A stretch of 32,000 nucleotides of DNA from Chloroflexota bacterium (lineage in GTDB: Bacteria; Chloroflexota; Anaerolineae; J102). The translations under genes were made by a program, and so were the position numbers. The notes beneath the pieces were generated by a model. The model did no database searches. It was not told where the DNA came from and saw only the letters and a program-made list of their open reading frames with translations. The stretch lies in NCBI GenBank assembly GCA_029782215.1, contig JAKOVD010000069.1, forward strand, positions 1 to 32,000, given 5' to 3'. Each line of letters begins with the position of its first letter. Within the stretch, counting starts at the first letter, position 1. Below are positions 1 through 32,000 of the stretch, in pieces.

Positions 1-162
1 GGCGCCGGCCATCAGGTAGCCGGCGTAGGCGTCGATGCCGGGAATGTTGAAGTGCAGCTGCCGCCCGATCACGGACAGCAGCACCGCCACCAGCAGCCCC
101 ACCATGAAGCAGGCCGCCAGCGCGGCGCAGCCGTCGTAGAGCCGGTCGAGCGCGCGCCGCAC
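1..162 (-). CDS. TRAP transporter small permease (DctQ-like), N-terminal fragment running off the window
   Basis: My own minus-strand translation from GTG at 162 gives (V)RRALDRLYDGCAALAACFMVGLLVAVLLSVIGRQLHFNIPGIDAYAGYLMAGA, which contains a hydrophobic helix. It starts 6 nt after the binding-protein stop, matching the usual dctP-dctQ order. Not in the ORF track because it is partial. Confidence 0.55.
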   Translation of the reverse strand, partial: MRRALDRLYDGCAALAACFMVGLLVAVLLSVIGRQLHFNIPGIDAYAGYLMAGA

Positions 163-168
163 GCCGGC

Positions 169-1149
169 CTACTTCCGGTAGGCGTCGACCAGCGCCTGGC
201 CTTCGGCGCCGGCCTTGTCGAGCCATTCCTTGAGCATCACCTCGCCGACCTTCTTCATGTCGGCCTTCAGCGCTGCCGAGGGCGGCAGCACCTGCATGCC
301 GTTGGCGCGCAGCTTGTCCAGCGTGTCGGTATTGACCTTGCGGCTGGCGGCCCAGCCGCGCGCCTCGGCCTCGGCGCCGGCCTTGAGCACGGCGGCCTGG
401 GTGGGCTTGTCGAGCGCGTCGAAGGCGGCCTTGTTGACGATCACCGCATTCTTCGGCAGCCAGGCCTGGGTGTCGTAGTAGTACTTCAGGTGCTCGTAGG
501 TCTTGGTGTCGTAGCCGGTCGCGCCGCTGGACATGTAGCTCTCGATCACGCCGGTGGCCATGGCCTGCGAGAGCTCGGCGGCCTGCACCGTCACCGGCTG
601 CGCGCCCACGAGTTCGGCGATGCGCGCGGTGGCCGGGCTGTAGGCGCGCCACTTGACGCCCTTGAGATCGGCCGCCGCGGCGATCGGCTTCTTGACGTAG
701 ATGCCCTGCGGCGGCCAGGCCACCGCATACAGCAGCATCATGCCCTGCTCGCCGAGCTTCTTCTCGAGCAGCGGCTTCTGCGCCTTGTAGAGCTTCATCG
801 ACTCGTCGTAGCTGTCGGCAAGGAAGGGCAGGCCGTCGGCGCCGAAGATCTGCCATTCGTTCTGGTAGGCCACCAGCAGGATCTCGCCGATCTGCGCCTG
901 GCCGCCCTGCACGGCGCGCTTGATCTCGTTGGCCTTGAACAGCGAGGCGTTGGCGTGCACCGTGATCTTGAGCTTGCCGGCCGTGGCCTTCTCGACGTCG
1001 GCGGCGAACTGCGCCAGGTTCTCGCTGTGGAAGTTGGTGGCCGGGTAGGCGGCGGGCAGATCCCACTTGGTCTGCGCGAAGGCGGCGAGGGGCGCGGCGG
1101 CCAGCGTGAACAGCGCGGCGGCGGCGAGCGAGCGGCGGGTCAGGGACAT
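169..1149 (-). CDS. TRAP transporter substrate-binding protein (DctP family)
   Basis: 326-aa ORF with a signal peptide (MSLTRRSLAAAALFTLAAAPLAAFAQ). The mature part (TKWDLPAAYPATNFHSENL...GEILL...) reads like the DctP-type periplasmic binding family. A permease gene follows it. Confidence 0.9.
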   Translation of the reverse strand: MSLTRRSLAAAALFTLAAAPLAAFAQTKWDLPAAYPATNFHSENLAQFAADVEKATAGKLKITVHANASLFKANEIKRAVQGGQAQIGEILLVAYQNEWQIFGADGLPFLADSYDESMKLYKAQKPLLEKKLGEQGMMLLYAVAWPPQGIYVKKPIAAAADLKGVKWRAYSPATARIAELVGAQPVTVQAAELSQAMATGVIESYMSSGATGYDTKTYEHLKYYYDTQAWLPKNAVIVNKAAFDALDKPTQAAVLKAGAEAEARGWAASRKVNTDTLDKLRANGMQVLPPSAALKADMKKVGEVMLKEWLDKAGAEGQALVDAYRK

Positions 1150-1259
1150 GCGTTGCTCCTGAGGTCGGGAAGGTCGAAGTTGGGGTGAAGCGCGATTGCA
1201 GTCTAGGGATCGTTCCGATAAATTGTCAATAAATCTTCAACGTTTCGGGGAAAGCACCG

Positions 1260-1829
1260 ATGCCCGCCAAGGCCAGCGTCAAGCCATCGGCAAGAAAACC
1301 ACCGGCACGAAGCGCGTCGCCGCGCCGCAGCGCGCCGCGCGGCATCGTCTCGTCCTCGCACCTGGTGTCGCCGCGCAGCGTCGAGCTCTCCGAGTTCGAG
1401 TTCGGCCTGATCGTGGCCTGGAACGCCTTCTCGCGCTGGGCGATGCGCTGCATGGCCGCCGCCGGCTGCCCCGACCTGACCATCACCGACGTGCTGGTGC
1501 TGCACCACATCAACCACCGCGCGCGCAACAAGAAGCTGGCCGACATCTGCTTCGTGCTCAACTACGAGGACACCCACGTGGTCGGCTACTCGCTGAAGAA
1601 GCTGGTGGCCGCCGGCCTGGCGCGCGGCGACAAGCAGGGCAAGGAAGTGTTCTACAGCCCCACGCCGGCCGGCGAGGCGGCGGTGACGAAATACCGCGAG
1701 GTGCGCGAGAGCTGCCTGGTCGACAACCTCGACACCCAGCGCAATGCCGATATCGGCGAGATGGCCAAGCTGCTGCGCACCATGTCCGGGCTCTACGACC
1801 AGGCGGCGCGCGCCGCCACTTCGCTATGA
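1260..1829 (+). CDS. MarR-like winged-helix transcriptional regulator with a basic Ala/Pro/Arg/Ser-rich N-terminal tail
   Basis: 189-aa ORF divergent from the TRAP operon. The C-terminal ~130 aa look like a winged helix (DICFVLNYEDTHVVGYSLKKLVAAGLARGDKQGKEVFYSPTPAGE). The stop overlaps the orphaned ATG at 1826 (ATGA). Confidence 0.8.
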   Translation: MPAKASVKPSARKPPARSASPRRSAPRGIVSSSHLVSPRSVELSEFEFGLIVAWNAFSRWAMRCMAAAGCPDLTITDVLVLHHINHRARNKKLADICFVLNYEDTHVVGYSLKKLVAAGLARGDKQGKEVFYSPTPAGEAAVTKYREVRESCLVDNLDTQRNADIGEMAKLLRTMSGLYDQAARAATSL

Positions 1830-1850
1830 ACGCACGCTGGCAGTTCTGGA
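1826..1850 (+). pseudogene. Orphaned native 5' end of the oxoprolinase gene (M-N-A-R-W-Q-F-W), cut off by the island insertion
   Basis: ATGAACGCACGCTGGCAGTTCTGGA encodes MNARWQFW, the same WQFW that opens the intact gene at 12295. After 1850 the frame runs into island DNA and stops at 1879. Confidence 0.65.
1838..1850 (+). repeat. attL core (TGGCAGTTCTGGA)
   Basis: Identical to 12295-12307. The match extends to 20 bp with 3 mismatches (CGCAcgcTGGCAGTTCTGGA vs CGCAaagTGGCAGTTCTGGA). Confidence 0.75.
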
Positions 1851-1910
1851 CTAAAAACTGCACACAAAAACCGCTGTAAAAACAACGCACTAGCGTTACG
1901 CTTTGGGCTG

Positions 1911-1928
1911 TGTCAACATTTTGTCAAC
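1911..1928 (+). promoter_or_regulatory. Putative integrase arm-type site pair (TGTCAAC-N4-TGTCAAC)
   Basis: TGTCAAC at 1911-1917 and 1922-1928, 11 bp apart, just upstream of the integrase start and flanked by GGGCTG/CAGCCC. The same motif pairs recur at the other island end. Confidence 0.55.
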
Positions 1929-1934
1929 AGCCCC

Positions 1935-3194
1935 TTGTCTGCAATACAGCGCATCGCGGACGGCAACATAAGCGTCTTTACGAGGCCCTTGGTCAAGGGC
2001 GACGTCTACTACGCCCGATACAGAATCACGAACAAGCGTGTGGCCGATGGCCAGCGGTACGTGACCGAGAGCCTCGACACGACAGACGAAGGCATTGCAC
2101 TCGACCGCGCTCGGCAGCGATACGCCGAAATCAAGGCGGCAGAGAAGGCAAACAAGGCCATCAAGAGTGGCAGCGTCAGTGCCGAGATCGACGCCTTCAT
2201 TGAAGCATACGAAGACGGCGTGAAGAAGGGACTGCGGCGGCACTCGGAGCACATGCTGCGAGGGTTCCGCAAGTCCATCGTCCGTTACTTCAAGGAGTAC
2301 ATCGGGCGGAAGAACATCCAGGACGTGACGGCCCAAGACCTCGAAGAGTACGAGGCATGGCGTCACGGCTACTGGGCGGCGAAGGCAGCTGCGGGTGACA
2401 AGGTGCACGGCAACGCCAAGGAGCGCCCGTCACAGCGCACCATTGAATGGGAAGTCGGTGCCTTCAAGCAGTTCCTGCGATGGGCAAGCGAGCGGGGCCG
2501 CTACAACGGCAACGCCCTGACGTTCAAGTTCACCGTCGACAAGAAGCAAGCTCGTTCGGCGTTCACGGACGAGCAACTCGACACCCTGGCGAACTTCACC
2601 CGGCGCAAGTCATGGGTCCAAGGCGTTGGCAAGCACGGGCACGATGCCCGGCTCACGCGGTACAGAGAGATGTTGCGTGCCTACGTGTTCTTCATGGCCG
2701 GTACGGGCCTGCGTCCGGGTGAAGCCCGCAATCTGCGTTGGCGCGACATCAAGTACACGCAGGGGGCCGACGAGCAGGAAGCAGTGCATGTCATCGTCGA
2801 AGCGACGCACAGCAAGGTCAAGAAGAAGCGGATTGCAGTCGGCCTCGACATTGCGGCGATGGCGATCAGCGGCTTGCAGGGCCGGCGGCGCGCAGCGAAG
2901 GACTACGCCGGAGATGACGACTATGTTTGGTGCGACACCGACGGTGAGGTCATCAAGGACTTCCGCGAAGGGTTCAACAACCTGATCAAAGCCGCAGGCG
3001 TTGAAACGGACTCGCAGGGCAAGAAGCTAGCCATCTACTCGCTGCGGCACTACTACATCTCGCATCGCATCAGGCATGGCGTCGATGCGTATCGGCTGGC
3101 GAAGGCAACGGGCACGAGCCCGGACATGATCCAACGCTTCTACGACCATGTAGAGACGCCGGACATGACCGATGAGTTGACGAAGTATCGCTAG
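1935..3194 (+). CDS. int: Tyrosine recombinase / phage-type integrase
   Basis: 419-aa ORF with a TTG start that is uncertain (no clear SD). C-terminal catalytic motifs are present: GLRPGEARNLRWRDI (Arg I), YSLRHYYISHRI (Arg II/His) and TSPDMIQRFYDHV (Tyr nucleophile). It lies at the island edge. Confidence 0.9.
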   Translation: MSAIQRIADGNISVFTRPLVKGDVYYARYRITNKRVADGQRYVTESLDTTDEGIALDRARQRYAEIKAAEKANKAIKSGSVSAEIDAFIEAYEDGVKKGLRRHSEHMLRGFRKSIVRYFKEYIGRKNIQDVTAQDLEEYEAWRHGYWAAKAAAGDKVHGNAKERPSQRTIEWEVGAFKQFLRWASERGRYNGNALTFKFTVDKKQARSAFTDEQLDTLANFTRRKSWVQGVGKHGHDARLTRYREMLRAYVFFMAGTGLRPGEARNLRWRDIKYTQGADEQEAVHVIVEATHSKVKKKRIAVGLDIAAMAISGLQGRRRAAKDYAGDDDYVWCDTDGEVIKDFREGFNNLIKAAGVETDSQGKKLAIYSLRHYYISHRIRHGVDAYRLAKATGTSPDMIQRFYDHVETPDMTDELTKYR

Positions 3195-3242
3195 GACTGT
3201 CGTGGCACGACGTACGATGGCCGTTCGGAGGAGCACAAACGA

Positions 3243-4637
3243 ATGAGCAGCTTGGACGACTCGCAGATTGCTGTAGCAACCAAGGCATTGCACGACTACA
3301 TGGGCGCGGTAGCCGATCCGGCTACAGGGCAAACGCCCGCCGAGGCAGCGGCGACGCTGGATGCGAATCGTCGCAGCTTGATCGCCGGTAGGCTGGGCGA
3401 TCTGGTCCGCGGCTTTTGCAGTGGTGCGATTGCACTATCCGACTTCAAGCCTGAACTTGACGGACTGAACAAGCGCAACGAGTTCTGGGGCTTCAGCGGC
3501 ATCAAGGGCCAGATGTTCTTCAATCTGCTCTTCAATGCGGCGGGAGACGAGAAGGAGTTGACCGCCGAACTCAGGGCAGCGATCGTGCTGCCCGAGACAG
3601 AGGAAATTGCGCGAAGTCGAATTCGGAACTTCACAAGCTATGTGCGCCGAATCGGTGAGGTCTTGGTCGAGAACGGCGGAAGCAAGCATTCAAGGCCGAA
3701 GGTCACAAGCATCCCCTTCTTCCTGAGCTACTTCTGGCAAGTGCAAGCACCGGATCGTTGGTCGATCTACTACACCAACAGCGTGCGGGTATTGGGTGAT
3801 CTGAACCTGTTTCAAGAGAAGGACGACATCGCTGAGTCCTACAGCGACTACCAGCGCCTGCATGAGGAACTGCGTGACCTGTTCTCAACAATTGCTGCTC
3901 GGCCGATGTCACTGTACGACGTGGAGCACGTATGGTCCTTCGTCGCAAAGGGGCAACTCAATGCCGTGATTGCTGCGCCCGTTGTGTCTCAAGCGCGAGC
4001 GCCGGCGGCAGCCAAAGGCGGTGCGCTACAAGCACCTGTACAAGTGAAGCTGCCAGATAGCTATGTGCCACCCATCGTGGCCGTAATCCCGCAACTTGCT
4101 ACGAACGACCCTGCGCTTGAAGAAGCTGCGAAGGCATCTGGAACAAGCATCCCCCGTGCACTGGAGAAGAGCATCAATGCCGCCTTCACGATGCTTGGCT
4201 ACGAAACGACGCTTCTAGGTCAGGGGGCCGGCCGGGTGCAGGATGGGCTTGCAATCTCGGCTGACGATTCCTACGCGATCCTGTGGGACGCGAAGGCGCG
4301 TCAAGGCGGCTACAAGATGGGCACGGATGACCGAACGATCCGCGACTACATCACGACGCAAAGCCGTGATCTCAAGAAGCGGCGGCGCTTTCGGAATCTC
4401 TACTACGTCATCGTCTCCAGCGGCTTCCAAGACGACTTCGATGACCTGATCCGGGGGCTGAAGATGGAAACCGACGTCAACGAAGTCTGTCTCATTGAGG
4501 CTGATGCACTGGTCGCAATGGTTGACGCCAAGCTGCGCGACCCGAGTCAGGTAACGCTTGGGCCAGATGGACTACAGCGCCTGCTGTGCCGTAGTGGAAC
4601 CCTGACTGCAGACATCGTGCGGGAAGAGATGGCTTGA
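3243..4637 (+). CDS. Two-domain nuclease: unassigned N-terminal domain (~aa 1-240), Ala/Pro linker, and a FokI-like PD-(D/E)xK cleavage domain (~aa 296-464)
   Basis: SD GGAGGA lies upstream of the ATG. The C-terminus aligns by eye with the FokI cleavage domain: ALEKSINAAFTMLGYETTLLGQGAGRVQDGLAISADDSYAILWDAKARQGGYKMGTDDRTIRDYI...YYVIVSSGF...VCLIEADALV...SGTLTADIVREEM. D334, D349 and K351 sit where FokI has D450, D467 and K469. Confidence 0.8.
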   Translation: MSSLDDSQIAVATKALHDYMGAVADPATGQTPAEAAATLDANRRSLIAGRLGDLVRGFCSGAIALSDFKPELDGLNKRNEFWGFSGIKGQMFFNLLFNAAGDEKELTAELRAAIVLPETEEIARSRIRNFTSYVRRIGEVLVENGGSKHSRPKVTSIPFFLSYFWQVQAPDRWSIYYTNSVRVLGDLNLFQEKDDIAESYSDYQRLHEELRDLFSTIAARPMSLYDVEHVWSFVAKGQLNAVIAAPVVSQARAPAAAKGGALQAPVQVKLPDSYVPPIVAVIPQLATNDPALEEAAKASGTSIPRALEKSINAAFTMLGYETTLLGQGAGRVQDGLAISADDSYAILWDAKARQGGYKMGTDDRTIRDYITTQSRDLKKRRRFRNLYYVIVSSGFQDDFDDLIRGLKMETDVNEVCLIEADALVAMVDAKLRDPSQVTLGPDGLQRLLCRSGTLTADIVREEMA

Positions 4638-4671
4638 TCCGCAGCGTGGGTCACCGGTTCCCGGCTTCCGG

Positions 4672-4995
4672 CTACGGCTTGCTGATGTTCGCGATGACAT
4701 GGCCGGTGTAGTGCCGATGCAGCTTCCACCTGCCCGTGATCGTGACGTGCATCCAGCTAGTGGGGGGCTTTCGGCCGAACCAAAGGCAGTTGACCTCTGC
4801 GCGGGTCAAGCCATCCCTGTAGGTGCTGAAGGGAACAGGTACGTCGGACAGTTCGAAGAAGCCCGAGACCTCTGCGTTGCGGATGGATGCGCTGTTGACT
4901 TCGAGGACGAGGGCGTTCTTGACTTGCCGCTCCGACGTAGGCACAGCCGAACGGCATGTGTGAACGATGCCGCTCCAGTCGATGTTCGATTCCAT
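4672..4995 (-). CDS. Hypothetical protein (107 aa)
   Basis: GGAG lies 7 nt upstream of the ATG at 4995. The sequence has normal amino-acid composition, unlike the overlapping plus-strand ORF. No family recognised. Confidence 0.55.
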   Translation of the reverse strand: MESNIDWSGIVHTCRSAVPTSERQVKNALVLEVNSASIRNAEVSGFFELSDVPVPFSTYRDGLTRAEVNCLWFGRKPPTSWMHVTITGRWKLHRHYTGHVIANISKP

Positions 4996-5089
4996 CAGTT
5001 CGCTCCATCTTGTGTCATCGGCGGGATATCGACGGACTCGAAGCCGGGTTTAGCAGCCGACGCTGGCAAGAAGTGAAGAGGTGCGCGTC

Positions 5090-5851
5090 ATGACCGAGGA
5101 ATGGGTCAGCCTTTGGTATCAGTGTCTGACGCAGAACATCGACTACTCGCTTTACTGCGCTGCACGCGAAGAAGGCGACGATGCGAAGTGCGCAGAGCTT
5201 GAAGCGAAGTTCGACAAGATCGCCTCCATCTACGAAGACTTTGGCACGCTCGACGGCTGGCCCGAGGCTGGCATGCAGAGCGAGCTATGGCGGGAGTGGT
5301 TCGAGCCGCGGCGACACCTGTTCATGTCGTCGCCGCGAGTCGTGTCCGACTTGCAGCGGTACGAGGCAAGACCCGGGTACGTACTGCTGGATGTGCCCGT
5401 GCAAGACGACGCCAAGGCAACAGCCGAATTGGTCGCTGCTCTGATAGAGAAGCAGCGACTCTCAGGCGGGACGCAGGCGGCGCCGATGCCGAAGTACACG
5501 CTGCGAGAGGTGGGCAGCAAGGTCGCGCACGGCCTGCAACAGGTAAGGCAAGCCTGTCGATCAGTGGCCCGCAGCTACCGGTACGACCCCGACACGTTCG
5601 AGGAACTGCGTCACGTTGATGCAGTCGCCGCCTTCGTCCGGCACGAGATCGACAACATGGGTTGGACGCTCGACCCGAAGGCCAGGGCTGAACTCGACAG
5701 CACCGGCCGCCTGTCCGAGCAGCGATTGGAGAGCTTCAGGGCCATGTTGAACAAGTGCCGGCGCGACTTCAGGGCGTTTGCGGCCAACACGATCCGGGCC
5801 AGCTTCCCCGACGACAGGCCGTTTGAGTCGAACGTGCTCGATATTCACTAG
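5090..5851 (+). CDS. Hypothetical protein (253 aa)
   Basis: ATG at 5090 is preceded by GAAGAGG; the track's GTG at 5081 is less likely. Trp/Cys-containing N-terminus (MTEEWVSLWYQCLTQNIDYSLYCAAREE). No family recognised. Confidence 0.75.
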   Translation: MTEEWVSLWYQCLTQNIDYSLYCAAREEGDDAKCAELEAKFDKIASIYEDFGTLDGWPEAGMQSELWREWFEPRRHLFMSSPRVVSDLQRYEARPGYVLLDVPVQDDAKATAELVAALIEKQRLSGGTQAAPMPKYTLREVGSKVAHGLQQVRQACRSVARSYRYDPDTFEELRHVDAVAAFVRHEIDNMGWTLDPKARAELDSTGRLSEQRLESFRAMLNKCRRDFRAFAANTIRASFPDDRPFESNVLDIH

Positions 5852-5962
5852 CTTGGAACAAAACCCAGGGCCTCACTGTTCCATGACTAGCCGGGAGTGA
5901 ATCTCTACAGTCCTTTCCATCGACAGCACTCAAGCAGTCGATTAACTTGAAAGGTCTGATAA

Positions 5963-6397
5963 ATGCAAACGCAAAATAGCTCTGCCCCGGCTCAAAAGGG
6001 GTTTATGTCGCGGCTGTCGGCGCTGGTGCCGAATGCAAAGACGGTGAACAAGCTCTACGTTCAGCGTGGCAAGCGGCACGGTATCGAAGATGCACGTCAA
6101 AGTGTCGCCGAGAAGTTGCGCAAAGCTGCTGCTTACGTGCGTGATCCGAACAGCGTAGAACTTGGTGATAACCCCATCAAGCAGCAGGACGACAACGTTT
6201 ATTCGCTGGGGGTCAAATACTGCAACCGCTGGCTGCAAGGCGTGTTCGACGGGGACACCTACATCGTCGGTCTCAATGCCGAAGAGGTCTGCACGCTCGC
6301 CGAAGAAGCTGCACAGGCGGCACTTGCCGGTGAGTTCGACGACTACATCGAGCGCATTATGGCAGAAAACCGCTCTGCAGCCGCTAAGCGTCGATAA
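5963..6397 (+). CDS. Hypothetical protein (144 aa)
   Basis: ORF with balanced composition in the same direction as its neighbours. An alternative start exists at 6005 (MSRLSALV). No family recognised. Confidence 0.65.
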   Translation: MQTQNSSAPAQKGFMSRLSALVPNAKTVNKLYVQRGKRHGIEDARQSVAEKLRKAAAYVRDPNSVELGDNPIKQQDDNVYSLGVKYCNRWLQGVFDGDTYIVGLNAEEVCTLAEEAAQAALAGEFDDYIERIMAENRSAAAKRR

Positions 6398-6406
6398 ATG
6401 TGTCCT

Positions 6407-6431
6407 GGGGGCGAGGCTTGTACTCGCCCCC
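6407..6431 (+). terminator. Intercistronic GC-rich hairpin (GGGGGCGAG-gcttgta-CTCGCCCCC)
   Basis: Perfect 9-bp stem with a 7-nt loop, 10 nt after the 6397 stop and 16 nt before the 6448 start. There is no T-tract, so it may be an attenuator or RNA-stability element rather than a full terminator. Confidence 0.4.
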
Positions 6432-6447
6432 TCAACAAGGAGCAAAT

Positions 6448-6834
6448 ATGCCAGTACACGAATATCGCGCCGATACGCAGGTCGTCTTGATGGGTCGGAT
6501 ACGTGTGGCGGATTGGAGAAACGAGTTGCGGCACATGGAACTGTCGCTACCCGTAGCAGATTCGCTGCTCAAGAAGCTAGCGTCGGAGGACAACGAGCTT
6601 GGTCTCGGTGCAACTGAACTGTTGGACCTACTTCGAGGTCAAGGGGAGATTTCAGACTACGTGAAACTCTCCGACGCTGGTCAGAAAGTGAATCGTACGC
6701 TGACTGCACTTACGAAGATTGCCTGGGAGCACGACGTGCCCTCAAGCGTCGATGAAGTAGAACGAGCAGAAGGCGACGAATACTTCGACAGTTTCAGTGC
6801 GGCCTACACGGTTTCTGGTGGATCCGCCTCATAG
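6448..6834 (+). CDS. Hypothetical acidic protein (128 aa)
   Basis: ATG at 6448 with a strong SD (AAGGAG, 6437-6442). The track's GTG at 6400 would run through the hairpin. No family recognised. Confidence 0.75.
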   Translation: MPVHEYRADTQVVLMGRIRVADWRNELRHMELSLPVADSLLKKLASEDNELGLGATELLDLLRGQGEISDYVKLSDAGQKVNRTLTALTKIAWEHDVPSSVDEVERAEGDEYFDSFSAAYTVSGGSAS

Positions 6835-7401
6835 TTAAGCGAGTTCCACAGCGCGACGCAGCATGTTGTCGTTTACGTCGATATACCTTTGGGTGGTTTG
6901 AATGGAACGATGGCCCGCAAGGGCGGCCAGTACCCGTACTGAAACCCCTTGCGCGGCCAGGTTCGTTATGAAAGTGCGACGGCCCGAGTGCGACGTAGCT
7001 CCTTCCAGGCCGGCACGCCTGTATAGAGCGATGAAATGCTGAGTCAGGGAGTTTGCGCTGAACCCAGTACGCTTTTGCGTCATGAAGAACGGTGCCGCTG
7101 CATCCCTGGATCGCAGCGTACGAGCGTAGACAGCAAGCTCCTTCTGCAAGCGGTCGTTGACGAACACAACGCGGCCGACGTTGCCCTTCGTTTGATGCGC
7201 ACCTAAGCGCAGCTCGCCCCTGACGCGGCCCTCGGCGTCCAACACGTCGCCCACTCGCAGCGCAGCTACCTCGCCCACCCGCATCCCCGCCAGGTGCGTC
7301 AGCAGCAGCATGGCCTTGTCGCGTGCAGCGTGCCGGGACATGGCAGCTTGCCCGAGTGCGTGTCGCAGTTCCTGCGCTGTCAGCGTTTTAGCTTGCTTCA
7401 T
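6835..7401 (-). CDS. Short tyrosine recombinase (catalytic domain only, 188 aa)
   Basis: ATG at 7401 with GAGG upstream. Motifs: LAGMRVGEVAAL (Arg I), SHSGRRTFITNL (His/Arg II), GHRSIQTTQRYIDV (His/Tyr). There is no N-terminal core-binding domain. Confidence 0.85.
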   Translation of the reverse strand: MKQAKTLTAQELRHALGQAAMSRHAARDKAMLLLTHLAGMRVGEVAALRVGDVLDAEGRVRGELRLGAHQTKGNVGRVVFVNDRLQKELAVYARTLRSRDAAAPFFMTQKRTGFSANSLTQHFIALYRRAGLEGATSHSGRRTFITNLAAQGVSVRVLAALAGHRSIQTTQRYIDVNDNMLRRAVELA

Positions 7402-7690
7402 GCCAAACCTCACTTTTTGTTGTATTCAATGCTAGTTTCTGATGTCGTACTTGGGCAACCTACTTGCGGCATGTACTCGGGCCAATGAATTCAAGCACTT
7501 GCAGCACAACATCAGGATTCGTATGAAATCTGATGTATTCGTGGTCCAAAGACGACAACGTACCCCGACAGCGTAAACGCACGCTGTAGCGTGCAAACCC
7601 CTTCCAGCTACCCCACATGCTGGCGGCTCAAAAAAAGCGCTTGCAGCGCGAATTAGTGCGTCACGTATGCAAGCGTGTTCTATAGCCCTG

Positions 7691-7717
7691 CTTATCCCAC
7701 TTATCCCACTTATCCCA
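7691..7717 (+). repeat. Perfect 3 x 9-bp tandem repeat CTTATCCCA (iteron-like)
   Basis: cttatccca cttatccca cttatccca read directly from the sequence, inside a 612-bp gene-free stretch. Confidence 0.85.
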
Positions 7718-7836
7718 AGCACCTCGCATCAACTCGTGTATTTATCTGCGATCTGTCAGTCACTACTGCTTCTCGATGTCGCTGATACTGACTTCGTGTT
7801 GATCTTGTGTGATTATTGACTGGTCGTGTAGATGTT

Positions 7837-7858
7837 TGATAGTGGTTGGTGATAGTGG
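7837..7858 (+). repeat. Direct repeat TGATAGTGG x2 (13-bp period), with a degenerate third copy TGATACTG at 7783-7790
   Basis: Read directly from the sequence. The reverse complement CCACTATCA resembles the 7691-7717 unit (CCACTTATC) with one T fewer, so this is a second, opposite-orientation repeat set. Confidence 0.7.
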
Positions 7859-7883
7859 GAATGTTTAGACAATGGCTATCGCA

Positions 7884-7903
7884 ATGAGCATCCCTATGCT
7901 CAT
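7884..7903. other. Perfect hairpin ATGAGCAT-CCCT-ATGCTCAT (candidate nick/ori hairpin or terminator)
   Basis: 8-bp perfect inverted repeat with a 4-nt loop, 110 bp downstream of the Rep-like gene stop. Confidence 0.5.
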
Positions 7904-8013
7904 GCGATTCGTCCAAATTTTCATCAAGCTACGTACGCTGACCTTGGCGGTAACCTAAGCGGTCGTTCAGCGCGGCCCGTACATTCTGTTCGGCCTCTAC
8001 GCAGTTGAATTCT

Positions 8014-8517
8014 TCACGGCATCAACGGTTTTGGTATTGACGCTAGGCACCACTCTATGGCCTCGCAGTTTAGTCCGTCTGCTTCTTTGCTGACGTACCA
8101 TGCAAGACCACTGGAGTCGTACATTTCCTTCACATCATACCTCGGGAGTAACCACTGTGATCGGCGTATGTAGCTGCGCATATGTGCATCGAGTTCGGCG
8201 CGAGACTTGACGTTCCCGACCAATATATGCGCATGAATCCGTTTGTTGCCATGCGCGCCCTCAATGATCGGCACGTACAGGACACGGCACTTATCGTTGA
8301 ACTTCGACTTATTACCCCAGATTGCGCTGTTGAGCGTTGCACCGAGGTGCCGTAGCTGCGCTCGTGCCTGCTCGTACGTAGGCTCCAAGCTCAAGTCGTA
8401 CGCCTTCCCGAACGTTACTGTAAGCATGTAGTCCACCCACGGCATGTAGCGATTCAGCATCCGTGCATTCAGGTCCTGCAACGTAGCTAGCGGGACGGAG
8501 ACTTTGTTTTCTGGCAT
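8014..8517 (-). CDS. Small HUH-superfamily Rep-like protein (167 aa); possibly the YagK/YfjJ (inovirus Gp2-like) type seen in integrative islands
   Basis: ATG at 8517 with GAGG 6 nt upstream. Three motifs are in canonical order: MLTVTF (motif I, aa 31-36), RIHAHILVG (HUH, H95/H97) and AWYVSKEADG (YxxK, Y141). No helicase domain. Confidence 0.6.
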   Translation of the reverse strand: MPENKVSVPLATLQDLNARMLNRYMPWVDYMLTVTFGKAYDLSLEPTYEQARAQLRHLGATLNSAIWGNKSKFNDKCRVLYVPIIEGAHGNKRIHAHILVGNVKSRAELDAHMRSYIRRSQWLLPRYDVKEMYDSSGLAWYVSKEADGLNCEAIEWCLASIPKPLMP

Positions 8518-8663
8518 ATAAGACCTCATAGTTCTGTGCACTATTTAGCAAAATCTTAGGTTTGCGGCCTGAAAATGGTTTACTTGCGCTGATTCCCGGT
8601 CGACCTGCTGCTGGTTGAGGGAGCAAAGTTGCGGCATGTGAAACGCAATGGGAAGGAAATCAC

Positions 8664-9125
8664 ATGCAACTCGCAAAGCTCAAGCTGGTGTCCGCAGTGC
8701 GTCGTCGGAAGACGGTTGCCGACATCCGGCGCGACAAGCTGCTGGGCAAGCTGGACGAGCAGATCGGGCTGGCAACTGCGCAGGTCGAAGGCAAGACGTT
8801 CGAAGCCAAGCGAGCCAAGGTCGTCGTGGACGCTGACGGTCGTCGTGGGCGCGAGCTGGTGCCGGCCCGCGTCAAACAGTGGTGGTGGAAGACGAGCGAC
8901 GGCAAGCTGCTGTTCACGATCCAGTACGGCACGAAGCCGCTGGAACTGGCCAAGGGCAAGCCGGCCGTCGAAGTGGGCAACATGCAGGAACTCATCGAGG
9001 CCCTGCAGAGCGTGCGTGCTGCCACCGAGGCCGGCGAGCTTGACGGTCACATCGAGACTGCCAGTGCGTCGCTGGGTGTCGCGTTCAAGCGCAAGACCAG
9101 CAAGGGCGGTGCGCGGGCGCACTGA
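8664..9125 (+). CDS. Hypothetical protein (153 aa)
   Basis: SD GGAAGGA lies upstream of the ATG. Divergent from the Rep-like gene. Sequence includes KQWWWKTSDGKLLFTIQYGTKPLEL. No family recognised with confidence. Confidence 0.75.
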   Translation: MQLAKLKLVSAVRRRKTVADIRRDKLLGKLDEQIGLATAQVEGKTFEAKRAKVVVDADGRRGRELVPARVKQWWWKTSDGKLLFTIQYGTKPLELAKGKPAVEVGNMQELIEALQSVRAATEAGELDGHIETASASLGVAFKRKTSKGGARAH

Positions 9126-9321
9126 CCGGGGCATGCGGCGCAGACAACAGCGCCAGCGTGCGGTTTCAGCGCCGATCAGCGATGAGTCGGTCTGACGCAC
9201 GCACGGGCTGAATGGGAAACGCCCCGGCTCAAGTGCCCGGCGTCGGCCTCAAGGCTGGTGCGTGAGTCGTGGTCAAGGAGCCCGGCCGAGAGCGCGGGCT
9301 TGATGCAACAGGCGTGATGCG

Positions 9322-9486
9322 ATGGACAGGTACAAGGCGACGGTTCGAGTTCAGGCCCCGTCCGGGCATGGCAAGTTGACGACGTGGGCCGAGGTGCGGG
9401 CGTCGAATCCGAACATGGCGCGGCAGCTGCTCGAAGCGCAGTTCGGCCGGGGAAACGTGGTCGGCGTGCCCGTGCGTTGCGGGTAG
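9322..9486 (+). CDS. Small hypothetical protein (54 aa, not in ORF track)
   Basis: My own translation: MDRYKATVRVQAPSGHGKLTTWAEVRASNPNMARQLLEAQFGRGNVVGVPVRCG*. Third codon positions are strongly G/C-biased, which fits coding sequence. The SD is weak. Confidence 0.45.
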   Translation: MDRYKATVRVQAPSGHGKLTTWAEVRASNPNMARQLLEAQFGRGNVVGVPVRCG

Positions 9487-9537
9487 GCTGTGGCCGTGGT
9501 GCTGGGCTAAATACAAGGACAGCACTACGGAGGCAGC

Positions 9538-9747
9538 ATGAGACTTGAGGAGATACAGCCGTCGAACGCGGCGGAGCAACGAGTGAAGAGGATGAAGGCG
9601 AGCGCGAAGGCGGCCAAGGACAGGGCACGACAGCTACAGGCCCAGGCCGACACGAGCGCGGAGCGGTTGGACATGCAGCAGTCGCGGCAGAAGCTGGCGC
9701 AGCTACAGCGCAAGGCAGCATCGTCCACCATCAAGCCTTACACGTGA
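9538..9747 (+). CDS. Small basic, coiled-coil-like hypothetical protein (69 aa)
   Basis: GGAGG lies 4 nt upstream of the ATG. The sequence is Lys/Arg/Gln/Ala-rich and predicted helical. Confidence 0.55.
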   Translation: MRLEEIQPSNAAEQRVKRMKASAKAAKDRARQLQAQADTSAERLDMQQSRQKLAQLQRKAASSTIKPYT

Positions 9748-9949
9748 ACTGCGAACGTCGAGAGAGAGCCACGCCAGCGCCGTGCAGGTGGCAGCGTGGC
9801 AGAAATTGCTGAATTTGTTGGACGCGGCGAAGGGGTGGGCAACGACCGCAGAGTGGACAACCTATGTACGTTTATCCAGTACACTTGACGGGGCCATACG
9901 CGCCTGCAAGACCCAGTTGCTGATGACTCAACGACCAAGATGACTACAC

Positions 9950-10732
9950 ATGGACATGAAGTCTGGTGACCTGTTCGAGCAGGAGACGACTAAGCGCCGG
10001 CGTGTGCAAGGTGGCGTAGCGTCTACCGGCGCAGTGCTCTCTTCACATACGGGCGACAACTCAGAGTTGTTCCCCAAGGTTCTCGCCATGTATGTCCCCA
10101 AAGGGGCACGCATTGCGGACGTGACCTACGGAACGGGTGTGTTCTGGAAGAACGTCGACACGAGCGAGTACGAGTTCCTGCCGTCAGACCTCAAGACCGG
10201 TGTTGATGCGAGGCACCTGCCGTACGAGGACAGCTACCTTGACGCATTTGTTCTTGACCCGCCCTACATGGAAGGTCTATACCGAGACGCTACGTCGAAG
10301 CTGGCCGGTGGCGGGTCGCACGATGCGTTCCGCGAGTACTACTCCAACGGTCAAGCTACGTCGGACAAGACGCTGAAGTACCACGACAAGGTCATCGACA
10401 TGTACATGACGATTGGCCTTGAGGCGCGGCGAACGCTACGTGACGGCGGAGTATTCATCGTCAAGTGCCAAGACGAGGTGAGCGCGAATCGACAGAAGCT
10501 GACGCACGTGGAACTGATCTTTGGGTATGAACAGTTGGGGTTCTACTGCAAAGACCTGTTCGTGCTCACAAGAACAAACAAGCCAGCAGTTGCGCGCCTG
10601 ATCAAACAGGAACACTCCCGCAAGAACCACAGCTACTTCCTGGTCTTCGTCCTGGGCAAAGGGCGGAAGAAGCTGCCATACAGCAACTTCCGGTCATTGC
10701 TGGCGAGCTACGCCGATCGCATCTCAAAGTGA
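9950..10732 (+). CDS. SAM-dependent DNA methyltransferase (DPPY motif; N6-adenine or N4-cytosine)
   Basis: Motif I is IADVTYGTGVFW (aa 55-66) and motif IV is LDPPY (DPPY at aa 103-106, nt 10256-10267). Motif I preceding motif IV with a short gap gives a gamma-like order. An alternative ATG exists at 9956. Confidence 0.85.
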   Translation: MDMKSGDLFEQETTKRRRVQGGVASTGAVLSSHTGDNSELFPKVLAMYVPKGARIADVTYGTGVFWKNVDTSEYEFLPSDLKTGVDARHLPYEDSYLDAFVLDPPYMEGLYRDATSKLAGGGSHDAFREYYSNGQATSDKTLKYHDKVIDMYMTIGLEARRTLRDGGVFIVKCQDEVSANRQKLTHVELIFGYEQLGFYCKDLFVLTRTNKPAVARLIKQEHSRKNHSYFLVFVLGKGRKKLPYSNFRSLLASYADRISK

Positions 10733-11371
10733 CCTTGCAGTTGCAAAGAGGTCCGTACTCCAGTGATCGGTCAATGGGTAGGTGATCTCTTCAGTTGTTG
10801 CAAGCAAGTACCTCTGCTGCTCCGGGGTGTATTTGTTGGAAGTGGTCAGCCGGCAGTTGCGATTGAGCTTGTACGCGAACTCCCAAGTGCCGGTGAACGG
10901 AAAGAGTGGCACGGCAAGGATGTGATAGTCGCCAACACGATAGTTGGTAGTGGTTACGACGTCACCGTTAGGTAGTCTCACGTCACGCTTGTCGCTTCCA
11001 TCGTTCTGTACAACGCCGTGAAGGGCTTGCAGGTCTTCGCGCCATACGATCGAGTTGGTCTGTAACGACTTCAACTGAATCGAGACGCGGCGGCCTTCGA
11101 ACACAAAGTCAGTGTCGACCTTGTTGTTCTCTCTGTCGTGGTCGTCGTGTTGGCGTACATCCGTAATGCGTGGATCGCGCAGCACTGTCTTTCCAAACAT
11201 CTCTTCAGCGATGTAGCCCAAGATCATTCCGCGCAGACTCGGTGCACGCTTGATTGCGAGCACCAGGTCCTCGGGTGGGATAGCGTCAACGATGGTAGAC
11301 ACCCTCTCCCTAGCTGCGACGGCGAGCCTGTGATCAGGGTTCTTCTGGCCTCTTGCCACGCGAGTCGCCAT
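10724..11371 (-). CDS. Putative PD-(D/E)xK restriction endonuclease (215 aa)
   Basis: Convergent with the methylase, with 3' ends overlapping by 9 bp. Candidate catalytic residues are E56/E57 (IAEEMF), D86/D88 (VDTDFVF) and Q99-x-K101 (SIQLKS). Assigned from motif pattern and context only. Confidence 0.6.
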   Translation of the reverse strand: MATRVARGQKNPDHRLAVAARERVSTIVDAIPPEDLVLAIKRAPSLRGMILGYIAEEMFGKTVLRDPRITDVRQHDDHDRENNKVDTDFVFEGRRVSIQLKSLQTNSIVWREDLQALHGVVQNDGSDKRDVRLPNGDVVTTTNYRVGDYHILAVPLFPFTGTWEFAYKLNRNCRLTTSNKYTPEQQRYLLATTEEITYPLTDHWSTDLFATARSL

Positions 11372-11459
11372 ACGAGCATTTCTCCCTCTGTTATCGAGGG
11401 TTCAACCATATCAGACTGTTACGGCGCAGCGATCCAGAAAGCAGGAAGCAGGTGGTTGC

Positions 11460-12005
11460 CTACCAGCGGCGGCCGAAGCGCAGCGCCGCACTGGGCGTCG
11501 ACGCTCGGCTGAGAAGCTCTTGGTACGTATCCACGACCCCATCAATGCACGATGCGACTGCTTGTAGGTCCAGGGATCGATCGACAGCGAAGCCTTCGGC
11601 TGCAAAGGAACTTCCGTATCGCGGCGCAGCGTGTCCAAAGTGCTCAGGTAGGTAGTCGCTGACCAAGGGTCGAGGAAGGACTGGTTGCCAAAACGAGGGT
11701 TCGGAGGCGGACTCGCTCGCACCGTACGCAACGAGTAGCACTGACGCCGCCTTGAAGTAGAGCACCGCCGGATAGCTGCCGCGTGCGGGAGAGTGTCCTG
11801 GACCAAAGAAGCCAAGCCACGGAACGCGAGCGGGTGTGCCCTTTCCAAAACTGACTTTGACTCGCAAGGAACGGTACTGCGTCGGGTAGTGGCTGACATA
11901 CAGACTGTTCGACGCCGTTGCTTGCTGCATAAACTTCTCCAGCAACGCGGGCAAGTCGGTGTCAGTGGTCATGGGCGACGGTTGAACTGGGCTGTACGAC
12001 ATCAT
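11460..12005 (-). CDS. Stand-alone DUF3578 / MrcB_N-like DNA-reader domain protein (181 aa)
   Basis: LRVKVSFGKGTPARVPWLGFFGPGHSPARGSYPAVLYFKAASVLLVAYGASE matches my recollection of the DUF3578 signature (vkgSvGqGnwaevPWiai...GyYvvYLF...vyLsL). The start is uncertain (12005 or 11972) and there is no clear SD. Confidence 0.6.
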   Translation of the reverse strand: MMSYSPVQPSPMTTDTDLPALLEKFMQQATASNSLYVSHYPTQYRSLRVKVSFGKGTPARVPWLGFFGPGHSPARGSYPAVLYFKAASVLLVAYGASESASEPSFWQPVLPRPLVSDYLPEHFGHAAPRYGSSFAAEGFAVDRSLDLQAVASCIDGVVDTYQELLSRASTPSAALRFGRRW

Positions 12006-12176
12006 AGGAGGCGAGCTTGTGGGTGCGCATGGCTGCGGCCGGAAAGTCGATCAAGCGACCCAACGCTCATCGATTCCGTCGATGACCACATAGAGAATTT
12101 CTCTGTTGGACGCTGATTGCAGCGGCCACCAGAATGAGCACGTACGACAACGCAAGGGTGCGATCACCAAGGCGTG

Positions 12177-12194
12177 TGTCAACGGATTGTCAAA
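12177..12194 (+). promoter_or_regulatory. Putative integrase arm-type site pair (TGTCAAC-N4-TGTCAAA)
   Basis: Copies at 12177-12183 and 12188-12194, 11 bp apart, in the same orientation as the attL-side pair. Confidence 0.5.
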
Positions 12195-12237
12195 ACCCAC
12201 GTCACGGGCCTGCTGCGCAGTACGTCGAATTCTCGTC

Positions 12238-12255
12238 TGTCAACGCCGTGTCAAC
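12238..12255 (+). promoter_or_regulatory. Putative integrase arm-type site pair (TGTCAAC-N4-TGTCAAC)
   Basis: Copies at 12238-12244 and 12249-12255, 11 bp apart, 40 bp from the attR core. Confidence 0.55.
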
Positions 12256-12267
12256 ACAGTTTTCCCC

Positions 12268-15978
<3,711 letters not shown>

Positions 15979-15992
15979 TCTGAGCTGAGACC

Positions 15993-16760
15993 ATGCTGCT
16001 GAAGCTGCTGCTGGTCGCCGCGTCGGCGCTGCTGTCGTCGCTGGTGGCCAAGCGCTTCGGCCACGCGGTGGGCGGCACGCTCGCCGGGCTGCCGATGATC
16101 GCCGGGCCGATCATGGGTTTCGTGCTGTGGGCGACGCCGGTGCAGGGCGTGCGCGCCATCGCGCTGGCCACGCTGGTGTGCCTGCCGGCCACGGTGGCGC
16201 ACCTCGTCACTTTCGCCTGGAGCGGGACGCGCTGGCCCTGGTGGCTGTCGCTGGCGCTGGCCAACCTGGCCTTCTTCGGCCTGGGCATGCTGATGCCGCA
16301 GCTGGGCCTGCCTGCCTGGCTCGTCTGCCTGCTGGCGCTGGCGGTGCTGGCGCTGGGCGGCGTGGTGATGCCGCGCCTGCGCATCGCGCCGGGCGCGGTC
16401 GACATTCCGCACGCCGAGCTGGCCTGCCGCGTGGCCGCGGCGCTGCTGGTCGCCTGGGCGATCATCCGCAGCGCCGGCGTGGCGCCGGCGGCCTTGAGCG
16501 GCCTGCTGCTGGCCGTGCCCATCACCGGCAACGTGCTGCCCTGCTTCACGCTGCCACGCTACGGCGCGGCGGCCACGGTGGCGCTGCTGCGCGGCTTCGT
16601 GCGCGGGCTGTCGGGCTTCGGCGCCTTCTTCGTCACGCTCTACCTCGGGCTGGCCGCCTGGCCTGCCGGCGTGGCCTATGCGGCGGCCTGGATCGCCGCG
16701 CTGGTGGTGGCGAGCGCGCTGTATGCGCTGCAGCGCCGCCACCTGGCGCCGGCAGCGTAG
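15993..16760 (+). CDS. Polytopic membrane protein, unknown function
   Basis: 255-aa ORF made almost entirely of hydrophobic helices. It starts 15 nt after the oxoprolinase stop. Confidence 0.7.
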   Translation: MLLKLLLVAASALLSSLVAKRFGHAVGGTLAGLPMIAGPIMGFVLWATPVQGVRAIALATLVCLPATVAHLVTFAWSGTRWPWWLSLALANLAFFGLGMLMPQLGLPAWLVCLLALAVLALGGVVMPRLRIAPGAVDIPHAELACRVAAALLVAWAIIRSAGVAPAALSGLLLAVPITGNVLPCFTLPRYGAAATVALLRGFVRGLSGFGAFFVTLYLGLAAWPAGVAYAAAWIAALVVASALYALQRRHLAPAA

Positions 16761-16763
16761 CCT

Positions 16764-19760
<2,997 letters not shown>

Positions 19761-19934
19761 CGCGGATGCGGCGGGACGAGCCCTGCATGCTGCCGCAGAT
19801 CGGGCCGTTTGCGAGCGCCTGATTGCACGATCGCCTGCGCGCCGAAGTGAGCGAGATCATCAAACCTGAGTCGGCGCATCACTTGGATCTCTCGTGACCG
19901 GAGGTATCGCTGCAGGCTGCATTAGCATTGCCCG

Positions 19935-20663
19935 ATGCGGTTCCTGGCCCGACGCTGGTGCGTGCCCGCGCTGCTGCTCGCAGCGCTGCCCACGCACGCC
20001 GACGTGGCCTGGCTGCAGCCGCTGGCCAGCCCCTCGGGCACGCTCGCCGCGCCCTGGCACATCGCCGGGCTGCCGCACCAGACCAAGCCCTACACGCGCT
20101 TCGCGGTGGAGCAGATCGACGGGCGCCGCGCCGTGCGCATCGAATCGGAGAGCGCCTACGGCAACCTCGTGCACCCGTTGCGCGTGGACGGCACGGCGAT
20201 GACGCTGTCCTGGCAGTGGCGCGTCGACGAGCTGGTGGCCGAGTCCGACCTGCACGACAAGAACGGCGACGACACCGCGGTCAAGGTCTGCGTGCTGTTC
20301 GACCTGCCGATCGAGCAGCTGAGCTTCGTCGACCGGCAGACGCTGCGCCTGGCGCGCGCCGCCAGCCACGAGCCGCTGCCGGCCGCCACCGTCTGCTACG
20401 TGTGGGACCGGCTGCTGCCCGCCGGCACGGCCATCGCCAATGCCTTCACGCGGCGCATCCGCTACCTGGTGCTGCGCAGCGGCGCGGCCGATCTGCACCA
20501 CTGGCACGAGGAGCGGCGCGACATCGGCGCCGATTTCCTGCGCCTGTTCGGCAGCGAGAGCCCGCAGGTGCCGCCGGTGGTGGGCGTGGCGATCGGCGCG
20601 GACACCGACAACACCCACGGACACAGCCTTGCCCACGTGGCCGAGCTGGTGCTCGCGCCTTGA
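19935..20663 (+). CDS. Secreted DUF3047-family protein
   Basis: Signal peptide (MRFLARRWCVPALLLAALPTHA). The body (FAVEQIDGRRAVRIESESAYGNLVH...DDTAVKVCVLFD...GVAIGADTDNT) matches my recollection of DUF3047. Confidence 0.8.
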   Translation: MRFLARRWCVPALLLAALPTHADVAWLQPLASPSGTLAAPWHIAGLPHQTKPYTRFAVEQIDGRRAVRIESESAYGNLVHPLRVDGTAMTLSWQWRVDELVAESDLHDKNGDDTAVKVCVLFDLPIEQLSFVDRQTLRLARAASHEPLPAATVCYVWDRLLPAGTAIANAFTRRIRYLVLRSGAADLHHWHEERRDIGADFLRLFGSESPQVPPVVGVAIGADTDNTHGHSLAHVAELVLAP

Positions 20664-21715
20664 AGCGAGCGCTGCTCCTGGGGGCCGGCGCCGCGCATCT
20701 GCAGGTGCTGCACGCCTTCGCGACCGAGGCGCTGCCCGGCGTCGAACTGAGCGTGGTGGCGCCTGCGCCGCGCGTGCTGCATGCGCCCCTGCTGGCCGGC
20801 TTGGTGGCCGGGCACTACACGCTGGCGCAGTGCAGCGTGCCGCTCGCGCCGCTGGCCGAGCGCGCCGGCGCGCGGCTGCTGCAGGCCTCGGCCGTTGCCC
20901 TCGACCTCGCGGCGCGCAGCGTGAGCCTGGCCGACGGCCGAAGCCTCGCCTACGACGTGCTGAGCCTGGATCTCGCCGACGCGATGGACCGCGACGCGAT
21001 TCCGGGTGCGCGCGAGCACGGCCTGTTCCTGCGTCCGCTCGAGGCCTTCGCGCAGCTGTGGGAGCGCATGCACGAGCTGGCGCAGCGGCAGCCGATGTGC
21101 GTGGTGGTGGTGGGCCATGGCGTCGACGCCGTCGAGATGGCGCTGGCGCTGCAGCACCGGCTCGGCGACCGCTCGCGCGTCGGCCTGGTCAGCGGCGGCG
21201 GGGCCGTGCTGCCGGATCACCCCGAGACAGCGCGGCGGCGCGTGCTGCAGGCGCTCAGGCGCCGCCAGGTGACCCTGCTCGAAGACGCGTGCGCCGAGAT
21301 CGGCGCGACGCACCTCACCCTGGCCAGCGGCACGCGCGTGGCCTGCGACGCCGCGGTGATGGCGCTGCCCGTGGGCGTGCCGGCCTGGTTGCGCGAGGCC
21401 GGCCTGGTGCCGCAGGGGCAGGGCTTGGTGGCCACCGGCGCGACGCTGCAGAGCGCCACGCAGCCCGAGGTCTTCGCGGCCGGCACCGATGCGCGTGCCG
21501 GCGCGGCGCTGGCGCTCAACCTGCGCCGCTTCCTCGCCGGCGGCGAACTCGTGCCCTGGGCAGCGCCGGCGCGCCCGCTCGAGCTGATCGGCTGCGGCGA
21601 GCGCCGTGCCATCGCGTGCTGGGGCGGCTGGTCGGTGCAGGGGCGCTGGGCCTGGCACTGGAAGGATCGCCGCGAGCGCCGCTTCCTCGAAACCCACGGC
21701 GCGAGCAGCGCCTGA
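20660..21715 (+). CDS. FAD-dependent pyridine-nucleotide-disulfide-oxidoreductase-like protein
   Basis: The TTG start overlaps the upstream stop (TTGA). N-terminal dinucleotide-fold motif LLLGAGAAHLQVL and a second fold VVVVGHGVDAVEMA. Only the 3' 351 codons of the 595-aa track ORF are taken as real. Confidence 0.75.
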   Translation: MKRALLLGAGAAHLQVLHAFATEALPGVELSVVAPAPRVLHAPLLAGLVAGHYTLAQCSVPLAPLAERAGARLLQASAVALDLAARSVSLADGRSLAYDVLSLDLADAMDRDAIPGAREHGLFLRPLEAFAQLWERMHELAQRQPMCVVVVGHGVDAVEMALALQHRLGDRSRVGLVSGGGAVLPDHPETARRRVLQALRRRQVTLLEDACAEIGATHLTLASGTRVACDAAVMALPVGVPAWLREAGLVPQGQGLVATGATLQSATQPEVFAAGTDARAGAALALNLRRFLAGGELVPWAAPARPLELIGCGERRAIACWGGWSVQGRWAWHWKDRRERRFLETHGASSA

Positions 21716-21764
21716 GCCCGCTGCGCCAGAATCACCCCATTCCCGGATCGAACAGGAGCCTTGC

Positions 21765-22370
21765 ATGACCCCCACCCGCCTCGCCGACGACGACAACAAG
21801 AAGCCCGAAGCCGCTGCCGCCGGCCCCGGCCGCCTCGAGGAGCAGCTCGCCTTCAAGTCGCGCTACGTGCTGGTGTTCGGCGAGATCGACGACAAGCTCG
21901 CGCTCGCCACCTGCCGCCGCCTGCTGGCGCTGTCGGAAGACTCGGACGCGCCGATCACCATGCTGATCTCCTCGCCGGGCGGCCATGTGGAATCGGGCGA
22001 CGCCATCCACGACATGATCCGCTTCGTGCGCGCCCCGGTCACCACCGTGGGCAGCGGCTGGGTGGCCAGCGCCGGCGCGCACATCTTCCTCGCGCCGCCG
22101 AAGGAGCGCCGGGTCTGCCTGCCCAATACGCGCTTCATGATCCACCAGCCCGCCGGCGGCGCCGGCGGCCAGGCCACCGACATCGCCATCCAGGCCAAGG
22201 AGATCCTGCGCACGCGCGAGCGCATCGCGCGCGTCATCGCCACGCAGACCGGCCGCCCCTACGACACCGTGGTGTCGGACATGGAGCGCGACTTCTGGAT
22301 GAGCGCGAAGGAAGCCATCGAGTACGGCATCGCCTCGCGCATCGTCGAGCGGCAGGCGGAGCTGGCCTGA
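21765..22370 (+). CDS. clpP: ClpP-family serine protease subunit (paralogue, no clpX adjacent)
   Basis: AGGAG lies 6 nt upstream of the ATG at 21765. Triad context: GWVASAGAHIF (Ser), RFMIHQP (His), MERDFWMSAKEA (Asp). Confidence 0.85.
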   Translation: MTPTRLADDDNKKPEAAAAGPGRLEEQLAFKSRYVLVFGEIDDKLALATCRRLLALSEDSDAPITMLISSPGGHVESGDAIHDMIRFVRAPVTTVGSGWVASAGAHIFLAPPKERRVCLPNTRFMIHQPAGGAGGQATDIAIQAKEILRTRERIARVIATQTGRPYDTVVSDMERDFWMSAKEAIEYGIASRIVERQAELA

Positions 22371-22377
22371 GCGGCGC

Positions 22378-22971
22378 TCAGCGGCCCAGGCAGCGCGCGT
22401 TGTAGCTGGCTTCCAGCGAGCGCAGCGCGCTCACCTCGGTTTCGTTGAGGCTCGCCTCGCGGCTGCGCTTGAGCGCGATCACGTCGCGCATGCCCTTGCA
22501 CTGCTCGCCCTGGCGGCGCGCCTCCTCGCGCTGCTGCGCGAGCGAGTCACGCTCGGCGCGCTGTCGATCGCTGCGCTCGCGCTCGGCCTGGCCGTGCTGG
22601 CGTCGCGCCTCCTCGTCCTGCAGGGCGCACTTCTGCTGGTATTCCTCGCGCAGGCCGGAAACCACGTCGCCGCGCACGCCGCGCGCCGGCGCGGTGCGGA
22701 TCGCCTCGGAGATGTCCGCGCACTCGGCGCTCAGGTACTTCACGTGCTCCTGGGGCTTGCCCGCGCGCGGCAAGCTGCCGTAACTCGACGACAGCCCACC
22801 CTGCCGCGACGTGCCGGCGTAGGCGCCCAGCTTGGACGGCGGTGCTCCGGAGCAGGGCCGGTCGGAGTAGTAGATGGTGCTGCCGTTGCTGCAGCGGTAG
22901 GACTGGGCCTGCGCCGCGTCCGCGGCGATGACGCCGGCCAGCGCGGCGAGGAAGACGATGATCCGGTTCAC
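22378..22971 (-). CDS. Secreted DUF4124-domain protein with charged coiled-coil region
   Basis: Signal peptide followed by YRCSNGSTIYYSDRPC (DUF4124-like), then a Glu/Arg/Gln-rich helix. Confidence 0.75.
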   Translation of the reverse strand: MNRIIVFLAALAGVIAADAAQAQSYRCSNGSTIYYSDRPCSGAPPSKLGAYAGTSRQGGLSSSYGSLPRAGKPQEHVKYLSAECADISEAIRTAPARGVRGDVVSGLREEYQQKCALQDEEARRQHGQAERERSDRQRAERDSLAQQREEARRQGEQCKGMRDVIALKRSREASLNETEVSALRSLEASYNARCLGR

Positions 22972-23029
22972 GGGTCGTGACGATAACGCCGCGGCAGCGC
23001 GGATTCCATCCCACGACCCGGCGGATCGT

Positions 23030-23338
23030 TCAGGCGCCGGGCTGCGGCCCCTCGTAACCCTCGACGATGACCACGTCGGCGCTCGACACCGGCTGGCGGA
23101 TCGCCCAGGCGCGCCGGTATTCCGGCGAGTTCCAGCAGTCCAGCGCCGCCTGGTAGCTGGGGAACTCGATGATCACGTTGCGCTGGCGCGCGCCGCCCTC
23201 GGGGTTCTCGAAGCGGCCGCCGCGCACCAGGAAGCGTGCGCCGTACTTGGCGAAAGCCGCCGCGTTGGCGGCCACGTAGTCCTTGTAGCGTTCCGCGTCG
23301 GCGACGTCGACACGCGCCACCCAGTAGCCCTTGGCCAT
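23030..23338 (-). CDS. DUF1330-family protein
   Basis: MAKGYWVARVDVADAERYKDYVAANAAAFAKYGARFLVRGG...IIEFPSYQAALDCWNSPEY is the typical DUF1330 sequence as I recall it. Confidence 0.85.
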   Translation of the reverse strand: MAKGYWVARVDVADAERYKDYVAANAAAFAKYGARFLVRGGRFENPEGGARQRNVIIEFPSYQAALDCWNSPEYRRAWAIRQPVSSADVVIVEGYEGPQPGA

Positions 23339-23360
23339 GATGCGTTCTCCAGCTTCGCGT

Positions 23361-23729
23361 TCAGATGCGGCGCGGCGGCACGGGCTGGGTGTCCTGGAAG
23401 CCCGCGGCCTGCGTGTTGAACCATTGCACGTAGCGGTCCGGCTCGATGCCGATCACGTGCACCTCGATCGCGTCCTCGCCCAGCTCCGGCGAGTAGTCGA
23501 CGATCTGCACGCTGCCGTCGCCGGCGAGTTCGCTGCCGTCGGGCGCGAGCACGCGCAGCACCACACCGAGCGGCGGGCCGCCCGCCGAGGCCAGCACCGC
23601 GGGCTGAACGGCCGCGTAGGCCGGCGCCGGCACGAAGCGGCCGGCCGCCACGCCGATCGGCGCATCGCCGTGCTCCAGCCAGGTGTGGCCGATGCATGCG
23701 GCTCCGGCGAGGACTTCGAAGCGCGGCAT
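23361..23729 (-). CDS. Hypothetical protein (122 aa)
   Basis: The ATG at 23729 overlaps the upstream gene's stop by 1 nt (TGATG). The N-terminal extension in the track ORF is Arg/Gly/Ala shadow sequence. Confidence 0.6.
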   Translation of the reverse strand: MPRFEVLAGAACIGHTWLEHGDAPIGVAAGRFVPAPAYAAVQPAVLASAGGPPLGVVLRVLAPDGSELAGDGSVQIVDYSPELGEDAIEVHVIGIEPDRYVQWFNTQAAGFQDTQPVPPRRI

Positions 23730-24061
23730 CACAGGCGCTCGCTCAGGCGCATGCCTTCGAGGCGCAGCGCGATCGCCTGCTCGAGCGTGCCCAGCTCGGC
23801 GAGCAGGCGCGCTCGTTCGGCCTCGTCCGCCGCGGCGGCGGCCTGCGCCGCCAGCTGCGCGCGGCGGTGGAACAGCGCGATCTCCGGCGGTTGGTAGCCG
23901 GCGTTCTTCAGCACCTTGAAGGGCATGCGGAAGGCCGGCGGCGTGGCCTGCCATTCCTCGTCGTCGGGCAGCGGCTTGCCGAACCAGGCGCAGCTGCGCA
24001 GCTCGCCCGAGGCCATGGCATCCTCGAGGTGCCTGGCGATGTCTTCGTCGAGCGTGCCCAT
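23729..24061 (-). CDS. DUF1992 (DnaJ-C28-like) domain protein
   Basis: IARHLEDAMASGELRSCAWFGKPLPDDEEW is the DUF1992-like signature. Start placed at ATG 24061. Confidence 0.7.
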   Translation of the reverse strand: MGTLDEDIARHLEDAMASGELRSCAWFGKPLPDDEEWQATPPAFRMPFKVLKNAGYQPPEIALFHRRAQLAAQAAAAADEAERARLLAELGTLEQAIALRLEGMRLSERL

Positions 24062-24074
24062 GGCGTGCCGGCGT

Positions 24075-24446
24075 TCAGGCGCGATCGCGCTCGACGAGCT
24101 GGAAGCGGTTGCCGTCCGGATCACGGAAGCCGGCCACGCTGCCACCCCAGAACTGCCGCTCGGGCGCGGCGGTGAACTCCACGCCGCGCGACTTCAGATC
24201 CTGGTGCGCGACGTGCAGGTTCGGTACCAGGAAGGACAGCCCGGTGACGCGCCCGACCAGCGCCTGCCGCTCGGCGGAGGCGTCCGCCGGCACCGCCTCG
24301 AGCACCAGCTCGCAGTTGCCGGCGTTGAACACGCACCAGCCGCGCGCGAGATCCTGCGAGTGCGGCTTGAGGCCCAGCGCTTCGGCATAGAAGCAGCGTG
24401 CCAGCGCGATGTCGCGCACGAAGACGCGGGCGGTGTTGAGGTTCAC
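24075..24446 (-). CDS. VOC (glyoxalase/bleomycin-resistance/dioxygenase) family protein
   Basis: GTG start. FVRDIALARCFYAEALGLKP...FRDPDGNRFQLVE is the typical VOC fold signature. Confidence 0.8.
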   Translation of the reverse strand: MNLNTARVFVRDIALARCFYAEALGLKPHSQDLARGWCVFNAGNCELVLEAVPADASAERQALVGRVTGLSFLVPNLHVAHQDLKSRGVEFTAAPERQFWGGSVAGFRDPDGNRFQLVERDRA

Positions 24447-24481
24447 GCGCTGCAGTCTAGCCGGGCGCTGCGCGCGTGTGT

Positions 24482-24796
24482 TCAGTACGACGACGCGCCG
24501 GTGTACTTGCGCTCCAGCACCTCGCGCCACTCCACCAGGATCTCGGCCACGCGGCGCGCGTGGCTGGGGCGCGGCGCGAGGCCGAGGAATTCGGTCTCGA
24601 GCAGGAGCAGCAGTTCCATGATGCGCTGCTCGTCGGCATCGTCGAGCAGGGCCGCGAATACGTCGGGCACGAAGCCCGCGTAATGCTCGCGCGCCAGCGG
24701 GTCGCGCGCCAGGCCGGACGGATCCCAGTGGTAGAGCAGCACCTCGTCGATGCGCTGGAACAGCTCCTGGTCGAAACGGTCGGTGCTGGTGCTCAT
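24482..24796 (-). CDS. Hypothetical acidic protein (104 aa)
   Basis: Clean ORF with normal composition. No family recognised. Confidence 0.6.
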   Translation of the reverse strand: MSTSTDRFDQELFQRIDEVLLYHWDPSGLARDPLAREHYAGFVPDVFAALLDDADEQRIMELLLLLETEFLGLAPRPSHARRVAEILVEWREVLERKYTGASSY

Positions 24797-24844
24797 GGTC
24801 GGCGCCGAGCATACGGATTCCGTTCCTGCGGCCCAAGCGTCAGG

Positions 24845-25318
24845 CTAGGGATGGTCGAGCCGCGCAGGCGTGATCGCCTTGCCCATGAAGACGCTGTTCG
24901 GATCCTCGGCGTAGTCGCCGAAGGGGCCGCGGCGGCGGTAGCCGCAGCGCTCGTACAGCGCCAGCGCCTCGGGCTGCAGGTGGCCGGTCTCGAGCATGAA
25001 CTGCGCGCAGCCGCGCCGCTGCGCCTCCGATTCCAGCAGCCTCAGCAGCGCGCCGGCGATGCCGCGGCCGCGGTGCGCGGGCCGCGTGAACATGCGCTTG
25101 AGCTCGCCGTACTCGCGCTCGAGCACGATGGCGCCGCAGCCGACCGCCGCGCCGCCGGCCTCGCGCGCCACCGCGAAGATCACGTTCGGGCGGCACAGCG
25201 CATCGATCGGGATGCCGTGATGGCTCTCGGCCGGGTAGAGCGGCTTCTGGTAGGCGTCGAGCTCGTCGATGAGCGCGACGACCTCGGGCTGGTCGGGTGA
25301 TTCGAGTGCGATCCGCAT
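24845..25318 (-). CDS. GNAT-family N-acetyltransferase
   Basis: Acetyl-CoA motif A (MFTRPAHRGRGIAGALL) and the C-terminal YERCGYRRRGPFGDY. Confidence 0.85.
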   Translation of the reverse strand: MRIALESPDQPEVVALIDELDAYQKPLYPAESHHGIPIDALCRPNVIFAVAREAGGAAVGCGAIVLEREYGELKRMFTRPAHRGRGIAGALLRLLESEAQRRGCAQFMLETGHLQPEALALYERCGYRRRGPFGDYAEDPNSVFMGKAITPARLDHP

Positions 25319-25347
25319 GGCGCGCAGCATAGCCCGGCGCATCGCGC

Positions 25348-25986
25348 TCAGGATTCCGCCTCGCGCCGCAGGCGCGCCAGCTGGCGGTTGTGCAAGCCGG
25401 CGAGCGTGAGCTGCGCCGCCAGCGCGCCCAGCAGGGCGAAGAACATGTCGGACTGCGTGTCCCACGGATCGCCCTGCGTGCCGAGGAACTCGTCGGCACC
25501 CTGGCCGAGCGCGAGCGCTGCGCCCCACTCGATGAACTCGTAGGTGGCGCTGATGGCGAGCACGATGCAAGTGACCAGGAAGGCGAGCATGCGCCGCCCG
25601 CGCAAATATTCGCCGCGCAGCAGGATCTCGCGCGCGATCAGCGCCGGCACGAAGCCCTGGAAGAAGTGGCCGATCTTGTCGTACGGATTGCGCGAGAGCT
25701 GCAGCATCTCCTGCAGTTGGAAGCCGAGCGGCACGCGCGCGTAGCTGTAGGCCCCGCCGAGCATCAGCACGCCGGCGTGCAGGAAGATCAGCACGTACAG
25801 CAGCGGCGTGAGCGGATAGCGCCGCCACGTCGCGGCCAGCAAGGGCAGCGCGACGATGACGGGCAGCACCTCCATCAGCCAGGTGGCGCGGTCGTGGGGC
25901 CGCCAGCCCGAGGCGATCAGCAGCGCGGTGGTGGCCGCGGCCAGCACGAGAAGCCGGCGCGCGCGGTGGATGGAGTGGTGGTGCAT
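25348..25986 (-). CDS. DUF2238 (YjdF-like) inner-membrane protein
   Basis: NPYDKIGHFFQGFVPALIAREIL...EFIEW...GTQGDPWDTQSDM matches the YjdF-family pattern as I recall it. Start at ATG 25986. Confidence 0.8.
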   Translation of the reverse strand: MHHHSIHRARRLLVLAAATTALLIASGWRPHDRATWLMEVLPVIVALPLLAATWRRYPLTPLLYVLIFLHAGVLMLGGAYSYARVPLGFQLQEMLQLSRNPYDKIGHFFQGFVPALIAREILLRGEYLRGRRMLAFLVTCIVLAISATYEFIEWGAALALGQGADEFLGTQGDPWDTQSDMFFALLGALAAQLTLAGLHNRQLARLRREAES

Positions 25987-26254
25987 GTGTGCCTGCTCGG
26001 CCGGGTTGGCGCGGCCCCCTACAATCCTGCCCCTTCGGATGCCCTGAGCCAGAAACTTGAAGACGAGCCTGCACAACGACGAGAAGGCGGCGCGAAGCGC
26101 CACGACACAGCGGCCCGCCGAAGCGCGGCCGGCAGCCGTGAGCCTGCCCGCGCAGCCGCTGCGCACGCGCCTGGTGGCCGCCTGCGGCTGGCCCACCGAT
26201 GCCGCGCCGGTGGCCCGTCGACGCGCCGCCAAGCGCTGATCGGGCGCTCCACGC

Positions 26255-26506
26255 CTAGCCGAACACCGTGTCGCTGGCGGCGTGGGCGCTGCTGAGCAGC
26301 AGCCGCAGCGAGGGCCCCATGCCGTCGTGCTCCCACACGCGGCCCTGCACGATGAACTGCCGGCCGCCGATGCGCAGCGCGTCGCCCGCCTGCGGCACCT
26401 CGGCGTGCCCCTCGAAGAAACGCGGCACGGCGATCGACGACAGGCGCAGCCAGGCCTGGTCTTCGTCGGAGAACGAGAGCGCGATGCGCAGGCTTTGCTG
26501 TGTCAT
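26255..26506 (-). CDS. Hypothetical protein (83 aa)
   Basis: ATG at 26506 with GGAG 8 nt upstream. No family recognised. Confidence 0.5.
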   Translation of the reverse strand: MTQQSLRIALSFSDEDQAWLRLSSIAVPRFFEGHAEVPQAGDALRIGGRQFIVQGRVWEHDGMGPSLRLLLSSAHAASDTVFG

Positions 26507-26557
26507 GCTGAACACTCCGGGGGCAGGCCGCCACGATAGCGCCGAGCGCCGCTGGCG

Positions 26558-26956
26558 TCACGTGCCCTCGGGCGCGATGTGCGCGCCCTGCGCGGCGAGC
26601 AGCTCGCGCAGCACCGAGCGGTGGCAGTGCGACTCGTGCTCGCAGTAGCAGCCGACCGAGAAGCTGGTCTGGTGCGAGAGCGCGGCCAGCAGCGCGATGG
26701 AGTGGCTGTTCTCCGGCGTCGCCATCTCGGCGCGATATTTCCGGACGAAGGCCGCCCACTCGGCCGGCGTGGCGGCCTGCTGGCCGAGCTTCATCGTCTC
26801 CAGGCTGGGCGCGAGGTTGGGGTACCAGAGGTCGTACCAATCCTGCCGCGCGAACTCGCTCTTGGGCACGCCGCGCGGCGGGCGCCGCACGGTGCCGAGC
26901 CGCAGGCCCTCCTGCGCAGCGCGCGGGGAGCCCAGCCGGACGATACGGATCACCAT
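26558..26956 (-). CDS. DUF488-family protein
   Basis: RLGTVRRPPRGVPK...WYPNLAPS...FRKYRAEM...LLCYCEHESHCHRSVL-type signature (here VGCYCEHESHCHRSVLRELL). Confidence 0.8.
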   Translation of the reverse strand: MVIRIVRLGSPRAAQEGLRLGTVRRPPRGVPKSEFARQDWYDLWYPNLAPSLETMKLGQQAATPAEWAAFVRKYRAEMATPENSHSIALLAALSHQTSFSVGCYCEHESHCHRSVLRELLAAQGAHIAPEGT

Positions 26957-26976
26957 GAGGGCGGCTCCTTCGCGCT

Positions 26977-27303
26977 TCAGTCGCCCGCTGCTGTGCAGCG
27001 GTAGCTGGGGCGCAGTTGCAGGCGTTCCGCAAGGCACTCGGCGAGCATCGCGTGGTGCTCGATGTCGATGGGCAGCGACGAGGTCTCGTAGGCGGCGTTG
27101 GCCTGGTCGCTGTCGTCGGCGTCGGTGATGTGCACGAGCACGAAGCCCTGGCCGTCGGGCAGCAGGTAGGCCTGCTCCTCGCGCGTGCCTTCCTGGCGGA
27201 ACGACTCCAGCACCTCCGCCCGGCGGTGCATCAGTTCGGCGAGCCAGGCTTGCAGCTTGTCGACCTTGTCGGGGCGGACGCGTGCGAAGGATGCGTACAG
27301 CAT
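26977..27303 (-). CDS. Hypothetical protein (108 aa)
   Basis: Clean ORF with an ATG start and balanced composition. No confident family. Confidence 0.6.
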   Translation of the reverse strand: MLYASFARVRPDKVDKLQAWLAELMHRRAEVLESFRQEGTREEQAYLLPDGQGFVLVHITDADDSDQANAAYETSSLPIDIEHHAMLAECLAERLQLRPSYRCTAAGD

Positions 27304-27351
27304 GCGAGGGCCTTTCTTTCTGCTGGTGTCCGAGTCATTCTGCCGCAGCGC

Positions 27352-27801
27352 CTAGCGCGCGGACACCGCCGCAAGAACGACGATCACACCGAGGGCGAGG
27401 TTCAGCGCCACCAGTTGGCGGATGGCGTTCAGCGCCTGGGCCGCTGCCGGCCAGGTCGATGCGGCGCAGTGGGCACGCAGCCTGGGCAGCAGCACCAGAT
27501 GGATGTAGGCGTACACGCCGGCCATGACCACGCCGAGCGCGAACATGACGTGCCAGCCGGCCGGCGCCGCCTGGAAACCCGCCGGCAGCAGCATGCCAAG
27601 CCCGCTCGCCAGGATCAGCACGACCGCGACGCTCATGTAGCGCAGGAAGCGCCCCAGCGTGGCGAGCCACAACGGCAGGCGCTTGGGCGGCTCCAGGACT
27701 TCGACCGCCGAAGGGCGCAGGCAGAAGTAGGCGAAGAACATGCCGCCCATCCAGGCCATCGCCGCGAGCAGATGCAGGAGGAGAAGGGCTTGGCGAAGCA
27801 T
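27352..27801 (-). CDS. CopD-like small membrane protein
   Basis: LLLLHLLAAMAWMGGMFFAYFCLRP followed by 3 more TM helices. Start at ATG 27801. Confidence 0.6.
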   Translation of the reverse strand: MLRQALLLLHLLAAMAWMGGMFFAYFCLRPSAVEVLEPPKRLPLWLATLGRFLRYMSVAVVLILASGLGMLLPAGFQAAPAGWHVMFALGVVMAGVYAYIHLVLLPRLRAHCAASTWPAAAQALNAIRQLVALNLALGVIVVLAAVSAR

Positions 27802-27946
27802 GGCTGCGGATTCCCTCGAAGGCTGTCGTGCGGCGCTGGCCACCGCATGATGACAGCCAGCGCCTCGCGCGCCAAGTGCAGGGAGGCTGCTCGCCTCGTG
27901 CTCGCATGTCTTCGTTGCCGCGACGCCCTGCAGTGCGAGCGCAGGC

Positions 27947-28498
27947 TCAATCGCCACCGCGTTGCGCTTCGCGCTCGCGCTCCCGCTTGGCGCGAAGCAC
28001 GCGATGGCGCCAACGCACCAGGCCGAGCATGTACCAGGCGTAGTAGCCCGCCATCAGGCCGAAGGCGCCGAGCGTCAGCGGGCTGTGCGCGAACTCCGCG
28101 AAGCTGCGCTGTGCGGCGGTGTCGATGGCGTACACCTCGATGAACCGGTAGGCGAGGCGAGCGACGAAGAGCACGGCCAGCGAGATGCCGATCGGCCCGT
28201 GCGGCGTGTAGTAGAGCCCGGTGGGCGTCGGCTCGAACTGCGTGCGCCCGAGCGCGAACGCGGCCAGCCCCGCGCCGGCGGCAAGCGCGGCGGCGAAGGC
28301 CAGGAGATGGAGCGGTGCGTGGAGATTGGCGCGCGCGATCGCGCCGATCAGCAGCGCGTACAGCGTGAGCGTGATCGGCCCACGGTAGCGGCTCAGGCGC
28401 TGGCGCCCCGATGCGCGGCGAAAGCGCACATAGATGCGCCAGGCCAGCAGGGGCAAGAGCGCGAGGGTCGCAATGGTGGAGGTGGCTGGTGGTGTCAC
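27947..28498 (-). CDS. Membrane protein, unknown function (183 aa)
   Basis: GTG start, 4-5 hydrophobic helices and a charged C-terminal tail (RAKREREREAQRGGD). Confidence 0.6.
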   Translation of the reverse strand: MTPPATSTIATLALLPLLAWRIYVRFRRASGRQRLSRYRGPITLTLYALLIGAIARANLHAPLHLLAFAAALAAGAGLAAFALGRTQFEPTPTGLYYTPHGPIGISLAVLFVARLAYRFIEVYAIDTAAQRSFAEFAHSPLTLGAFGLMAGYYAWYMLGLVRWRHRVLRAKREREREAQRGGD

Positions 28499-28570
28499 GA
28501 TCGTGATGCCTGAGCTTCGGGGCTGGGAGCGTATTGCCGCTGCAGATCGGCTCGCGCGGAGGGTTGCACG

Positions 28571-29152
28571 TCACTCAACGAGGATCTGCGCGACCCGCGC
28601 CTGCAGCCGCGGCACGAGTTCGGCCTCGAACCACTTGTTGCGCGCCAGCCAGCCGTTGTTGGTCGGGCTGGGATGCGGCAGCGGCATGAGCGCCGGCCAG
28701 TGGCGGCGCCAGTTCCGCACGCTCGCCGTGAGCCCGGATCGCTCATCCGGAAGGTGATAGGACGCCGCATGCCCGCCGATGACCAGCGTGAAGCTCAGGC
28801 CGTGCAGCGTGGCCAGCAGCGGCTGGCGCCAACGCGGCGCGCACTCGGCCCTCGGCGGCAGATCGCCGGAGCTGCCCCTGCCCGGGTAGCACAGGCCCAT
28901 CGGGACGATGGCGAACAGCGCGGGGTCGTAGAACTGCTGCGGCGTGACGCCCAGCCAGCGACGCAGCCGCTCGCCGCTGGCGTCGTCGAAGGGAATGCCG
29001 GTTTCGTGCACCTTGCGTCCGGGCGCCTGGGCGGCGATGAGGATGCGGGCGGCGGGATGAAGCTGGAGGACGGGCCGAGGGCCCAGCGGCAGATGCTCGG
29101 CGCACAGGCGGCAGGCGCGCACGTCGGCCAGCAGTGAAGCGACGGAAGCCAC
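28571..29152 (-). CDS. Uracil-DNA glycosylase superfamily protein
   Basis: Motif A-like ILIAAQAPGRKVHETGIPF and motif B-like PLPHPSPTNN. GTG start. Confidence 0.85.
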   Translation of the reverse strand: MASVASLLADVRACRLCAEHLPLGPRPVLQLHPAARILIAAQAPGRKVHETGIPFDDASGERLRRWLGVTPQQFYDPALFAIVPMGLCYPGRGSSGDLPPRAECAPRWRQPLLATLHGLSFTLVIGGHAASYHLPDERSGLTASVRNWRRHWPALMPLPHPSPTNNGWLARNKWFEAELVPRLQARVAQILVE

Positions 29153-29158
29153 GCGCGG

Positions 29159-29575
29159 CTACTCGGACGCCAGCTTGCCCTTCACGTGGCGCGCGAAGTT
29201 GTCGAGGATGGCCTGCCAGCCCGTGCGCTGTTGTTCCTCGGAGTGGGTCGGCTCGCCGTCGAAGGTGACGGTCACCGTGACGCCCTGGCTGCCCTGCGCG
29301 AACTCGACGACCGCCGTTCGATCGCCGAAGGCGTACTCGATGAGCCGCTGCGGTATCACGCGCGTGTACTGGCCCTCGAAGTCGAATCCGAAGGATCCAT
29401 CCTTGGCTTCCATGCGCGAGGAGAAGCGGCCGCCGGGGCGAAGATCGACCGAGGCGGCGGTGGTATGCCAGTCGGGCGAGGCCGCATTCCAGGCCTTGAT
29501 GTCTTCCGGGCTCGTGTACGAGCGCCAGACCTCGTGCATCGGGGCGGCGACGATCGTGGAAACGATGATCTTCAT
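29159..29575 (-). CDS. SRPBCC / Aha1-domain protein
   Basis: IVAAPMHEVWRSYTSPEDIKAWNAASPDWHT...FGFDFEGQYTRVIPQRLIEYAF...QQRTGWQAILDNFARHV is the typical AHSA1/SRPBCC pattern. Confidence 0.8.
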   Translation of the reverse strand: MKIIVSTIVAAPMHEVWRSYTSPEDIKAWNAASPDWHTTAASVDLRPGGRFSSRMEAKDGSFGFDFEGQYTRVIPQRLIEYAFGDRTAVVEFAQGSQGVTVTVTFDGEPTHSEEQQRTGWQAILDNFARHVKGKLASE

Positions 29576-29669
29576 GCGGACTCCGTGGCAAGTGCGGCGA
29601 GGCGCCGGATGATGACTCATGCGGGCTTGCAGGCCAAGCGCGTTGCCGCGCGTCGGCGAAGCCGCCACG

Positions 29670-29689
29670 GCTTTACCTGCGCTTTACCT
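29670..29689 (+). promoter_or_regulatory. Direct repeat GCTTTACCT-N2-GCTTTACCT (11-bp phasing) in a divergent intergenic region
   Basis: Read directly from the sequence, between the SRPBCC gene (minus, start 29575) and a small lipoprotein ORF (plus, start 29771). Confidence 0.3.
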
Positions 29690-29770
29690 CCGCGAGCTGC
29701 CGTGCCGTCAACATGCACATTCGCCCCGCGTTTGTGTCCAAGGCGGCGTCGTGCCGCCGAGGAGAAGACC

Positions 29771-29971
29771 GTGACGTTCCTCGCTCGCGCAACCAGAGTG
29801 CTGTCGATCGCCGTGCTTGGCGCAGTCGCCGCGGGCTGCTGCGTCGTTCCGCCCTACGGCTGGGGCCACGGCCCGCATGGTCGCGGCTACGACCAGCAGC
29901 AACCCGCGGGCCCGCAATTCCGCGGTGGTGACCATCATCGCAGGTACCCGGACGGGCCTTCGCGCTACTAG
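29771..29971 (+). CDS. Putative small lipoprotein (66 aa, Gly/His/Arg-rich)
   Basis: GTG start with GGAGAAG upstream. Lipobox-like LGAVAAGC. It is the 3' part of a longer shadow ORF in the track. Confidence 0.4.
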   Translation: MTFLARATRVLSIAVLGAVAAGCCVVPPYGWGHGPHGRGYDQQQPAGPQFRGGDHHRRYPDGPSRY

Positions 29972-30188
29972 GTGTGCGAGGGGCGGTGAGGCGCGCCGGT
30001 GGAAGTCGGCCCGAGCGACGGGTCGGACCTTGCCTTCGGCGTCATCGTCCTCACGGCCGCCAGGTGAGCCATGAGCACGGGGGGCGATCCTGCCGAGTCG
30101 CGCCAGGCGCGCGGCGAGTCAAGCGCGCGTGCCCCGAGGTCTTGGCGGTGTTGCGCTTCGAGGTTGACTGCAAGCCGCACTCGCGGTG

Positions 30189-30884
30189 CTACTCAATGGC
30201 CTTGGCGAACCTTTCGAATCGCGGCAGCCAGTCACCCGTCGCGTTTGCCGAGACGAGAATGTGATGTGCCCGGCCAATGAGCAGGCGTCGTGAGACAACG
30301 CCGATGTACCGGGAGTCGGCGCTGTTGTCGCGGTTGTCTCCAAGAAGGAAGTAGCTGCTTTCAGGGACCTTGATCGGGCCGAACGACCGCATCGCGATTA
30401 CGTCCGGCAGGAACTGGACAGCATGCTCACGCTGGCCGAGTTGCTCGGTTCTGCGAAGGCTCCTGGCGTTGTCCGTTCCGATCGGTTCCAAGCCAGACTC
30501 CGCCTCGCCGTACTCGACTGGAACTCCGTTGATGAAGAGTCTTTCGCTCCTCATTTCAATCGTGTCGCCTGGGAGACCGACGACGCGTTTGATCAGGCGC
30601 ACGCCGTCCTTGGGCGAAGTGAAAGTGACAACATCTCCGCGCTTGGGCTCGCCGAGTTGCGCCAGGGAGATGTCCGTGAGCGGGACCTTGAAGTCGTAGG
30701 CCAGTCGATTGACCAAGACGACGTCGCCTTCCAGGAGGGTGGGTCGCATCGACGAAGACGGGATCGGGTTCCAGTCGGCAAACGCTGTTCGGAAGAAGCC
30801 GAAGCAAATGAGAAAGATCAGGAATCCGCGGTTCTCTTTGAGCCAGTGCTTCATGTGTGCCTTGAGTGCGTTCCTGCGACCCAA
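30189..30884 (-). CDS. lepB: Signal peptidase I
   Basis: Boxes SSSMRPTL (Ser), RGDVVTF, LIKRVVGLPGDTI (Lys) and FLLGDNRDNSADSRYIG. The start may be ATG 30854 rather than TTG 30884. Lower-GC codon usage than the core. Confidence 0.85.
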   Translation of the reverse strand: MGRRNALKAHMKHWLKENRGFLIFLICFGFFRTAFADWNPIPSSSMRPTLLEGDVVLVNRLAYDFKVPLTDISLAQLGEPKRGDVVTFTSPKDGVRLIKRVVGLPGDTIEMRSERLFINGVPVEYGEAESGLEPIGTDNARSLRRTEQLGQREHAVQFLPDVIAMRSFGPIKVPESSYFLLGDNRDNSADSRYIGVVSRRLLIGRAHHILVSANATGDWLPRFERFAKAIE

Positions 30885-30961
30885 CGTTGGAGGTCACTGG
30901 CGCTGCGCGACTCTATCGCGCAGCATCCGATGGGCCGAAAGCTTGTGTCTCAGTGGCCGGT

Positions 30962-31663
30962 TCATTGGTAGTAAGACTCGAAATAGGACAATGGTGGGAT
31001 CCCTTGCTGAGTGTCCTTGTCAAGCTTGCCATAAAAGAGATCGAATAGACCGCGAGGGACGTACTCGCCGCTCACTACTCGCTTTATCCGTTCGACGCGC
31101 TCACGGTTGCGCTCAGGGTAACGACTGACATCGAAGGTTGCGGGGGCGATCAGCATGGCCACGAGGGCAATGTACTGGTCTTCGTTCAGCTGCGGAAAGG
31201 GTTTGCCGAAAAACGTTTGAGATGCTTGGGCAAACCCATTTGTATCTGGACCGAAGTAGGCAGTATTGATGAAGAGCCGCAGTTGATCGTTCTTGGCCAT
31301 CAGCGGATCGAGTGCGAATCGGGCGATGGCAGTTTGCTTCAACTTGGCAATGCTTGGGCTGAACTTCTCGAAATAGAGATGTTTGACCAAGGCTTGCGTG
31401 ATCGTTGTGATACCTGCTCCCGGAGTCGAAAGATCAACGCCGCTGTGCTCGAAGAAGCGAGGGTCTTCGACTTTGAGCAGTATCTCGACTTGCCGCAGGG
31501 AAAGATCAGAAATCGCCAGCGAGTACTGAGTGTTGCGATAGCTTGGGAGCAGGGTGCTAACCGTGTACTCACGTGCCGAATGGATGATCCACGCGAAGTA
31601 CACGACAGCGCCGAGCACACACGCCAATGCGGCCAAACCAACGCGACGAAACAGCTTGGCCAT
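30962..31663 (-). CDS. Membrane-anchored GT51 (peptidoglycan glycosyltransferase-like) domain protein, no transpeptidase domain
   Basis: N-terminal TM segment (VGLAALACVLGAVVYFAWII), then LLKVEDPRFFEHSGVD (motif 1, EDxxFxxHxG) and GAGITTITQALVKHL (motif 2-like). Start at ATG 31663. Confidence 0.75.
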   Translation of the reverse strand: MAKLFRRVGLAALACVLGAVVYFAWIIHSAREYTVSTLLPSYRNTQYSLAISDLSLRQVEILLKVEDPRFFEHSGVDLSTPGAGITTITQALVKHLYFEKFSPSIAKLKQTAIARFALDPLMAKNDQLRLFINTAYFGPDTNGFAQASQTFFGKPFPQLNEDQYIALVAMLIAPATFDVSRYPERNRERVERIKRVVSGEYVPRGLFDLFYGKLDKDTQQGIPPLSYFESYYQ

Positions 31664-31807
31664 GGGAGAGACTCGGTGAGGCATGACGTTTGAGCCGAGG
31701 CGCTGACGCCGGGAAGGTGCTTGGCGCGGGATGCGGATGATGTACCACAGCGCCTCGCGGGCCAAGAGCCATGCCGGTGCGAGCTGGCTCCAGCAAAGGG
31801 GTAAGCG

Positions 31808-32000
31808 TCACCGCTCGCTGGCTGCCAGCTTGGCCCCGAGGCCAGCAAAGGCAGCGGCAAAGCTGTAGCGGAGCCAACGCTGAACCGATGCGGACTCGAT
31901 GACATGGCGGCGAAAGGCATGCGCCACAAAGCCGTAGACGACGAAGACAGCGAACGTCATGGCCATGAAGATGCCGCTCAGCGTGAGCAACTGAACAAGC
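31808..32000 (-). CDS. LysE/RhtB-family translocator, C-terminal fragment (runs off the window)
   Basis: ...LVQLLTLSGIFMAMTFAVFVVYGFVAHAFRRHVIESASVQRWLRYSFAAAFAGLGAKLAASER is the typical LysE-family C-terminus. The frame is open to the window edge. Confidence 0.7.
   Translation of the reverse strand, partial: LVQLLTLSGIFMAMTFAVFVVYGFVAHAFRRHVIESASVQRWLRYSFAAAFAGLGAKLAASER

Follow-up and report, generated by a model that had tools for sequence, protein, structure and literature searches.

An unannotated helical module joined to a FokI-type nuclease on an integrase island: a candidate modification-dependent restriction enzyme

What directs a FokI-type cleavage domain when it is joined to an N-terminal domain of no known family, and when its gene has no methylase beside it? 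The question is raised by an open reading frame at 3243..4637 (+) of the window, the 32,000-nucleotide stretch of contig JAKOVD010000069.1 from a Chloroflexota bacterium that was analysed here. Its product is most likely an anti-phage restriction enzyme, so far uncharacterised, that works without a partner methylase. The evidence for its parts, its relatives and its surroundings is set out below, along with the other functions that each line of evidence might suggest.

Protein layout and the surrounding island

The open reading frame starts with ATG and encodes 464 amino acids and a stop codon, exactly as the initial annotation had claimed; the peptides and residue numbers given there are also right. 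A Shine-Dalgarno-like GGAGGAG, read directly from the sequence, is located 9 nt 5' of the ATG (3228..3234, +), and full-length homologues (54-81% identity) have the same start. The protein consists of three parts: an all-helical N-module (aa 1-243; 3243..3971, +), a disordered, flexible Ala/Pro-rich linker (aa about 244-275; 3972..4067, +) and a C-terminal FokI-type PD-(D/E)xK cleavage domain (aa 276-464; 4068..4634, +). An Ala/Pro-rich linker had already been proposed, and it is evident both in the AF2 model, where pLDDT drops below 50 across aa 239-267, and in the comparison of homologues, where mean pairwise identity is 9% in the linker, compared with 51% in the N-module and 61% in the C-domain. 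Across homologues, the N-module and the nuclease domain co-diverge (r 0.84). Conservation of the N-module almost matches that of the nuclease and this, together with the co-divergence, suits a ligand that stays constant rather than a DNA sequence that varies. The full protein has no match in PADLOC or NCBIfam, and phmmer and profile searches of PDB sequences found no match for either the whole protein or the family.

The nuclease gene is cargo of a 10.5-kb integrase island. A tyrosine integrase gene (1935..3194, +; PF00589, E 2.8e-10) lies directly 5' of it and in the same direction. A 13-bp direct repeat, TGGCAGTTCTGGA, occurs at 1838..1850 (+), where it coincides with a step in GC content and is a candidate attL, and again at 12295..12307 (+), where the candidate attR falls inside the island-supplied 5' end of a hydantoinase/oxoprolinase gene. 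These are the only two copies in the window, against 0.01 expected by chance. The nuclease may act for the mobile element rather than in host defence, for example by maintaining the island, by addiction or by homing: it is the first cargo gene behind the integrase, within the att-like repeats, and a Herbaspirillum homologue has related island genes close by (DUF6641 and one that is Rep-like). However, most homologues are found away from integrases and from genes matching those of the window island, and no conserved partner, immunity or antitoxin gene was found among the homologue loci. A role of this kind is most improbable.

The remark in the initial annotation that no methylase is adjacent holds. 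The nearest methylase-like open reading frame (9950-10732) is 5.3 kb away on the same island and matches N6_N4_Mtase weakly, at 24.5 bits and below the 26.7 cut-off, and there is no hsd gene near the nuclease gene in the window. The same annotation had suggested that the ORFans downstream of the gene (4672-6834) could be its partners; this idea was rejected, as no homologue of these ORFs is present near any of 86 other loci.

The FokI-type cleavage domain

At its C-terminus the protein has a FokI-type cleavage domain in which the catalytic residues are all intact. Foldseek places FokI (2fok_B; E 2.3e-6, probability 1.0, 191 columns) first among PDB folds for the AF2 model. The first three ranks are occupied by 2fok and 1fok (E 2.3e-6 to 4.7e-5, probability 1.0, about 190 columns), and HindIII and Nt.BspD6I come next; pLDDT in this domain is about 78-91. 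An hhalign comparison of the family profile with FokI residues 384-579, a reference sequence verified against 1fok/2fok, gives E 3.1e-4 over 138 columns, with 28% identity. The relationship to FokI and the PD-(D/E)xK nucleases, on which the initial annotation had staked its interpretation, is thus recovered by both profile and fold comparison.

The residue mapping, originally made by eye, is reproduced by hhalign. D334 (4242..4244, +) corresponds to catalytic FokI D450, and D349-A-K351 (4287..4295, +) to catalytic D467-T-K469; D334, D349 and K351 are each kept in 75 of 77 sequences. E308 (4164..4166, +), equivalent to FokI E425, is kept in 74. These 77 genomic copies include the archaeal ones, and in a set of 40 homologues the equivalents of all four residues are invariant. 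The same alignment pairs KARQGGY with FokI KAYSGGY and YVIVSSGF with FokI FLFVSGHF, so that the KAxxGGY and hhhVSxxF segments of the two proteins align, and the segment aligned with the FokI dimer helix (D483/R487) is a conserved GTDDRxIxEY motif. Taken alone, the window protein scores 14.9 bits for PF09254 (E 0.018), short of the Pfam cut-off of 25. Precomputed PF09254 assignments are present on 120 of 120 homologues among the matches listed, and other N-module fusions match this family down to E 5.2e-14.

One described system with a cleavage domain of this type was considered and rejected. For "Lamassu with FokI-type LmuA effector", which we take to be a subtype name in the DefenseFinder nomenclature, the SMC-like ATPase LmuB is expected to be adjacent, along with an LmuA C-terminal domain; there is no PADLOC match and no conserved neighbour of any sort. 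The literature searched on FokI-type domains in defence systems, on Menshen, on Lamassu and by Pfam identifier does not describe the architecture seen here.

The helical N-module and its other partners

In the AF2 model, the N-module, a predicted reader domain, is all-alpha and contains 10 helices; modelled by itself, it reaches a pLDDT of 91.4 and a pTM of 0.88. Its most conserved motif is a Gly/aromatic loop-helix signature, W82-G-F-x-G-x-K-G-Q-M-F-F-N94 (3486..3524, +), which is invariant or nearly so in the close family and whose loop has low pLDDT in the AF2 models. Across 105 diverse modules, W82, G83, F84, G86, G89, M91, F92, F93 and N94 are at least 85% conserved. With a median pI of about 5.5 and a net charge of -4, the module is acidic, and R43 is the sole basic residue that is at least 80% conserved across diverse modules.

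The initial annotation had been unable to recognise this domain, and database searches bear that out, with no match in Pfam (even at E<=10, in 32 members scanned), NCBIfam, PADLOC, PDB (by sequence or fold) or BFVD (by fold). Foldseek found no significant fold neighbour in PDB or BFVD, and a profile of the diverse modules gave a single chance match (E 1.6) among PDB sequences. Neither these searches nor Pfam revealed a recognisable DNA-binding fold, and the N-terminal region of FokI has no fold or sequence match to the module.

The top Foldseek matches, all insignificant, are to MjOgg (3knt; E 0.25), DUF2419/Qng1, SsOgg, MagIII and MutY (E 0.25-3, TM 0.19-0.31). Their recurrence within one superfamily raises the idea that the N-module is a diverged, catalytically inactive HhH-GPD glycosylase-like sensor that reads hypermodified purines. 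A Gly-rich hairpin between two of the module's helices is consistent with this idea, although the putative hairpin lies between helices 3 and 4, presumably not the position of the hairpin in EndoIII. The TM-scores (0.24-0.31) and an rmsd of about 14 A also argue against it, as do the null result in Pfam and an hhalign probability of 0.2% for the 105-sequence module profile against a verified E. coli EndoIII sequence. There is nevertheless a precedent for such a sensor in iEndoIII of the END nucleases, a glycosylase-like domain fused to PLD, PD-DExK or McrB (PMC12191111). END nucleases likewise place an all-helical sensor on various nucleases or on McrB, and their proposed target is hypermodified phage DNA (PMC12191111). 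They differ in that iEndoIII is EndoIII/Ogg-like by HHpred and the N-module is not, in their PLD or NucS-like nuclease, and in their reversed domain order. An HhH-GPD or iEndoIII identity for the N-module is thus unsupported, and we consider it doubtful. As a sub-hypothesis on the nature of the reader, it would be compatible with the explanation preferred below.

The N-module is present in at least 420 representative clusters (50% identity level), with varied C-terminal partners. In 77 long clusters, these partners include AAA_5 (25), FokI_cleav_dom (21), GmrSD_N (two), Mrr_cat (two) and EVE (two), and the domain orders EVE+module+AAA_5 and module+EVE+AAA_5 both occur. The AAA_5 partners are McrB GTPases: of 150 representative proteins scanned, 17 have an McrB-type signature (MNTADRS in 15, MNTADKS and MNTLDKA in the other two), and each of the 17 also has a Walker A motif. 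In locus L102, the sole module-McrB locus where McrC adjacency could be checked, an overlapping McrC gene (PF10117, E 1.8e-17) directly follows the module-McrB gene. A metagenome scan with a module-McrB protein, in which only L102 and L126 were informative, returned mostly McrBs bearing other N-domains; L145 and L153, which have McrC and lack the N-module, were discarded. On a Natronosalvus plasmid, the gene after a module-AAA_5 gene, a second candidate for McrC, has no Pfam match.

Across these architectures, the N-module is a swappable N-terminal module that takes the reader position in McrB, in some proteins alongside EVE. McrBC systems read DNA modification through the N-terminal domain of McrB, and the N-module is outside the reader folds described for it (ADAM/DUF3578, EVE and YTH) (PMC11090510, PMC7641849). 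The window protein differs from McrBC in that the module is fused straight to the nuclease, without a GTPase translocase and without McrC.

Gene neighbourhoods and the proposed function

The family is rare, occurring in 179 of about 185,000 species genomes, spread over more than 10 bacterial phyla and Halobacteria. This patchy distribution is in keeping with a defence gene spread by horizontal transfer; no homologue is present in phage records. In 76 genomic loci surveyed by Blast clustering of neighbouring genes, the only recurring neighbours are type I hsd genes, which are present within four genes in 16 loci. In roughly 12 of the loci (about a sixth), the gene is located inside an hsd operon and is co-directional with it, and in L017, L062, L063 and L065 its start abuts or overlaps the hsdS stop. 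The other 60 loci have 102 immediate neighbours in 92 Pfam families, none of which is seen more than three times. Some homologues adjoin CBASS, ParE and Tn3, and one is accompanied by SRA_ScoMcrA and DUF4365-PLD on a Tn7-like element. The contexts of the homologues are those of defence or mobile elements, and type I hsd genes are the sole recurrence.

The hsd association could mean that what the N-module senses is not DNA but some other signal, for instance the condition of a type I R-M complex or a phage anti-restriction protein. The protein would then be a trigger-activated guard or abortive-infection nuclease, in which sensing frees or dimerises the non-specific FokI-type domain and DNA degradation follows. 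Sensing of the type I R-M state has a precedent in PrrC with EcoprrI, and, like PrrC and other type I-embedded genes, some homologues are located inside hsd operons, often with translationally coupled spacing. An acidic module with no DNA-binding fold is also in keeping with such a model. However, PrrC is an anticodon nuclease with an ABC-ATPase-like domain, and no obligate location in hsd operons like that of PrrC is seen: about 79% of loci, the window included, have no type I system nearby. The position of the module in McrB, and its fusion to GmrSD_N, Mrr_cat and EVE, are further arguments against a guard. Moreover, type IV enzymes are known to be grouped with type I systems and yet to operate uncoupled from them, an example being the hsd-mcrBC-mrr region of E. 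coli. EVE-like (DCD) reader domains, too, associate with type I systems (PMC7641849). A guard nuclease is therefore unlikely. It is also quite unlikely that the N-module is a new sensor fold for a non-DNA signal (type I R-M integrity or phage anti-restriction proteins) that licenses FokI-type dimerisation; if it were, this family would, along with the module-bearing McrB, GmrSD and Mrr proteins, constitute a guard layer behind classical restriction.

Alternatively, the protein may be a type IIS-like, sequence-specific enzyme, with the N-module as a novel sequence-recognition domain and a cognate methyltransferase elsewhere in the genome. Its cleavage domain is of the kind found in type IIS enzymes, having the fold and catalytic residues of FokI, and the parts are in a similar order, from recognition domain through linker to C-terminal cleavage domain. 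The weak N6_N4 methylase-like ORF on the same island may be relevant to this model, as may the methylases next door to a few homologues (methylase domains are found in about four of the 102 immediate neighbours outside type I operons). However, the all-alpha N-module is unrelated to the wHTH recognition domains of FokI, and sequence identity to FokI is only 18-28%. Neighbour clustering and Pfam reveal no conserved methylase across the 76 loci, and the linked cognate methyltransferase typical of type IIS systems is not found there. Specificity domains change with their target sequence, whereas the N-module is highly conserved across phyla, co-diverges with the nuclease and is common to McrB, GmrSD and Mrr, all of which are methylase-independent. 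A type IIS-like enzyme is accordingly improbable.

The explanation we prefer, with a probability of roughly 60%, is that a new reader module directs a single-chain, methylase-independent restriction enzyme of the modification-dependent (type IV-like) kind. The initial annotation had raised a single-gene, type IV-like enzyme as one option, and this option is strengthened by a module shared among type IV architectures (McrB in an mcrBC operon, GmrSD_N, Mrr_cat, EVE) and by a gene that, like those of type IV enzymes, stands alone without a cognate methyltransferase across the homologue loci. In this model, the helical N-module would recognise foreign DNA by a chemical feature that does not vary, for which a base modification or hypermodification absent from the host is the most plausible candidate. 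The flexible linker, of about 30-50 aa, would tether the FokI-type PD-(D/E)xK domain to it. Double-strand DNA would be cut only when two cleavage domains dimerise, as in FokI, and cleavage would thus take two bound molecules and fall away from the recognised site. We infer DNA binding by the module, dimerisation and anti-phage function, together with a modification dependence suggested by architecture and context.

Stand-alone proteins that combine a reader and a nuclease are known among single-chain modification-dependent endonucleases (PMC6765204, PMC7897488, PMC11037411). The MspJI family, PvuRts1I/AbaSI, the EVE-HNH enzyme VcaM4I, the wH-fusion enzymes and DpnI have the same two-domain design, are methylase-free and occur in defence-island contexts. 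They differ from the window protein in their readers, which are SRA/PUA/EVE or winged-helix domains, and in their nucleases, which are other PD-(D/E)xK, HNH or Vsr-like domains. No natural type IV enzyme joining a FokI-type domain to such a helical module is described in the literature searched.

Several observations fit less easily with a modification-dependent enzyme. One is the acidity of the N-module, and another its lack of any recognisable DNA-binding fold. In module-EVE-McrB proteins, EVE may be the true reader, in which case the N-module would be otherwise employed. Embedding in type I operons, or proximity to them, in about a fifth of loci may reflect functional coupling to the Hsd complex. 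Finally, PADLOC has no model for the protein, and the window copy alone is below the PF09254 threshold.

If the preferred explanation is correct, the N-module would be a new type IV restriction reader, currently unannotated and present in bacteria and archaea across the clusters counted above, and the family would provide a natural case of a FokI cleavage domain retargeted by a reader other than a winged helix. A model of the N-module would allow annotation of many "hypothetical" N-termini in McrB and GmrSD proteins, and the enzyme might be turned into a tool for mapping a DNA modification, as happened with MspJI and AbaSI. The target of the N-module, once known, would fill a gap in the specificities catalogued for modification-dependent enzymes, and would account for a gene that recurs as a passenger in type I R-M operons and defence islands.

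The nuclease gene and its FokI-type domain

The nuclease gene, as read from the sequence, spans 3243-4637 on the forward strand and encodes a protein of 464 residues. Its ATG start is preceded, 9 nt upstream, by GGAGGAG, and it lies in a low-GC stretch (~50-62%) within a surrounding genome of 70-75% GC. The AF2 model of the full protein (mean pLDDT 81.6) has three parts: an all-alpha N-terminal domain of ten helices (residues 1-243, the N-module), a disordered linker (pLDDT below 50 at residues 239-267), and an alpha/beta C-terminal domain. When compared with the PDB using Foldseek, FokI (2fok_B) is the top match (E 2.3e-6, probability 1.0, 191 columns), followed by HindIII and Nt.BspD6I. An hhalign comparison of the family profile with residues 384-579 of FokI, a reference identical in sequence to 1fok and 2fok, gives an E-value of 3.1e-4 over 138 columns at 28% identity. 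It pairs E308 with FokI E425, D334 with D450, D349-A-K351 with D467-T-K469, KARQGGY with KAYSGGY and YVIVSSGF with FLFVSGHF, exactly reproducing the equivalences drawn by eye in the initial annotation. E308, D334, D349 and K351 are invariant in a 40-sequence alignment, as are many N-terminal positions, and are retained in 74-75 of 77 genomic copies, a set that includes haloarchaeal ones. Given these matches and the retention of the four residues, the C-terminus is a FokI-type PD-(D/E)xK cleavage domain under selection for activity.

The window protein alone scores 14.9 bits for the FokI_cleav_dom family PF09254, short of the cut-off of 25 (E 0.018, residues 318-432), and PADLOC, NCBIfam and PDB sequences give no match for it. 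Among 5.8 billion proteins searched, 688 relatives were found. The best 120 of these are mostly ~460 residues long, with 94-100% query coverage (76% in one case) and, an exact copy excepted, 49-81% identity. Every one of these 120 carries a precomputed PF09254 assignment, and their fullest names are "hypothetical protein", "FokI cleavage domain-containing protein" and "restriction endonuclease". Nine of 76 genomic homologues have an internal stop in the range matched by tblastn; pseudogenes, frameshifts or errors in MAG assembly could account for them. The FokI-type core is preceded by a strongly conserved segment, LPDSYVPPIVAxIPxLAxNDPxLE (residues 270-300, nt ~4050-4142). It is shared by more distant module-nuclease fusions and has no equivalent within the hhalign match to FokI.

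The island carrying the gene

The nuclease gene is second in order on a low-GC island of ~10.46 kb (about 1851-12307), bounded by 13-bp direct repeats, TGGCAGTTCTGGA, at 1838-1850 and 12295-12307; chance would predict 0.01 copies in the window, which holds two. The insertion site follows codon 8 of a hydantoinase/oxoprolinase gene. The left repeat lies within the original first eight codons (MNARWQFW), now orphaned in the left flank (1826-1850). At the right end, a replacement 5' end supplied by the island (12268-12307) holds the right repeat and is fused to the gene body, so that the gene stays intact.

A tyrosine integrase (1935-3194) is encoded upstream of the nuclease gene. The ORFans downstream (4672-6834), proposed in the initial annotation as possible partners, lack homologues at the other 86 loci examined and are thus not partners. 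Beyond them lie a short tyrosine recombinase of 192 residues, comprising the catalytic domain only (6835-7413, reverse strand), a weak Rep-like ORF (8014-8541, reverse; PF23343 below threshold) and a DUF6641 protein (8664-9125, forward). The homologue in Herbaspirillum aquaticum is also flanked by DUF6641 (two copies) and a Rep-like gene, pointing to a related mobile element. A weak N6_N4 DNA-methylase-like ORF (9950-10732, forward; 24.5 bits, below the Pfam cut-off of 26.7) is convergent and overlapping with a 215-residue ORF lacking a family match (10724-11371, reverse), and the two may form a small, separate R-M pair.

The N-module and its other fusion partners

Modelled alone, the N-module is predicted very confidently (pLDDT 91.4, pTM 0.88). 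As the initial annotation had supposed, it is not recognisable: there is no Pfam match among 32 members even at E<=10, no sequence relative in the PDB, and neither the PDB (best E 0.25, TM <=0.31) nor BFVD holds a structure that resembles it significantly. HhH-GPD glycosylases and Qng1 recur among the top fold matches, all insignificant. A kinship with HhH-GPD proteins or with the iEndoIII sensor, which belongs to END nucleases (PMC12191111), is not supported, since a module profile built from 105 sequences yields no match to verified E. coli EndoIII in hhalign, and the fold counts as unassigned. With a median pI of ~5.5 the module is acidic, and conservation is highest at aromatic or glycine residues (a WGFxGxKGQMFFN loop-helix, FxSxFW, P174, Y177 and Y200), along with R43, N94, S162 and E228. 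Mean identity is 51% in the N-module, 61% in the C-terminal domain and 9% in the linker, and the identities of the two domains co-vary (r 0.84). The proposed recognition part is therefore not hypervariable, in contrast to what a sequence-specificity domain would show.

An exhaustive phmmer search with residues 1-240 against 1.84 billion representatives found the module in 420 proteins. The best 150 range from ~90 to 1459 residues, the shortest being fragments, and the module is nearly always N-terminal. Among 77 longer proteins, Pfam identifies AAA_5 (25), FokI_cleav_dom (21), GmrSD_N (2), Mrr_cat (2) and EVE (2), and the architectures include EVE-module-AAA_5 and module-EVE-AAA_5. A McrB-type signature is present in 17 of the 150 representatives scanned (MNTADRS in 15; MNTADKS and MNTLDKA as variants in two), and all 17 also have a Walker A motif; the AAA_5 domains joined to the module are McrB. 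In one metagenomic locus (L102), a gene for a module-McrB protein (E 2e-48 for the module) overlaps the next gene, which encodes McrC (PF10117, E 1.8e-17). The module there begins ~320 residues into the open frame (1300-4305); the region ahead of it has no Pfam match and could be another, uncharacterised domain or reflect a frame called too far upstream. In McrBC, the modification-reading specificity domain is the N-terminal domain of McrB (PMC11090510, PMC7641849). The module thus sits at the reader position of several canonical type IV architectures.

Genomic neighbours and proposed mode of action

Relatives occur in 179 of 185,579 genomes (one per species), from the Proteobacteria, Planctomycetota, Acidobacteriota, Verrucomicrobiota, Armatimonadota, Zixibacteria, Chloroflexota, Cloacimonadota and NC10, and from archaeal Halobacteria; phage records contain no homologue. 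When the neighbours at 76 loci were clustered, the only recurring genes were type I hsdS, hsdM and hsdR, at 16 loci. At ~12 of the 16 the homologue is co-directional within the operon, and in several its start codon adjoins or overlaps the stop of hsdS. Nine co-directional insertions have the homologue at ~8001-9400 of the locus; the gene order is R-S-x-gene-M, M-S-gene-x-R or S-gene-R, and a second, unrelated unannotated ORF often lies beside the homologue. It may be that the protein is a guard-type sensor, the main rival reading, with which both this embedding in type I operons and an acidic module lacking a DNA-binding fold are consistent. However, most loci are unlinked to type I operons, and the fusion of the module to McrB, GmrSD, Mrr and EVE also argues against such a role.

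At the 60 loci without hsd genes, the 102 immediate neighbours represent 92 Pfam families, each seen three times at most, and ~4 of the 102 have DNA methylase domains. Since the methylase is missing and the N-module is conserved, the protein is unlikely to be a type IIS enzyme whose methylase is encoded elsewhere. Single loci place the homologue among defence or mobile-element genes: with CBASS, ParE/RelB and Tn3, with SRA_ScoMcrA and DUF4365-PLD on a Tn7-like element, or with PLD and HSDR_N proteins. A plasmid of the haloarchaeon Halalkalicoccus (NZ_CP144463.1) encodes a stand-alone FokI-like domain of 180 residues without the N-module (6067-6609 of locus L169; 37.6% identity to the window C-terminal domain), flanked by a DUF262-HNH (GmrSD-type) gene, an SF1 helicase-like gene and an Mrr_cat restriction endonuclease. 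It could represent the system in split or partnered form.

The analysis establishes the domain architecture, the intact catalytic residues, the modular use of the N-module, the missing partner and the genomic setting. On the most economical interpretation, the nuclease is a restriction enzyme of the type IV kind that works as a single chain and needs no methylase. The N-module would bind DNA as a reader, recognising a constant feature of foreign DNA, presumably a modification, and the tethered FokI-type domain would cut after dimerisation; the enzyme would presumably act against phages. No description of the N-module or of the module-FokI architecture was found in the searchable literature. 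Reader-plus-nuclease type IV enzymes are well known; the coupling of a FokI-type nuclease to an undescribed helical module is new.

Follow-up and report, generated by a model that had tools for sequence, protein, structure and literature searches.

A predicted stand-alone McrB-N reader gene beside an NruI/Sbo13I-family restriction-modification pair on a Chloroflexota integrative island

A contig of a Chloroflexota bacterium (JAKOVD010000069.1) carries a DNA methylase gene, a nuclease gene and, upstream of the nuclease, a small gene resembling the DNA-reading N-terminal domain of McrB. This raises the question of whether the small reader steers the nuclease or accompanies a restriction-modification (R-M) pair that works independently of it. 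A sequence-only reading had proposed either (a) an ordinary type II R-M system with an orphan reader or (b) a split, type IV-like pair of reader and nuclease without a GTPase. We analyzed positions 1 to 32,000 of the contig, hereafter the window, together with related loci.

The three open reading frames, their overlap and the gap described in that reading were all present (Table 1). The methylase and nuclease genes are convergent and overlap by 9 bp (10724-10732), and the reader and nuclease are encoded by two ORFs in different frames, 88 bp lying between the reader stop codon and the nuclease ATG. Comparison with the homologue on a second, diverged contig (L017) suggests that the reader probably starts at the ATG at 11972, giving a protein of 170 aa. 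The spacer contains an extended -10-like element (TGATATGGT, 11405-11413) and an SD sequence for the nuclease (GAGGGAG, 11382-11388), and its nuclease-proximal ~55 nt are kept both in loci with the reader (window, L017) and in loci without it (L069, L001). Since a sigma-70 promoter scan of 9700-12400 returned no site, the putative nuclease promoter is proposed from the conserved extended -10-like element only. The terminator scan found none between reader and nuclease, and the sole terminator-like site lies within the nuclease ORF. No HTH ORF for a C protein was found upstream of the nuclease gene, and the reader fills that slot. A PADLOC search gave no match for the methylase, the nuclease or the reader; PADLOC holds no model for a stand-alone reader.

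Table 1. Coordinates of the R-M genes, the reader and the island features in the window.
Feature	Position	Strand	Basis or remarks
attL core	1838-1850		Direct repeat D15; beside the displaced original oxoprolinase 5' end (ATGAACGCACGC..., from ~1826)
Integrase gene, 419 aa	1935-3194		
M gene (260-aa amino-methyltransferase)	9950-10732	+	VLDPPY; M.NruI/M.Sbo13I subgroup
R gene (215-aa PD-(D/E)xK nuclease)	10724-11371	-	R.Sbo13I homology and fold
Reader-nuclease spacer, 88 bp	11372-11459	-	Holds putative nuclease promoter and SD
Stand-alone EcoKMcrB-N (DUF3578/MrcB_N/ADAM) reader, 181 aa as called	11460-12005	-	
Island terminus	12006-12294		Reader upstream region, TTGACA-N5-GTTGACA-type repeats
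attR core TGGCAGTTCTGGA	12295-12307		Direct repeat D15 and alignment with attL; same junction in L069

The genes lie at one end of an integrative island of ~10.4 kb (~1851-12294) with a GC content of 55-61%, as compared to 71-75% in the host. The island supplies a replacement 5' end for the host oxoprolinase gene (ATG at 12268, + strand), and its terminus is conserved in L017, upstream of the reader, and in L069, at the island end. In the window, neither end of the island has a tRNA, and ARAGORN did not call the tRNA-like fragments of L001 and L076. The sequence-only reading had counted up to three nuclease modules here, but the third, a 464-aa ORF (3243-4637), gave only a sub-threshold match to the FokI cleavage domain (14.9 versus 25 bits). 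The same ORF was rejected as a reader partner or third nuclease; being sub-threshold in Pfam, without a PDB match and missing from related islands, it is uninformative.

The methylase is 54.7% identical to M.Sbo13I of the S. boydii plasmid pSB13 (E=5e-96) and matches phrog_24333 (E=1e-66). Its motifs follow a gamma-like order, with motif I (ADVTYGTGVFW) preceding motif IV (DPPY, in DPPYMEGLYR), and an unusual gamma order with DPPY has been described for the NruI/Sbo13I methylases (Zhu et al. 2010, PMC2890505). The Pfam N6_N4_Mtase score was sub-threshold at 24.5 bits, and PDB sequence searches with the methylase, singly and as a family profile, gave no match. The nuclease is 38.5% identical to R.Sbo13I of pSB13 over 179 aa (E=6e-35). 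Its predicted catalytic motif is D76-D77-X21-Q99-L-K101, of which DDH...QxK is invariant in 18 family members; the motifs reported for the family are DD-X21-EVK and DD-X20-QIK (PMC2890505). The AF2 model of the nuclease (pLDDT 91) found its best PDB fold matches in I-Ssp6803I, Hjc, RecU/PrfA, MGME1 and HincII, all PD-(D/E)xK proteins; sequence searches with the nuclease gave no match in PDB, Pfam, NCBIfam or PADLOC. There were 779 homologues of the nuclease. Of 16 genome loci with a nuclease homologue, 15 have a methylase gene next to it; the two are convergent in 14 of these 15 and also in pSB13, there with a 6-bp overlap. The Sbo13I system has been described from a 5.4-kb plasmid with a C-R-M layout, the C protein being present in Sbo13I and absent in NruI (PMC2890505), and pSB13 agrees with this size and layout. 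By sequence homology, the methylase and nuclease are a type II R-M system of the characterised NruI/Sbo13I family, and hence not novel.

NruI and Sbo13I have the common specificity TCG^CGA at identities of 49% between the methylases and 46% between the nucleases (PMC2890505). Among 34 testable palindromic hexamers in the window, TCGCGA showed the strongest depletion (5 observed versus 18.8 expected, Poisson P = 2e-4). Homology and site depletion both suggest that the pair most probably recognises TCGCGA. The candidate methylated base is N6mA or N4mC: M.Sbo13I is probably an N4mC and M.NruI probably an N6mA enzyme (PMC2890505). The TCGCGA methylome literature contained nothing deciding between m4C and m6A for the family, and a single-sequence structure model of the methylase (pLDDT 41) was too poor for such an inference.

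In 21 other loci (15 genome and 6 metagenome loci) the methylase and nuclease genes are found with no reader, which argues that the nuclease does not need the reader. Nucleases in islands lacking the reader are 91-93% identical to that of the window and of equal length; one such island (L069) occupies the same att site. DNA homology between the window and L001 ends exactly at the nuclease start codon. At the level of sequence, these comparisons show the pair as a self-sufficient type II module, carried as island-end cargo, with a nuclease that is predicted not to depend on the reader. They also show the reader as a separate putative accessory cassette of ~640 bp at the island end, absent from the islands of close relatives.

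Residues 21-166 of the reader match residues 7-153 of the EcoKMcrB N-terminal domain (3SSC, E=7e-26), with ~40% identity over 146 residues. The reader also matches the NCBIfam McrB equivalog model PRK11331 (positions 6-152, E=3e-25). Its Pfam MrcB_N (PF12102) score, 15.1 bits, is below the cutoff of 25; since its homologues exceed this threshold, the low score is due to divergence from the model rather than to membership of another family. DUF3578 is defined as the N-domain of EcoKMcrB (PMC11090510), and the earlier assignment of the 181-aa protein to this domain alone is borne out by the 3SSC and NCBIfam matches, with Pfam itself sub-threshold. The reported lack of an AAA/GTPase module was likewise confirmed: there is no AAA_5 match in the reader ORF and no AAA sequence elsewhere in the window, to which a full-length McrB of 839 aa aligns through the reader domain only.

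The reader has kept the pocket and clamp residues S52, W63, Y78, L82, Y130 and S133, corresponding to S38, W49, Y64, L68, Y117 and S120 of EcoKMcrB. In the E. coli domain, W49, Y64, L68 and Y117 form the pocket, S38 and W49 the phosphate clamp, and S120 lies near N4 (PMC3424535). This pocket excludes adenine (PMC3424535) and can accept N4mC, and EcoKMcrBC restricts 4mC, 5mC and 5hmC (PMC3424535, PMC7641849). In place of the intercalating Tyr41, the reader has Lys55; mutation of Tyr41 impairs binding by the E. coli domain, although natural homologues vary at this position (PMC3424535). The reader ends in a short, basic, conserved tail, RFGRR. The gene pair also occurs on the second contig, L017, where a reader precedes the same nuclease at a spacing of 92 bp. 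The two readers are 57% identical, and the nucleases ~86% identical over the only 21 residues visible. Neither reader copy is disrupted, both end at the same stop position, and dN/dS between them is ~0.19. Judged from these substitution rates, the reader is an intact gene under purifying selection, and its sequence shows the hallmarks of a functional stand-alone copy, 170-181 aa long, of the McrB N-terminal base-flipping domain.

The word-index homologue search with the reader retrieved only itself and P0122, and the wider set was obtained by the full HMMER search; a viral-contig scan gave no match. The stand-alone clade comprises four distinct proteins (the window reader, P0122, P0123 and P0125) that are 37-57% identical. 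All four adjoin R-M-like modules containing an amino-methylase, with three unrelated nuclease types among them. This count is small and not fully independent, as the window and L017 belong to a single island family and a reader-RHH pair is common to L021 and L076. Apart from this pair, the methylases and nucleases of L021 and L076 differ, and L076 carries an SPPY methylase beside the reader. The nearest relatives that are not stand-alone are reader domains of full-length McrB GTPases (47% identity, L019).

The premise that this domain normally occurs with a McrB-like GTPase was not upheld, since GTPase-free MrcB_N forms are common in sequence databases. They include MrcB_N+NucS_C fusions of ~310 aa, of which none of 22 loci had a methylase motif among 105 neighbouring ORFs. 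Stand-alone MrcB_N proteins of ~152 aa are also common, on contigs of up to 646 kb; these pair with DUF2075 helicases and have C5 methylases nearby. A literature search found no description of either the fusions or the ~152-aa proteins.

We favour, with a probability of about one half, the reading of an ordinary R-M system accompanied by a non-catalytic reader that acts on a methyl mark, preferably as a shield, the shield being the speculative part. The role would centre on the mark and not on the nuclease, because the clade adjoins methylase modules with unrelated nucleases while the fused readers never do so (0/22). The reader would recognise N4- or 5-methylcytosine preceded by a purine, binding the DNA but not cleaving it. 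The mark could be that of the neighbouring methylase, since N4mC on the inner C of TCGCGA gives G-m4C; an m6A mark would be unreadable for the reader. Cytosine marks next to readers are plausible, given the probable N4mC activity of M.Sbo13I, the SPPY methylase in L076 and the C5 methylases near the ~152-aa clade.

Mobile R-M systems face a lethal conflict with methylation-dependent nucleases and evolve ways round it (PMC8989522). We speculate that the reader, sitting on methylated sites, would be a competitive shield against resident McrBC-type nucleases, and that the methylase-carrying mobile element and its host would thereby survive. Counted in favour of the shield were the kinship to McrB domains (47%), a divergence faster than that of the nuclease and the patchy spread on mobile elements. 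On the other side, the bound protein, as a roadblock, might in principle promote cleavage by McrBC and not block it. Co-expression with the nuclease, and so a functional link, would also fit the shared strand, the conserved spacing of 88-92 bp and the missing terminator. More generally, and tentatively, the stand-alone McrB-N proteins of the clade may serve methylase-carrying mobile elements as a portable accessory without catalytic activity, binding the element's N4mC or 5mC marks and then either shielding them from resident McrBC-type nucleases, in what would be anti-restriction by domain capture, or reporting methylation to R-M control.

Methylation-sensing control comes a close second to the shield. 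Here the reader, sitting where Sbo13I has its C protein, would sense the methylation of DNA and tune the expression of the nuclease or the methylase, as a reader-based counterpart to timing by a C protein. The homologous nuclease gene of pSB13, like that of an E. coli plasmid, is directly preceded by a gene for a 75-aa HTH C protein (PMC2890505), and the Leptothrix-type islands have no C gene but the reader in that position. The interval from reader to nuclease holds no terminator, and the reader travels with an RHH regulator in L021 and L076 even though the R-M enzymes differ. However, RHH is already a candidate controller in these two loci, the McrB-N domain has no known role as a transcription factor, and the close relatives L001 and L069 run the same R-M system with neither reader nor C protein. 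There is no TCGCGA site in 11372-12294 (the nearest are at 4689 and 13559), which leaves control in cis without an obvious cognate methylated site. We regard such a controller as unlikely. Slightly less likely still is a hitch-hiker with no tie to the R-M pair, which would serve an unlinked partner or by itself block modified phage DNA. The cassette is indeed separable, being present or absent among near-identical islands, and the pairing of the ~152-aa clade with DUF2075 helicases indicates that stand-alone readers can serve other partners; the missing PADLOC model would also fit. Yet generic clustering is a poor explanation for four of four clade members beside methylases against 0/22 of the fused proteins, and the island offers no candidate partner, the FokI-like match being sub-threshold.

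Reading (b), in which the reader docks the 215-aa nuclease as a split GTPase-free type IV-like enzyme and steers it to modified foreign DNA, appears improbable. The two genes are on the same strand at spacings of 88 and 92 bp in two diverged instances, without a separating terminator, and the RFGRR tail could be a docking peptide. Single-chain MrcB_N and PD-(D/E)xK (NucS_C) proteins indicate that such a reader can pair with a nuclease of this kind without a GTPase, and separately encoded specificity has precedents in SauUSI-like systems (PMC6765204) and stand-alone EVE proteins (PMC7641849). Against this, the nuclease is the homologue of a sequence-specific type II enzyme with a cognate methylase, found in the 21 reader-less loci. 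Its equal length and 91-93% identity with and without the reader argue against an extra docking domain, and it has its own promoter-like and SD region. No fusion to an NruI/Sbo13I-type nuclease was found among 150 representatives of the reader family, the clade is paired with unrelated nucleases elsewhere (three types in all), and the fused type IV-like readers avoid methylase neighbourhoods. Of reading (a), the ordinary type II R-M system stands, on family membership and the reader-less loci, whereas the term orphan understates the reader, given its purifying selection, the pairing in L017 and the position of the clade beside methylase modules. That the reader is a decaying, functionless fragment of a former McrB gene is hardly credible. 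Among long proteins, it is most closely related to full-length McrB GTPases (47% to the L019 domain), and its Pfam score is below threshold, but the dN/dS of 0.19, the intact ORF with the same end in the 57%-identical copy, the retention of all pocket residues, the lack of flanking GTPase remnants and the many stand-alone MrcB_N genes on long contigs all speak against decay.

To our knowledge, the only role otherwise known for the methylcytosine-flipping domain is that of targeting head in McrBC. In the loci studied here it appears as an independent, selected gene that recurs on mobile DNA at the control side of R-M modules unrelated to one another. Binding of the reader to the mark of the neighbouring methylase, if it occurs, would be a bacterial writer-reader pairing with a non-destructive output, and possibly a new route for selfish R-M elements past methyl-directed restriction in new hosts. 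A role in shielding or reporting would add a so far undescribed reader layer to a system of writer and nuclease. Membership in the NruI/Sbo13I family gives a directly testable specificity, TCGCGA, and the idea is cheap to test because reagents exist for E. coli McrBC, Sbo13I and NruI.

Compared with known systems, the locus is most like Sbo13I and NruI (PMC2890505), with which it shares homologous nuclease and methylase genes, a slight convergent overlap, a gamma DPPY methylase, the motif DD-X21-(E/Q)xK and a location on mobile DNA. It differs from Sbo13I in having the McrB-N reader, and not an HTH C-protein gene, in the upstream slot, and its catalytic motif is QLK in place of the EVK of NruI and Sbo13I, in agreement with the RspRS homologue (PMC2890505). 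Unlike EcoKMcrB (3SSC), the reader is encoded alone, with neither an AAA+ GTPase nor a McrC partner, and has a lysine for Tyr41 and the RFGRR tail. McrC combines DUF2357 with PD-DxK, whereas the 215-aa protein has no such match and is a type II enzyme homologue instead. Stand-alone EVE proteins with SWI2/SNF2-type systems (PMC7641849) and SauUSI-like systems (PMC6765204) are similar in having a small separate reader gene beside restriction genes. These readers, however, have PUA/SRA-like folds and lie next to motor-nucleases without a specificity of their own, whereas the neighbour in the window is a complete sequence-specific type II R-M system, predicted to be independent of the reader. The MrcB_N+NucS_C fusions represent the same reader family without the McrB GTPase, but contain their own nuclease and have no methylase neighbours (0/22), and the ~152-aa clade pairs with a helicase where the window clade pairs with R-M modules. 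Finally, PcaRCI/PcaRCII (PMC8989522) resemble the shield hypothesis in that an R-M system carrying a methylase must neutralise resident methyl-directed nucleases. PcaRCI does so by promoter methylation that silences its antagonist (PMC8989522), whereas the competing reader proposed here would be a different mechanism.

Analysis of the locus recovered all three ORFs of the gene layout described in the sequence-only reading, with the reader gene upstream of a nuclease that converges on a methylase (see table). The GC content of this stretch is 55–61% as compared to 71–75% in the host. Residues 21–166 of the reader aligned to the solved N-terminal domain of EcoKMcrB (3SSC, E=7e-26, approximately 40% identity), which by definition is DUF3578 ("ADAM") (PMC11090510), and the reader also matched the NCBIfam McrB equivalog model (positions 6–152). 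The claim that the protein is a DUF3578 domain is supported by these two matches, although its own Pfam MrcB_N score was sub-threshold (15.1 bits versus 25). With HMMER run in full against 1.8 billion representatives, 425 relatives were identified, of which the long members are McrB proteins with MrcB_N and AAA_5 domains, some of them also with EVE domains.

Features of the window and genomic context of the reader homologues
Feature	Location	Strand	Remarks
Island	~1851-12294		reader is the last gene
13-nt direct repeat TGGCAGTTCTGGA (att core)	1838-1850 and 12295-12307		island boundaries
Methylase (M)	9950-10732	+	260 aa, contains VLDPPY
Nuclease (R)	10724-11371	-	215 aa; overlaps methylase by 9 bp, tail-to-tail
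Shine-Dalgarno GAGGGAG	11382-11388		nuclease-proximal region
Extended -10-like TGnTATGGT	11405-11413		nuclease-proximal region
Reader	11460-12005	-	181 aa as called; 88 bp upstream of nuclease
S26 signal-peptidase-like protein	30189-30884	-	
Transglycosylase-domain protein	30962-31765	-	
Reader homologue P0125	L021		divergent from RHH gene; near 731-aa DPPY methylase and 364-aa ORF
Reader homologue P0123	L076-78		upstream of RHH gene, 721-aa N6_Mtase/Eco57I-like protein, 306-aa SPPY N6_N4 methylase and 368-aa weak PLD-like ORF

In EcoKMcrB, the pocket consists of Trp49, Leu68, Tyr117 and Tyr64, with methyl discrimination assigned to Tyr64 and Leu68; Ser38 and Trp49 form the phosphate clamp, and there is room for an N4-methyl or 5-hydroxymethyl group beside Ser120 (PMC3424535). 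All of these positions are retained in the reader (W63, L82, Y130, Y78, S52 and S133). The sole difference among the assigned residues is the replacement of the intercalating but non-conserved Tyr41 by Lys55. When a full-length McrB protein (839 aa, from locus L019) was compared to the window, the reader domain was the only match (11493–11960, 47% identity) and no GTPase remnant was found anywhere in the window, in agreement with the suggestion that the reader lacks an AAA/GTPase module.

The 215-aa nuclease had no sequence match in Pfam, NCBIfam, PADLOC or PDB. Its 779 homologues, of approximately 215–225 aa, share the invariant residues E56, D76-D77-H78, D86 and Q99-x-K101, and the best structural matches of the AF2 model (pLDDT 91) were PD-(D/E)xK nucleases alone (I-Ssp6803I, Hjc, RecU/PrfA, MGME1 and HincII). 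A tblastn search of plasmids identified a homologue on the Shigella boydii plasmid pSB13 (5,424 bp), with a 75-aa HTH regulator on one side and a convergent DNA methyltransferase on the other. This module is Sbo13I, which Zhu et al. cloned and which is carried by a 5.4-kb plasmid of S. boydii C13, has the gene order C followed by convergent R and M, and cuts TCG^CGA as an isoschizomer of NruI (PMC2890505). Identity to the pSB13 proteins is 38.5% for the window nuclease (R, E=6e-35) and 54.7% for the methylase (M, E=5e-96); NruI and Sbo13I share their specificity at identities of 46% (R) and 49% (M) (PMC2890505). Methylases of this type have the gamma motif order with DPPY replacing the NPPY usual for the group, and the nuclease motif is DD-X21-EVK or DD-X20-QIK (PMC2890505). 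Similarly, the window methylase is of gamma order with DPPY, and the nuclease motif is D76-D77-X21-Q99-L-K101. The homology to both pSB13 proteins and the shared motifs thus bear out the R-M part of the proposal of a type II system with an orphan reader: the pair is an ordinary member of the known NruI/Sbo13I family.

The sequence TCGCGA was observed 5 times in the window as compared to 18.8 expected (z=-3.2, Poisson P=2e-4), a stronger depletion than for any other of the 34 palindromic hexamers that could be tested, which is circumstantially compatible with a TCGCGA-specific system in this lineage. AGCGCT, AAGCTT and ATCGAT were also somewhat depleted and may be a trace of other R-M systems, past or present. 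Within the family, the modified base is probably N6mA for M.NruI and probably N4mC for M.Sbo13I (PMC2890505), and the window methylase may make either. Orphan homologues with 57% identity to the window methylase were observed in the Mycobacterium phages Dallas, Pelly, Dexes, Niza and Wheeler, which suggests that this methylase family serves phages as an escape from NruI-type restriction.

The R-M pair is self-sufficient, with no need of the reader. The methylase adjoins the nuclease in 15 of 16 genome loci, the remaining locus being cut by a contig end, and the reader is found in none of the 16. In another six metagenome loci (nucleases 73–91% identical) the methylase is present and the reader absent. 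In Leptothrix discophora, whose genome is the closest (nuclease 93% identical), the DNA homology extends from 8926 to 11371 and ends exactly at the nuclease start codon. A further locus, L069 (nuclease 91% identical), has the same att site and the same island-end motifs without the reader. In a four-way alignment the reader appeared as a cassette of approximately 640 bp, flanked on one side by the island-end segment and on the other by a conserved nuclease-proximal region of approximately 55 nt. Because the latter is retained both with and without the reader, we consider that the nuclease probably has a promoter of its own, judging from the alignment; a consensus promoter scan gave no match in this region. 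In locus L071, an island with a 73% identical nuclease, the slot of the reader 88 bp upstream on the nuclease strand is occupied by a 310-aa gene (3980–4912) with no Pfam match and unrelated to the reader.

The island is located in the 5' end of a host oxoprolinase/hydantoinase gene, for which it provides a substitute N-terminus (ATG at 12268); the original start (MNAR-WQFW), now displaced, is still present at the left junction (~1826–1853), and the junction in L069 is identical. The cargo includes two tyrosine recombinases, a DUF6641 protein and a weak Rep-like ORF. Repeats of the type TTGACA-N4-5-GTTGACA were observed in inverted orientation at the two ends (~1900–1925 and ~12170–12260). Such repeats also precede the reader in L017 and occur at the end of the L069 island, and may represent recombinase arm sites or promoter elements. 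A third nuclease module had been suggested for the 464-aa ORF at 3243–4637 (+). This ORF carries a FokI_cleav_dom tag in precomputed data, though at 14.9 bits against a cutoff of 25, has no PDB sequence match and is absent from related islands, and a third module is weakly supported. Towards the right-hand end of the window (~30000–32000), a second low-GC stretch (56–61%), which encodes the S26 signal-peptidase-like and transglycosylase-domain proteins, may mark the border of a further acquired element.

The only close relative of the reader is P0122 (57% identity), on the 941-bp contig L017. Here, 92 bp past the P0122 stop, the sequence ATG GCG ACT CGA CTC GCA... encodes MATRLARGQKNADHALAVAAR, the N-terminus of the window's nuclease family; reader and nuclease are paired on this second, diverged contig as well. 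Comparison with P0122 indicates that translation of the reader probably begins at ATG 11972, for a length of 170 aa. The two ORFs end at the same place, and dN/dS is approximately 0.19, a rough estimate with dS near saturation. A basic C-terminal tail, RFGRR(W/T) (11460–11480), is conserved between them after approximately 15 divergent residues, and might serve as a peptide for docking or for binding nucleic acids. The next relatives, P0125 and P0123, are likewise stand-alone. Their loci, L021 and L076, have only the reader (48% identity) and an RHH/CopG-like protein (63%) in common, encoded at 3444–4336 and 89–1190, respectively; the two genes diverge in L021 and run in the same direction in L076. 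The methylases and putative nucleases of L021 and L076 show no relationship either to one another or to those of the window. L076 starts with a tRNA-3'-half-like fragment, and its reader may therefore also be a terminal island gene.

Use of the domain without the GTPase is not rare, and such proteins are already labelled "MrcB family domain-containing protein" at NCBI. Numerous metagenome loci (L023–L059) encode fusions of MrcB_N with NucS_C (PD-(D/E)xK) of approximately 305–320 aa, with an SLFN-g3/DUF2075 helicase (7 of 22) or a MazG-like protein (5 of 22) as neighbours. Another stand-alone clade of approximately 152 aa (L063–L067, on contigs of up to 646 kb) has the operon order short Vsr-like or Vsr-fragment ORF(s), MrcB_N and a 654–658-aa SLFN-g3/DUF2075 helicase, followed in three of five examined loci by a C5 DNA methylase; toxin-antitoxin and Fic genes were observed nearby. 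DUF2075 is known to adjoin DUF3427 nucleases (PMC6765204). No paper on the fusions or the ~152-aa form was found in the literature searched.

All four distinct proteins of the reader's own clade adjoin R-M-like modules that contain a methylase, and the nucleases of these modules are of three types. The control set comprised 22 loci with single-chain MrcB_N and NucS_C proteins, where none of 105 neighbouring ORFs had a methylase family, motif IV or PCQ signature (4/4 versus 0/22, nominal Fisher test ~7e-5, the four cases not being fully independent). Thus, the reader is an intact, selected and maintained gene linked to R-M modules. A decaying McrB fragment is essentially excluded.

A split type IV-like enzyme, in which the reader would direct the 215-aa nuclease, is unlikely, since the same methylase and nuclease pair occurs without the reader in genomes and metagenomes. 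We infer that the reader would act on methylated cytosine rather than on the nuclease, because the clade accompanies unrelated nucleases but always methylases, and because nuclease-fused versions of the domain avoid methylases. EcoKMcrBC targets 4mC, 5mC and 5hmC, and the pocket can accommodate N4mC (PMC7641849, PMC3424535); N4mC at the inner C of TCGCGA would give G-m4C, the R-mC context preferred by the domain. The favoured, though speculative, output of binding is competitive shielding from McrBC-type nucleases already resident in the host, since the reader resembles a captured McrB head (47% identical to the reader domains of full-length McrB), evolves fast with a patchy distribution on mobile DNA, and since conflict with methylation-dependent nucleases is real (PMC8989522). 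A methylation-sensing control role comes a close second: the reader occupies the slot of the C protein and the clade travels with an RHH regulator, but the control region contains no TCGCGA site.

The stand-alone ADAM domain as an R-M accessory is thus a variant for which we found no description, and the role given to it here is a proposal. Among known systems, stand-alone EVE proteins occur with restriction partners (PMC7641849), and the specificity protein of the SauUSI type is encoded separately (PMC6765204).
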